Positions 1 to 54,345 of a DNA stretch of 54,345 nucleotides are shown here, in pieces. The notes under the pieces are model-generated. The model saw only the letters and a program-made list of their open reading frames with translations, ran no database searches and was not told the origin of the DNA. How positions within the stretch are numbered: position 1 is the first letter of the stretch; each line of letters starts with the position of its first letter. This stretch comes from a virus. Lineage: Duplodnaviria > Caudoviricetes. A program made the position numbers and the translations under genes. The stretch is taken from the IMG/VR virus record IMGVR_UViG_3300020401_001611, positions 1 to 54,345 of that record; one strand, 5' to 3'.

Positions 1-214
1 CTTTACAAGGATAGTTTCCAAAGTATCCGCTATCCATATAATAAAATTCTATGTTATCTCGCCAACATCTATCAATAAGTTTTCGCTTCCCCATACTTCT
101 TATAACTATTGGTCCTTTACCAAAATCATAATCATAATCATGAATAGGTAATTTTGCACCATTTGCAAACATATTGATATATTCGTCAGTAAGATTTTTA
201 CTTAAACATATCAT
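1..214 (-). CDS. Partial CDS (runs off the left edge); hypothetical, possibly glycosyltransferase-like
   Basis: Not in the ORF track. ATG at 214 overlaps the end of the upstream gene; reads MICLSKNLTDEYINMFANG...FYYMDSGYFGNYPCK, open to the edge. Confidence 0.6.
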   Translation of the reverse strand, partial: MICLSKNLTDEYINMFANGAKLPIHDYDYDFGKGPIVIRSMGKRKLIDRCWRDNIEFYYMDSGYFGNYPCK

Positions 215-869
215 ACAGTTCATCTTTCCATAACTGTGCAAATTCAGTGTCTCTATAGTTTTCAAACCAAGGACCACCTTCTGTGTAGTGTATTAGTTTA
301 GGCTTTTCAATATCATCGTATACGCCAACAAGGTAATTCCATGTATGATCTAGTTCACCAATTTCTTTATCCTTTAGCCAACTAAACCTGTGCAAATACG
401 CTCCATTTATTTCAGGATTATTTACAAAATCTTGTGTAACTTTTCTATTGCTTTTGTGACCACAATTCCATAGTACTACACTACTCCAATTTTTTCTAGG
501 ATATATAGTTTGTTTTTGGCCATCCATTTTAGTTGTTTCTTTTACTTTATAATCATGTTGTACGCACATTACTGCATACTTGTCATCTGCTTGATCAAAC
601 AATTCTTTAATATCAGTAGTAAGAATCATATCACAATCCATGAATAATGCCCAACCGTCAAAGTTTGTAAGTTCTGGAATAAGGAACCGTGTAAATGTAA
701 ATTCTGTTGATGCAAGTTTATCTATTGGTCTAGTATACCATCCTGCATCTCTAAGTTCTTGTTGTTTTAATGGACGTACATCTGCATTAGGTTGTTTAGA
801 AACAATACTATGTTTACATACTTGATACGCAATATCTTCTCTGGTGTCATATCCTACAAATACTTTCAT
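198..869 (-). CDS. Glycosyltransferase, GT-A fold (GT8-like, related to plant CDI-type proteins)
   Basis: VFVGYD, STEFTFTRFL, DxD motif (FMDCDM), YPRKNWSS, WNYL and HYTEGGPW motifs. Confidence 0.8.
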   Translation of the reverse strand: MKVFVGYDTREDIAYQVCKHSIVSKQPNADVRPLKQQELRDAGWYTRPIDKLASTEFTFTRFLIPELTNFDGWALFMDCDMILTTDIKELFDQADDKYAVMCVQHDYKVKETTKMDGQKQTIYPRKNWSSVVLWNCGHKSNRKVTQDFVNNPEINGAYLHRFSWLKDKEIGELDHTWNYLVGVYDDIEKPKLIHYTEGGPWFENYRDTEFAQLWKDELYDMFK

Positions 870-1039
870 TTTTCTTCTTCCTTCTTTTTTGCAAATTTTA
901 TATCACAGTAACCGCACACTACAAATCCTTCATCTGGTACAGTATAGTATACTTTTGGGTGATCCATATCTTCACCCATGCACCATACTCTTTCTTTGTC
1001 TGTATATATAATAGTATCTGGATATGCTGATTCTGTCAT
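866..1039 (-). CDS. zf-CHCC zinc-finger protein (57 aa, NDUFS6-like)
   Basis: Below the track cutoff; hand-translated as MTESAYPDTIIYTDKERVWCMGEDMDHPKVYYTVPDEGFVVCGYCDIKFAKKEEEK. Shows the C..HP(K)VY..CGYC pattern and ATGA overlaps with both neighbours. Confidence 0.8.
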   Translation of the reverse strand: MTESAYPDTIIYTDKERVWCMGEDMDHPKVYYTVPDEGFVVCGYCDIKFAKKKEEEK

Positions 1040-1806
1040 TTTCTTTCTATATCTTCTTCAATACAGTTTTCACCGTATTGTATTTCAACTAATTTTAATG
1101 GTACATCATGTTCATTGGTTAATTGGTGCCAGGTATTGACAGGTATATGTAGACTTTTGTGTTGTTCGTATACTCCGTATAATTCTACATCAGATGAAAC
1201 GTTTAAAGTATAGACTGTAGCAGTTCCTTCTGCAACAAACCAATGTTCACTACGTTTATCGTGCCGTTGCATAGACAATTTTCCACCAGGCGGTACTGCT
1301 AACTCTTTCACCTTTGTATGTTTATCATATTCATGTATCACTCTATAATACCCCCATGACCTTTCTGTTTTGGGTGCTTTCCATTCATCTAACAACCAAC
1401 TACTACTATTAAGTTTGTCTGTGCCACCTATACCAAATGCAAATTCAACATTATTCATACCGCCATAGGTTTTATATTCTGGTGTGGTTGTGTTTGTTCT
1501 ATCTCCACCATTAGCAAAAATAATTTTAATTTTTCCATGTGTTGCCATTGTTTTGTAGATAGCTCCGCAAGCACTGCCGTCACTGTCATCAAAACTTATT
1601 ACTTTATCAACTACATCAAGTGATTCTATTACAGCACATCTATCCAAATAAGGCATAAAAGGCCTGCCTTTTTTATTAGTTAACCATTCGTCAGAATTGA
1701 CTCCAACGTGTAATTCGTCACCTAATTTTTTTGCTGATTTAAAATATTCTATGTGGCCGCGGTGTAAGGGATCAAAACCGCCTGTGACAAGTACGATTGT
1801 TTTCAT
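1036..1806 (-). CDS. Cytidylyltransferase-like (HxGH) domain fused to a mannose-6-phosphate-isomerase-type cupin
   Basis: N-terminal VTGGFDPLHRGH and GVNSD; C-terminal RSWGYY and LSMQRHDKRSEHWFV..WHQL..EIQYG. Confidence 0.85.
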   Translation of the reverse strand: MKTIVLVTGGFDPLHRGHIEYFKSAKKLGDELHVGVNSDEWLTNKKGRPFMPYLDRCAVIESLDVVDKVISFDDSDGSACGAIYKTMATHGKIKIIFANGGDRTNTTTPEYKTYGGMNNVEFAFGIGGTDKLNSSSWLLDEWKAPKTERSWGYYRVIHEYDKHTKVKELAVPPGGKLSMQRHDKRSEHWFVAEGTATVYTLNVSSDVELYGVYEQHKSLHIPVNTWHQLTNEHDVPLKLVEIQYGENCIEEDIERK

Positions 1807-1811
1807 ACTGA

Positions 1812-1819
1812 TATTTATA
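1812..1819 (-). promoter_or_regulatory. T4-type late promoter TATAAATA
   Basis: Exact T4 late consensus, 5 nt before the ATG at 1806. Confidence 0.7.
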
Positions 1820-1824
1820 TGCTA

Positions 1825-2586
1825 TTATAATTGTGATAAGAACATCTGATAAAATTTGTTATTATATTCTCTACACTCTTCTAAAAAGCCATCTAACCTA
1901 TTATTTACTGTTTGATATTTGTCGTTAATTGTATTTAAAAAATGTGGCTGATATTTCATATGGTCAAATTTTACACTCCAACTAGCAACTTGTACATTTT
2001 TACCTAATAGTTGTCCCCAATATGCTCCATGATAACTATCTGTAACTATAGTATTTGCACTACCAAGAAATTCTATTACATCAGAAAACTTAGAAGTATT
2101 ATTTTTCATTACAGGAAAGTTTTCGTTGTTAAGGAATTTTGTTTTGTAAGCATGTGTAAAATAAACTACCTCGTGTCTTTCGTTGTATTTTTTATCAAAA
2201 GATTTATGCATACAAGATACGCACGGAAGGTAATAATTATAATATCCTTCTATATAATCTCTAATGCCTATTAAATTACAATCCTCTATCCATTTAGGAT
2301 AATAAACATCAACAACTTTGTTGACATGTTTGACACCAAAATTATGTCCAATGCCCCATAATGTTGTTGTAAAAGGTTGCTTGTCTATAAGCATTTTTAT
2401 GTGTTTGCTAAACTTTTTATGTATTAATCCGCCGCCCCCTACAATTAGGTGTTTGTCTGATAAGTCTGTTTTGTTGTATAATATTTCTTCAGAACTACAA
2501 TCTATATCAAAATACCTACTTGGGTTGCAGAAGTAGTCTCCTACATTATTTTTTACTTTTCTGTGTGCTTCAATTATTTTGGACAT
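1825..2586 (-). CDS. Polysaccharide pyruvyl transferase-like protein
   Basis: NNVGD, GGGGLI, WGIG, GIRD and VTDSYHG motifs typical of the family. Confidence 0.7.
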   Translation of the reverse strand: MSKIIEAHRKVKNNVGDYFCNPSRYFDIDCSSEEILYNKTDLSDKHLIVGGGGLIHKKFSKHIKMLIDKQPFTTTLWGIGHNFGVKHVNKVVDVYYPKWIEDCNLIGIRDYIEGYYNYYLPCVSCMHKSFDKKYNERHEVVYFTHAYKTKFLNNENFPVMKNNTSKFSDVIEFLGSANTIVTDSYHGAYWGQLLGKNVQVASWSVKFDHMKYQPHFLNTINDKYQTVNNRLDGFLEECREYNNKFYQMFLSQL

Positions 2587-3224
2587 GCTATAAAATTATG
2601 GTAAAAACTAGAATCAGATGCAGTATGATTCAGCAACTTTTCTTTTGTACAAGTATTAAAATCTAAATCAATTATTTTATAATTTGTTTTGTCAAAAAAA
2701 TCGTATATATCTCCACTATTATAATTATAGTTTATCATATGTACATCTGCACATTCAAAGTATATAATTGGTTTATTTTTAGTAATAGTATCTATACAAC
2801 CTAATAATGTTTTTAATTCATTACCTTCTACATCAATTTTTATTAAGCCAACATTTTTAAAATTATAACTATCAAGTGTTCTTACTTCAACGGTTATGGT
2901 GTGGTATGTACCGTTTTGTCTTTGTTTTGTTAAGCCGCTCCAACCGCCTAGTTCTAAATCAATATGGAAATCTAATTGTCCTATTTCATCGCTCAGAGCA
3001 ACCTGATGAACATGCTGTGTGGCTTTTTTAAATTTAGGTTTGATTATACTTACAATTTTGGGTGTTGGTTCAAATAAATGTGCTTCGCTGTCAGGAAAAA
3101 ACTTAGCAATGTTTTTATACCAATTTCCTTTTCTTGCACCGATATCTATAATCATTTTTTGTGGTTTTAATTTTTTCTGCAAATAAGGAAATATAGCATT
3201 GTCTTCTTTACGTTTGTATTGCAT
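2574..3224 (-). CDS. FkbM family SAM-dependent methyltransferase
   Basis: IDIGARKG, FEPTP, VALSD, RTLDS and IKIDVEGNE motifs. Start moved from 3290 to the ATG at 3224 (MQYKRK) to shorten the overlap with the upstream gene. Confidence 0.8.
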   Translation of the reverse strand: MQYKRKEDNAIFPYLQKKLKPQKMIIDIGARKGNWYKNIAKFFPDSEAHLFEPTPKIVSIIKPKFKKATQHVHQVALSDEIGQLDFHIDLELGGWSGLTKQRQNGTYHTITVEVRTLDSYNFKNVGLIKIDVEGNELKTLLGCIDTITKNKPIIYFECADVHMINYNYNSGDIYDFFDKTNYKIIDLDFNTCTKEKLLNHTASDSSFYHNFIACPK

Positions 3225-4065
3225 GTAGACTTTTCCAATTTGCTTTTGCAACTTTGGGTATACTATCTCCTTTATACCATAGGTTGCCATATACCTGTGT
3301 GCGTTGTAATTTAGTATGATCGTAATCTAATTTAACAGCATGTAATGTATTGTAATCAGGAGCAAACATTGTTATTGAATTATTTTTTGAATGCTCAAAA
3401 GATGTTTTAGCCCAATCCCACGGTACCCAACATGTATCTTTGGATGTGTTTGTTTTCCATTCTTCAAATATCCATTTTCTGTCATCTTGGAAATCCATAA
3501 AATGCGTATGTAAACCTAAGTCTTCAGCTTCGTCGTGTGTGTTAATATTAATCATATAGGTTGCACACTTACGTCTAATATCTGGGTGCGGACTAATTTC
3601 ATATCCGCTAACATATTTTTGTATTGCTGTATCTACACCAGTTTCGCCTGTCTTTTTGAATTTCTTTTTTATACATTTGTGCCATGCTTGACTGTTAAAG
3701 AAATCTACAAGTTCCTCTAATATTTTATCTTCATAGTATTTTAATCTAAATGCCACTCCATAACCTTCTAGTAAATCTTGATTAGCAACACCCTTTCCTA
3801 CATCTTTATTGTTATACCATTCGATATAACTTTTTACACTAGTTGTGCATCCTGGAAAAGGTTGAGGTTTGTATTTGAATTCGTCAGTAAGTCTACTACA
3901 CATTTCTTCAGTGGACTTAAATTCTGGCACTCTAATTTGTTTGCAATTTGTAATTCTTGAAAAATGGTCTTCTGTAAAAAAATCTTCTACATATATAAAC
4001 TTGAATGGTTGTTCTGTAAAATCAGCAGAATAGATTTTTTCTATTAGGTATGTAAAATCTTCCAT
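3208..4065 (-). CDS. 2OG-Fe(II) oxygenase superfamily protein
   Basis: HxD (PHPD), distal His (TLHAV) and Arg (QRTQVY). The ATG at 4065 is better spaced from the GGAAGGA SD than the TTG at 4071. Confidence 0.7.
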   Translation of the reverse strand: MEDFTYLIEKIYSADFTEQPFKFIYVEDFFTEDHFSRITNCKQIRVPEFKSTEEMCSRLTDEFKYKPQPFPGCTTSVKSYIEWYNNKDVGKGVANQDLLEGYGVAFRLKYYEDKILEELVDFFNSQAWHKCIKKKFKKTGETGVDTAIQKYVSGYEISPHPDIRRKCATYMININTHDEAEDLGLHTHFMDFQDDRKWIFEEWKTNTSKDTCWVPWDWAKTSFEHSKNNSITMFAPDYNTLHAVKLDYDHTKLQRTQVYGNLWYKGDSIPKVAKANWKSLHAIQT

Positions 4066-4083
4066 TGGCAATCCTTCCCTTTG

Positions 4084-4091
4084 TATTTATA
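4084..4091 (-). promoter_or_regulatory. T4-type late promoter TATAAATA
   Basis: Exact consensus overlapping the uvsY stop, upstream of the glycan cassette. Confidence 0.65.
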
Positions 4092-4542
4092 GTGTTGCAT
4101 CTTCCATACCAGCAACACGTAATTTTACTACATTGGTTATTTGCCATTGTTTTTGATCAAGAGCCTTCAATACTCCTAACCATGTATTTCTTAATAATGC
4201 AAATTCGTTTATTATTTTTTCGTAGTCAACTACGTCTGCCTCGCCGTCAACGTATTTTTCTACGTCACGGCTTGACAGAGCTCGTTGATAATTTTCTAAA
4301 TATTTTTTAAAATAAGAACTTCGAAGACGCCTTAGTTCAATATTTAAATAGTTTAGTATAGCTTCAATTTCTTGCAATTGATTAAATCTATGTTCAACAA
4401 TACCAGGCATTTCTGCCGCCGCACGTTCAACATTTCCTTTGAGTTTAACTTCAACACGAGCTTGTATAAGTTCGCTTTCAAAGTATTTTACTGCATCAGG
4501 AATCTTAGATACATCACGAGATATTTCGCTATACCAACCCAT
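4087..4542 (-). CDS. uvsY: Recombination mediator UvsY-like
   Basis: Helical 151-aa protein with YLENYQRALSSRDVEKYVDGEAD, located downstream of uvsX. Confidence 0.75.
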   Translation of the reverse strand: MGWYSEISRDVSKIPDAVKYFESELIQARVEVKLKGNVERAAAEMPGIVEHRFNQLQEIEAILNYLNIELRRLRSSYFKKYLENYQRALSSRDVEKYVDGEADVVDYEKIINEFALLRNTWLGVLKALDQKQWQITNVVKLRVAGMEDATL

Positions 4543-4778
4543 TAGTCTTCATCGTCCCAAGGATCGTCTTCTTCGTAATTTTCTGCATCAATATCTAGAA
4601 AATAATTTATAGCACCATCTAAAGTATGGTCAGTACCTAAGCATTGCGTAAGTGTATGATCATCAACGCCATAGTCTGCTAATAAATCAACATACCTTTC
4701 TGCCGCAATCTCTATATTTTTTTTATCGGTGTACTCTTTAAATAGTGTCCAAATATCAACGATTTGACTTTCGTCCAT
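4542..4778 (-). CDS. Hypothetical acidic protein
   Basis: GAGGAG SD; its stop overlaps the uvsY start. Confidence 0.75.
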   Translation of the reverse strand: MDESQIVDIWTLFKEYTDKKNIEIAAERYVDLLADYGVDDHTLTQCLGTDHTLDGAINYFLDIDAENYEEDDPWDDED

Positions 4779-4781
4779 AGT

Positions 4782-5858
4782 TTACTCCTCGATTATTTCT
4801 TCGACTAGTTCTTCAACATCATCATCTGCGGTATTTACCACAGGCGAAATTTTTTCGCTGTATTCAGACATAATCAAATCGAGTTTTTCTCCTACCCATT
4901 GTTTACGATAGTCAAGATGTTCATTACCTGCTAAGTCAACATATTTTAGTCTGTTACCTTGTTTTACAAGTAATCCTTGTTTTTCAAACATGTCAACAAG
5001 TCCACTATAAGGATCCATTCCAGTTTCATATGGAATCTTGACTTGCACACCTTCAAACGGCTTTGCATATCTAGTTTTCATAACCTTACAACCAGCACGA
5101 ATACCACGTACATCACTTACTTTATTACCATCCTCATCTTCTTTTAGTTTCAACTTTTTCATTGCAACTACAATACTTGATGCATAGATAAAGCCTTGAC
5201 CACCTGAAATTTTATCATCTGGATCAAACATATCTTGCGATGCATATGTGTGGTTAGTACATACAAGTCCTACGTTGTGTGAACCTATCATGTTAACTGT
5301 ATTACGTACGAGTGCAGTCAATTGTTTAGGCTTACGACCCATATCGCCTTTCATGTCGCCTTTATTAAACTGATCAATGTCAGTAGGTGTAAGCAACATA
5401 CCTAAGCTATCAATAACAAACAAAACCTTAGGACGATCTTCTTCTGCCATAGATCTATAATCATCCATAAATGTTGAAATAGTTTTTGCAACATCATCTA
5501 TCATTGACATGTTCAATTTCAGTAGCTTATCTTCTGATGTATCAACTTCAAGTGCGTGTAACCATGATTCATCAAGTGCATTCTCTGAGTCAATAAGAAC
5601 TACAAAGATACCTTGTTCTTGTGCGGCTTTTACAATATTACCTGCACAAATGTAACTTTTACCTGCACCACTTTCGCCTGCAAATACTGTTACCTTACCT
5701 AGTGGAACACCTTTGTTAAAGTCTCCTGATACTAGATAGTTGAGTGCATAATTGCCTGTTGAAATCCAGTCAGTTGGATCGTTAAATCCTGCACTCATTC
5801 CTGTAATGGATTTTGTTAATTGCGTCCGAAACTTACTCGGATCAAATGCCTTTGCCAT
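4782..5858 (-). CDS. uvsX: RecA-like recombinase UvsX
   Basis: ISTGN, Walker A GESGAGKS, DSENA, Walker B VIDSLG and TNHTY motifs. Confidence 0.93.
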   Translation of the reverse strand: MAKAFDPSKFRTQLTKSITGMSAGFNDPTDWISTGNYALNYLVSGDFNKGVPLGKVTVFAGESGAGKSYICAGNIVKAAQEQGIFVVLIDSENALDESWLHALEVDTSEDKLLKLNMSMIDDVAKTISTFMDDYRSMAEEDRPKVLFVIDSLGMLLTPTDIDQFNKGDMKGDMGRKPKQLTALVRNTVNMIGSHNVGLVCTNHTYASQDMFDPDDKISGGQGFIYASSIVVAMKKLKLKEDEDGNKVSDVRGIRAGCKVMKTRYAKPFEGVQVKIPYETGMDPYSGLVDMFEKQGLLVKQGNRLKYVDLAGNEHLDYRKQWVGEKLDLIMSEYSEKISPVVNTADDDVEELVEEIIEE

Positions 5859-5879
5859 AGTATCTCCTTGTTAGCCTAG

Positions 5880-5901
5880 TATGGGGGATTTCTCCCCCAT
5901 A
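5880..5901 (-). terminator. GC-rich hairpin between gene 32 and uvsX (terminator, or mRNA stabiliser/processing site)
   Basis: Minus strand TATGGGGGA-GAAA-TCCCCCATA; no U-tract follows. Confidence 0.5.
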
Positions 5902-5905
5902 GAAT

Positions 5906-6907
5906 TTATTGATTTTGTCTTGCTCTGATCATTGCAAGAATGTCAGATCCGTCAGCATTTGCACCTTCTGCTTTAGCAGGTTCCTCTGCTTTAGGAGCAG
6001 GTGCAGGTTCAGGCTTTGGGTCTACAGTAGCCTCCTTAGCAGGTGCTTCTGCCTTTGGTGCTGTCATTGACGTTGCAGTACCGTTCGATGATGCTGTATT
6101 AGGATCACCTGTACGTGCTTGCATTCCTGCAGGACGGAAGTAGTTGCTCCATTTATCTGCATCATATGCTTCGCCATCTACTGATGCTTCAAACATCTCT
6201 TGCATTACCTTAAGTTCGACTTCAGTTGGCTTCTTAGGAAGGAAGTCAGAAAGGTTAAACAAGCCGTGTGTGTTTATAGCTTGCATTTCGGCATCATCTA
6301 GTGGACGTTCTCTTCTAGCCCAATTACTTGTGCTATAGTCTGCGTATCCACCTTTTGAAGTTTTGTTAAGACGGAAGTCTACACCAGCAGTATAATCTGT
6401 TGGCAATTCTTCCATATCAGGATCCATAAGAGCCTGCTTGATAATTTGGAAAATTTGTGGTCCAATTATAAAACGTCTAATTGGATTTTCTGGAGTCTCG
6501 TCATCTGAAAGTGGATTTTCAGTAACAAAGCCTTGGAAAATATAACTTCTCTTTTTCCAATATTTTCGACCCATATCTTCAAGACTTGGATCTTTAAACC
6601 AACCTCTAACTTCATTTAGAATATTACAAGTTTCACCATACATTTCCATACATGGTATCTGTACTTGTACAGGTCTACTTGCAGTGTCACCTTTTACACC
6701 TGCAAACGGAAGTTTGATCATCAAACGTTCTTTCCAGAAAAACGTATTGTCTTGATCTCCGTCAGGAAGGAAACGCATTGTTGCAGTTTGTCCTTCTTGC
6801 ATATTCCAAAATGGGTAGATTGGGTTTGGACCGCTTGGTCCTTGTGAACCACCTGAGCGTGATTCCTGTTCTTTAAGTTTAGCTCTAATTTCTGCTAATG
6901 ATGCCAT
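5906..6907 (-). CDS. Single-stranded DNA-binding protein, T4 gp32-like
   Basis: RFLP, FWKER, YWKKRSY, GPQIF and GYADYSTS motifs; Ala/Pro-rich linker; adjacent to uvsX/uvsY. Confidence 0.9.
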   Translation of the reverse strand: MASLAEIRAKLKEQESRSGGSQGPSGPNPIYPFWNMQEGQTATMRFLPDGDQDNTFFWKERLMIKLPFAGVKGDTASRPVQVQIPCMEMYGETCNILNEVRGWFKDPSLEDMGRKYWKKRSYIFQGFVTENPLSDDETPENPIRRFIIGPQIFQIIKQALMDPDMEELPTDYTAGVDFRLNKTSKGGYADYSTSNWARRERPLDDAEMQAINTHGLFNLSDFLPKKPTEVELKVMQEMFEASVDGEAYDADKWSNYFRPAGMQARTGDPNTASSNGTATSMTAPKAEAPAKEATVDPKPEPAPAPKAEEPAKAEGANADGSDILAMIRARQNQ

Positions 6908-6967
6908 AGTTTTTGCCTCCTATAATTTGCCTATTGCATTGTGCCTAATTGTACAGCACTATATTGT

Positions 6968-6996
6968 ACTATACAGTCTTATTTAGCAAAGGTCAA
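6968..6996 (-). promoter_or_regulatory. Sigma70-like promoter TTGACC-N17-TATAGT with embedded late box GCTAAATA (6980-6987)
   Basis: Read directly on the minus strand upstream of gene 32. Confidence 0.6.
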
Positions 6997-7033
6997 CCTT
7001 TTTTTGCTAAATTCTTGAAATAATTGTATTTTT

Positions 7034-9286
7034 TTATAAGCCAGCTAATCTCATAATATCTTGTGCTTCTTTTGTGGTCTTATTCTTTTCTGCCTTGCTA
7101 TATTTGTCTTTTAGTCTACCTAGTTCTTCCTGGCTAGCTCCATCACGACCTGCTTGAGCTGCTTTTTTCATATATTCTTCGCCGTGCTTCTTAACACCTG
7201 TATAATACTGTAAGCCTGATTCTTCCATTTCTTCGTCTTGTGCTACTGTTGGCTCCATTACAGTACCAGTAGGTTGTTCGTCTGTAATTACAGGTTCTTG
7301 AGGTGTAGTATATTGTTCATATGTAGCCATTATGCGTTCTATAAATGACTTCGCAGGATTTATATATTCTTCACCATAATCCTTTTCTATTGCAGTAAGG
7401 ACTGCTGTTTCACCTTTAGGAAACTGTCCTGTTTCTCTATCAAATAATGACAATACAAATTCAGTCACTGGAATCTTCTTACCATCTACATCCATTTCGT
7501 CATCATCTTTGTCTCTAGCAATTTTAAGTGCTTTGGTAAATTTATTTCCTTCTTTTACACCATATGTTATGCATGGATCTTGTCCACAACCACAATTTTT
7601 CTTTTGCTTACCTTCGTTTGCTTTTTTATTTTTTGGCTTTTCATGTGTCCAACCTTTGGCTGCTAGGTCTTTATGATCTTTTTCAACCTTTGCCATTTTG
7701 CCTTTTCCTGTCTTTGGATCATACATCATGTGCGGTTCAAATTTTTCATCATCTTTTTTATCTTCGTTCATGCCTCTTTCTAAGCCGTCTGGTACTCCGT
7801 TTCCGTTTTTATCTCTCCACCATGACCCTGATTCATCATGACAATCATGTTTGCAATCACAATCTGGTTTAGATTCGTGCATTTGACAGCCGCAATCTTT
7901 ACAGTGATATTTTTGATAACCAACCATATACTTTTCTTGTAATGTTTCTTCAGCAAATTGTCCCATTAGTGATTCGAAAGCATCTTCTATATTCTGTTCA
8001 TCTACTGTACCAGCTCTAGTCATAAAGCCTGAATTTAATTCTTTACCGATCCTGTTAACTTCTACATCCATATCGCCAGTATCTGCATTATTTTTTCTTA
8101 TTAGGTTATACAAACAAACTCTAGGATCGTTAAGACATCCGCTTTCAACCTTCTTTATTGTTGCATCATCATAACCATGTGATCCCAAAACAGTTCTTAA
8201 TATATGAAGATCTTGTTCGTAATCTTTCATCCTATCTTGCTGTCCTTGTTTGAAGTCGGCAACTTTTCCTTTTATATAATCCATTATGCCGCCTTCTGCT
8301 ACATCTTCAGGTCCTAAATTTTTTGCTTTAGTTGCTTCGCTCACCAAATTATATATGTAAGGAAAAACATCTTTTAATTCTTCATTAAATTGTTTGATTG
8401 TTAATTGATCGATCCAATTTTCTGCTACATCGTTAGGCACATCTTCTATGATTGGTTTTACATATGATTCAAATGCTTTTGTGTAATATGCAGGTTTCTG
8501 TAATGACTCTATTGTTTTTTTGACTGAAGTAATTCTATCTAACACAACTGGCATGTAATCTTTTAGGCTTTCGGCCATTACTGTTGAACGACCCATGTAA
8601 GACTTAAACTTGCGGAGTTTGCTTAATTCTTCACTTAGTCCAATTATATGTGTTCCAAAATCATCAAAAGGTTTGCCGCCTTCAGCAACATGTCTTGCCA
8701 TTGCTCTAGCGCCTGTTAAGTGTTTGTAAGGATACAAAAATCTTTCACCGTCTGCATTTTCTATATAAATTTTTCCTATATTTCTAATGCGTCCATTTGC
8801 AATTTCTTTGTTAACACTTTCAGTGTGTTTTATAACTATCTTTGCATTATCTACTTTTTGATAGCTAATTTTGTTACTCCCGTATAGTTTTGATTCAGCC
8901 ATTGTATTGTCTCCGCGGTTTTGTGCCAAAAATTGATAATCTCTACGATCTAAATTAGACTTGTTTATGTTTCTTGTATCAAATGTCATTAATCTTTTTT
9001 TGCTAAATTGTCTTAATTCTTTCAAAAAATTGTACCATTTTTCTTTAGTAATTTCGTCTTGCTCTGCGACAAAATTGTCACTGTACATTACTTCAATTGA
9101 TTCCTCATTTAAACTTACGCTTACTTTTCCAAGATTAACTTCCGCCTCTTTGAAATCAAAATCAAAAAATCTTGCTTCGTTAGGCTTATTAGTGACTTTA
9201 CCTTCAGCGTCACCTATAGTAACACTGGGAAATCTTCCACGTATCTTATTAAATAATTCTTCTGCTATTAGATCTAAATTTTTCAT
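7034..9286 (-). CDS. Large hypothetical protein, probable virion/internal head protein
   Basis: 750 aa behind a GATAAATA late box (9294-9301); Cys/His cluster; ends in DIMRLAGL. Confidence 0.7.
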   Translation of the reverse strand: MKNLDLIAEELFNKIRGRFPSVTIGDAEGKVTNKPNEARFFDFDFKEAEVNLGKVSVSLNEESIEVMYSDNFVAEQDEITKEKWYNFLKELRQFSKKRLMTFDTRNINKSNLDRRDYQFLAQNRGDNTMAESKLYGSNKISYQKVDNAKIVIKHTESVNKEIANGRIRNIGKIYIENADGERFLYPYKHLTGARAMARHVAEGGKPFDDFGTHIIGLSEELSKLRKFKSYMGRSTVMAESLKDYMPVVLDRITSVKKTIESLQKPAYYTKAFESYVKPIIEDVPNDVAENWIDQLTIKQFNEELKDVFPYIYNLVSEATKAKNLGPEDVAEGGIMDYIKGKVADFKQGQQDRMKDYEQDLHILRTVLGSHGYDDATIKKVESGCLNDPRVCLYNLIRKNNADTGDMDVEVNRIGKELNSGFMTRAGTVDEQNIEDAFESLMGQFAEETLQEKYMVGYQKYHCKDCGCQMHESKPDCDCKHDCHDESGSWWRDKNGNGVPDGLERGMNEDKKDDEKFEPHMMYDPKTGKGKMAKVEKDHKDLAAKGWTHEKPKNKKANEGKQKKNCGCGQDPCITYGVKEGNKFTKALKIARDKDDDEMDVDGKKIPVTEFVLSLFDRETGQFPKGETAVLTAIEKDYGEEYINPAKSFIERIMATYEQYTTPQEPVITDEQPTGTVMEPTVAQDEEMEESGLQYYTGVKKHGEEYMKKAAQAGRDGASQEELGRLKDKYSKAEKNKTTKEAQDIMRLAGL

Positions 9287-9293
9287 GACATAG

Positions 9294-9301
9294 TATTTAT
9301 C
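9294..9301 (-). promoter_or_regulatory. Late promoter-like GATAAATA
   Basis: 7 nt before the ATG at 9286; no SD. Confidence 0.55.
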
Positions 9302-10880
9302 AATAGTTGGTACTTATGAAGATAGGCATCGGCGCTTCATAATCTTCAATATCTTCTGTTTGATTAAAGGTATTATATATTCTAGGATCCCAATCTTTCA
9401 ATACAGACATCATTCTTATAGCTAATAATGTAGCACTAATAAGGTCGTCTGTCTGTCCTAACTTTGCATTATAACTTGAACCAGTAGCTACATAATTTTT
9501 TAATTCGGATATCATTGGTTTAGAATGAATGCACATTTTATCATTTTCTATCATTGTTTTTAATCTACTACAAGCTGTGATCTTTGTGCTATGTGTTGTA
9601 TTGAAGCCTTTACGGAATTTACGTACATGTCCTTTTCTAATAGGTTCACTTACAAATAATCCTTTTATGTTATCTTCGCCAAAATCATTAATTACAATAA
9701 GTGCAGCCTCACCTATACCGTTGTTTTCAACACTCCAATAAATTCCATTTTCGTTACCAATTTCGTTTGCAATGTAATTACAGATATCAGCTAATACTCT
9801 AATTTGTCCTGGTATAGCAGTTGTATTATGTTGCCATTCAGCAACTTGTTCATAGCTAGGTAATTCAAACACTTGTATAGCGGCATAGTCACCTCCTGTT
9901 CCCATGCTTGGGTCTAAGGCAACAGCATATGTATAATCTTTATTAGGCGCTTTGTACCAACGTGTTTGACCCATATTTATTGTTGGATTGTTTCCTTCTA
10001 ATGTTGCAAGTTTTATTGCACTAATTAATGTTTCGTCGAATACCAAAAACTCGCAACCATATTCTCGTCTAAATCTTTCCTCTCCAATTCGCCCCATTTC
10101 TTCGTCTTTCCATTTTTCATCTCTATCAGGATGCTCGTCCCAACTACATGTAAAACTATGGAATCCGTTACGTCCTACTGCCTGTTCGTTTCCGTGTTCG
10201 TCAAATTTATCTTCTGCTTGTTTCCAAATATTTGCGAATGTATCTTCATCTGAGTTAGGCGTACTTGTAAGAATTGCACGACCACCTGTAGCAAGTGTCG
10301 GAGATATTGATGTCCAAAATTCATCTGCAATAGTAGGTTGCACAAATGCAAACTCGTCACAATACAATAAAGAAATACTCATACCACGCCCTGTATTGCC
10401 TGTTGTAGTGGCACTTACAATACGAGAACCATTTTCAAATTCTATACTACCTTTGTTGTAATTTACAACACCTGCTCTTATATGATCTGGACACATTTCA
10501 TACCCATATCTAATGCGTTGCATTATTTCTTGGGCGCCTGTGTATTTGTGTGCCGCTATAAGTATCGTTTGATCAGGATTAAACATTGCATACCATAATA
10601 GGTATATTGCGGCACATGTTGTTTTGCCTGTCTGTCTAGGCAACATATTGATATTAAATCTATGATTGTGGTAACTACCTAATAAACGTACTTGATATTC
10701 GTATGGGTCAAAAAGAAGTTTACCTTGTACTGGGTGTTGTATATATGCAAAGTGTTTTGCAAAATACAAATATCCTAAATCCCTATCCATGCATTTTGCC
10801 AAATCTTGGATTTGTTCTTCTGTAAACGTTTCTTTTTTATTTGCTTTTTTGGTTAAAACACCATCTAAACTTTTGCTCAT
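9300..10880 (-). CDS. terL: Terminase large subunit (T4 gp17-like)
   Basis: YQ motif, Walker A PRQTGKTT, Walker B LLYCDEFAF, TSTPN, nuclease motifs ALDPSMG and DDL. Confidence 0.95.
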   Translation of the reverse strand: MSKSLDGVLTKKANKKETFTEEQIQDLAKCMDRDLGYLYFAKHFAYIQHPVQGKLLFDPYEYQVRLLGSYHNHRFNINMLPRQTGKTTCAAIYLLWYAMFNPDQTILIAAHKYTGAQEIMQRIRYGYEMCPDHIRAGVVNYNKGSIEFENGSRIVSATTTGNTGRGMSISLLYCDEFAFVQPTIADEFWTSISPTLATGGRAILTSTPNSDEDTFANIWKQAEDKFDEHGNEQAVGRNGFHSFTCSWDEHPDRDEKWKDEEMGRIGEERFRREYGCEFLVFDETLISAIKLATLEGNNPTINMGQTRWYKAPNKDYTYAVALDPSMGTGGDYAAIQVFELPSYEQVAEWQHNTTAIPGQIRVLADICNYIANEIGNENGIYWSVENNGIGEAALIVINDFGEDNIKGLFVSEPIRKGHVRKFRKGFNTTHSTKITACSRLKTMIENDKMCIHSKPMISELKNYVATGSSYNAKLGQTDDLISATLLAIRMMSVLKDWDPRIYNTFNQTEDIEDYEAPMPIFISTNY

Positions 10881-10885
10881 GTATA

Positions 10886-10893
10886 TATTTAAC
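10886..10893 (-). promoter_or_regulatory. Late promoter-like GTTAAATA
   Basis: 5 nt before the terminase ATG; no SD. Confidence 0.5.
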
Positions 10894-10917
10894 CAAAAAA
10901 TAAGGGATTATTTTAAT

Positions 10918-11439
10918 TTACGAGTATTCAACACCTGCGTAAAAAGGTATATTTCTGCTACTAATTAGGCTAGATCCCGGCAAGAATGTCAAGTTCATAA
11001 TACAAGCACAAGCAATTATATTGCCTCCTAGTTCTTGTACAATATCTATTGCGGCATTCATAGTACCACCTGTAGCCATTAAATCATCTATGATGATTAC
11101 TCTGTCATCTTTTGATATTGCATCTGATTTGATTTCTAAGGTTGCTGTGTTATATTCTAGTTGATATTCTTTTGATTTTGTAGGCGGAGGTAGTTTTCCT
11201 TTTTTTCTCGCTAGTACTAACGGATTACGTGTTCTGTGTGCAAAAATACTAGCAAAAATAAATCCTCTAGCATCTAAACCAACAATCTTATCTACAGGAC
11301 AATATTTTAATAGCTTGTCATAAAGAAAATTATTTGCTTCTGCAAACCCCTGGGGACTTTGACATAAACTTGCTGTGCATTTAAAGTCTATGCCCTCTTT
11401 AGGAAAATCTTTATAACTTGTTATATACTCTTTTATCAT
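10918..11439 (-). CDS. apt: Adenine phosphoribosyltransferase
   Basis: DFPKEGIDFK, GLDARGF, RKKGKLP, YQLEY and PRPP-binding IIDDLMATGGT. Start placed at ATG 11439 (TAATG overlap with the upstream stop). Confidence 0.92.
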   Translation of the reverse strand: MIKEYITSYKDFPKEGIDFKCTASLCQSPQGFAEANNFLYDKLLKYCPVDKIVGLDARGFIFASIFAHRTRNPLVLARKKGKLPPPTKSKEYQLEYNTATLEIKSDAISKDDRVIIIDDLMATGGTMNAAIDIVQELGGNIIACACIMNLTFLPGSSLISSRNIPFYAGVEYS

Positions 11440-12299
11440 TAGTAACTCTGTGCAAGTCTCCACATCAGATATTCCTTGCTTTCAATTGGTTCATACTTAT
11501 CAGGTTCTTTAGTCAAATTCTTAACTATAGTACCAGGTTGCGGGTCAACAAAGTGTGGCATACTGAAACGCTCTTGATCAATGTGTGTATTTACTACTCT
11601 ATGCTTTGTACTTTTAAAATAATCATTTGTCCAACGTTGTAATAAGTCACCTATGTTTACAACGACACCGTCGTCAGCGTATGGAACAGAATGCCATGTG
11701 CCTTCAAGGTCCTGTACTTCAAGTCCTGGTACGTCATTGATTTGCCAAAGTAATGTAATAGTACCATAATCACTGTGTTCTCCGATCCTCATTTGTTTGT
11801 CTAACAATGGACCTGTGTATGCAGGATAGTGTAATATTCTTGTTGTGTTGAACATATGTTTATGTGCATCTACAAGAGTTGTACCTGTGTTCAATATTAC
11901 ATCAAACATACTTAAAATACGTAATGTTAGTTTGTCTGCAATACTAATACTATCTAATGCACTTTGTTTGAACGTTGGTAATTCTGTAGGCCATAATTCA
12001 TCAGGCATTCTAGTATTATTGTAATTGTATGATTCTTTAATATCTTTTGGTGCTGTAGGATCTACATTTTCATGTCCTACCATACTGTATCCTAAGTTTG
12101 TTTCGTTATTATAGGGATATTTTTGTTTTGTTTCCATAGGCAAAGCAAAAAAGTCTTGCATACTTTGTTGCCACATTTTCATTTTAGTTGCTTCTGGAAT
12201 ATCAAGTGCATTTGTAAAAACTGCAAATCCTACAGTAGTATATGCTTCTTCAATTTTTTTTAGGCTATTTACGCCCATTAAATCTATAATTGGTATCAT
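11439..12299 (-). CDS. Isopenicillin N synthase-like 2OG-Fe(II) dioxygenase (PcbC family)
   Basis: IPIIDL, GFAV, FFALP..K, HYP, HSDYGTITLL, NIGDLLQRWTN, STKHRV and RFSMPHF motifs. Confidence 0.9.
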   Translation of the reverse strand: MIPIIDLMGVNSLKKIEEAYTTVGFAVFTNALDIPEATKMKMWQQSMQDFFALPMETKQKYPYNNETNLGYSMVGHENVDPTAPKDIKESYNYNNTRMPDELWPTELPTFKQSALDSISIADKLTLRILSMFDVILNTGTTLVDAHKHMFNTTRILHYPAYTGPLLDKQMRIGEHSDYGTITLLWQINDVPGLEVQDLEGTWHSVPYADDGVVVNIGDLLQRWTNDYFKSTKHRVVNTHIDQERFSMPHFVDPQPGTIVKNLTKEPDKYEPIESKEYLMWRLAQSY

Positions 12300-12317
12300 T
12301 ATTCTATTCCTGAGTTG

Positions 12318-12343
12318 ACAAGTGGCCCTTGCGAGCCACTTGT
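12318..12343 (-). terminator. Stem-loop after the BMP gene
   Basis: Minus strand ACAAGTGGCTC-GCAA-GGGCCACTTGT; weak U-tract, so it may be a stabiliser or partial terminator. Confidence 0.55.
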
Positions 12344-12350
12344 ATATAAG

Positions 12351-13445
12351 TTAGTTAGGTAATAGTGCGTCAATACCTTCAACATAGTAATTCATGCTGT
12401 CTAGATGTGCTCTATCAGCAATTTCACCATCTTTTAGTCTAAGTTCACCTTTGTTGTCTTTGATTGGACCTGTAAATGCAAAGTATTCACCTGCTGTAAT
12501 AGCGGCTTTAATTTCTTCAGCTTTTGCTTTTACATCATCTGGCATGTTAGTGAACGGTGCCATACCAACTGAACCATCATTCATATGTCCAAAGTAACAA
12601 CCTTCAACAGGGTCACATTCTGGCTTCCATGTGCCGTCTAGTACTTGCCCAACTTTTCTTACATAGTAAGGCCCCCAGTTATCAATAGTTGCTGTCAATT
12701 GTGCCTTAGGAGCAAATCTGTATTGATCACTTGCTTGACCAAACCCAATAAGTCCTTGTTGTTCTGCAACCTGTAAAGGAGCAGGTGAGTCTGTGTGTTG
12801 TGCAATAACATCACAACCTTGGCTAAACAACGCTTTAGCGGCATCTGCTTCTTTACCTGGATCGTACCATGTCATAACCCATACAACATCAATGTCAACT
12901 TTAGGATTCATTTTCTTTGCACCCATATAAAATGTGTTAATTTCCCTAATTACTTCAGGAATTGGATAGGCTGCAACATAACAAATTTTATTAGTCTTAG
13001 TCATCATACCTGCAATAATACCTTGTACATGTCTTGCTTGGTATAATCTTAAACCATAGTTAGCAAAGTTTGTGTCATTACTTTTGTAACCTGTAGCATG
13101 TTCGAATTTGATATTTGGAAACTCTTCTGCTACTTTACGCATTGAATCCATATATCCAAAACTTGTTGCAAAAATAATGTCAGCACCTTGCATTGCCATT
13201 TGACGCATTACACGTTCTGCATCTGGACCATACTTCACACTTTCAACAAAGAATGTTTCAACTTTGTCACCGTATGCTTCTTCAACTTGTTGACGACCAA
13301 TGTCGTGTCTGTAAGTCCAACCGTGGTCACCTGTTGGTCCTACGTATATAAAGCCAACTTTGACTTTGTCTTTTGCCTCACCAGCGAATGCTGGAGACAT
13401 AATTGCGATAACTGTCGCAAAAAGGGCAGTTAAAAATAGTTTCAT
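12351..13445 (-). CDS. BMP-family ABC transporter substrate-binding protein (purine/nucleoside type)
   Basis: Signal peptide ending AFA; KVGFIYVGP.GDHGWTYRHD, IFATSFGYMD, FEHATGYK, IPEVIREIN, WYDPGKE and QHTDSPAP; GAGGAG SD. Confidence 0.92.
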   Translation of the reverse strand: MKLFLTALFATVIAIMSPAFAGEAKDKVKVGFIYVGPTGDHGWTYRHDIGRQQVEEAYGDKVETFFVESVKYGPDAERVMRQMAMQGADIIFATSFGYMDSMRKVAEEFPNIKFEHATGYKSNDTNFANYGLRLYQARHVQGIIAGMMTKTNKICYVAAYPIPEVIREINTFYMGAKKMNPKVDIDVVWVMTWYDPGKEADAAKALFSQGCDVIAQHTDSPAPLQVAEQQGLIGFGQASDQYRFAPKAQLTATIDNWGPYYVRKVGQVLDGTWKPECDPVEGCYFGHMNDGSVGMAPFTNMPDDVKAKAEEIKAAITAGEYFAFTGPIKDNKGELRLKDGEIADRAHLDSMNYYVEGIDALLPN

Positions 13446-13548
13446 GTTTTATCTCCTCTTAGGTTGTGGGTGTTCTCTAACTACAAAATGCTTCACCCAA
13501 ATGGTACAAAATAGATTGATGTCAAGTTAGATTGACACTTGACAATGG

Positions 13549-13556
13549 TATTTATT
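13549..13556 (-). promoter_or_regulatory. Late promoter-like AATAAATA upstream of the BMP operon leader
   Basis: TAAATA core about 100 nt before the BMP ATG. Confidence 0.45.
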
Positions 13557-13899
13557 ACAGGTACTCATTATAGTACCCGATATCGAACCTTAGATCAAAT
13601 AGCATGCGTTTGTCTTGCTGAATAATGACTGGAACAGGTGCACCGTTTGGACCATTGTTAGGATCGCTCCACAATATTTCAAATTCACCTGTGTCTAGTT
13701 TTTTATGAAGTTTTTTTAAGCGTCTTCTATTATAATTTTTACAAATATAAACTATAGCTTGATTTTTTCCTAATGGCTCAAGTTCACCGGACCAATCAAC
13801 AAATTTTATTTCGCCTTTTTTTAGAGCGGCTCCACTCCATGGACATACAGGTTTAATGTGTTCAAAATATTTCTTCCAATCAACTTCCGTAGATGACAT
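13555..13899 (-). CDS. Hypothetical protein
   Basis: 114-aa ORF in operon context with a VCPWS motif. Confidence 0.7.
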   Translation of the reverse strand: MSSTEVDWKKYFEHIKPVCPWSGAALKKGEIKFVDWSGELEPLGKNQAIVYICKNYNRRRLKKLHKKLDTGEFEILWSDPNNGPNGAPVPVIIQQDKRMLFDLRFDIGYYNEYL

Positions 13900-14542
13900 C
13901 CTTAATCCATTTTGCTTCTTTGGTTACACCGTATATATCTAAATGCTCCCCTTTATCAAAACAATGTGATTTGTAATCAGTAATATTTTCTTGTGTAGTT
14001 GGCATATCTATAAACTTAAATTGTTTATTATGTCCAAAAATAAAATCAGCTTTTGATTTCAAATATTCTCCTATGCAGATAGATTGCGTATGTTCAAAAT
14101 CAGGATGTATATGCTCCGTCCATAATTGCCAAAATTTATATGATTTTTTTATATCCCAAAAGTTGCTCTGATGATGCGGGAAAAATCCATTTGGACTCAT
14201 AATATAAATTCTTCTCATATTCTCCATACTCCATGCATGGTAGTTAGGAGATCTTTCTTCTAATTTCATTATAAAAGATTTATGAATAGATGAATATCTA
14301 CAACCTGCTGTAAGTTTTACAATATTATAATCATAGAGATGTGAGAACTTATTAAAGAAAAACATTATAGCTTGGTTGCTTAATCCGCCTCTTCCGTAAT
14401 TATGTATAGTATCGTTTGGGAGTATTTTGCTAAGTTCTTCAGGCCAACTAACGTATGCAGTCTCTTTTTTGCGTTTTTTGCCGCGGTTTTTTATACCGCC
14501 CATTCCCGCAGTCCAACTACAACCATATGTGGCAATCTTCAT
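13880..14542 (-). CDS. Hypothetical protein, SGNH/GDSL-hydrolase-like
   Basis: GCSWT block I-like motif, NYGRGGLSN block II-like motif, C-terminal DKGEH. Confidence 0.55.
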   Translation of the reverse strand: MKIATYGCSWTAGMGGIKNRGKKRKKETAYVSWPEELSKILPNDTIHNYGRGGLSNQAIMFFFNKFSHLYDYNIVKLTAGCRYSSIHKSFIMKLEERSPNYHAWSMENMRRIYIMSPNGFFPHHQSNFWDIKKSYKFWQLWTEHIHPDFEHTQSICIGEYLKSKADFIFGHNKQFKFIDMPTTQENITDYKSHCFDKGEHLDIYGVTKEAKWIKDVIYGS

Positions 14543-14551
14543 TTGCCGATT

Positions 14552-16951
14552 TTAACCTCTAGATTTTTTCTTGCCGCGTGAAGCCTCTTCCATACCACGG
14601 TTTTTCTTCTTGCCGCGTGATGCTTCTTCCATTCCACGATTTTTCTTTTTGCCACGTGATGCTTCTTCCATGCCACGGTTTTTCTTCTTACCTCGTGATG
14701 CTTCTTCCATACCACGGTTTTTCTTCTTACCTCGTGATCCTTCTTCCATACCACGGTTTTTCTTTTTGCCACGTGATCCTTCTTCCATACCACGGTTTTT
14801 CTTTTTGCCACGTGATCCTTCTTCCATGCCTCTATTCTTTTTTCCGCGGTTCTTTTTGCTTTCATCAAACTTTTCGTTTAATGCGGCCCACAGTTGTTCT
14901 CTTATACTAGATTCTACTGTTTGATGAACTGCTGGATCTTTTGCACGTATAGCACCTTTAGGTTTTTCTCTGTTTATTCCTCCGGATAAATCTTTTGTCA
15001 TAGTATGATGATCAGCATATGTTTCTTCTGGTGAATTATCCCATTCTTCATCTACTGCTTCTTCTCCCATTCCACACGGTGAATCTCCCATAGGTGGTTC
15101 TGGCATATCAGGTTCTGCATGCATATGAGGAATATTTGATTCCATACCAGCATTTTTCAATATAGCAATTAGTTCTGCAACTTCTGCTGAACTAGAACCA
15201 TTCATTGAAATATTCATTGATGCTTCTTTCACTTGTTTTTTCATGTTGGTCTCCTTTTCTGCAACTTGTACACCGCGTTCCTTAGCATCTGCATTCGCAT
15301 CTGGAGCACCGCTTTGCTGTGTATTAGCTTTAGGTGCACCTATTATTTTTGCACCTTTATTATTTTTTATGAATATATCTAAAGCCTGTGGCTGTCCGTA
15401 CCCTCTAATGACAGTTCCGTCTGTTTGTGGGATTTCAACGAAAGGCTTAGGATATTTTTTCTTCATATCTTTTACATTGAAGTTTGTTGATTGTCCAGTT
15501 GATTGAATATGGACTTCTTTACTTACCTTAGGTGCTGTTGGAGCATTTCCTAAGTCATCTCCGTCTCTTGTGTCTGTATTTATATCTGGACCTTTTCCGC
15601 CGAATGCATCTAACCCCGGCTCTTTAGCTGTAGCTTGAGGATCATTTGCATATGTTGCGTCACCTTGCTTTTGTGCATCATCTGCTGCCGCTTGATTCTG
15701 TGCCGCTATATCATCTGCTGGGCCATCTACACCCTGTTGTGGAATGTTAAGGGCTTTTTCCATACGCTTGATTAAGTCGCCGAATTCTTGTTGTACTTTA
15801 GGATCTCTTTTTGCAGATGCACGTATTTGGTCTAAATATTTTTGTAGTTGTGCTAACTGTGGAGGATCTAATTTTTCTGCTATTGCACGGTTTTCAACTA
15901 TAAATCTATAGTGAGTCATGCCTTGAACACTTTCTGCCGCCATTTTTAACAACTTTTCAATTTCAGGAGCAATAACTTGTCTAATTCTTAATCTACTAGG
16001 AACTTGTTCTGTACCTTGATCTGTTGCTTGTGGATCATCTGCGAAATTTGCATTTCCTGCATCCATTGCTTTATCTGCGGCTGCTTGATTAGTTGCATCT
16101 TGTTTTGCTGTAGCATCTGCATCTTTTGGTTTTTGTCCTTGTAATAATTCTTGAATCTTTTTCATAGTATTTGGACCAGCTTGTCCATCTACAGTTAATC
16201 CGTTAGCTTTTTGAAAAGCGGCAACTGCATTATAAGTTCCTTGGCCGTATTTGCCATCTATACCATTTGGATCGTGACCTAATCTACCTAAAGCTGTTTG
16301 CAAATCTTTAACAGCAGGCATTGCTTGTTTGCCACCATCATTATATGCTTTCATTAAGTTAGCTGTCTTCAAATCTAATTTTCCAGCAAGGTTAGATCCA
16401 GCATCACCTTTGCTTGTATCTATTTCTGGACCCGCTCCACCAAAGGCATCTAGACCTGGATCTGCATCAGTAGCTTGATCTGCTTGGTCCATTCCTTGTG
16501 CAACACCACCTTCTTGATCAGTAGCAGTACCTGGATCTTCTTCACTACCTACAGCATCAACTGACCCATCGTTTTGAGGTGCTCCGCCTTCACCGCCTCC
16601 TTGTGCATTTGCTCCCGTTGCTTGATCTGCTTGGTCGATTCCTTGTGCAACACCACCTTCTTGGTCAGTAGGCTTAAATTTTCCTGTTCCAGCAATAGCG
16701 TCTTTTTGATCTTTAGTAAGTGCTTTTTGTTCTGCACCACTTGTTGCCTCGTCTGCGGCTTTAATTTCTGCAGGACTCATATCGCCACGTAATTCACCAG
16801 CTATTTGATCTGCTCTAGCATCATCAATACCTAAAACTTTTTGTACAGTGCTTGTTACCCAATCAACAAATCCTTCATCTAATTCTTTAGTATCTTTTCC
16901 AAAAGCATCTGCAATTTTGATATGTTTTTTGATGTCTGTCATATTATCCAC
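14552..16951 (-). CDS. Low-complexity virion/internal protein with peptidoglycan-binding domain and C-terminal basic repeats
   Basis: PG_binding_1-like VKDLQTALGRLGHDPNGIDGKYGQGTYNAVAAFQKANGLTVDGQAGPNT; internal duplications; 13-aa repeat tail. Confidence 0.8.
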   Translation of the reverse strand: MDNMTDIKKHIKIADAFGKDTKELDEGFVDWVTSTVQKVLGIDDARADQIAGELRGDMSPAEIKAADEATSGAEQKALTKDQKDAIAGTGKFKPTDQEGGVAQGIDQADQATGANAQGGGEGGAPQNDGSVDAVGSEEDPGTATDQEGGVAQGMDQADQATDADPGLDAFGGAGPEIDTSKGDAGSNLAGKLDLKTANLMKAYNDGGKQAMPAVKDLQTALGRLGHDPNGIDGKYGQGTYNAVAAFQKANGLTVDGQAGPNTMKKIQELLQGQKPKDADATAKQDATNQAAADKAMDAGNANFADDPQATDQGTEQVPSRLRIRQVIAPEIEKLLKMAAESVQGMTHYRFIVENRAIAEKLDPPQLAQLQKYLDQIRASAKRDPKVQQEFGDLIKRMEKALNIPQQGVDGPADDIAAQNQAAADDAQKQGDATYANDPQATAKEPGLDAFGGKGPDINTDTRDGDDLGNAPTAPKVSKEVHIQSTGQSTNFNVKDMKKKYPKPFVEIPQTDGTVIRGYGQPQALDIFIKNNKGAKIIGAPKANTQQSGAPDANADAKERGVQVAEKETNMKKQVKEASMNISMNGSSSAEVAELIAILKNAGMESNIPHMHAEPDMPEPPMGDSPCGMGEEAVDEEWDNSPEETYADHHTMTKDLSGGINREKPKGAIRAKDPAVHQTVESSIREQLWAALNEKFDESKKNRGKKNRGMEEGSRGKKKNRGMEEGSRGKKKNRGMEEGSRGKKKNRGMEEASRGKKKNRGMEEASRGKKKNRGMEEASRGKKKNRGMEEASRGKKKSRG
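14555..14860 (-). repeat. 39-bp tandem repeat (about 7.5 units) encoding [A/G]SRGKKKNRGMEE
   Basis: Seven MEE-containing units plus a partial one; units differ mostly at synonymous positions. Confidence 0.95.
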
Positions 16952-17501
16952 CTACTACTGCTTTAGTATTGATATCATCACTGATATCTGCACTCTCGCC
17001 TTTTGGTGCACCTTCCATTGGATCTATTTCTCTTTCTTTACGAGCTGTTTCTAACTCTTTCAATAAATCCATTACTCTTGCTCCAGCAACATCTTGCTGT
17101 GCTGATTCACCACCCATGTCTTCTGTATTCAATATTGATTCATAAGGTTCATCTGTCTTTTCAGATTGTTGTCTTTCAATAGGATCATGTTCGCCACGAA
17201 CTGTTAGATGACTATGTGATATATCACAACAATTTACAAGATAATGTTCAAGTATATGTGCTGTTGTAGGATATTTTAATTCTACTTCGTAATGGGTAAC
17301 TTCACAATTTTGTAATTGCGGGAAATCCATTGGTTTCTCTTGAATTGGTGTCCTTTTTCCTGCACTAAGTTTTAGTAATTCATATTTGTTCAAGTTTCGT
17401 TCCATCTTATCGACAAAACCTTCAGGTAAGTCTCCTGCTACCCTTACAAAAAATTTATATGTCTTTTCAGACTCTGTTAAAAATGATTTAAATGTTTTCA
17501 T
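16944..17501 (-). CDS. Hypothetical head protein with a capsid-targeting-like N-terminus
   Basis: Starts MKTFKSFLTE, resembling the T4 internal-protein CTS (MKTYQEFIAE); GATAAATA at 17522-17529. Confidence 0.7.
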   Translation of the reverse strand: MKTFKSFLTESEKTYKFFVRVAGDLPEGFVDKMERNLNKYELLKLSAGKRTPIQEKPMDFPQLQNCEVTHYEVELKYPTTAHILEHYLVNCCDISHSHLTVRGEHDPIERQQSEKTDEPYESILNTEDMGGESAQQDVAGARVMDLLKELETARKEREIDPMEGAPKGESADISDDINTKAVVGG

Positions 17502-17520
17502 GGCGTTTTCCTATTATAAA

Positions 17521-18009
17521 CTATTTATCCATACTTTTTAATTTTTCCAATAAACTATTTCTATCTGTGACAACATATCCGTCACCATTTACTACATCTC
17601 CGCCTATAGGCGTATCTTGATCCAATTTTTCCTTCTTTAGTTGCAGTTCAATCATCTTTAATTTTTTATCCATTTTAGCAACTTTGGCATCAAGAGACGT
17701 TTTAAGCATCGATCCAGCCACTTCAAAAACCCTTCCACTGTATCTACTCTCCACATTCATGCCTAAATCCATTAGGTCTTCATAACTTTGTAATGCTCTG
17801 TCAGCTATGTCGTTAAGCTCATTATCAGCTTTGTCGCCCAAACCTTTAACACTTGGTAATGCACTTGCAATTTTATCAAATTCTGCAATATCTCTCAAAG
17901 TTTCTTTTTGTTCTACAACTGCAGAATTTGCCTTGTCTTGGTTCTTTGCGTCTTTGATCATTTCTTTGCTATCAGGCAGGTTTAAAAGTTCTTCTAGTTT
18001 TTTCGTCAT
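17521..18009 (-). CDS. Putative terminase small subunit (gp16-like)
   Basis: Helical protein with DLGMNVESRYSGRVFEVAG, reminiscent of the gp16 PR..EV segment; late box at 18035-18042. Confidence 0.5.
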   Translation of the reverse strand: MTKKLEELLNLPDSKEMIKDAKNQDKANSAVVEQKETLRDIAEFDKIASALPSVKGLGDKADNELNDIADRALQSYEDLMDLGMNVESRYSGRVFEVAGSMLKTSLDAKVAKMDKKLKMIELQLKKEKLDQDTPIGGDVVNGDGYVVTDRNSLLEKLKSMDK

Positions 18010-18043
18010 AGTATGTAACCTTTATTTACACATGTATTTATCG

Positions 18044-18478
18044 TTACCTACGACCGTTGTGAAAAATATCATCTTCTGTTACTATGCGAAATGTTATGTT
18101 ATTTTGCTTACAGTAGGCATAAGCCGCTTCCCATTTGGCTTGATTTACTATCCAAGACGCTTGATTTACTCTACTTCTTCCTAATTTTTCTCTATATGCT
18201 TGGTTTGAAGGTTTTACTTCTATTAATTCAACCTTTTGCTTGCCCCCTCTATCAGCATATGCAATAAAAAAGTCTGGAACGTATATTGTTTGTTTACCTG
18301 TTAACGGATTTCTATAAGGTATTTTTACTGCTTCACTAGCCCATTTAGCCACAGCAGGATGAGAATCACAAAAGTTCATAAAGGCAAATTCCCAACTACT
18401 TCTATAGGTAGGTACTTTAGTGCCAATATATTTTTCTGGAAATTTACAGTTAAATTTACCTTGAGCAAATCTAGCCAT
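18044..18478 (-). CDS. Head completion nuclease, T4 gp4-like (TnsA-N PD-(D/E)xK fold)
   Basis: YRSSWE, WASE, YVPDF, LIEVKP, NQAKWEAA and F.IVTEDDI motifs. Confidence 0.88.
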   Translation of the reverse strand: MARFAQGKFNCKFPEKYIGTKVPTYRSSWEFAFMNFCDSHPAVAKWASEAVKIPYRNPLTGKQTIYVPDFFIAYADRGGKQKVELIEVKPSNQAYREKLGRSRVNQASWIVNQAKWEAAYAYCKQNNITFRIVTEDDIFHNGRR

Positions 18479-18481
18479 TTT

Positions 18482-18844
18482 TTATACCACTACATTACGC
18501 TTTTCTAGTGTATTGTCATTGTTGGTTACTTTGAATCCTAATGTGCTTGTGTTAAGTCTATTATAATTTAAAACTTCTGTAACAACTGTGCTAAGTTGTA
18601 TGTTATCTAATCCTTTTAATGTGTCTAGTAATTCAAATATTTTTACTTGATCAATTTTTGCTTGATTCAATAATGTAGTTGTAGTGCTTATAGCGGCATT
18701 TTTTTCAAAACCTCTTTTCTCAAAAAACCCAACCACTGCATCTACTTCATTTGATGGAAAAGATAATTTTTCATTAAAATAATTATCAAAAAAATCTGTT
18801 ACTCTTTTATCATTAGTTTGTGCTTGTTGTGGTAGACTACTCAT
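18482..18844 (-). CDS. Hypothetical protein
   Basis: 120-aa ORF tightly packed in the structural operon. Confidence 0.7.
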   Translation of the reverse strand: MSSLPQQAQTNDKRVTDFFDNYFNEKLSFPSNEVDAVVGFFEKRGFEKNAAISTTTTLLNQAKIDQVKIFELLDTLKGLDNIQLSTVVTEVLNYNRLNTSTLGFKVTNNDNTLEKRNVVV

Positions 18845-18845
18845 T

Positions 18846-20132
18846 TTATGTTCCTGTTACTGCTTTTTCTAATGCTGCCATTTCGACAGGATTGCTTTTT
18901 ATCGCTTGATAGGCGGCTTTGCCTTGTGCTACAGAACCACCTGTTATACCTTGATAATTTTTTACATACTGTTGTTGCATTGCACTATCTAATGCCGCTG
19001 GATTATTTTTGAGTAAAGATTTTCCTTTTGTAAAAGCTCCTACGGCTGCTACTCCAGCCGCGGCTATCAATAAATCTTTACTTCCACCTTTACCTCCATT
19101 TTTAGGAAATAGCGTTTGAGCAACTCCATTAACATTTGTGCCTGTTGCCGCACCTAATGCCCCAGTAATAAGACCAAACCCTTCTTGTCTCAATCCTTCT
19201 TTGCTTAATCCTCTGATATTACCAATTAAGTTTGCACCCATTAACACCGCTAGTAACGGATTTTCATATGCCTCTCCACTAGCAATAAAATCATATAAAC
19301 TAAATGCACCTTCTATTGCTGAACCAAGTGTTCCTCCGCCTCCACCTGCTAATGATATTGGACTTGGTGTTGTGTCGTAATGATCTTGACCGAAACCTGT
19401 AGGCGAACCATTAGCACCGGCACGTACAGCACCACTTTCATAAAATACAGCTTCATATGCTACACTTATTCTATTTTCTAATGTACCTGACAAATCTGAA
19501 TTATTTACATCATCATGACTCCATTCTGAAAGTATTGGATTAACAAGAGTAAATGTAACATACTCTCCCCGTGCCATTGTGCTTATTCTAATTTCCTTAA
19601 AGAAAGGAACACCAGGATTATATACATCCATACCATACTTATATTTGTTCATTTCAGTACCAAGGTATGTATTGTGAGGTTTTACTGCATATGCTCTACC
19701 ATTATTGATACGCTGATTGCCATCAGCAAAATAATATCTATAATACGCTTGCATTAGTGCTGTAGTTAGTCCTTGATTATCATCGTGAAATGTTATATTT
19801 ACAGGATTATATTGTATACCAGTTTGAACATTTTTAATTCTATTATATTTCTTTTTTTGTTCAACATTAGCACTATAACTAGGTAAATCTGCAGACTTAA
19901 CAAGCATGCCTATTTCGTTAAGAGGTCCTCCTTGAAACAGTTTTGGTATCAAACTTGCACCTTCTGGAGTAACCACAAATTGCACATGATAATTAAATTT
20001 ACTTCTAGGAGCAAGTCGCATGTTACTGTCAACATACAATCTTGAAGCATGTTGCCAGTCTCCTAAATTGCCTTTAGGTGATAATGCGCCTGACGCAATC
20101 GAATCTAGTAATGAATTAAATTTATTTGCCAT
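18846..20132 (-). CDS. Tail-tube-fold protein (gp54/tube-initiator-like)
   Basis: LVKSADLPSY, YNPVNITFHDDN and ISVAYE tube-fold motifs; adjacent to the tube gene; GATAAATA at 20138-20145. Confidence 0.6.
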   Translation of the reverse strand: MANKFNSLLDSIASGALSPKGNLGDWQHASRLYVDSNMRLAPRSKFNYHVQFVVTPEGASLIPKLFQGGPLNEIGMLVKSADLPSYSANVEQKKKYNRIKNVQTGIQYNPVNITFHDDNQGLTTALMQAYYRYYFADGNQRINNGRAYAVKPHNTYLGTEMNKYKYGMDVYNPGVPFFKEIRISTMARGEYVTFTLVNPILSEWSHDDVNNSDLSGTLENRISVAYEAVFYESGAVRAGANGSPTGFGQDHYDTTPSPISLAGGGGGTLGSAIEGAFSLYDFIASGEAYENPLLAVLMGANLIGNIRGLSKEGLRQEGFGLITGALGAATGTNVNGVAQTLFPKNGGKGGSKDLLIAAAGVAAVGAFTKGKSLLKNNPAALDSAMQQQYVKNYQGITGGSVAQGKAAYQAIKSNPVEMAALEKAVTGT

Positions 20133-20166
20133 ACTAATATTTATCTATGTAAATTAAGTGTATATA

Positions 20167-20199
20167 TAAAAGAAAAAGGGGAGCGTAAAAAGCTCCCCT
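20167..20199 (-). terminator. Rho-independent terminator after the tail tube gene
   Basis: Minus strand AGGGGAGC-loop-GCTCCCCT followed by TTTTCTTTT. Confidence 0.8.
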
Positions 20200-20224
20200 A
20201 TAATTAGACTAAATGGATTTTTTA

Positions 20225-20854
20225 TTAGGCTCCGCCACCTGTTACTGCTGTATTTACTGTACGTCCAACTGCTGTACCAATACCTGTTCCTTGTGGTGAT
20301 TGGATTGCGTTGTCATATCTAATACTTAATGTAACACTGACAGGGTCTGTAGAGTTTGAATATGCTAAAGTATTGTAATTAGCACTTTCACAATAACATC
20401 CGTATAATTCAAATGTTTCTAAAACAGTTGGTACATTAGCACCATTACCGCCATCTAAGATTTCAATACGTGTAACGAATTTATAATCCTGTCCTGATGC
20501 CGCACTTGACTGTTCAAAAAAGTCAAATTGTTTCTGAAGTTGTTCGCCAACTAGTTTTTGGACATTGTTGTTTACATCTTCACGTAAGTTTAATGTAATT
20601 GGTTCCCAAGTATGTTTACCTGCTAGGTATACTCTTGAGTTGTAAACATCAAGTGTCATTTGTTCAAAACTTACATTTGGTCTAGTTACATCAATAACTT
20701 GCTTTGTAAGTTCTGTAGTTGGTGTGCTTATGCCAAAATTTTCTAGCGATACCCTAAAACGGTATTGCAATTTTGGCATTAAAAGTCCCTGATTACTTGC
20801 GGAATCTCCACTAGCTAACGGGACTGTAATTTTTGATAATGTTGAAATTGCCAT
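20225..20854 (-). CDS. Tail tube protein (gp19-like)
   Basis: YRFRV, VTRPNVSF, YLAGKHTWEPITL and LSIRYD motifs; downstream of the sheath gene; AGGAG SD; GATAAATA at 20876-20883. Confidence 0.85.
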   Translation of the reverse strand: MAISTLSKITVPLASGDSASNQGLLMPKLQYRFRVSLENFGISTPTTELTKQVIDVTRPNVSFEQMTLDVYNSRVYLAGKHTWEPITLNLREDVNNNVQKLVGEQLQKQFDFFEQSSAASGQDYKFVTRIEILDGGNGANVPTVLETFELYGCYCESANYNTLAYSNSTDPVSVTLSIRYDNAIQSPQGTGIGTAVGRTVNTAVTGGGA

Positions 20855-20886
20855 TTAGTCTGCTCCTATTAATAGTATTTATCAGA

Positions 20887-23800
20887 TTAAAGTCCTGATA
20901 TTTCTCCAGTATTTTTAAGTCTTAGAGGTATGTAAATAAACTCTACTGCCTTAACAGGTTCGATAGCAATATCTAAATATAATTCATTTTTATCAATTCT
21001 GCTAGGTGTATTATTTGACTCGTCACATACTACTAAGTAATCATACAAGCCTCTTTGTCCTACTAATTCTAGTAGTAAACTTTCAGCCGCTTGTTTTATT
21101 TCGTCCCTAGTAATTTTATCGTTCGGTTCAAATATGTAAGGTTTAGCAAGTGTGTTTAACTGACTTCTCAAATATATAACAAGTCTTGCTACATTTATTC
21201 TATCCAATGCACTTGCGCCTCTTGCACGAGTTTTCTGCCCAAAGTTTACAAGTCCTGCACCTGTAATAAATGTAATTGGGTTAACATTGTTTGAGTATAA
21301 AGTATCTCTTTGTCCCTCATTCAATGCAACACTTACAAATTCGCCTTCACTGTTTACAAATCCAGTTGAACTAGCATTAGTTATACCACCACGTCTTGTA
21401 CCTGCTGGTGCAAACCATGGAAACGATACTTGATCGCTAAGTGCAATCGTTCTAAGCATCATATGTGAAGCAGGAACTACAACATTATTGCCAAAGTTAT
21501 CACTTGTAAAGCCTGCTGGATAAAATACTCCTAAGTATTCATCTCTGCTAACTAACCCGTCATCGTTATCTTCAACTGCTGTGTTAACATTTGTTGCCCA
21601 TTCATTTAATGAAGTTGCATCTGGTGTTAATCTAAACGGAGAATCACCTACTATGAATGCAGTTAATCCTCTATCAAAGTTTAAGCTGATCATTTCTCCT
21701 ATAAGTTCCGGATATCCAGGTGTAGCCATAACATTAAACAATCTTGATTCATCATCTCTAATGTCATCATTGCTATTTACTACTGCCTGTAACGCTTGTA
21801 CTACAACTTTACGCTGTGCTTTGCGTCCAAAACTACCTGAACCATCTGCTTGATTTCCGGACTCTGTTACCCATCTATGTGGATAATAGTTTTCCATTGA
21901 AACATCACCTTGACGTTTATTAACAGATGTAGTATCTATGTAATTACGCTCAAATCTTTTTACGTTGAATCCACTTCTACGTAGATTCCAAAGCAACATA
22001 CCTTTTGGATATAATGCTGGATCTGGTGCATCTGGATCTAAATAGTTACTTGCAAGTAACTCAGGAATAGTACCGCTTGGTGCAACTGTTGTTGTTCCAC
22101 CGCCTGTACCATAACGTGCATCTGCAAACAGTATACCGTTTTCAGTTGTTTGATCACTTGAATCTAATGGTGATCCCCATTTTTGGGCTGTCGTTCCAGA
22201 AATGTTTACATTATATCTATATATTGTTGGATAGTTTTCCAAATCTGCTGTTGATATCCATAAATCGCCTGTTACTAGAGCACTTCCATCGCTTTGTTGC
22301 GTAGGCATACTAGCTGAAACAATTGGACCTGCTGGATCAGCATTAGGATATGCTGTAGAGTCACCATAACCTACCCAAGTTGTGCCATTATGCCATAACA
22401 TGTCAACTTCGTCAACAATACTGTTATACCAAAGTTGCCCTTGGCTTGCTAAACTAGTCACTGCATTTGCACTTGCTGTGTAGGATAAAATTCTCCAATT
22501 TGTTGCTTGAAACTGTTTAGGACTTGTTGCATTTGTTGTACCATCTACAAATGCTAAATTAGCAGTTGATGTTGGATCATTTGCATCAAACGGTTTAAAT
22601 CCTATTGCATTTAAAATGCCATCTGTATCAACAAATTTAATTTCACCACCTTGTGAATGTGAAATTACAATTCTATTTGAAGCATCTACTGTTGCACTTA
22701 CATTCTGTGAAGCTGCAGATGTTATTGCTGATGCAATTAATACTGAGTCACCTGTTGCACTACCAGTAGTTGTGACTGATGCTGTTACAGGTGCACTAAA
22801 TGCTGAGCTTCCTTTGTTTGTAGAAGCGATTGTAAATGTAAATGTACCTGCTCCTGGTGAAGTACCTGTTATTGCATTACTTGTAATTGTTGTAGCACCA
22901 CTAGCTTGTCTGCGGTAAATTGTAAAGTTTGCTAACGGCTGTGTATCATTTGCAACATTTGTTTTTGCATACAAATCACCAATAGCTAAATTTGCTCCGC
23001 CACCTGTGCTATCTAACCAGTATATTGCAGATGCATTATTGTCATAGAAAGGAGCAGCAACTTCGTCCCACAATAATGTTGTAGAATTCCAAAGTTTTAC
23101 ATCTAATTTCGCCCCACCGTTCGGTAATGTAGTTTTAAACCATATGCTACCTGAAGGACGAGGATATGTGTCACCGCTTTTCCATTCTGGCACACTAGTA
23201 TGTGCTGAAATTTGTAATGCTGGTGGATAATAAGTTCCTGCACTGATTCCTAGCTCTTCTAGTCTTGTTGCATCACCACCAATTACTATCGGACCGCCTA
23301 ATGTGGAATCGTCCGCACCCGAACTTGCTCCTGTGCTGTAAATTTCTAAAAATCCATCTACTACGTCTGCTGATATCTCACCACCCAAGCCTATGCCTGA
23401 GTTAATAGCAGTAGCAATTTGACTTACAGTGTTTCCACCTACTGATACAACTGAGCCGTTAATTGTAATATCTGCTGTTCCTGCAAATGAAGGATTAGCT
23501 TTAGAGCCTTTTACTGTAGCCCAACTCTTTGTCCATGCGTTGCTTCCAACTTCAACCCATGTTCCACTTGCATTTTTATACCACAACTTATTCATGGTAG
23601 TCACAGCAACAATTACATAATCGCCAATTGCACCAATACTTGATAAAGGAGTATAATTTCCTGCATCATAATCTACAACTTCGTTTTGTTTGTAAATTAC
23701 AGTCGGTACTTTTGTAGTAAATGTTTGACCGCCTGTTGTATTAATTGCATTGCTGTTCCACTGTTGTATTCCGTAATTTGAACCGTCAGTATCAAACCAG

Positions 23801-24204
23801 TATGTACCTGCTAATGGATTCGCTGCTGGTGCATCAGCTGTTGGTTCTAATTCTCCTAGATCAATGTCTGCTCTTACTACATATGCTCTATTGCTTACAC
23901 CTAATAATGAATAAGCAGCCTGTAAACCATATTCGTTAAGTTCGCCAGCATGTATTGGATTATTATTAGTATCTGTTTTAAATATCGGATCACCAAATGT
24001 GTCCGCTAAATCTCTTTGCGATGTAAGTAAGAAAGGTTTACCTGCATTCGCTTTCAATGTACCTTGGGCTGTTCCTGTGCCGGCAGCATTTTGCTTATTG
24101 CTTGCTGATGCAACAAAAACCATAGGTACTGTACCTGGCTCAGCTGGGGTATAAAAACTTTCGTCTATAACGCTGACCTGTACTCCTGGTGATGTTAAAG
24201 CCAT
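20887..24204 (-). CDS. Contractile tail sheath protein (gp18-like)
   Basis: SPGVQVSVIDES, WFAPAGTRRG, RDTLYSNNVNPI, GQKT, DRINVARL, FEPND and PVKAVEFIYIP; GCTAAATA at 24239-24246. Confidence 0.95.
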   Translation of the reverse strand: MALTSPGVQVSVIDESFYTPAEPGTVPMVFVASASNKQNAAGTGTAQGTLKANAGKPFLLTSQRDLADTFGDPIFKTDTNNNPIHAGELNEYGLQAAYSLLGVSNRAYVVRADIDLGELEPTADAPAANPLAGTYWFDTDGSNYGIQQWNSNAINTTGGQTFTTKVPTVIYKQNEVVDYDAGNYTPLSSIGAIGDYVIVAVTTMNKLWYKNASGTWVEVGSNAWTKSWATVKGSKANPSFAGTADITINGSVVSVGGNTVSQIATAINSGIGLGGEISADVVDGFLEIYSTGASSGADDSTLGGPIVIGGDATRLEELGISAGTYYPPALQISAHTSVPEWKSGDTYPRPSGSIWFKTTLPNGGAKLDVKLWNSTTLLWDEVAAPFYDNNASAIYWLDSTGGGANLAIGDLYAKTNVANDTQPLANFTIYRRQASGATTITSNAITGTSPGAGTFTFTIASTNKGSSAFSAPVTASVTTTGSATGDSVLIASAITSAASQNVSATVDASNRIVISHSQGGEIKFVDTDGILNAIGFKPFDANDPTSTANLAFVDGTTNATSPKQFQATNWRILSYTASANAVTSLASQGQLWYNSIVDEVDMLWHNGTTWVGYGDSTAYPNADPAGPIVSASMPTQQSDGSALVTGDLWISTADLENYPTIYRYNVNISGTTAQKWGSPLDSSDQTTENGILFADARYGTGGGTTTVAPSGTIPELLASNYLDPDAPDPALYPKGMLLWNLRRSGFNVKRFERNYIDTTSVNKRQGDVSMENYYPHRWVTESGNQADGSGSFGRKAQRKVVVQALQAVVNSNDDIRDDESRLFNVMATPGYPELIGEMISLNFDRGLTAFIVGDSPFRLTPDATSLNEWATNVNTAVEDNDDGLVSRDEYLGVFYPAGFTSDNFGNNVVVPASHMMLRTIALSDQVSFPWFAPAGTRRGGITNASSTGFVNSEGEFVSVALNEGQRDTLYSNNVNPITFITGAGLVNFGQKTRARGASALDRINVARLVIYLRSQLNTLAKPYIFEPNDKITRDEIKQAAESLLLELVGQRGLYDYLVVCDESNNTPSRIDKNELYLDIAIEPVKAVEFIYIPLRLKNTGEISGL

Positions 24205-24313
24205 ATTATTTCTCCTGTTGGAATCTTTTTGCTATTACTATTTAGCAAACAAAATAGAAAAGGTGTGTGTTTATACCATTAAAAAGGCACCAAAAAGGTG
24301 AGGTAAATACATT

Positions 24314-24649
24314 ATGAGACCTTTATGTAAATGTGGACAAAGACCTGCGGCTGTAAACTATAAAAAAGGAAAGAAAACATATTATAGAAAATTATGTGAG
24401 AGGTGTTTACGCAATGGCATAAATCATGGCATACCTAAATGGAAACAAAGAGGTTATATAAAAAAAGATGAATGTGAAAAATGTGGATATAAAAGTAAAC
24501 ATGCGGAGCAATTTAATGTTTACCACATTGACGGCGACTTGAATAATTGTAGTGTAATGAATCTAAAAACTATCTGTGCCAACTGCCAACGTATTATGCA
24601 GAAGCAAGGCGTGAAATGGAAGCAAGGTGATCTTGTACCTGATTTTTAA
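24314..24649 (+). CDS. HNH endonuclease-like zinc-binding protein
   Basis: CxxC pairs and HIDGDLNN..NLKTICANC; GGTAAATA at 24302-24309. Confidence 0.75.
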   Translation: MRPLCKCGQRPAAVNYKKGKKTYYRKLCERCLRNGINHGIPKWKQRGYIKKDECEKCGYKSKHAEQFNVYHIDGDLNNCSVMNLKTICANCQRIMQKQGVKWKQGDLVPDF

Positions 24650-25205
24650 GATCTTCCATAGTGCCGTTATTTCCTATGATGCTATCAAATTTTACATTTG
24701 CCCATCGCCATTCAGATTCATGAACATCTTTAGGTTCAACACCAATATCTTGATACATTCTAAACCACACAGGATCTGCACCTCTTTTCACATGCCAAAC
24801 CTGACCATTTAATGAATGTATCATATCTGCTTCATTAGGAAAACGAACATCTGGTATCACATAGTCTTTTGTGTTATCATGCATTAATTGTTGTTTTACA
24901 AGACTAACCCATATTCCATCAAAAAATCCATCTCTCATACAATCTGTTCCAAACAGTTGTAATACTAATCTTGGTGTAATAGGTTTTCCTACTTCTTTAG
25001 TCCAAAATTTATCTGGCTCTTCTCTCCAGGCTCTGCTGTCATCTGTGTCCCCTTCAAGGTTATTCCTGTCCCAATTAAAAACAGAAGCAACGCCATCTTT
25101 TAATTTATCTGCAAAACTAATTTTTGTGAAGTTGTGTTCTTCTACTAATATATCCGCGGCTGATCCTTTACCGCTACCTATAAGTCCACAAATACCTATT
25201 ATCAT
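24594..25205 (-). CDS. Deoxynucleoside monophosphate kinase (T4 gp1-like)
   Basis: GLIGSGKG P-loop, SFADKLK, TPRLVLQLFGTD, DVRFPNE and HESE motifs. Confidence 0.92.
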   Translation of the reverse strand: MIIGICGLIGSGKGSAADILVEEHNFTKISFADKLKDGVASVFNWDRNNLEGDTDDSRAWREEPDKFWTKEVGKPITPRLVLQLFGTDCMRDGFFDGIWVSLVKQQLMHDNTKDYVIPDVRFPNEADMIHSLNGQVWHVKRGADPVWFRMYQDIGVEPKDVHESEWRWANVKFDSIIGNNGTMEDLKNQVQDHLASISRLASA

Positions 25206-25228
25206 ATAAAATCCTCTAGTATTTGTAT

Positions 25229-25257
25229 ATTATAGACTATAAATGTAGTAATGTCAA
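25229..25257 (-). promoter_or_regulatory. Consensus sigma70 promoter TTGACA-N17-TATAAT for the dNMP kinase gene
   Basis: Perfect -35 (25252-25257) and -10 (25229-25234) with a 17-nt spacer. Confidence 0.85.
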
Positions 25258-25264
25258 GAAAAAA

Positions 25265-26014
25265 TTATCCTATTGAAAATCCGTATCCAACGCCGCCAGA
25301 TACTTGAGTAGATACATCAGATTCTAGTTTTTCCATTTCTTGTTGAGCTTCACTTTTTAAACTTTGACCGTTTAGACTTGTACCACCTTGTGGTCCTGCA
25401 ATAGTAGCAAATTTTTCTCTAGCTTCGCCTAACATATATTTGCAACTTGCAAGTGTGTAATCTTTTATCCATTGCTGTGCAAGATAATCATTCATTAGAT
25501 TTTCATCTGGACGATAATTATAACAATACATCAATAAAGTTTCTTCGGCTCTAGGCCTTTGAAGTAAAGTTAATTTTTTAGTTTGTGTATTCCATTTAAA
25601 CTCTATAAATGAACCAAACATCCTTCCTACAAGTTCTTGATATTGACTAAACATATCATATGTTGCTAAGCCACCTAGATTAGAACTTGATAACAAGTAT
25701 GCGTTTGTATATGCTAAATTGAAAGGTTCAAAAATTGTGCCACCATCGCCGCCACCTGACCTTGAACCAATTGAACGTCTAAATATTCTTCTAACTTCTA
25801 CTATTTCATTTGGCAATGTATATTCATTTTGATCTATAATTGTTGGCATAAAAAAGTATGATTCTTCTACTGAGTTATCAGATCTCTGTCTGAATTTTGT
25901 CAACGCCTTAGTCAAAGCAGTTTCATAATGAACAGGATCTAGTTCAACATCAACCATTCCTCCGCCTAGCATTGTATGAACATAATCAAATATATCTTGT
26001 TTTTGTAAAGCCAT
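25265..26014 (-). CDS. Neck protein (gp13-like)
   Basis: LGGGMVDVELD, WIKDYTLA..K..LGEAR.KF and GPQGGTSLNG motifs. Confidence 0.85.
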   Translation of the reverse strand: MALQKQDIFDYVHTMLGGGMVDVELDPVHYETALTKALTKFRQRSDNSVEESYFFMPTIIDQNEYTLPNEIVEVRRIFRRSIGSRSGGGDGGTIFEPFNLAYTNAYLLSSSNLGGLATYDMFSQYQELVGRMFGSFIEFKWNTQTKKLTLLQRPRAEETLLMYCYNYRPDENLMNDYLAQQWIKDYTLASCKYMLGEAREKFATIAGPQGGTSLNGQSLKSEAQQEMEKLESDVSTQVSGGVGYGFSIG

Positions 26015-26030
26015 TTTGTAGTCTCCGTAG

Positions 26031-26062
26031 TATTTATCGTATTAGTCTACTATCGATAAATA
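26031..26062. promoter_or_regulatory. Back-to-back divergent late promoters (GATAAATA on each strand)
   Basis: Minus-strand box at 26031-26038 and plus-strand box at 26055-26062, between divergent gp13-like and gp14-like genes. Confidence 0.65.
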
Positions 26063-26067
26063 TGTAT

Positions 26068-27204
26068 ATGCCAAGATTAAGTTTATATAGACCAGAAAAA
26101 GGAAATGATTATACATTTATAGACAAACAGGTCTATGAGATGTTCACTGTAGGCGGTACTGACATTAATGTACATAAGTTCCTTGGTGCAGAAAATCCTG
26201 ACGAAAGCAATGCTACCGCAGATCAACCTAGATATGACGCTGTAAAAGAAACCAACATACAAGATTTACTATTTTTAGAAAATAGGGATAGAAAATATGA
26301 TCCAGATGTATATACTATGCGTGGTATTTACAATGTCCAGGATATTGACTTTAATTTAAGTCAATTTGGTTTATTTTTAAGCAATGATACTTTGTTTCTA
26401 ACTATTCATATCAATAGTAGTGTCAAAACTCTAGGACGTAAAATAATTGCAGGAGATGTAATTGAATTACCGCATCTCAAAGACGAATATGCATTGAATG
26501 ATTTAAGTTATGCGTTAAAACGTTTTTATGTAGTTGAAGATGTAAATCGAGCTGCAGAAGGATTCTCGCAAACTTGGTATCCTCATCTATATAGACTAAA
26601 ATTAAAACAAATAGTAGATTCACAAGAATTCAAAGAAATACTTGATTTGCCTGCAGAAGAAGGACAAGACGGAGCAAACACTTTACGGAATATGTTAAGC
26701 ACATATGAAAAAGAAATGCAAATAAACAATGCAGTAGTGCAACAAGCAGAAGCTGATGCGGCAAAATCTGGGTATGATACAAGTCATTACTACAGTTTAC
26801 AATTAAACAGTGATGGCAACACTGAATTAGTTGATACAGATGCAGACAATATACCTGACACTATGCAGACTGCTAATAAATCAGGTTATAATGGATATTT
26901 GCTAGGAGACGGAATACCTACTAATGGTGCAAATTTTGGTCATGGAATTGGCTTTCCAACTAATAAAGCAGTTGGAGATTACTTTTTACGAACGGATTTT
27001 AGTCCAAACAGATTATTTAGATATGACGGAGCAAGGTGGGTAAAACAAGAAGATAATGTGCGTATGACAATGACTCAAACAGACACAAGAAGCACACAAA
27101 AAGGTACGTTTATAAATAACACTAACTCTGCAACAATTTCAGGAGAAAATGTAATAGAAAGACAAAGCCTAAGTGATGCTTTGAGACCAAAGGCAGATGA
27201 ATAA
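26068..27204 (+). CDS. Neck/head-closure protein (gp14-like)
   Basis: LSQFGLFL..D.LF, GDVIELPHL and FYVVEDV motifs. Start moved to MPRLSLYR at 26068, just after the promoter box. Confidence 0.7.
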   Translation: MPRLSLYRPEKGNDYTFIDKQVYEMFTVGGTDINVHKFLGAENPDESNATADQPRYDAVKETNIQDLLFLENRDRKYDPDVYTMRGIYNVQDIDFNLSQFGLFLSNDTLFLTIHINSSVKTLGRKIIAGDVIELPHLKDEYALNDLSYALKRFYVVEDVNRAAEGFSQTWYPHLYRLKLKQIVDSQEFKEILDLPAEEGQDGANTLRNMLSTYEKEMQINNAVVQQAEADAAKSGYDTSHYYSLQLNSDGNTELVDTDADNIPDTMQTANKSGYNGYLLGDGIPTNGANFGHGIGFPTNKAVGDYFLRTDFSPNRLFRYDGARWVKQEDNVRMTMTQTDTRSTQKGTFINNTNSATISGENVIERQSLSDALRPKADE

Positions 27205-28283
27205 TGAGATTTGAAGAATTTTATGAAATAAGAAGTGAGAAAGATAGGGTAGAAAAAGAAATATACCTAAATACTCCTGTTGAACATATTTGTAATGGAT
27301 TAATAAGAGCAGGTGTAAAAAGAAAAGATGGGGGATTTAAATACCCAGCTAGAGCAAGGAATATGAAGAAAAATGCTTTAGATGCAATCAAAAGGTATAG
27401 AAATCGCAATCCACAATTAGCTTCAGCAATTCAAGCATGTCTGCAAAAAAATGGTTATGGTAAATTAGGACAAGGAGATCTAAAAGGATTTGCAGGCGAT
27501 GGTGGATATAGTGACTATGCAAAAGGAAAAGGTACAGGCACAGGTGTAGGAACCGGCACAGGTAATAATATATTTGGTAAAGGTACCGGTGATGGCGATA
27601 TACCTGGGTATACTCCAGGAGATGGTACTGCTGTTGTTGGTGCAAACTCAGGAAAAGGCAACGCAGATTCTGGTACAAGCACTACAGGTAAAGGTAATTC
27701 TGATACAGGAACTGAAAGTTATGCTACTGAGTCAGGTAAACTGAACAGCTACTTGCAAAATGAAGATTGGGAAGGTGCGTTAAATTACCTTGATGGCAAC
27801 CCTGGGTTTGAAGATTATATTGGGCCTAGTTTTAGGAAAGATATAGAGGGCACCATAGATGCTATAGAAGCCAAGAAAAAAGCACTTGCCGCGGCTGAAA
27901 AGGCGGCACTTGAACAACAAATTGCAGATGAACAAAAAGCTGAAGAAGCTCGTATAGCGGCAGAGAATGAAAGAATAGCTAACGAAAAAGCCGCTAAAAA
28001 AGCTGAAGAAGAAAGGCTTGCAAAAGAAGAAGCACTTAAGAAAGCAGAAGAAGCTAGGATTGCTAAGGAAAAAGCAGAAAAAGCAAGACTTGAAGCTGAA
28101 GCAGAAAAGAAACGTATAGAAGCAGAACGATTAGAAAAAGAAAGAAAAGAAAAAGAAGAAGAAGCAAATAGAATCAAAAAAGATACAGAACAAAATCCTA
28201 ATATCACAGCAAAACCTGATGACAAAGAGAAACCAGTTAAGCCAGACGATATTGATGATTTTGACTGGGAGGATTTACAATGA
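27204..28283 (+). CDS. Hypothetical protein with a Gly/Thr-rich region and an E/K/A/R-rich coiled coil
   Basis: MRFEEFYE N-terminus; GTG repeats; long charged helix. Confidence 0.7.
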   Translation: MRFEEFYEIRSEKDRVEKEIYLNTPVEHICNGLIRAGVKRKDGGFKYPARARNMKKNALDAIKRYRNRNPQLASAIQACLQKNGYGKLGQGDLKGFAGDGGYSDYAKGKGTGTGVGTGTGNNIFGKGTGDGDIPGYTPGDGTAVVGANSGKGNADSGTSTTGKGNSDTGTESYATESGKLNSYLQNEDWEGALNYLDGNPGFEDYIGPSFRKDIEGTIDAIEAKKKALAAAEKAALEQQIADEQKAEEARIAAENERIANEKAAKKAEEERLAKEEALKKAEEARIAKEKAEKARLEAEAEKKRIEAERLEKERKEKEEEANRIKKDTEQNPNITAKPDDKEKPVKPDDIDDFDWEDLQ

Positions 28284-29086
28284 GATGGCAAGAATTAAAA
28301 ATTGCATTACGTGAAGCAGACGAAAGAATTATTATTGCAGTTGAATTTAAAAGCGGAAAAAAGATAACAATACGTAATGTCCCTAAGGATCTTACAACTA
28401 GGCCAGATTTTGATTCTAGAGTAATGAAAGCCGCAAAAAAAGCAAAACCAAATGAAGTATATTTAGATTGGAATGTTGTTGGAGCAACAGAAGCAGACAA
28501 AATAGATCAGGTTGAAAAAGATAAAATATCTGGTAAAGATCAAAAGGATGCAGATCAAGGAGAATTTAAGCCTACTGATATAGAAAAACAAGCAATGAAA
28601 AATGTGTTAGATTTGCATAGATTAGTAATGAATACTATGGAAAAAACTGTATTGCGTGGATTAAAAATTAGAGATACAGATGATCCTAAATTTAAAGACG
28701 GATGGTATCATGAGACAAGGGCAAAGGATCCTGTTTTTCCTAATGATGTTTCTTTTAGTTTTCCTCAGACAGATCCCGACATAACAGGAAAAACAATTAC
28801 AATAGACGACATAAAAGATGCATTAATGATTGATCTTAAAATTAACACAAATAATCCAGGACGTGATGAATTTGGTTATCAAGAGCATGAAGGCTTTCCA
28901 AAATCAATGGGCGATTTTGATGATATGAAACAGATGATTATAGATGCAGTAGGTGCAAGAGACCATATTACAACTGTTGGTCCTGCACAACCAAAACAAG
29001 TTCCAAATGAACCTATGAAAATTACAATAGCGGCAAAAAGTTTTTATTACAGAAGAGCAATAGTTCCTAAAATGGATAATGATTAA
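28280..29086 (+). CDS. Hypothetical protein
   Basis: ATGA coupling with the upstream gene; MRWQEL..LRE N-terminus. Confidence 0.7.
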   Translation: MRWQELKIALREADERIIIAVEFKSGKKITIRNVPKDLTTRPDFDSRVMKAAKKAKPNEVYLDWNVVGATEADKIDQVEKDKISGKDQKDADQGEFKPTDIEKQAMKNVLDLHRLVMNTMEKTVLRGLKIRDTDDPKFKDGWYHETRAKDPVFPNDVSFSFPQTDPDITGKTITIDDIKDALMIDLKINTNNPGRDEFGYQEHEGFPKSMGDFDDMKQMIIDAVGARDHITTVGPAQPKQVPNEPMKITIAAKSFYYRRAIVPKMDND

Positions 29087-30564
29087 TGCAACATTTTTAC
29101 GACGGACAAATTAGAAGGTATATCACCCAGATTGTAAGGATGATGAGTAATTTTTCTTACAAAGATGGTAAGGGCAATCTTACCCAAGTGCCTGTCATGT
29201 ACGGTGACTTAACAAGACAAGTTGCAAATATTATTAGAGAGAACTCTGAAAATAAAATACCAAGTGCTCCTAGGATGGCTGTATACATTACTGGTCTTGC
29301 TATGGACACTGCACGATTAGCAGATAGTAGTTACGTCAACAAAGTCAATATAAGAGAACAAGCCTACGATGCAACTGGCAAAGAGTATCTTAACAAAGAA
29401 GGAAAAAACTATACAGTAGAAAGACTAATGCCTACGCCTTATACACTTACAGTAAATGTAGATGTATGGAGTAGTAATACTGATCAAAAATTACAAATAT
29501 TAGAACAAATACTAATGCTGTTCAATCCTAGCTTAGAAATACAAACTACAGACAATTATGTAGACTGGACTAGTCTAAGTGTTGTAAATCTTGAAAATTT
29601 AACATTTAGCAGTCGTAGTGTCCCAGTAGGAGTTGACAGTGAAATAGATGTTGCAACTTTAACATTCAATACGCCTATTTTTATTAGTCCTCCTGTTAAA
29701 GTAAAACGTTTAGGAGTAATTACACAAGTTATAACAAGTATCTTTAATGAAAGTAAGGGTAGTATAGATTTAGATTTATCACGTCCTGCAAACCAAGCAT
29801 ACGACGATAAACCTAAGCCAGAAAATGCTACAAGGACTAGATTAGCTATTGCAAATACAGGACAAATAAGATCAGAAATTGCTGCGGAAGGGGTAGTTAA
29901 ATTAGATGTAGATTCAATTATTAACACAAGTCATGATAATTATTCATTGCTTGTAATGAGCAATACAGCAAAGCTAGTAAAGGCTGGTGTTGTAGGCGCA
30001 GAAACTTGGACAGGATATATTAAGTCATTACCTTTTGATTTCAATGCAGGAGTAACAAATTTACATCTTAGAAGAGATGGTTTAGATAATGAAATTGTAG
30101 GCACAGTCACTATAAATCCGTTAGATGAATTTGAATTGTCAATAAATTTTGATACAGATACAATACCTGCTGATACAATAATGCATGGTCCGTCAGGTGA
30201 TAGAAACAAAATAGATTATATTATTAATCCTTACAAAACTAATCCAACAGCAATAAAAGGCAGTAATGCTAGAATATTAATATTAGATGCAATTAACACA
30301 AGTGAAAATGTTAATGAAGCAACTTACGACGGTCCTGATGCATGGAAAAATGCAGACGGCACTGAATTTGTTGCAGGAGCAAACGACATTGTCGAATGGG
30401 ACGGTTCTAAGTGGCATATAGTATTTGATGCTAGTGAAGATGATAGTACTGTGGTTTTTACTACTAATCTTAATACAGGCAAACAATACAAATATGTCAA
30501 CGATGAATGGATACTATCATATGATGGAGAATATCCAGTTGGCACCTGGTATCTAAACTTTTAA
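29086..30564 (+). CDS. Tail sheath stabiliser/terminator (gp15-like) with C-terminal extension
   Basis: HFYDGQIRRY, VPVMYG, PRMAV, PTPYTL and QILEQILMLFNPSL motifs. Confidence 0.85.
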   Translation: MQHFYDGQIRRYITQIVRMMSNFSYKDGKGNLTQVPVMYGDLTRQVANIIRENSENKIPSAPRMAVYITGLAMDTARLADSSYVNKVNIREQAYDATGKEYLNKEGKNYTVERLMPTPYTLTVNVDVWSSNTDQKLQILEQILMLFNPSLEIQTTDNYVDWTSLSVVNLENLTFSSRSVPVGVDSEIDVATLTFNTPIFISPPVKVKRLGVITQVITSIFNESKGSIDLDLSRPANQAYDDKPKPENATRTRLAIANTGQIRSEIAAEGVVKLDVDSIINTSHDNYSLLVMSNTAKLVKAGVVGAETWTGYIKSLPFDFNAGVTNLHLRRDGLDNEIVGTVTINPLDEFELSINFDTDTIPADTIMHGPSGDRNKIDYIINPYKTNPTAIKGSNARILILDAINTSENVNEATYDGPDAWKNADGTEFVAGANDIVEWDGSKWHIVFDASEDDSTVVFTTNLNTGKQYKYVNDEWILSYDGEYPVGTWYLNF

Positions 30565-30577
30565 GATAATTAATTGT

Positions 30578-31012
30578 ATGAAGAGTAAATCCATTATCTG
30601 TAGTGGTGCATTAGTATATGCACGTTCTACAAAACGTTTCTTATTATTATATAGAACACAAGGTCGTGCAAAAGACGTTTGGGGATTAGTAGGTGGAACT
30701 AATGAAGAGGCAGAAACTCCTTGGGAAGGTTTGCGTAGAGAAATATTTGAAGAGATAGGCGAGATAGATATAATCAAAACTGTGCCACTTGAAACATTTA
30801 TTTCTAACGATAGCAAATTCCAATTTCATACATATTTGTGTGTAGTTGATAAAGAATTTATACCTGCACTTAACGGAGAGCATAGCGGATATGCCTGGAT
30901 CACATTTAAGAGTTGGCCTAAACCTTTGCACAATGGATTGAAAAATACACTTAGTAATAAAGTAAATGTTACTAAATTAGAAACAGTATTTAAGGTAATG
31001 GATTTATTATGA
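30578..31012 (+). CDS. NUDIX hydrolase
   Basis: WGLVGGTNEEAETPWEGLRREIFEEIG Nudix box. Confidence 0.9.
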   Translation: MKSKSIICSGALVYARSTKRFLLLYRTQGRAKDVWGLVGGTNEEAETPWEGLRREIFEEIGEIDIIKTVPLETFISNDSKFQFHTYLCVVDKEFIPALNGEHSGYAWITFKSWPKPLHNGLKNTLSNKVNVTKLETVFKVMDLL

Positions 31013-31368
31013 GCGAAAATGTAGAAAAAAGTAATTTTGGATATGAAGCATTATGGGCTAAAACTGAAAACTATGTTTCAAAAATACTTGTATTTGATAG
31101 TGTAGGCGCAGGATTACCTATGCATTTTCATAAGCAAACAGAAAAAACATGGTTTGTAAACACAGGTAATTTTAAAATTGCTTGGATAGATACAAGTAAC
31201 GGAATGCTATATGAAAAAGAAGTTAAAGAAGGAAGTGTATTTCATGTGCCTCCTTGTATGCCAGTTGGTTTAGAAAGTATGGTAGATGGAGGTAGTATTA
31301 CTCAAACAAGTAACAGAGATCCAAAAGGTGACTTCTATCAACTAAGGCCTGTACCAAAGGAAGAATAA
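31009..31368 (+). CDS. Cupin domain protein
   Basis: MHFHKQTEKTWFV and FHVPP; paralogous to 42201-42563 but with degenerate metal ligands. Confidence 0.7.
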   Translation: MSENVEKSNFGYEALWAKTENYVSKILVFDSVGAGLPMHFHKQTEKTWFVNTGNFKIAWIDTSNGMLYEKEVKEGSVFHVPPCMPVGLESMVDGGSITQTSNRDPKGDFYQLRPVPKEE

Positions 31369-31625
31369 TGCTTAGTATTGATAATTCTCAAAGATACCAT
31401 GAAGAGATACAAGATTTTCAAAGTAGAATATCAAAAATTGCAATACAAAAAAATAAAAAACATGCCCAAGAATTATTGCAAGAGTTAAAGGATCAAGTGG
31501 CAATAATTAATGAAGGTCATGCTCCTAATAATGACGGTAATATAGACCCGCATACTTTAAGACAAAATGTGCTTGAACTAACAATGATTAGAACAAAATT
31601 AAAAAGTTTTTTACAAGGTGCTTAA
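31368..31625 (+). CDS. Hypothetical protein
   Basis: 85-aa ORF with TAATG coupling to the upstream gene. Confidence 0.65.
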   Translation: MLSIDNSQRYHEEIQDFQSRISKIAIQKNKKHAQELLQELKDQVAIINEGHAPNNDGNIDPHTLRQNVLELTMIRTKLKSFLQGA

Positions 31626-32462
31626 TCTTTTAATTGTAATAGCTCCAACCATAGCTGTATGTGATTGACATTGATATCTATAGTTTGGTGGACTTGCTAG
31701 TGTTTCCGGTACTCTCCAATATAATACTCCGCTGGATTGCCCTTGTGCATTTGTATCAGTGAGGATCGTGCCGTTTGTTGCTACATGCACTAAACCAGAT
31801 GTTATATTAGTACCAGTGCTGTCTTGTATTTGGAATGGATGTCCGCCTATGTTTGTTAAATCAAATGCTATAGTTGTTCCACTTATTACATAAATGGTAG
31901 GATTATTTCCGCTGTAATGACTGTTAAACGTGTAAGCATCCGCATTTACATTATCTACTCTTAGCGTAGCAATAGCATGTTCATAAAAACTTGCAGGTGT
32001 TAAGCCTGTTGGTACATCTCCTAGATCTGTGAAGTTAGATGCACCTCCACCTCCACCGCCGCCTGTTGCGTCTGTGCCATTTGCCCATTCTCCTGCACTA
32101 TATTTTAACACTTCACCGTCTTGAGGGTTAGAAATATTTACGTCAGATAATTCGTTTAATGATGTGGCACCTCCGCCACCACCTCCACCACCGGATCCTG
32201 TGTAAGCTATTTCTACCATTGAACCAGTTACTGAAGTTGAAATATCTGTACCACCAGATATTGTAAGTGTATCTGTAGGACTCGATGCGGCTACACTCCC
32301 TGTATCGCCTGCTATTGTACTAAAAGTATTTTGAGTACCTACTCCGCCACCGCCTCCTACAGAGCTTAATATCGCCCATGCACTGCCAGTCCATGTCCAA
32401 GTAATATTTCCTACAACATGTGTGTCGTTAACTGCTGGTGTGTTTGGAAAATCTATTGCCAT
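31611..32462 (-). CDS. Virion structural protein with C-terminal cupredoxin-like domain
   Basis: AIDFP..W.WTGSAW N-terminus, poly-Gly linkers, LNELSDV fibre repeat, HPF...YQCQSHTAMVG; AATAAATA at 32478-32485. Confidence 0.75.
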   Translation of the reverse strand: MAIDFPNTPAVNDTHVVGNITWTWTGSAWAILSSVGGGGGVGTQNTFSTIAGDTGSVAASSPTDTLTISGGTDISTSVTGSMVEIAYTGSGGGGGGGGATSLNELSDVNISNPQDGEVLKYSAGEWANGTDATGGGGGGGASNFTDLGDVPTGLTPASFYEHAIATLRVDNVNADAYTFNSHYSGNNPTIYVISGTTIAFDLTNIGGHPFQIQDSTGTNITSGLVHVATNGTILTDTNAQGQSSGVLYWRVPETLASPPNYRYQCQSHTAMVGAITIKRLSTL

Positions 32463-32483
32463 AATAACCTCTCATTGTATTTA

Positions 32484-35400
32484 TTAATGTATGTATATCC
32501 TGCAACGTGCAGTACCTCCTTGCGTATTAAGGGCTGTTGTTCGTGTAAACACGTAGCTATCAGTAATGTGTATTGCATTGTAATGATACAAGTCTACATT
32601 TACATTTGGTATATACGTAACATTTCCAGGATGAGGAACAGTGTTTACTAATGAGCCATTAGCCGCATTGTATATTCTCAATGTGTTATTATCTTGGCCG
32701 TAGACATCTTGCCATAAAACTGCTATGTATCCATCTGAATTTCCAGATATTTGACCTCCATAGAATTTAGAGCCACCGCCGCCAGAAATACCCGGACTAA
32801 ACACAGGTCTGTTGATAGTTCCTCTTAATCCTCCTGTTGATAGTTGAAAACATCTTACTCTGCCTGCATCTGTGTTTCCACTATAATCGTCTCCTCCAGA
32901 TGCCACAGCATAATAGTTGCCAGCTAGTGCAACACCTTTTCCAAATTCAAAATTAGCCCAATTAGTAGTAGATCCTGCGTAAGTTTGTCCGCCGTGATAT
33001 CTATATCCATTACCGTTAGCATTAAAAGCTAATTGAGCTGTCCCTGTATTCTGGTATGTGTTAGAGCCTGATGTATAATCTCTCTCATAACTTCCATATA
33101 ATATATATGTACCATCTGTATCAACAGTACTACCTGCTTCAAAATTTTGGTATTGCTGTAAAGTAGTACTAGCTAATGATTCCCATTGAGCTACTGGTGT
33201 TGAAAGATCTGAAGTACCATTTGAGCTTAATTGCATATACCTTACAGTGCCTGAATTGGACATGTTATTATATCCATAAACTAGATAATCTCCGCCTACT
33301 CTAAATCTTTTCTCACTTTGTGTGTTTGGATTACCTGTATCTGCTGTTCCTAATCTTGCAGTTTTATGTAGACTGTAAGTTGACCAATTGTTAGTAGATT
33401 TATAAACGAAGATTCTTGGATCATAATAACTTACTCCATTATACTTAAAATTAGAACCTGCAACAGCAAGATAATATGTGCTTCCTACTTTAGATAAACC
33501 TACACCCGATCCAAACATTATGGTTCTTTCACTGACATATGCAGAACCTGTTAGGGGATTTTCGATAACGTGTAATAACGCTTTTGTTTGTCTATTGTAA
33601 ATGTGTACTTGTCCATGAGCCGCTTCATAGCTCCCAGCACTAGTTGGCCTTGGTGAAAGATAACTTCCTACAACTACAAAATCGTCATCTCCGCCTAAGA
33701 CAGCTCCCCAACCTGCACCAGGTCTAGCACCACCTACTTGATCGTCATACGCAGGTTGCTGAATGTATCCATCAAGGCTTTGTCCTGGAACTCTTGGCGT
33801 TAAACTTGTATCATTAATAGTTGCAGTAGCAGATCTACTATTAGTAGGATTACCGTTTGAATCTGTAGGATTTAAAGTTACGGTCATAGTTTCTGTACCT
33901 TCAGTTGTCAAGTCTGCTAGGATTGTAGTTTTTGTCCCAGCATAAGGTGGTCCTTCGTATGTACTTCCTCCTATTAGATTTAATATTCCATACGTGTTAT
34001 CAAAATCTGTCGATGATCCTGAACTACTTGAAACTGTATATGCAACTGATATTGCTTTATCTGTATTGTTTGTATAATCTACTGAAATAGTTACTTGTTC
34101 GCCTTCATTGTAGTTTGACTTATCTAAACTTATGCTATTGTAAATAGTAGCAGGATAATTATCTGTTATTGTTACATTAGGACTTTGTAAATCTTCTGTA
34201 TCATTACCTATGCTGTCAGTTGACGCTAATTGTATTTTAAATATTTCTGTGCCTTCAGTGACCCAGTCGCCTGTGGCTTGCATACTTACTGTTGCTGTTC
34301 CATCACTGCCTATAGTAAAAAGCGTATCTCTGTTTATAAAATCGTCAGCAGTCACAGTGCCTTGAACATTTACAAAACTATATCCTACTGTTGTACCTTG
34401 AGGAACATCTGAAGTTGATAATGTAAATGTTACAGTTGCATCGTTCAAAGTACTAGGATATTCTTGTATTTCTGCATCATTCCTTATTATTGAGTCGTAT
34501 GTTCCACTTACTGCCGCTTCGTTAGCTGTTCTTGTGCTTGGAAATTGTCTACTTGTACCTGGATATATAATCCTTACACTGCCAACTCCACCACGTTGTC
34601 CATTACCTTGCGAAGGATTTCCAGTGTAAGATGTACCACTACCTCCTCCACCTAATGCACCACCAATACCATTTTGTCCTACTTCACCTCCAGATCCACC
34701 ATTACCATCTTGGTTGTAACTTCCACCTACACCATTAGATCCTTGGCCTTTATTTTGTATTCCTCCGCCGCCAGTCTGTCCAGGGCTTGTAGAACACGCA
34801 CCACCACCGCCCCCACCGCCGCCTGAACCGTTTTCACCAGCACTAAAATTATTGCCGCCTCTTGCATCACCACCATCACCACTATATCCTGCGGCGCCAC
34901 CACCGCCTCCGCCACGTGAATAGCTTTGTCCTGGACCGCCAGCGCCACCAGTGTATCTAGTTCCTGTACCAATAGCTCCGCCGCCATCACCGCCTACATT
35001 GCTTGCTGAACCGCCATAGCCTCCGTTGACAGAGCAAAGATCAGTTGATCCTCTTCGTACACTGCTTATTCCGCCGTCGGTACCATTTTGACCTCTTGAT
35101 CCTGCTGCACCAGCTCGTCCTGCTTTAATTGTTAATGTTTCTCCTGGAGTGACGGAAACGTTGTTAGCATATGCTAGGCCGCCGCCTCCACCGCCACCAC
35201 CGGCGTATCCGTATGAATTTGCACAACCTGCTCCACCACCTCCTCCGCCAATACATACAATACTAATACTTGTTACATCTGTAGGCACTGTCCAACTAGT
35301 ACCGAGATCACTTGTAGTAAGTCCAAACCATTCGGCTTGTCCTATTACTGGACTAAGTGAAATATCACCTATTGTTACTGTGGGAGATTCAAGTCCACCT

Positions 35401-36758
35401 GTTGCTGTTCCATTACTATCTGTAGCTGATAATACACATTTGAATGACTCTGCACCTTCTGTAATTTCGTCCTCAGCAAGTGTTACTGTAAAATCTTGTG
35501 ATTGTGTAATAGGATTACTAGCACCTGTCCATGTTACTGTGCGAGTTAAACTTGCAGGAGCAAAATCGTTTGCCGCTACTGTACCTGTAACTCCTGTGAG
35601 TATAACGTCTATGGTGGTATTTTGAGCTATGTTTCTACCTGTAATTCTAAACGTACTGGCGGCGCCTTCGTTGACACTGCTTGAACTTTGTAGCGTCAAG
35701 CTACTGTAAGTTGGTGTTGTATCTATACTACTGTCAACAATAGTTACACTTACATCATCTGCACCATTATCAAGAGATAGTGTAAATGTTTCATTACCCT
35801 CACCTAGTGATTCGTCAGCAGTAACAGTTACATTTAGACTTGCGGCATTGCTACTGACTGTAAACGTACCTGTAAGAGAGGCACCATTAATATCTGCACT
35901 TGATACTCCTGTTATTGTATAACCTACTCCAACACCATCTTGTACATCAGTTGTTGTAAGATTAACAGTAAAACTTTCACCTTCATTTACACTTGCCCTA
36001 CTTGCACTAACAGCATATGTAGGATCTAAACTAGTATCATTAATTGTTACTGTAATAGTATCTTCACCGTTATCAAGTTCAAGACTAAATGTTTCTGCAC
36101 CTTCTGTTGTTGCATCTGCTGTTACGTTAAAAGTTACATCGTCTGTTGTGCCAGTTACAAAATTACCAGTCAAACTAGCACCGCCGATATCAGCACTGGA
36201 TACTCCTGTAATTGTGTAAGGCACTGTGGTGCCGCCTGCAACATTTGCAGTTACTAACGAGATAGTAAAACTTTCACCTTCATTTGCACTGTTTGTAGTT
36301 CTGTTAAGTACATATGTTGGATCACCTGGTGTTTGGCTTGTATCAGTTATAAAAAAAATTTGGGCAAAGCTCGAACTGGAGTTTAAACCATTAGGAAAAG
36401 TAAAATCATAAGTGAACTGAATAGCACCCTGTTCGCTACTGACTTCTGTGGTTAAATCTTCAAGTATATCAAAATCAAGTGTTGCTTTATATGTTCCGTT
36501 ATCTAAAAAGATTGGTATTGTTCCTGTCAACGGAATACTTATATCTGATGCACCATTTGTTAGTCCTGTAATTGCATAATCTATTGTGTCACCTACTTCT
36601 ACAGTTCCGGTAGCAGTAATTTCAAAAGAAACTGATTGTCCTTCAGCGATACTTGCGCCGGGTGCAGGGCCACTAGTTTGAGATATAGCAGGAGCAACAA
36701 ATGTTTCTCCTGCACTTCTTCCTTTATTAATTCCTGCTAATTGTGTCAGACGTGGCAT
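32484..36758 (-). CDS. Large tail fibre/adhesin: Calx-beta/Ig-like repeats, Gly-rich domain, C-terminal propeller-like region
   Basis: Repeated (S)VNEGESF...D.TTEG.ETF.L.L...VTI.DTS units, WTVP..VCIGGGGGG Gly-rich module and FG..V.L repeats. Confidence 0.75.
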   Translation of the reverse strand: MPRLTQLAGINKGRSAGETFVAPAISQTSGPAPGASIAEGQSVSFEITATGTVEVGDTIDYAITGLTNGASDISIPLTGTIPIFLDNGTYKATLDFDILEDLTTEVSSEQGAIQFTYDFTFPNGLNSSSSFAQIFFITDTSQTPGDPTYVLNRTTNSANEGESFTISLVTANVAGGTTVPYTITGVSSADIGGASLTGNFVTGTTDDVTFNVTADATTEGAETFSLELDNGEDTITVTINDTSLDPTYAVSASRASVNEGESFTVNLTTTDVQDGVGVGYTITGVSSADINGASLTGTFTVSSNAASLNVTVTADESLGEGNETFTLSLDNGADDVSVTIVDSSIDTTPTYSSLTLQSSSSVNEGAASTFRITGRNIAQNTTIDVILTGVTGTVAANDFAPASLTRTVTWTGASNPITQSQDFTVTLAEDEITEGAESFKCVLSATDSNGTATGGLESPTVTIGDISLSPVIGQAEWFGLTTSDLGTSWTVPTDVTSISIVCIGGGGGGAGCANSYGYAGGGGGGGGLAYANNVSVTPGETLTIKAGRAGAAGSRGQNGTDGGISSVRRGSTDLCSVNGGYGGSASNVGGDGGGAIGTGTRYTGGAGGPGQSYSRGGGGGGAAGYSGDGGDARGGNNFSAGENGSGGGGGGGGACSTSPGQTGGGGIQNKGQGSNGVGGSYNQDGNGGSGGEVGQNGIGGALGGGGSGTSYTGNPSQGNGQRGGVGSVRIIYPGTSRQFPSTRTANEAAVSGTYDSIIRNDAEIQEYPSTLNDATVTFTLSTSDVPQGTTVGYSFVNVQGTVTADDFINRDTLFTIGSDGTATVSMQATGDWVTEGTEIFKIQLASTDSIGNDTEDLQSPNVTITDNYPATIYNSISLDKSNYNEGEQVTISVDYTNNTDKAISVAYTVSSSSGSSTDFDNTYGILNLIGGSTYEGPPYAGTKTTILADLTTEGTETMTVTLNPTDSNGNPTNSRSATATINDTSLTPRVPGQSLDGYIQQPAYDDQVGGARPGAGWGAVLGGDDDFVVVGSYLSPRPTSAGSYEAAHGQVHIYNRQTKALLHVIENPLTGSAYVSERTIMFGSGVGLSKVGSTYYLAVAGSNFKYNGVSYYDPRIFVYKSTNNWSTYSLHKTARLGTADTGNPNTQSEKRFRVGGDYLVYGYNNMSNSGTVRYMQLSSNGTSDLSTPVAQWESLASTTLQQYQNFEAGSTVDTDGTYILYGSYERDYTSGSNTYQNTGTAQLAFNANGNGYRYHGGQTYAGSTTNWANFEFGKGVALAGNYYAVASGGDDYSGNTDAGRVRCFQLSTGGLRGTINRPVFSPGISGGGGSKFYGGQISGNSDGYIAVLWQDVYGQDNNTLRIYNAANGSLVNTVPHPGNVTYIPNVNVDLYHYNAIHITDSYVFTRTTALNTQGGTARCRIYIH

Positions 36759-36759
36759 G

Positions 36760-38355
36760 TTAACTTCCTATTGATATATTCGAAGGACCAGTAAGTGTCC
36801 ACGGATTTTCTTGGCTGTATTTTGTGTATAAAAACTGTGTTGATTGTCCTAGTAGACTATTTTCAGTATCGTCATAATCTGTATCTGATCCTGTTGTGTC
36901 CATAACACCTTTACTATCTGCTAATATCCTTTGTTTTAGTTGTTCAGGAGAAAGGTCAGGAAATACTTGTAAGTAAAGACAACATATTCCTGCTACTTGA
37001 GGAGATGCCATTGATGTGCCACTAATACTCATTTGCTTAAAATTACTATCTCCAAAATATTCAATAGGAGAAAATTTTGCACTGTTATAATCGTTACTTG
37101 TTGCACTCATTATATCACTGCCTGGTGCCCAAATATTACATCCTGGACCTCTACTTGAAAACACACTAGGTTTATCGTTATCTGATCCGTTGACTGCACT
37201 ATCTACACTTGCTACCATAAATGCTCTAGTACTATAAGGAGAGCTTCCTTGATGATAACTAACGTTTCCGCTAAAGTTCACTGTGTTTGCGTAATCACTT
37301 CCGGAACCAGTGTCTATTTTATTATAATTATTACCTGCGGCAATGCATACATGTATTCCTGCATCAATCATATCTTCTATTTCAGCATCAACACTTGCTA
37401 CCCGAATACTTAATCGAGCCGCAACTGGTACACCACCTGATGTTATCCTCATAATAGGCACACCTGTAGCTTGCTCTAAACTTGCTCTATCACTATAATC
37501 CACACCGTATGTCCAAGCAGTTCCTCTATAAACACCATCTGTAGGATCACCAGTTCTAGTTGTGCCGTATCCCCAACTCATGTTTACCACAGTCGGCCTA
37601 TTAGCATCTGCACCTGCTTTGTTGTTGTGCCATATTCTTATAGTATCAAAAGCATTAGCTATACTGATTCCGTTGTTTGGATCACCTGTGCCTTCTAATC
37701 CTGCTAGTTTTTGACTATATACTCTTGCATTTTTTGCCCATCCAAAAGTTTTGCCTACTGCTGTACCTGCACAGTGAGTACCGTGGCCGTCATAATCTGT
37801 GTAAAAGTTATCGTCTTGTGTTTCGCCTGTAATACCACTACCAGATAACCAATCTATCTGTTGCACTCTACTTACACCATTTGCATCTTGAAACTCTGGA
37901 TGATCAGGTTGTATACCGCTATCCTGTACTACAAAATCTATTCCCGTGCCGTCTAGGGGGTATGTATAATCACCAGTAAGTATTGTATCACTTCCAAACG
38001 GATCGTTATGTACTTCTATACATCTACGCAATGCCCAATTACCGTGTGTGTTATTTGTGCTTGATCCTCTATACCAAATTCCAGTCTGCCTAGCATTAAG
38101 CCCAATTTCTATATCTGTTCTTTGATCTGCAGGTATTTCAACTGCAAGAACACGTTCATCTTTTGAAAGTTCTTCTGCTTCTTCATCAGTGAGCATCCAA
38201 TGAGTCATACGTTTTGATCCCCATCTTGGGTTAGCAACTTCTACTGATCTATTAGGAATTGGTCCTGTGCCTGTTTCAGCGGCAAGTTCGGCGTCAAATG
38301 ATTCTAAATCTATGCCTCTATGTACAACAACCACATATTCTTTTTCATTAGCCAT
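36760..38355 (-). CDS. Subtilisin-like serine protease (S8) with N-terminal propeptide
   Basis: Catalytic triad VQDSG, HGTHCAG and GTSMASP; VNMSWG and AAGN motifs. Confidence 0.92.
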   Translation of the reverse strand: MANEKEYVVVVHRGIDLESFDAELAAETGTGPIPNRSVEVANPRWGSKRMTHWMLTDEEAEELSKDERVLAVEIPADQRTDIEIGLNARQTGIWYRGSSTNNTHGNWALRRCIEVHNDPFGSDTILTGDYTYPLDGTGIDFVVQDSGIQPDHPEFQDANGVSRVQQIDWLSGSGITGETQDDNFYTDYDGHGTHCAGTAVGKTFGWAKNARVYSQKLAGLEGTGDPNNGISIANAFDTIRIWHNNKAGADANRPTVVNMSWGYGTTRTGDPTDGVYRGTAWTYGVDYSDRASLEQATGVPIMRITSGGVPVAARLSIRVASVDAEIEDMIDAGIHVCIAAGNNYNKIDTGSGSDYANTVNFSGNVSYHQGSSPYSTRAFMVASVDSAVNGSDNDKPSVFSSRGPGCNIWAPGSDIMSATSNDYNSAKFSPIEYFGDSNFKQMSISGTSMASPQVAGICCLYLQVFPDLSPEQLKQRILADSKGVMDTTGSDTDYDDTENSLLGQSTQFLYTKYSQENPWTLTGPSNISIGS

Positions 38356-39868
38356 ATGTTGTTAAACTCCCTAATACATTCCATGAACCGCCTGTACGTA
38401 CAAGTGTAAAGACAACAACATCTGTTTGGTTTGCATTAGGTGTAGGTGCAGATGCATCTTCCCAGTTTATAGTTTGAACGCCTCCGTCTATTTGAACAGC
38501 ATTAGGAAGATATGGTGATGCACCTTGATTTAGTATCAATGCAACCGAAATAGTTCTATCAGTAGTTGTTGGCACATTTGTAAAGTTTGCTGTAAAGTTT
38601 GCGGCAATGCTTGTATGGTTCCAAACACTACCTAAGTTTAAACTGTGATCAACTGTTGAAGTTGCGCCAGTAAGTGTGTTAACTATCTCGCTAGATCTAG
38701 CTATTCCAGAAAGAAATACGCCATCTGTAGCAGATAGTGTTAAACTTGTAGAACTTGTAAAGTTAGTAACACCTACACCATTTGTAATTACACTAGGTGC
38801 AGTTAAACTTGTTGTTGCAGTGATTTCGTCAAATGTAACATCATCTGTGGTATTAAGACTTTGATCATATGCAGATCCTCCTCCACCATCTTCAAATGTA
38901 AAATTGCCAGCGCCATCTGTAGTCAGAACTTGGTTTGCAGTTCCGTCTGAAATACCTAAATCAGTAAGAGTTGCTGGTATAGTAGGTTTGTTTTGTATGT
39001 CGTTCCAGTCACCTGTGTTAGCAACTGTAGCAAAAGTAGGTGTTCCTAATAAATCAGAATATAATCCACTAAACACGTTACCTGCAACAGGTTGTACCCA
39101 TTGTTGACTATCACCGTCATCAACATATACATACAAATAACCAGTTGCACTGTTATACCAAAGTGCTCCTGCACTAGGTTCTGTGGGTGCCGAATCACTT
39201 GCTGTAATACTTGCTCCGCCGGAGCCTGTACCTGATCCTGGCATACCTACTGTTATTTCTCCGCCCATTCCTGTGTGTCTAGTACAGTAATAGTAAAGAG
39301 TATTTGGTGTATTTGTTGTGATTGTTATTTGTATTGCCCTAGTTGTAGAGCTTGTAAAATCATCTAGGTATTTTTCCCTAGTTACTTCTGCGTCATCTAA
39401 AAGATATACAACACCTTCAGTATATTGGACGCCTCCACCTAATGTGCCGTTTTCTTGCACACTAAATTCTAACGGATGCTGATTTAGAGTACCACCTTGT
39501 GGATTAGGATAAAACAAATTGGTATAATTTGATTGATCAAATCTATATGTGTATCCTACTACAAAAGTTAATGCAGGTGCATAGTTTGAAAAATCATTGT
39601 TAAAATAATATTTGTTTCCTACGCCATCGTTACCTACAAATGTATTGTATTTTACTGTAGCAACTTCTAAATTAGCAGTGTTTATCCTTAATCTTTCTTC
39701 GCTGAGAACTTCAAAACCACCTCGTTGTAACCCATTGTATACACGAAGCGTTTTTGTTTCCTTCTCGTAGAAAAGCTCGCCACTGGCTCCTGTATTCCTG
39801 TCCAAAAAGTCAGTTGGACGAGGTACTAATCTAATCCTATCGAATACGGGAGCTACTGGTATTGCCAT
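38348..39868 (-). CDS. Virion structural/fibre protein with internal cupredoxin-like domain
   Basis: HPLEFS...LYYYCTRHTGMGG; SDSAP...GALWYNS..LYVY fibre motif; LTTDGAGNFTF. Confidence 0.75.
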   Translation of the reverse strand: MAIPVAPVFDRIRLVPRPTDFLDRNTGASGELFYEKETKTLRVYNGLQRGGFEVLSEERLRINTANLEVATVKYNTFVGNDGVGNKYYFNNDFSNYAPALTFVVGYTYRFDQSNYTNLFYPNPQGGTLNQHPLEFSVQENGTLGGGVQYTEGVVYLLDDAEVTREKYLDDFTSSTTRAIQITITTNTPNTLYYYCTRHTGMGGEITVGMPGSGTGSGGASITASDSAPTEPSAGALWYNSATGYLYVYVDDGDSQQWVQPVAGNVFSGLYSDLLGTPTFATVANTGDWNDIQNKPTIPATLTDLGISDGTANQVLTTDGAGNFTFEDGGGGSAYDQSLNTTDDVTFDEITATTSLTAPSVITNGVGVTNFTSSTSLTLSATDGVFLSGIARSSEIVNTLTGATSTVDHSLNLGSVWNHTSIAANFTANFTNVPTTTDRTISVALILNQGASPYLPNAVQIDGGVQTINWEDASAPTPNANQTDVVVFTLVRTGGSWNVLGSLTTYG

Positions 39869-39878
39869 AGGTTAATCC

Positions 39879-40211
39879 TTAACCTAAAATGCCGTGTGCA
39901 GTGAAAGCTCTAAGTGGTCCTGGCTCGAATCTATGTTCTGCTTCAGTGTTAGTTGACAGAGTGGTGCTACCTTCTGGTCTTGCCGGATCTATAGATTTTG
40001 TATATCTGTCAGCAATCATCTCATCTGTTTGGTCGATTTCGTAACCTATTTCTACCACAACTGCGCCTGCGTGTTCGGCGGCAAATACGTTTGCTTTTTC
40101 TTGATCTGGGAATTTTCTAATTTCTTCGTAACCGTCACCATCAGGATCCCATGTGTGATAAAGCATAACGTTGTCCACTGTTGGATGCGGTTTTTTTACT
40201 GCATATGGCAT
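39879..40211 (-). CDS. Hypothetical protein
   Basis: AGGAG SD precedes the ATG at 40211 (MPYAVKK). Confidence 0.65.
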   Translation of the reverse strand: MPYAVKKPHPTVDNVMLYHTWDPDGDGYEEIRKFPDQEKANVFAAEHAGAVVVEIGYEIDQTDEMIADRYTKSIDPARPEGSTTLSTNTEAEHRFEPGPLRAFTAHGILG

Positions 40212-40225
40212 ATATTTTTCTCCTA

Positions 40226-40837
40226 TCAAAGCTGGTTTGCAAAATCAGCTAAATCGTCAAATACATAGGTTTTCTTTTTGATATCCTTGTATGTATACTT
40301 ATTTAGCTGTTTTTCAGTCTCACGTCCATAACCGGTTCTAACCAGAACAGGTCTTGCACCTACTTTGACTGCGGCACGTAAATCGCTCATTTTATCACCA
40401 ACAAAAAATCCTTGGCTCCATTTGATATCTTTGTGTTCTTTGGCGCATCTTTTAAACATGCCTGCATTAGGCTTTGCATACATATCATTTTTTTGACTAC
40501 TTTCGCTATAATATATTGCATCAATACTAGGACAACCTGCTTGCCCTAACAAATTAAGCATATGATCATGAACACTATCAACATCTTCAGCAGACATTAT
40601 ACCTTTTTGTATACCGCCTTGATTTGTTATAATTACTATTCTATGCCCTAGTTGTCTAATCTTTGCCACAGCTTCTAAGCTACCTTCAATTGGCTTAAAT
40701 TCGTTTGGTGATGTAACATATCTACATCCATCCTGATTTCCTAAATCTTGATTAATTACTCCATCTCTATCTAAACCTATTACGCATTTTGTAGGAATTA
40801 CTGGAGTTGCATTTGCGACTTTATACTTATCTATCAT
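40226..40837 (-). CDS. gmhB: D-glycero-D-manno-heptose 1,7-bisphosphate phosphatase (HAD IIIA)
   Basis: LDRDGVIN, ITNQGGI, KPNAGM, VGDKMSD and LVRTGYG motifs; in an operon with hldD/hldE. Confidence 0.85.
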   Translation of the reverse strand: MIDKYKVANATPVIPTKCVIGLDRDGVINQDLGNQDGCRYVTSPNEFKPIEGSLEAVAKIRQLGHRIVIITNQGGIQKGIMSAEDVDSVHDHMLNLLGQAGCPSIDAIYYSESSQKNDMYAKPNAGMFKRCAKEHKDIKWSQGFFVGDKMSDLRAAVKVGARPVLVRTGYGRETEKQLNKYTYKDIKKKTYVFDDLADFANQL

Positions 40838-41405
40838 ATGTATACCAGCCTGTAATTATATATTTTTCTCCTTTGTAAATAGGATTTCCTCTATGTGGAT
40901 ACATGTAACTGGTAGGAAAAATAACTAGTTTTCCAGCTTCAGGTTTTAATTTTACACCTTGATATAAAAATTCTGTTTCGCCGCCTTCTTCTACATCATT
41001 AAGATATAGCATATAATTCATTACCCTTGAACAAGACCCTATATCTGCTGCCTCTGCATGCCAAGCATGATAACCTTGGTGTGGCTTTGATTTTTGTATG
41101 CTCATACCTTTTGGACTATGCTGTTCACTATTTTTTAGCATTTGATATTTTTCCATATAGGATTTTGTGTATACTTCATGCAATCTTTGATAAAAGTAAT
41201 CACACAATTTGAAATCATAATGATATTGATTTTGTGTATGTGCCCAATCAAAAACAATACGTTCGTCTTGATTAACGTCGAGATTATCTTGTTTATATGT
41301 AACTGCATTTCGTGCCATTACTTCAAAATGTTTTATTATTTCGTCGCAATAATCCTTTTCGTATGCAAGAGGATATTCTTCTATTCCGTTGTAATCGTCT
41401 TTCAT
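40827..41405 (-). CDS. 2OG-Fe(II) oxygenase (prolyl-4-hydroxylase-like)
   Basis: WHAE (HxE), YLNDVEEGGETEF and HRGNP..KYIITGW motifs. Confidence 0.85.
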   Translation of the reverse strand: MKDDYNGIEEYPLAYEKDYCDEIIKHFEVMARNAVTYKQDNLDVNQDERIVFDWAHTQNQYHYDFKLCDYFYQRLHEVYTKSYMEKYQMLKNSEQHSPKGMSIQKSKPHQGYHAWHAEAADIGSCSRVMNYMLYLNDVEEGGETEFLYQGVKLKPEAGKLVIFPTSYMYPHRGNPIYKGEKYIITGWYTYDR

Positions 41406-42208
41406 TGTGTTTCCTTTATATATGGTATATATTCTTTTGCGATCTTTTCATGTGTAGGAGTATCGTAATGCTCGGAATCAACCATACCTATGTCATGTCC
41501 TTTATTTTTTAGATAGGTAATAGCATCGATATTTGCAATCTGTGTTGCTTTTAAGTTTGTTAAGTAGTTATCTGTTTGCTGTGGTATAAAACATTTTGAA
41601 TTAATATTGAATAAATGCATTTTTTTCTCGTTATACAAGCAAAGTGCATCGCAAGCTAATATATCTTTAAAATAATCATACTGCTCAAGATGTGTGTTTG
41701 AATAATGCCACATCTGCATGTACATATGACTGCTTCTACGAACATCAGGTTCGCTTACAAAAGGTTTTGTGTTACGCAAGTATGGTGTTTGTTCAAAATC
41801 TTCACGCTTAGGTTTTAAGTAATACTCTACATACTTTTCTTGATAAAACCCTAGTGCATATCTTTTTATTAAATCTCCTTCTGACGGAGCTTCTTCAATA
41901 AAAAAGTCTATAGGAAAAATACTTCTTTCATCTAGATCAGGATTGATAGCTACAGGAAATCTGCCCCAATATGTGCTTTGCACAAAAACTTCGTCAATGT
42001 CGTTAAACTTTTGTAAAGCAAAACTTAAGAACCTTGGCCATAGTGCATTGCCTGCTCCTGCACTTGCCATAATTACTACAGGCTTATTGTTTTGTTTTGC
42101 ATATATTTCTGCATAGTTATTGTCTTGCCAGGGATAACATCCATGGTTATCTCCAGGATCTAGAAATCCCATAGTATGACTACAACCTATAAACAGAGAT
42201 CTAGACAA
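41402..42208 (-). CDS. Hypothetical protein, SGNH-like
   Basis: FIGCSHT, GAGN and C-terminal DSEH. Probable TTG start at 42208 after an AGGAG SD (track start is 42229). Confidence 0.55.
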   Translation of the reverse strand: MSRSLFIGCSHTMGFLDPGDNHGCYPWQDNNYAEIYAKQNNKPVVIMASAGAGNALWPRFLSFALQKFNDIDEVFVQSTYWGRFPVAINPDLDERSIFPIDFFIEEAPSEGDLIKRYALGFYQEKYVEYYLKPKREDFEQTPYLRNTKPFVSEPDVRRSSHMYMQMWHYSNTHLEQYDYFKDILACDALCLYNEKKMHLFNINSKCFIPQQTDNYLTNLKATQIANIDAITYLKNKGHDIGMVDSEHYDTPTHEKIAKEYIPYIKETQ

Positions 42209-42563
42209 CTTGACTATCTCCTTTTTCAACTCTATAATTATCTTCTATACTATCTGGGGTACTAACTTCTATAATCGTACCTTGTTCTAAACAAAGTAAT
42301 TGGTGAGGAAGCATTGGAGGATTATGCCATGTATCTCCCTTTTCTAAAGGTTCTGCATCAACGTCTGCGGTTTTTGTATCAATTGTTTTTACGACAAATT
42401 TTCCGCTTAATACATACCATGTTTCGTCTTTATCTTTGTGCATGTGCATGCTAAATTTTGCACCTGTGTTAAAATTTAACAATTTTCCACAATATAAATC
42501 ATTAGTAGCAAATATTGTTTCGCTACCCCAACCTTTTTCAACTGTACCTTTTAATCTACTCAT
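42201..42563 (-). CDS. Cupin, sugar(-phosphate) isomerase-like
   Basis: KGWGSE, SMHMHKDKDETWYV, PHQL and EVSTPD motifs. Confidence 0.8.
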   Translation of the reverse strand: MSRLKGTVEKGWGSETIFATNDLYCGKLLNFNTGAKFSMHMHKDKDETWYVLSGKFVVKTIDTKTADVDAEPLEKGDTWHNPPMLPHQLLCLEQGTIIEVSTPDSIEDNYRVEKGDSQVV

Positions 42564-43167
42564 TTGCTTCCTTTATACTAAAATTTGCCGCTATTGTTAT
42601 TCTACGTTTTTCTGATCTCATTGGTAACACATAATGTGTTAGCCAACTAGGAAATAATATCAATGTTCCATTTTCTAATTTAGGCATAATATGTTGATAC
42701 TGCCACTTATCAAATATTCTATTTAACCCGCTGTATTTTACAGTAGCAAAATTAGGACATTCAAAAACTAAATCTCCACCTTCTGTATCTTTATCTAATT
42801 CCATAATATATATTGCACTTAAAGACCTTCCGGGAAATGCGTGTTCGTGACTTTCTTGAAAATCGCCTTTGCTGTACATGTTTACCCAGAACTCATCACT
42901 ATGTATCATAAAAGGCATTGTAGGTTGTAAGGATTGTAGATGTTCGTCTACATAAGGTTTAATTGCTTCAAACCAAGTGTTCCACGGAAATTTATCGTTA
43001 CTTTTATTCCGTATACTACTTTTGCAATCTCCGTATGTCCATGGACTATCAAAATTATTATCGTCATTTAACATAGGTAAAAATTGTTCATAAACCTCTT
43101 GATGATTTTCAATTACAGTTGAATAAATCCAAGTTGGCCAAATAGCATCAGTTGTCATTCTCCCCAA
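42556..43167 (-). CDS. 2OG-Fe(II) oxygenase (TIGR02466-like)
   Basis: WVNMY..GDFQESHEH, LSAIY, LILFPSWLTHYV and RITIAANF. True start is probably MTTDAIW. Confidence 0.82.
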   Translation of the reverse strand: MGRMTTDAIWPTWIYSTVIENHQEVYEQFLPMLNDDNNFDSPWTYGDCKSSIRNKSNDKFPWNTWFEAIKPYVDEHLQSLQPTMPFMIHSDEFWVNMYSKGDFQESHEHAFPGRSLSAIYIMELDKDTEGGDLVFECPNFATVKYSGLNRIFDKWQYQHIMPKLENGTLILFPSWLTHYVLPMRSEKRRITIAANFSIKEANE

Positions 43168-43673
43168 CCTCCTGCTGGTTGTTCTCGCACATCAAAGAAG
43201 AAAACTTGTGTAAGTCTGCCGCTTTCTGGTGTATTTCCAAATCCAGATAGCAAACTTCTGTGTAATAAATCACCTCTATACAATACAAGTCTGTTGTAAA
43301 CATTTCCTATTGCATCAACAAGTTCAAATTCTCCTTGTTTATCTTCCTTGAATATTCCAGTGCCTGCTTCAATAGGAGCATTTGGTGTAAGGTATAATAT
43401 TCCTGCCCACATAGACGGATCTTTATGTACCCACGTTTCAGCACCTTCGTAACATAATTGATAGCAAAAACTATCCATTAAGAATTGTGTTATTTTTACA
43501 CCCATGATATCTTCAAATCTTGTTTTGCAATACATTTGAAAATCATCATCTGTTGCATGGGATCTCTTGCCTGGAAATTCTCCACTAGTAGGAAAATCAA
43601 GTTTTATAACTTGTTCTCTAACAAGATCTGGTTTTGGTAAAAAATTATCTACTATAAAAAGACTTGTACTCAT
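43155..43673 (-). CDS. 2OG-Fe(II) oxygenase-like protein (DUF6445-type)
   Basis: IVDNF..PD.VR, FPGKRS, HKD, AGILYLTP, NRLVLY...HRS and RLTQVFF motifs. Confidence 0.78.
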   Translation of the reverse strand: MSTSLFIVDNFLPKPDLVREQVIKLDFPTSGEFPGKRSHATDDDFQMYCKTRFEDIMGVKITQFLMDSFCYQLCYEGAETWVHKDPSMWAGILYLTPNAPIEAGTGIFKEDKQGEFELVDAIGNVYNRLVLYRGDLLHRSLLSGFGNTPESGRLTQVFFFDVREQPAGGWGE

Positions 43674-44473
43674 TTTAAATATTCCTCTATAGTTTGAAAC
43701 CTAAATTTTAACACAGTATTAAGTTTTTCTAAATTTGCACAAGTATAACTTTGATACTGATGTTTTAAGTTTTCAGGCATAGGTATATATTTTATTTTTG
43801 CATTATATTTTTTTGCAATTAAATCTGCTACTTGTTTAAAACTTACAGCTTTACCTGTACCAATATTATATATGCCTTTTTCTTTTATGTCAAACATTTT
43901 TTCATGTATTTTGCATATATCAGACACACATATAAAATCTCTTTTATAGTTTTCACTGTCTGTAAAAATTGTAATTTCGCCTTCTTCTTGTGCTTGTTTA
44001 GTAAACTTTGTTATAGGACTTGCTTGATTGCCTTTGTGTTCTTCATGAGGCCCGTATACATTAAAGTAACGGAATCCTTGAAATATAATTTTTGGGTGTA
44101 TACCTGTCACCCATCTATCAAATAAATATTTGCTCCAAGCATAAGGACTTTTAGGATCACTAGGTCCATCTTCTTTGAAATGTGTTGTGTTACCATACAC
44201 ACTTGCACTTGATGCATATTGCATGTTTACATTATATTGATTACATTGATTAAACAACCATTTTGAAAATTCATAATTGTGTAATATTACTTTATCTACG
44301 TCTGTTTCAGTAGTTGAACTTATTGCACCTAGATGTATTACCCAATCATAATCCTTTACAAGAGGTAAATTTTCTGGATGGAAGTCATAGCCAGCTACTT
44401 CGTGTTTTGTTTCTAAGTAGGACATAATATTTTGTCCTATAAACCCTTTATGACCTGTTATCAATATTCTCAT
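43670..44473 (-). CDS. hldD: ADP-L-glycero-D-manno-heptose 6-epimerase
   Basis: ITGHKGFIG, HLGAISSTTE, YASSASVYG, YAWSK, RYFNVYGP.E.HKG.QAS and RDFI motifs. Confidence 0.9.
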   Translation of the reverse strand: MRILITGHKGFIGQNIMSYLETKHEVAGYDFHPENLPLVKDYDWVIHLGAISSTTETDVDKVILHNYEFSKWLFNQCNQYNVNMQYASSASVYGNTTHFKEDGPSDPKSPYAWSKYLFDRWVTGIHPKIIFQGFRYFNVYGPHEEHKGNQASPITKFTKQAQEEGEITIFTDSENYKRDFICVSDICKIHEKMFDIKEKGIYNIGTGKAVSFKQVADLIAKKYNAKIKYIPMPENLKHQYQSYTCANLEKLNTVLKFRFQTIEEYLK

Positions 44474-45599
44474 CTATTATCCTTGTAGTGCTATGCCCTT
44501 CAACTGTAGGAAAAATTACTACTTCTGCTAATTCGTTACCTACTACAGTTTTGACTGTATAATCTCCACCTTTGACAATAATATCTGGTTCTAATTTGGT
44601 AATAGCTTCCAAAGGTGTATCTTCTTCAAACACAATCACATCATCAACAAAACCTAGTTCTAATAGGCTTTCCTTGCGGGTGTCTTCTCCGTTAATGGGT
44701 CTTAAATTGCCTTTTAAGCGTTTGACACTACTATCGCTGTTAATACCCACTATAAGTCTATTTCCAAGCGTTTTTGCGTGTCTAAGAAGCTTCAAATGGC
44801 CAATATGTAATATATCAAACACACCATTAGTAAACACTACAGTATGTTCTACATCTTCACGTTTTAAGATATACGTACCTGCATGTTTTACACTTTCAGT
44901 TGATCCTTTTACAGCAACCTCTAAGCATTTTTTATGTGTATAACCTTTTGTTAATCCATAAACAAATCCAGCGATAAAACAGTCACCTGCTCCAGTAACA
45001 TCAGATACTTCAACAGTTTCTACAGGTACTGTATATTCTTTATCTTCAATTGTAGCATTCACACTGTGTCCTGCATCGGTTGTAATAATGTTACCTTTCC
45101 ATTCATTAAAATTAAATTTATAAAATTCACTATTGTTAGGTTTCACTAACCAAGCACCTTCGTAATCATCTGCAAAACGTTTTGGGTCAACAATTATTTT
45201 ACAATCAAATTTATTAATATGTTTTATAATTTTTTTAGAATTATCTAAAGTGCCTTTGTTGTAATCACTTAAAACAACAATATTATAAGCAGAAAAGTCT
45301 GCCTGTTTTATTCTTTGTAATACAGCGTCACCGTCTGCATTTTTATCTTCGTCAATGCGTGTTATATAATGTCCGTCACAAATAATTCTAGTTTTTATAC
45401 TATGGTCTTCTAGTGTGTCATACATTTCTACATCTACACCTAGGCTTTTCAAATTATCATATACTAATGCCGCACCTCCCATAGTAGTTTTTTCTTGTGT
45501 AAACGTAACAACTGGTACAGGTGCTTCCGGACTAATTCTTTTGCTAGTACCGTAAATATACTTGTCTTTTATAATATCACCTATTACAAGAACTTTCAT
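44448..45599 (-). CDS. hldE: Bifunctional heptose-7-phosphate kinase / heptose-1-phosphate adenylyltransferase
   Basis: RISPEAPVPV, SDYNKG, VDPK and DVTGAGD (kinase); FTNGVFDILHIGH, NSDSSVKRLKG, KGGDY and STT (transferase). Confidence 0.93.
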   Translation of the reverse strand: MKVLVIGDIIKDKYIYGTSKRISPEAPVPVVTFTQEKTTMGGAALVYDNLKSLGVDVEMYDTLEDHSIKTRIICDGHYITRIDEDKNADGDAVLQRIKQADFSAYNIVVLSDYNKGTLDNSKKIIKHINKFDCKIIVDPKRFADDYEGAWLVKPNNSEFYKFNFNEWKGNIITTDAGHSVNATIEDKEYTVPVETVEVSDVTGAGDCFIAGFVYGLTKGYTHKKCLEVAVKGSTESVKHAGTYILKREDVEHTVVFTNGVFDILHIGHLKLLRHAKTLGNRLIVGINSDSSVKRLKGNLRPINGEDTRKESLLELGFVDDVIVFEEDTPLEAITKLEPDIIVKGGDYTVKTVVGNELAEVVIFPTVEGHSTTRIIDENIDNRS

Positions 45600-46123
45600 G
45601 AAAAATTATAATCCATATAAATATTTCCTGATACTGTAGATCCTTCATTGCCTGGCATAACAAAATGTTCAATCATACTAGGAAAAATTACAATATCTCC
45701 TTTTTTACATTCTGGCCTAAAATCTAAAGGAAATCTTGGATGGCCTCCGGATCCTATTTGATTTTGAATCAGTCTATAATTAGGATTCATAAAGACAGTT
45801 TTACCCTGTGGCACACTTTCATAAATTATAAAACTCCATTGACAGTTTGGATGAATGTGAATATCTTGCCAATCTTTTTGAGTGTAAGTGTTCCTCCATA
45901 TTTCTCCGAATCTTGGATTTTGGCCTATCAAATCTTGTGGCATTAGATCCAAAATTATAGATTGTAAATATTCAAAAGTTTCGGGTTCAATATCATGTTC
46001 TTTGCCAAAACTAGATTCAACTTCACTTAACCAAATTTTTTCAGTAGCCTTGTGGGTTATTTTTATTTTATCTAAATCTACCTTGCCAATAAAAAAAGGT
46101 ATTGCCCACATGTCATAATGCAT
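45596..46123 (-). CDS. 2OG-Fe(II) oxygenase (TIGR02466-like)
   Basis: WRNTY..DWQDIHIHP, SFIIY, IFPSMIEHFV and TVSGNI motifs. Confidence 0.8.
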   Translation of the reverse strand: MHYDMWAIPFFIGKVDLDKIKITHKATEKIWLSEVESSFGKEHDIEPETFEYLQSIILDLMPQDLIGQNPRFGEIWRNTYTQKDWQDIHIHPNCQWSFIIYESVPQGKTVFMNPNYRLIQNQIGSGGHPRFPLDFRPECKKGDIVIFPSMIEHFVMPGNEGSTVSGNIYMDYNFS

Positions 46124-46770
46124 TAAGTTCTCCAGGGTTGATTATTCTTAGGAGGTAGTGGTTGAGCTCTCATTGTTTTGTATACAAGTGTTGCACGTAG
46201 TCCCTTATAAGAATCGTTTGGTGGTAATCCATGATGTGGAATTTTACCTTTGAATAAGAAAATGCGTCCAGGCTTTGGATAAACTTTCTTCCATTCACCA
46301 TCTAATTTAATAATAGTTTCTCCACCCCATTCTTCTTTCCATTCTCTATTTACATAATAGATCCAACTAATACCATTATCACATTGACAGTCTGTATGTT
46401 CAACAGTGTTATGAATCCATTGTTGACCGTTAACTAGTATTTCTCCTATTTCTAATTCAAAAGGAATCATCTGTGCTACTGCATTGTATATCATGTTCCA
46501 GCTAGAGTCGTGTGCATTTGGACTGTTTGGTGGATAAATTTGTTGTTTAAACGCAGGAACTTCCGGCCAATCTGGAATAGCACCTACATCAGTTCTTGGA
46601 TCTTCAGGATAGTTACTAGTATGTCCGTAAAACCAACTGTATGTGTTAAAAACTTGATCGTGTACATGTTCTATTACATATTGTGGAAATAAGTCATCTA
46701 TTACTATCATTTGATCTTCGGCTAGATCAAATTCTGATAAATCTTTTGCTTCTTTACCATTAATTAACAT
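46123..46770 (-). CDS. 2OG-Fe(II) oxygenase (prolyl-hydroxylase-like)
   Basis: HTD, YYVN.EW..EWGGET, PKPGR..F...PHHG and RATLVYK motifs. Confidence 0.85.
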   Translation of the reverse strand: MLINGKEAKDLSEFDLAEDQMIVIDDLFPQYVIEHVHDQVFNTYSWFYGHTSNYPEDPRTDVGAIPDWPEVPAFKQQIYPPNSPNAHDSSWNMIYNAVAQMIPFELEIGEILVNGQQWIHNTVEHTDCQCDNGISWIYYVNREWKEEWGGETIIKLDGEWKKVYPKPGRIFLFKGKIPHHGLPPNDSYKGLRATLVYKTMRAQPLPPKNNQPWRT

Positions 46771-48565
46771 TTTCTACCTTTGCTAAAATATTGTGTTCTG
46801 CTATATACAAATATTCAATATCACTATTAGCAAGAGTTCTAAATGCATCATCTAAAGTTTCTACAAGCGGTTCTCCGCCTAAATTAAATGATGTATTGAA
46901 TATAATCGGAACACCTGTTTGTTTATAGAATTCATTTATGTAATCGTAGTATAATGGATTCTGTTCTCTTGTTACTGTTTGAATGCGACATGTACCATCT
47001 ACGTGTATTATACTTGGTATTTTTTCTTCTACACCAGGTTGACAGTTCATTGCATACATCATATGGGGTGAATCTTTCATTCCACGCATATCAAACCATT
47101 CTTCTGCATGTTCTGCTAGTATTGTACCAGCAAACGGACGGAAGTATTCTCTACGTTTTACTTTATTCACATGATCCTTGCCATTAGGGTCTGTTGGATC
47201 ATACATAAGACTCCTATTTCCTAAAGCTCTTGGTCCTGCTTCTGAACGTCCTTGGAACATTGCAATAATATTCTTGTTACACATTAATTTTACTACATCT
47301 TCTATTTCTACTTTTTCTAATGTAGCACCATATGTATCTGCTAAGTGTCCTATTTCTTTGTCGTCATAACTGTAACGTAAACCTAAATATAAACTTTCAC
47401 CAAATGGCATAACTTCTTTATTCTGTGATGTTTGATGATATGCAATGTATGCCGCACCAATTGCTGTTCCAGCATCACTTGATATTGGTTCAACATATAA
47501 ATTAATATCCATGTTTTTTAGTGTATCTAAGTAATAGTAGTTAGCAACACAATTAAGTCCATACCCTCCACTTAAAACAATATTTTTGTTACCTGTACGC
47601 TGTACAGCGTTTAAAATAAGTTCTAGAACTTGTTCTTGGCTTTCTGTCTGAACTGCATATGCTAGGTCTCTTCTGTTGTCTAAATCAACTAGTTCTTTTT
47701 GCGGGGTGTTATCTGGTGTTGTTAATTCATTAAAAAAGTTTTCATTTACTAACGCGGCATTAGGATATGTAGGTTTAATAAGATTTGCATTTGCCACTGT
47801 CCATTTACCGCCTGCATTTTGATATATAGGTGGAATTTTTTTGTTAGGTTTACCATAAGGAGAAAGTCCCATAGTCTTACCTGCTTCAATAGCTGTAAAT
47901 CCACAGTACTGTGTCACAGCTTCATATGCTTTTACAATGCCTGCTCCGTCATCAATAATAACATCATGTGTCCCTTCTTCATCAAACTTTTCGCTTGTCA
48001 TTTCCGACACATGTGCCGCTCTAAATGGTCCGTTGCCACCTAGGTGTTTCCAAATAGTTTTTATATTGTATGGATATTCGCATGTAAATATACTTTCTAA
48101 TTCGTATAGCATATTGTCCAGTCCATCCATTTGTGCAGGCATGAATGTACCAGCACCGTCAACAATTACTGCTGTAGCTGTTTCAAATCCACTTCTATAA
48201 AATGCACAAGCCGCATGTAACTTATGATGTATATGGCTAAGATCGACTACTTGAGGATGATTCAATACATCTATACTGGGGCTGTTATCAATTAATCCAA
48301 GTTTACGTGCAAGTCCTGTATAAACATCGTCACCAGTAAAGTCAACTTTACCTGCTGTTTCTTCAAGTGGCTGAGTGTGTGCAATAACTAAAAAGTCAAT
48401 TTTATCTGTATAATTTAAAATTTTTACCATACTTGCATATGGTCCGCCATCATATTTTTGCCTACTTAATCTTTCTTCTTCGATTGCAAATACAATTTTG
48501 CCGTCCTTAAGTAAGCAGACGCCTCCGTTATGACCTCTTGTTATTGCCGCAATCCATTGACTCAT
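46760..48565 (-). CDS. Carbamoyltransferase, NodU/CmcH family
   Basis: EEERLSRQK, HHKLHA, VDGAG, GKTMGLSPYG, SGGYGLNC, DAGTAIGA, GPRALGNRS, KRREYFRPFA and NTSFNL motifs. Confidence 0.95.
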   Translation of the reverse strand: MSQWIAAITRGHNGGVCLLKDGKIVFAIEEERLSRQKYDGGPYASMVKILNYTDKIDFLVIAHTQPLEETAGKVDFTGDDVYTGLARKLGLIDNSPSIDVLNHPQVVDLSHIHHKLHAACAFYRSGFETATAVIVDGAGTFMPAQMDGLDNMLYELESIFTCEYPYNIKTIWKHLGGNGPFRAAHVSEMTSEKFDEEGTHDVIIDDGAGIVKAYEAVTQYCGFTAIEAGKTMGLSPYGKPNKKIPPIYQNAGGKWTVANANLIKPTYPNAALVNENFFNELTTPDNTPQKELVDLDNRRDLAYAVQTESQEQVLELILNAVQRTGNKNIVLSGGYGLNCVANYYYLDTLKNMDINLYVEPISSDAGTAIGAAYIAYHQTSQNKEVMPFGESLYLGLRYSYDDKEIGHLADTYGATLEKVEIEDVVKLMCNKNIIAMFQGRSEAGPRALGNRSLMYDPTDPNGKDHVNKVKRREYFRPFAGTILAEHAEEWFDMRGMKDSPHMMYAMNCQPGVEEKIPSIIHVDGTCRIQTVTREQNPLYYDYINEFYKQTGVPIIFNTSFNLGGEPLVETLDDAFRTLANSDIEYLYIAEHNILAKVENVN

Positions 48566-49587
48566 TATTTTTTATCTCCGGATAAATTACTATTACCTGG
48601 TATCAACTTAGACATTTGTTTTTTTGTGTCTGGAGTTTTACTAACACTGCTTTTTCCTAAAACTTTTCTTACACTGTTACATATTTCTTCTATTTGTGTT
48701 TCTGTAAGTTCCATAACTTCATCGTTATGTCTGTCTTGTTCTTCTTCCATTGTCAAACGTATAGGTGCGTATAATCTTTTTCCTTCACCTACGTCAATAA
48801 TATCAAACTTAGGATCATCAGGATATGAAATATTGATAGGGTATGTGCTTCCTGTTACAATAGTTGCTGTGCCGCCTAATGCTTTTACCATATGTTGTCC
48901 TAAACTGTCACACCCTAAAAAATGATCAGCTACATCAATAATGCTTGACCAAATTCTTAATTCTGGAATTTGAGGTTGTGCAACAGGATACTTTGTGTTT
49001 TCACTTTCTTCTAAAGGTACAGGTATTTCACTCATTATAATAACGCCATACTCTTTTTTTAGAATATTAATTATATCAACAATATTGTTTAGCTGGAAAC
49101 TTCTGCTTGTAGGATCAATTATAAAATCGCCGTGTGTTTCTGTAGATCTTCCAAAAGGTTGAACAACTAAAACTTTGTCTTTTCCAGTTTTTTGTTTTAC
49201 TTCATCTACTATTGTTGCCGCAGTCACCATTTCCTGTTTGTTTATATAGATATTTGGTTTGTCTAATTTGCGAACACCTTCTCCATTTATTTCAATATCA
49301 AATGCTTGTGCAAGATCACATTTTTGATTGTAGTATTCCCATATTCTATATGGTTCTGGTGAAATACAATTCCTATGTTTTATATGTTCTTCAAATAATC
49401 CTTTGTGCCAATGGTCATATGCTCTGTTATGAAGGGTAGGATGTCCTTTGTAAAAATCCATACCTGCTTCACAAACAATTATAAAGTCATCATTGGGATT
49501 TTCTTTTTGGTATAGCTCAAATGCAGGAATAGAACAGATAACTCTGCCTGCTCCTCCGTTAATAAAAAATGCAGTAGATCTTGTCAA
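48565..49587 (-). CDS. GT-B glycosyltransferase, GT9 (heptosyltransferase)-like
   Basis: GGAGRVICSIPA, VVQPFG and IIDVADHFLGCDSLGQHMVKALG (compare GT9 AD.FIG.DSG..H.A.ALG); TTG start with AAGGAG SD. Confidence 0.65.
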   Translation of the reverse strand: MTRSTAFFINGGAGRVICSIPAFELYQKENPNDDFIIVCEAGMDFYKGHPTLHNRAYDHWHKGLFEEHIKHRNCISPEPYRIWEYYNQKCDLAQAFDIEINGEGVRKLDKPNIYINKQEMVTAATIVDEVKQKTGKDKVLVVQPFGRSTETHGDFIIDPTSRSFQLNNIVDIINILKKEYGVIIMSEIPVPLEESENTKYPVAQPQIPELRIWSSIIDVADHFLGCDSLGQHMVKALGGTATIVTGSTYPINISYPDDPKFDIIDVGEGKRLYAPIRLTMEEEQDRHNDEVMELTETQIEEICNSVRKVLGKSSVSKTPDTKKQMSKLIPGNSNLSGDKK

Positions 49588-49608
49588 AATAAACTCCTTA
49601 TAGTGTTA

Positions 49609-49647
49609 AGTATAACACAAGATATTTGATAATGCAAGATATTTATT
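49609..49647 (-). promoter_or_regulatory. Tandem late box AATAAATA (49640-49647) and sigma70-like TTGCAT-N17-TATACT
   Basis: -35 at 49632-49637 and -10 at 49609-49614, ahead of the modification operon. Confidence 0.6.
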
Positions 49648-49667
49648 GGTAAATTTTTAGGAAAGGA

Positions 49668-49697
49668 GTAAAAGCGAGAGACTTACCCTCGCTTTAA
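49668..49697 (-). terminator. Probable terminator after the chaperone gene
   Basis: Minus strand AAAGCGAGG-loop-TCTCGCTTTT immediately after the stop at 49700. Confidence 0.6.
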
Positions 49698-49699
49698 CA

Positions 49700-50428
49700 T
49701 TACATAATAATTGATGTTGTATCTGGATCTATCATTCCTGTTTCTGGATCTGCACCAACTTGTATTGGTTCCATGTAATAAGCAAACAATGGTGGAATGC
49801 CATTTGATTGCATTGTATTAGGCCAGTCACGCAGTCTCTGTCTATAATCTTTCCAAGCATTTTTTAGATCAGTTGGCATGTCATCAACAATTTCTGCATC
49901 ACTGTTTTTTAACAATGAATCTCTTTTTGCTCTTACATCATCCCATGTAAGATCTCTCTCAACGTCTATCCCCATAACAGTATCTCTAGGTTCTCTAGTA
50001 GGTAAAGTAGGTGTACCATCTTCGGCAAACGTAATCTTTTCTCTATCTATAAATTGATAAGGAAGCACAGGTGTTTGATATGTAAATTTTGCATATCCTG
50101 TTATATCTTTTGCTCCTGTTGGCGTTGCTTCTCCAGTATGATCCTCTTCCATTTCGTCAATAATAGGTCCTCTAAGTTGACATAATACTGGATTTTTAAT
50201 GCAGTCTATTTCTACGTATCTACAATCCTCTGGCACTGGTCTGCCGTCATTTTTTTCTATTTCAGTAATAGGTCCTAATTCTTCTTTGCCCGTTGCATTG
50301 TTTACAATGAAGAAAAGTTTGTCTGGACCGTCATATGTAGCTGTCCGCGTTTTTCCATCAGTAAACGTATGATCAACACACAATTCATTCGGTATATCGT
50401 ATGTATATTCAAATTGTACCATTGGCAT
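49700..50428 (-). CDS. Tail fibre assembly chaperone-like protein
   Basis: C-terminal WDDVRAKRDSLLKNSD...WKDYRQRLRDWP motif; AATAAATA at 50450-50457. Confidence 0.75.
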   Translation of the reverse strand: MPMVQFEYTYDIPNELCVDHTFTDGKTRTATYDGPDKLFFIVNNATGKEELGPITEIEKNDGRPVPEDCRYVEIDCIKNPVLCQLRGPIIDEMEEDHTGEATPTGAKDITGYAKFTYQTPVLPYQFIDREKITFAEDGTPTLPTREPRDTVMGIDVERDLTWDDVRAKRDSLLKNSDAEIVDDMPTDLKNAWKDYRQRLRDWPNTMQSNGIPPLFAYYMEPIQVGADPETGMIDPDTTSIIM

Positions 50429-50456
50429 AATGTTTTCTCCTTGTTAATATATTTAT

Positions 50457-51266
50457 TTAAAAGTACGTTAGTTTTACTAGTCCTGGACCGCCGGTTCCAC
50501 CCTGTCCACAACATCTACCACAATAGTTTGATGTTGCTGATTGTCCGCCCATTCCATAGGGTACAATCCAACAACCGCATCTAATCCAACATACGTTTGA
50601 ATTTTGTTCTGCATATCCTGTGTTTAATCTTACTGCACCTGTTGAATGCCCAATATGCTTCCAACAGTGGCAAGCCCATCCCGGATACATAAATGCTGAC
50701 TGTCCTTGGAAGTTACCACCGTGTGTATAACCTACATAATCTCCACTTGAACTTGTACCGTTACATCCTGGTCTAACACAGTATGGCATAGTACTATGAC
50801 ACTGATCAGTCCATGCAGTGTTTGCACAGCCTAATTGCCCGCCACATGCACAGACACATAATCCATATCCACAAACAAAAGAACTACAGCCGTTACATCC
50901 AAAACATTCTCTACTCAAGCATCTATAAACGCCTGCGGCACACATTCTATATGTGCATCCAGCATTAGTCTGTACGTGCTTGCTTGTGTAAGCACCACCC
51001 CCTGGTGGTTTTGTATGATGACATCTGTTACATGAACATGCACCATTTCCGTTACCGCCTGCACCCCATAGTTCAAATGTTGCATTTCTAGTATTTGACG
51101 GCATAGTAAACAAACAACAGCATCCTGCAGAACATCTACAAGGATTACCGTATGTCCATTTTACACACCAATTATCCCGTACACCGTTGACAAAATTATT
51201 TGAATCAACAGCACCATCAACAATTTGACTGCTTGTAACTTTTTTGTAACTTCTATAATTTGCCAT
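50457..51266 (-). CDS. Cys-rich, Gly-rich-domain tail-associated protein (paralog 3)
   Basis: About 31 Cys; FELWGAGG, CSCNRCHH, CWIRCGCW and CGRCCGQGGTGG motifs. Confidence 0.8.
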   Translation of the reverse strand: MANYRSYKKVTSSQIVDGAVDSNNFVNGVRDNWCVKWTYGNPCRCSAGCCCLFTMPSNTRNATFELWGAGGNGNGACSCNRCHHTKPPGGGAYTSKHVQTNAGCTYRMCAAGVYRCLSRECFGCNGCSSFVCGYGLCVCACGGQLGCANTAWTDQCHSTMPYCVRPGCNGTSSSGDYVGYTHGGNFQGQSAFMYPGWACHCWKHIGHSTGAVRLNTGYAEQNSNVCWIRCGCWIVPYGMGGQSATSNYCGRCCGQGGTGGPGLVKLTYF

Positions 51267-51274
51267 ATTTTATC

Positions 51275-52054
51275 CTAAATATAAGTAATCCTAACTAAGC
51301 CGCCGCCTCCGGTGCCTCCTTGACCGCAACAACGTCCGCAGTATGTGTTCATTGCACTCTGTCCACCTGTTCCGTATGGTACACTCCAACAACCACAACG
51401 TACCCAACATTGTCTAATACCTTGACTAGATATAGCTCCTATGATAGGTGCAACACCTTGATGAATTTCTTGTGGGTGACAATGACAGTATGTGCCTGCT
51501 GTACTAAATGCAGGATTTTGTGATACTACATACATATCTCCGTTGTTATGGGTAGGACATCTACAATATGCATTTGTTCCAAAACAGCCATTTGACCATG
51601 CTGTGTTAGCTTCTGATCTATAGCCTCCGCATGCACAGAATCCTGATAAATTATAACCGTTCATGTATGTTGTACAACCGTTACAACCTGTGCATTCACG
51701 GCTTAAACATCTGTACACCCCTGCCGCACATACACTGTATGTACAACCCGGTGCAGTAGCAATGGTTTTTGTGTTATGACTTCCTCCCATAGCAGCCTTG
51801 AAATGATGACATCTATTACATGAGCAAGCACCAGCTCCGTTGCCTCCTGCTCCCCATAATTCAATTGTCATTCTACATACACCTGTTGGAACTGTCCAAT
51901 TACAGCAACAACCAGATGAACATCTGCATGGAATACCATGGAACCATTTTACACCAAAATTATTCAACGTATTTGAATTGATGTCATTATCGGTTAACGT
52001 ACCATTTACGAATTGATCACCGTGTACTTTCTTATAACTTGCATATGTAGCCAT
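51275..52054 (-). CDS. Cys-rich, Gly-rich-domain tail-associated protein (paralog 2)
   Basis: About 28 Cys; same motifs as the neighbouring paralogs. Confidence 0.8.
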   Translation of the reverse strand: MATYASYKKVHGDQFVNGTLTDNDINSNTLNNFGVKWFHGIPCRCSSGCCCNWTVPTGVCRMTIELWGAGGNGAGACSCNRCHHFKAAMGGSHNTKTIATAPGCTYSVCAAGVYRCLSRECTGCNGCTTYMNGYNLSGFCACGGYRSEANTAWSNGCFGTNAYCRCPTHNNGDMYVVSQNPAFSTAGTYCHCHPQEIHQGVAPIIGAISSQGIRQCWVRCGCWSVPYGTGGQSAMNTYCGRCCGQGGTGGGGLVRITYI

Positions 52055-52064
52055 TAATTATTCC

Positions 52065-52847
52065 TTACGTAAATGTTAATTTTACAACTCCTGGTCCACC
52101 TGTACCACCTTGTCCACAACAACGTCCACAGTATGAATTCATAGCACCTTGTCCACCGTGTCCTGGAGGTGCAATCCAACAACCACAGCGTATCCAACAC
52201 ACAGATTGAGATGTTGCAACATTTCCTCCTAGGAAAGGAGCCGCTGTTGGTCTTACATACTGATGGTGACAATGACAGTTAAATATTCCGCTAAAATGCC
52301 CAGTGTGACTCATAATATGAAAATCACCTCTACCTGTGCTGCATCCTGGTGCAATACAACAGGTCCAACAACTCATACAATAATGTGTCCAATCTGTATT
52401 TGCATTTGCACAACGTCCGCCAACTGTACAAAGTTGACATGCATTGTATCCGCAAACATAAGATATACAACCATTACATGATGAGCAGTTTCTACTTAGG
52501 CAACGATATACCCCACCTGCACACATTCTGTATTGGCATCCAGGTGTAGTTGAAACCATTTTTGAATTGTAAGAACCGCCACCAGCACCTTGGAAATGGT
52601 GACATCTGTTACATGAGCATGCACCTTGGCCATTGCCTCCTGCCGCCCAAAGTTCAAAATAAACACGTCTAGTACATGCAGGTACTGTCCATAAACAACA
52701 ACATCCTGCAGAACAACGACAAGCGTTGCCTATTAACCATTTAGTGCATAATCTATGTCTTACATCGGTACCAAGTTTATCTTCAGTAACAGTGCCGTCA
52801 ATAATTTGTTCGTTTGTGACTTTTTTATAACTTTCATATGTGGCCAT
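52065..52847 (-). CDS. Cys-rich, Gly-rich-domain tail-associated protein (paralog 1)
   Basis: About 33 Cys; AGGAG SD; same motifs as the neighbouring paralogs. Confidence 0.8.
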   Translation of the reverse strand: MATYESYKKVTNEQIIDGTVTEDKLGTDVRHRLCTKWLIGNACRCSAGCCCLWTVPACTRRVYFELWAAGGNGQGACSCNRCHHFQGAGGGSYNSKMVSTTPGCQYRMCAGGVYRCLSRNCSSCNGCISYVCGYNACQLCTVGGRCANANTDWTHYCMSCWTCCIAPGCSTGRGDFHIMSHTGHFSGIFNCHCHHQYVRPTAAPFLGGNVATSQSVCWIRCGCWIAPPGHGGQGAMNSYCGRCCGQGGTGGPGVVKLTFT

Positions 52848-52859
52848 TCAAAACTCCTA

Positions 52860-53561
52860 TTAGATTGTAAAGATTCGCCATCCGTATGTGTCATTGTTAA
52901 ACACTAATTCAAAAGCCGCGTCCTCTGTTGTGACTGTTAAGTCACTTGCATCACTGTTAATTAATTTACCATTCCTTGCAACAGTCATGTTTGAACCGCT
53001 TACTAAGAAAAATCTTACTCTATCACCTCTTGCTGGCGCACTAGGTAATGTAACTGTATAGTTTCCTTGTACCCAATTTGTTTGCCAACTTAATGTTGTT
53101 CTACTTGTTGATACTGTAACATCTTGGAATCCGCCCACTGTCCAACTTGTGCCGTTGTACCATTCTAAATGTCCATAATCAGTGTTAAAACGCACCATGC
53201 CTTCTGTCGGAGAACCAGGTCGCTGTGCTGTTGTACCACTTGGTATAGTCATATGAGTTGAATTTGCCGCTGTCAGATATTGTGTTGTTAAATGTCCTGT
53301 GGAATTTATATTACCACCCGAATAAATGTTATTTGCTACACCAATACCTCCACTAAACACTGCTCCACCTGTTGCAGTAGTTGTAGAGTTATCAGTATTT
53401 TGTACTAATAGTTGAGGATTACTAGGTATTATAACATCACCTGAACCATTTGGTTCAATTGTAATATTTTCATTCGGAACAAGGCTTGATATTTTATTAT
53501 CAATACTTACCAATCTTGCAAGTAGCGGTCTTCCTACTGTTCCTGTGTTAATTCTACGCAT
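52860..53561 (-). CDS. Tail fibre/baseplate-associated structural protein
   Basis: GTTAQRP...GMVRFNT...EWYNGTSW fibre motif; C-terminal TVTLPSAP..GDRV..TVARNG domain. Confidence 0.7.
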   Translation of the reverse strand: MRRINTGTVGRPLLARLVSIDNKISSLVPNENITIEPNGSGDVIIPSNPQLLVQNTDNSTTTATGGAVFSGGIGVANNIYSGGNINSTGHLTTQYLTAANSTHMTIPSGTTAQRPGSPTEGMVRFNTDYGHLEWYNGTSWTVGGFQDVTVSTSRTTLSWQTNWVQGNYTVTLPSAPARGDRVRFFLVSGSNMTVARNGKLINSDASDLTVTTEDAAFELVFNNDTYGWRIFTI

Positions 53562-53571
53562 AGTTGCTCCT

Positions 53572-53892
53572 TTATGTAGTTGCTGTTTCTATACCATACA
53601 CTACAACATTTACATCAGTACTGTTTGAATAACAAACAATATTCTTTGTCGCATCGAGTACGATACCGCCTCTTTCTAAACTACCGTTTCCTAATAGTTC
53701 AGTATCATATTCTAAATATTCAGCGTTAGTTGGTGTGCCTGTAGCAGACACAGCAAGTCTAATATCACGTGATGCACTGTTCCTGTTTGTAATGTTCACA
53801 GTTACTACTGAAAACGTATCTGCAGGCACAGTATATACAGTTGCATTTGCTGCTGCTGCTAAATCTGCTGTTCCTAATATTCCAGTTGCCAT
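53572..53892 (-). CDS. Small virion structural protein (beta-sandwich-like)
   Basis: TVYTVPA...NITNR motif; GGAG SD; located in the tail operon. Confidence 0.65.
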   Translation of the reverse strand: MATGILGTADLAAAANATVYTVPADTFSVVTVNITNRNSASRDIRLAVSATGTPTNAEYLEYDTELLGNGSLERGGIVLDATKNIVCYSNSTDVNVVVYGIETATT

Positions 53893-53907
53893 TTTATTTT
53901 TCTCCGT

Positions 53908-54345
53908 TTATCTTAAAAAGTAATTAAAAGCCATTGGTAAACCAAGTACACTCTTGCTGAAGTTTACATTTGCTTTTATATTTATCAGTTCTCCACTAAC
54001 CGTTGTAATTTGGTTGGTGTTTATAAAAATGTCACCAGCTGTAACACTGTTGACGTTAAGAGTGGCACCACCGCCACCAATTTGTGCTTCAATGTATGCT
54101 TTAACTGCTCGCTGTGTTGGAACAACACTATCGCTGTTAGCAGTAAAGAATGGGTCTGTTGAGAACTCTGTAACTGAAGCACTGTTACCACCTAGTGTAA
54201 CCTCACCAAGTGTAAGTTCTTGTAGTCCTGCAATGTTAAATGCTTCTGCATTCAATGTTGCAACACCTGTTGCTTGTTCAATACTAAACAAGTCTCCAAC
54301 TCTAAAGTTACCATCTTGGTCAGTTGCGGTAAAGAACACTCTACC
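53908..54345 (-). CDS. C-terminal part of a large tail fibre/baseplate protein (starts beyond the window)
   Basis: Frame is open to the right edge; FFTATDQDGNFRVG and EFSTD..VPTQRAVKAY motifs of T4-like fibre proteins. Confidence 0.7.
   Translation of the reverse strand, partial: GRVFFTATDQDGNFRVGDLFSIEQATGVATLNAEAFNIAGLQELTLGEVTLGGNSASVTEFSTDPFFTANSDSVVPTQRAVKAYIEAQIGGGGATLNVNSVTAGDIFINTNQITTVSGELINIKANVNFSKSVLGLPMAFNYFLR

Follow-up and report, generated by a model that had tools for sequence, protein, structure and literature searches.

Cyanophages that carry the auxiliary metabolic gene for PstS without pstCAB are the closest described example of a phage that brings a binding protein and no transporter. 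The locus described here resembles this arrangement, since in both cases the phage carries only the binding component, would rely on the membrane parts of the host, and would secure more of a scarce nutrient on which DNA synthesis depends. However, the predicted ligand class here is a purine base and not phosphate, the gene for the binding protein is constantly coupled to that for a cytoplasmic oxygenase, a phosphoribosyltransferase gene often comes next, and the carrier is a phage of about 360 kb that probably infects heterotrophic alphaproteobacteria. For the individual genes, the closest described counterparts are the binding proteins 3S99 and AtzT, the fungal thymine-7-hydroxylase (T7H) and the bacterial apt genes.

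The window, i.e., the whole stretch of 54,345 nucleotides that we analysed, encodes a large terminase subunit, UvsX, a gp32-like SSB and virion proteins, as judged with Pfam and PHROGs. Its estimated completeness of 15% implies a phage genome of about 360 kb. The best cultured relatives of the terminase gene terL (9300-10880, minus strand; PF03237 and PF17289) are the PA5oct-like Pseudomonas jumbo phages, at 54% amino acid identity, and a DNA-level search of the phage collection with the window gave matches to jumbo phages at the terminase only. According to the ORF list, three intact and co-oriented genes are found directly upstream of terL on the same minus strand. These encode a BMP/PnrA-like periplasmic substrate-binding protein (12351-13445, 364 aa), an Fe(II)/2-oxoglutarate (2OG) oxygenase (11439-12299, 286 aa) and an adenine phosphoribosyltransferase (apt, 10918-11439, 173 aa), and terL follows 37 nt downstream of apt. 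The oxygenase stop and the apt start overlap by one base in the sequence TAATG (11437-11441, minus strand), an arrangement typical of translational coupling. Directly upstream of BMP are two overlapping ORFs of 114 and 220 aa (13555-14542, minus strand) with no match in Pfam or PHROGs and no homologue in any fetched locus; in three related viral contigs (L005-L007) a weak XPRT-like gene occupies this slot instead. The original prediction of three co-oriented, host-like genes beside the terminase, with intact motifs and a signal peptide, is thus confirmed at these positions.

The nearest cellular homologues are 70-74% identical, and a homologous locus (L094) is found in a bacterial MAG. Host-like genes of this kind could have been fused to phage DNA by misassembly or binning, a chimera that the original prediction had named as its own possible refutation. 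However, the order apt-terL-orf750-SSB-UvsX is the same on eight distinct IMG/VR contigs (L005-L007 and L081-L085), whose terminases share 80-97% identity, and BMP and the oxygenase lie upstream of apt wherever such a contig extends far enough. A contig from an unrelated run covers positions 10723-12785 with zero mismatches and bridges the terL-apt-oxygenase-BMP junctions, and the BMP-orf114 junction is crossed, again without mismatch, by further contigs from unrelated runs. No breakpoint was seen at the junctions in these independent assemblies. The GC content of the trio (0.364) equals that of the phage (0.362 for the window), and the phage copies of the trio have diverged in step with their own terminases. 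At least half of the sampled words are present in 17 runs, which come from several of the 10 listed studies, and an identical oxygenase protein is encoded on 39 contigs, the longest of which is 199 kb. The trio is phage-borne, and we regard a chimeric origin as barely credible.

The binding protein is a clear member of PF02608 (E 3.8e-51; 174.3 bits against a cut-off of 24.1). Its top PDB matches are 3s99 from Brucella melitensis (E 5.9e-120) and AtzT from Pseudomonas (6pi5, E 5.4e-96). We mapped the ligand pocket manually, transferring the residues listed in PMC6834077 through the alignment. All seven pocket residues (W43, S95, F96, E164, W193, H217 and D219) are identical to those of 3s99; four of the seven contact residues are identical in AtzT and one more is conservative. 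These positions are kept in 95-97 of the 97 members of the clade. AtzT has an affinity of 110 nM for guanine and of 2.5 uM for adenine, but of only 620 uM or weaker for pyrimidines, with thymine bound about 5000-fold more weakly than guanine, while the adenine in 3s99 is a modelled and unpublished ligand (PMC6834077). We assign the phage BMP to the purine-base-binding subgroup, and from the similarity and the pocket match its predicted ligand is a purine base, in agreement with the earlier proposal that it binds purines or nucleosides. Though the fold family is the same, the phage BMP differs from 3S99 and AtzT in having no adjacent ABC genes. It also differs from typical operon-encoded relatives at second-shell position 168, which is Glu in 97 of 97 clade members and Gly in 66 of 66 such relatives, and at positions 134-137. 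Residues 1-21 (13383-13445, minus strand; MKLF...SPAFA|GE) look by eye like a Sec-type signal peptide, with K2, a hydrophobic core, AFA|GE after residue 21 and no lipobox Cys, and the phage and bacterial homologues have equivalent N-termini. A protein search of 50,697 phage records returned only 12 unannotated "Bacteriophage sp." records at no more than 39.5% identity and no cultured phage, and PHROGs gave no match for BMP.

The BMP is an orphan. In the window, tblastn with the BMP-type ABC ATPase and both permeases of SAR116 gave no match at E<=1e-3, and PF00005 did not pass its cut-off in the window (G000) or in the related phage records G001-G004, one of which is 91% complete. These four related records also have no match to the permease family PF02653. 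An ABC ATPase or permease accompanies none of the 93 viral BMP loci, as compared with 53-57 of the 80 bacterial ones. The original prediction that permease and ATPase genes are missing from the window is therefore upheld, and the reliance on a host transporter that it proposed by analogy with pstS is consistent with the same result in the related records. A SAR116 single-amplified genome (SAG) contains a complete ATPase-permease-permease-BMP operon, whose BMP shares 49% identity with that of the phage, and this importer could serve as the docking partner. Here we assume that the phage BMP is compatible with the host permease.

The missing transporter genes might also suit a secreted BMP that acts as a periplasmic decoy or blocker, either for superinfection exclusion or to sequester a purine-derived signal, with the oxygenase and apt as unrelated morons. 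Phages do export proteins that alter the envelope. However, the ligand-contact residues are conserved in 95-97 of the 97 clade members, the same orphan arrangement is found in SAR116 chromosomes by rnpA, yidC and argB, and the constant pairing with a cytoplasmic enzyme implies a metabolic role. We therefore consider a decoy very improbable.

The constant partner of the BMP is the oxygenase. Among the viral BMP loci that continue for 300 nt or more past the BMP gene, all 76 have it, 72 of them within 300 nt. It contains the DIOX_N (PF14226, E 4.9e-15) and 2OG-FeII_Oxy (PF03171, E 2.2e-20) domains. Its top PDB match by sequence is T7H of Neurospora crassa (5c3p, E 7e-28, 31-33% identity), with other 2OG family members close behind (E 1e-24 to 1e-21). 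In a Foldseek search with the AF2 model (pLDDT 96.4), ranks 1-10 are all T7H chains with TM 0.82-0.88, so that T7H (PDB 5C3O-5C3S) is the best solved match by both sequence and fold. The description of the enzyme as IPNS-like made in the original prediction is right at the level of the family, but the nearest characterised relative is the nucleobase oxygenase T7H and not isopenicillin N synthase. The iron triad and the RxS anchor for 2OG (H175, D177, H233, R244 and S246) correspond to H214, D216, H271, R286 and S288 of T7H. Twelve of the 14 functional residues of T7H are kept, including the facial triad, both 2OG arginines, the Phe and Tyr that sandwich the base, Asn87, and the Tyr and Arg of the C-terminal lid. 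The twelve active-site positions that we mapped show no variation across all 82 sequences; they include H175/D177/H233, R244/S246, R154, Y158, Y178, F250 and N68, and by these residues the active site is intact. Among the substrate contacts, F292, Y217, N87 and R190 of T7H are kept as F250, Y178, N68 and R154. In contrast, E122 and N294, which belong to the water network round the uracil ring, are replaced by N92 and D252, and these changes are fixed in 82/82. Because these two contacts are changed and fixed, we did not file the enzyme as a T7H orthologue.

It could nevertheless be a true pyrimidine enzyme of the T7H type, converting thymine to 5-hydroxymethyl-, 5-formyl- and 5-carboxyuracil for thymine-to-uracil salvage or for the supply of a modified base, so that its link to purines would be positional only. 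The ranking of T7H in both searches and the kept functional residues speak for this, and SAR116 genomes carry usage genes for purines as well as pyrimidines according to PMC11698098. That the substrate of the nearest characterised oxygenase, thymine, is a pyrimidine runs against a purine reading. However, the identity to T7H is low, the two fixed substitutions lie at substrate contacts, and the gene is tied to a BMP with a purine pocket in every one of the 76 loci, while AtzT, a relative of this BMP, strongly discriminates against thymine. T7H is fungal, whereas this oxygenase is bacterial or viral and has purine genes as its genomic partners. PF04909 (Amidohydro_2), which we take to be the family of iso-orotate decarboxylase, the pathway partner of T7H, has no match in four phage records (G000, G001, G002 and G004), one of them 91% complete; in a SAR116 genome it has three matches, all unlinked. 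A T7H-type pyrimidine enzyme thus seems unlikely to us.

A modified purine is our leading guess for the substrate of the oxygenase. We favour it because of the obligatory pairing with a purine BMP and the T7H-like pocket that would sandwich a base. The oxygenase orthologous group forms a single isolated cluster, with its next relatives at no more than 44% identity. PHROGs offers only the unnamed family phrog_30382, NCBIfam has no model for it, and the nearest clusters carry generic names in their source, such as "2OG-Fe(II) oxygenase" or "isopenicillin N synthase family". Among more distant alphaproteobacterial homologues (30-32% identity), a BMP-type ABC operon is divergently adjacent in 3 of 28 loci. 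Pfam searches on the neighbours of three such homologues gave nothing informative, using crude ORF calls that are probably partly wrong in these high-GC loci.

The third gene encodes a canonical APRT that is predicted to be adenine-specific. The ORF spans 10918-11463. Translation probably begins at the ATG at 11439 and not at the GTG at 11463, since alignments with homologues start only at residues 5-8 of the longer ORF and the homologue in L094 has 173 aa. The protein belongs to PF00156 (E 6.1e-16) and passes the NCBIfam equivalog model NF002636 with 174.9 bits (cut-off 125). It scores just under or well under the cut-offs of NF002634, NF002632, NF002633 and TIGR01090, with 163.4 bits against 185.85 for the last. 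The top PDB matches are without exception APRTs (E 2.6e-35). The translation contains the PRPP-binding loop VIIIDDLMATGGT; an acidic pair followed by a loop of small residues is what we take to be the signature of type I phosphoribosyltransferases. The apt identity proposed in the original prediction is well founded on the equivalog model and the PDB matches. Compared with bacterial apt genes, this one is phage-encoded and its start overlaps the stop of the oxygenase. Its relatives sit on contigs of 285-328 kb, and PHROGs gave no match.

BMP and the oxygenase are the conserved core of this locus, to which apt is added in some cases. Of the 39 loci with room for apt, only 9 have it after the pair, and the trio is thus no obligatory unit; a weak XPRT-like ORF was seen in the fetched flanks of 15 of the 93 viral loci. 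Viral-contig hits to the module number 244 at roughly 70% identity or more. Only 10 of the 80 bacterial BMP loci have the oxygenase, and nine of these come from SAR116-like genomes. There the orphan pair adjoins the core genes rnpA, yidC and argB, and the gene that comes after it in the SAR116 SAGs L095 and L101 encodes a xanthine phosphoribosyltransferase (XPRT) of the gpt type, which in L095 scores 242 bits where the cut-off is 138. The search for the trio in bacteria that the original prediction had proposed thus led to SAR116 chromosomes, where the third gene is for XPRT. This cluster has the same order as the phage locus and no adjacent ABC genes, with 70-74% identity for BMP and 62-73% for the oxygenase. 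It differs in that its downstream enzyme is an XPRT and not an APRT, and in its place among core cellular genes. Roseobacter members of the clade of the phage BMP are found in ABC operons without any oxygenase. The invariant active site of the oxygenase, whatever its neighbour, and the low frequency of apt are observations against a strict three-step pathway. Since this active site is the same in 82/82 beside APRT, XPRT or neither, the product of the oxygenase cannot be the specific substrate of both phosphoribosyltransferases.

The XPRT downstream of the pair in SAR116 raises the alternative that the pair serves purine breakdown. The oxygenase would then take the place of xanthine dehydrogenase without needing molybdenum and hydroxylate hypoxanthine or xanthine, either to gain nitrogen or to turn hypoxanthine into xanthine for XPRT. 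Fungal XanA, from another 2OG subfamily, is a precedent for 2OG-dependent hydroxylation of xanthine, and this type of reaction is within the reach of the superfamily. Purine catabolism is also widespread in SAR116 and SAR11 according to PMC11698098. However, the neighbours APRT and XPRT are salvage enzymes, family searches of the genes around the pair in L094 and L095 brought up neither a uricase nor an allantoinase nor any other gene for later catabolic steps, and a phage would have little benefit from degrading purines while it replicates a genome of 360 kb. We find this alternative quite improbable.

Instead, we suggest that the trio is a purine-base capture-and-salvage cassette of a marine jumbo phage of about 360 kb, a reading that we hold with somewhat better than even confidence. 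In this mechanism the BMP would be exported to the periplasm of an infected alphaproteobacterial host, most likely SAR116 or a roseobacter, where it would bind a purine base and pass it to the BMP-type ABC permease and ATPase of the host, which the phage does not encode. The T7H-like oxygenase would act in the cytoplasm on the imported free base; our best guess for its reaction is the oxidative removal of a methyl or alkyl group from a modified purine, or its hydroxylation. APRT would then fix adenine onto PRPP as AMP and feed the replication of a large genome with 64% A+T. A function in purine uptake plus salvage is the likely part of this proposal. That the oxygenase acts on an imported purine-like base has a little less than an even chance, and a specific demethylation or unmasking step is tentative. 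We infer that BMP docks on the host transporter, when the genes are expressed, which ligand is bound and, most of all, what the oxygenase acts on. The purine uptake and salvage operon of the original prediction is borne out as regards the purine-type BMP, the APRT and the lack of a transporter of its own, but not as an obligatory trio. The oxygenase step of that prediction, from a modified purine to a base that can be salvaged, is a guess at this stage.

We also put forward, as a speculation, that BMP and the oxygenase are the two parts of a route that has so far escaped notice and that extracts modified purines from seawater or broken-down nucleic acid. The orphan BMP might feed a modified (e.g., methylated) base through a shared ABC importer, and the oxygenase, as a purine-directed cousin of T7H, might strip the modification. 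The freed base might then go to APRT in the phages and to XPRT in SAR116, with jumbo phages spreading the route and exchanging it with their hosts. We regard this route as possible but doubtful.

RNA data give a hint of expression. Two contigs from one metatranscriptome run match the locus exactly (13293-13501 and 13772-13937), though contaminating DNA could explain so few contigs of one library. This run covers 9 of 30 bins, and the uncovered parts are uninformative. Most of the RNA depth comes from mismatched contigs of 40-60 nt at the most conserved stretch of BMP (12832-12886), which are probably from relatives. Scans for promoters and terminators gave nothing above the shuffled background.

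In the literature that we searched, no description of this module was found, in line with the original prediction that the trio is not known as an auxiliary metabolic module; the supplementary tables of PMC11698098 (SAR116 purine genes) and PMC4787775 (T7H alignment) may bear on its novelty. The sole match for apt in the literature on phage auxiliary metabolism was a mislabelled Pta, and we rejected it. According to PMC11698098, purines are a recognised currency that is traded among ocean microbes. The locus suggests that large phages of abundant heterotrophs draw on this pool. Tapping it would add a high-affinity binding protein of the phage to the transporter of the host, as cyanophages do for phosphate. 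The carrier phages have A+T-rich genomes of about 350-360 kb, which must strain a host whose own genome is about 2 Mb. The closest relative of the oxygenase edits a free nucleobase, and this enzyme could reveal a new reaction of nucleobase salvage. Its chemistry is directly testable, because the ligand of its constant partner BMP can be screened.

The three co-oriented genes of the original prediction are present on the minus strand in the ORF listing, and Pfam and NCBIfam bear out their identities. The gene for the BMP binding protein (12351-13445, 364 aa; PF02608, E 3.8e-51) is followed after 51 nt by the oxygenase gene (11439-12299, 286 aa; PF14226 and PF03171) and then by apt (10918-11463 as the called ORF; equivalog NF002636, 174.9 bits with the cut-off at 125). 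Since the stop codon of the oxygenase overlaps an ATG in the apt frame (TAATG at 11441-11437), the true apt product is probably 173 aa long and starts at 11439. This start is supported by the 173-aa homologue on L094, a contig in a bacterial metagenome-assembled genome (MAG), and alignments of apt relatives begin at roughly the same ATG. The gene for the large terminase, terL, starts 37 nt downstream of apt. Read by eye, the N-terminus of the BMP is a predicted Sec-type signal peptide, and the lipobox cysteine is absent.

The window, which spans its entire record, also codes for a T4-type terminase, UvsX, a gp32-like SSB and virion proteins. Its terminase is nearest to those of PA5oct-like jumbo phages (54% amino-acid identity). 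The record is estimated to be 15% complete, which implies a full genome of about 360 kb, and related records agree with a jumbo size (lengths of 117, 172, 134 and 316 kb for completeness estimates of 33%, 48%, 37% and 91%, respectively). We detected neither tRNA nor tmRNA genes in the 54-kb window. A sugar-modification-like cluster at 43670-48565 encodes an NAD epimerase, a PfkB kinase/cytidylyltransferase fusion, a carbamoyltransferase and two more small 2OG-Fe(II) oxygenases (45596-46123 and 46123-46770), which belong to other subfamilies. A subtilase gene lies at 36760-38355. A tandem repeat with a 39-nt unit (6.8 copies, 92% matches) at 14564-14827 lies at the 3' end of the gene for a 799-aa protein with a peptidoglycan-binding domain and codes for recurring 13-residue units, e.g., GKKKNRGMEE(G/A)SR. 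Because contigs from two runs contain a joint that "goes back 36-37", we suggest that the repeat varies in copy number.

We reject the possibility that the trio is an assembly chimera, on the basis of shared terL synteny, junction-spanning contigs and matching GC. On eight separate viral contigs (L005-7 and L081-85), whose terminases share 80-97% identity, apt, terL, orf750, SSB and UvsX occur in this order, with apt immediately before terL, and the oxygenase and BMP genes precede apt on every contig long enough to show them. The stretch occurs, whole or in part, in 20 sequencing runs (10 studies among those listed), 17 of which contain half or more of the words sampled from it. One contig from an unrelated run matches 10723-12785 with zero mismatches and spans the terL-apt, apt-oxygenase and oxygenase-BMP junctions, while further contigs span the junction between BMP and orf114. 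The GC content of the trio is 0.364 and that of the window 0.362.

By its pocket and its relatives, the BMP appears to be a purine-base binder. Among solved structures, it is closest to Brucella 3S99 (E 5.9e-120) and AtzT of Pseudomonas (E 5.4e-96). According to PMC6834077, adenine is modelled in the binding site of 3S99. AtzT retains guanine with a Kd of 110 nM; its affinity is 2.5 uM for adenine and no better than 620 uM for pyrimidines. The ligand contacts listed there are Tyr45, Ser97, Phe98, Glu165, Trp194, Asn218 and Asn220. By hand count along the alignment, the phage pocket comprises W43, S95, F96, E164, W193, H217 and D219. All seven are identical to those of 3S99, and their conservation extends to 95-97 of the 97 members of the phage-BMP clade and to all 66 typical relatives. 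In the second shell, position 168 is Glu in 97/97 of the clade but Gly in 66/66 typical relatives, and positions 134-137 also distinguish the two groups. In AtzT, these positions belong to a hydrogen-bond network behind residue 218, again according to PMC6834077. The differences hint at a ligand with another substituent, though they are not proof of one.

In agreement with the original prediction, we found no transporter genes accompanying the BMP. Neither tblastn using a SAR116 ATPase and two permeases nor PF00005 over its cut-off gave a match in the window, and none of 93 viral loci carries transporter genes. Four related phage records, including one that is 91% complete, yielded no match to PF02653 and none to PF00005 over its cut-off. 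In contrast, ATPase-permease-permease genes lie immediately upstream of BMP in 53-57 of 80 bacterial loci.

The BMP and oxygenase genes form a conserved unit. A BMP query matched 244 stretches in IMG/VR, and among the best 80 of these, all 76 loci that extend 300 nt or more downstream of BMP contain the oxygenase, which lies no more than 300 nt away in 72. Other neighbours are less constant: apt follows within 2 kb of the pair in 9 of the 39 loci long enough to show it (2.5 kb or more of room), and an ORF weakly resembling xanthine phosphoribosyltransferase (XPRT; 46.7 bits, under the cut-off) occurs in the fetched flanks of 15/93 viral loci, being immediately upstream of BMP in L005-7, the nearest relatives of the window. 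A GTP cyclohydrolase I gene, absent from the window, lies upstream of BMP in 21/93 viral loci, directly adjoining it in many. The 21 loci, among them L003, L013, L017, L018, L020, L022 and L039, come from other jumbo-phage lineages, and the extra gene might link the pair to pterin or 7-deazapurine metabolism. In FastTree phylogenies (SH-like support only; operon paralogue used to root the BMP tree), the orphan BMPs fall into a single clade (97 rows, 100% support), with two SAR116 groups nested among the viral sequences, as is a roseobacter group that is ABC-linked and has no oxygenase. The oxygenases of the window and of L005-7 fall in different major clades despite their related terminases, which indicates that the module has been exchanged among phages.

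The nearest cellular BMPs (70-74%) come from SAR116 (Puniceispirillales) single-cell genomes and MAGs. BMP is followed at once by the oxygenase in 10 of 80 bacterial loci, namely nine SAR116-like loci and L094. The single-cell locus L095, which is plainly chromosomal, has the order cupin ... BMP, oxygenase, gpt-type XPRT (242 bits with the cut-off at 138), rnpA, yidC, GTPase and amino-acid kinase, with no ABC genes. Because this genome also encodes another BMP, which shares 49% identity with that of the phage, within a complete ATPase-permease-permease-BMP operon, an orphan BMP sharing a resident importer would be a realistic model for bacterium and phage alike. The module departs in GC from its surroundings in L095 (0.345 versus 0.297) and in the Planktomarina locus L103 (0.451 versus 0.525), which might hint at phage-to-host transfer; phage copies equal their own genomes in GC. 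L094, from a MAG labelled Legionellales, carries the whole trio (BMP 72%, oxygenase 71%, apt 67%). The genes around the trio also recur on IMG/VR jumbo-phage contigs, and two terminase hits were obtained on further contigs of the MAG. The 61 kb contig itself additionally encodes a 1073-aa subtilase and cytochrome b. L094 is either a misbinned phage contig or a cellular locus.

The oxygenase belongs to an isolated orthologous group: 1.84 billion cluster representatives yielded one full-length match at 72% and the next at 44%, and the matching clusters bear only generic source names. A family member occurs in 104 of 401 sampled Alphaproteobacteria genomes. Identity exceeds 60% in two genomes, and BMP adjoins in both. 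Among the remaining 28 best loci (29-33% identity), a BMP-type ABC operon is divergently adjacent in three (L210, L211 and L212; alphaproteobacterial, 30-32% identity), each a complete importer operon. This frequency is far above chance for a rare gene family and suggests an older, wider functional link between the oxygenase family and BMP transporters.

The best solved relative of the oxygenase by sequence is Neurospora thymine-7-hydroxylase (T7H; E 7e-28), which also takes Foldseek ranks 1-10 (TM 0.82-0.88) with the AF2 model (pLDDT 96.4). We mapped the T7H residues named in PMC4787775 onto the alignment. Retained in the phage enzyme are the iron triad (H175, D177, H233), both 2OG arginines with the Ser and Tyr (R244, S246, R154, Y158), the aromatics sandwiching the free base (F250, Y178), N68, and the lid residues Y277 and R281. 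In the network of water molecules that surrounds the uracil ring, N92 replaces Glu122 and D252 replaces Asn294. The first twelve positions checked are invariant in 82/82 sequences. These features fit an enzyme that would enclose a small planar base. We reject orthology with T7H itself. No gene for Amidohydro_2, the family of the T7H partner decarboxylase, was found in four phage records, one of them that of the window.

Evidence for expression is thin, consisting of two exact-match contigs in one metatranscriptome library. At 12832-12886, the most conserved BMP stretch, this run gave 40-60 nt contigs at up to 810x with 3-4 mismatches, which probably stem from related BMP genes transcribed in the community.

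Phage auxiliary genes for lone binding proteins and for nucleotide metabolism are of known kinds. Our literature searches turned up no phage described as carrying a purine-binding BMP, its oxygenase partner or the trio, and the cultured phages of the phage collection include no close BMP relative. The module has an uncharacterised enzyme, the oxygenase, at its centre. Given the export signal, the purine pocket and the missing transporter genes, we suggest that the BMP captures a purine base in the periplasm and hands it over to a host importer. The oxygenase would act on whatever the BMP imports, since their pairing is constant and recurs in distant relatives. Because its invariant pocket occurs beside two phosphoribosyltransferases or none, its product would be the specific substrate of neither. 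The constant pairing and the invariant pocket are both consistent with a broad unmasking step that acts on modified purines, which we put forward only tentatively. Oxidation of a pyrimidine and hydroxylation of a purine are less likely rival readings. APRT would then trap adenine as AMP, which may suit a phage that has to make several copies of a 360 kb genome (64% A+T) out of a host of ~2 Mb.
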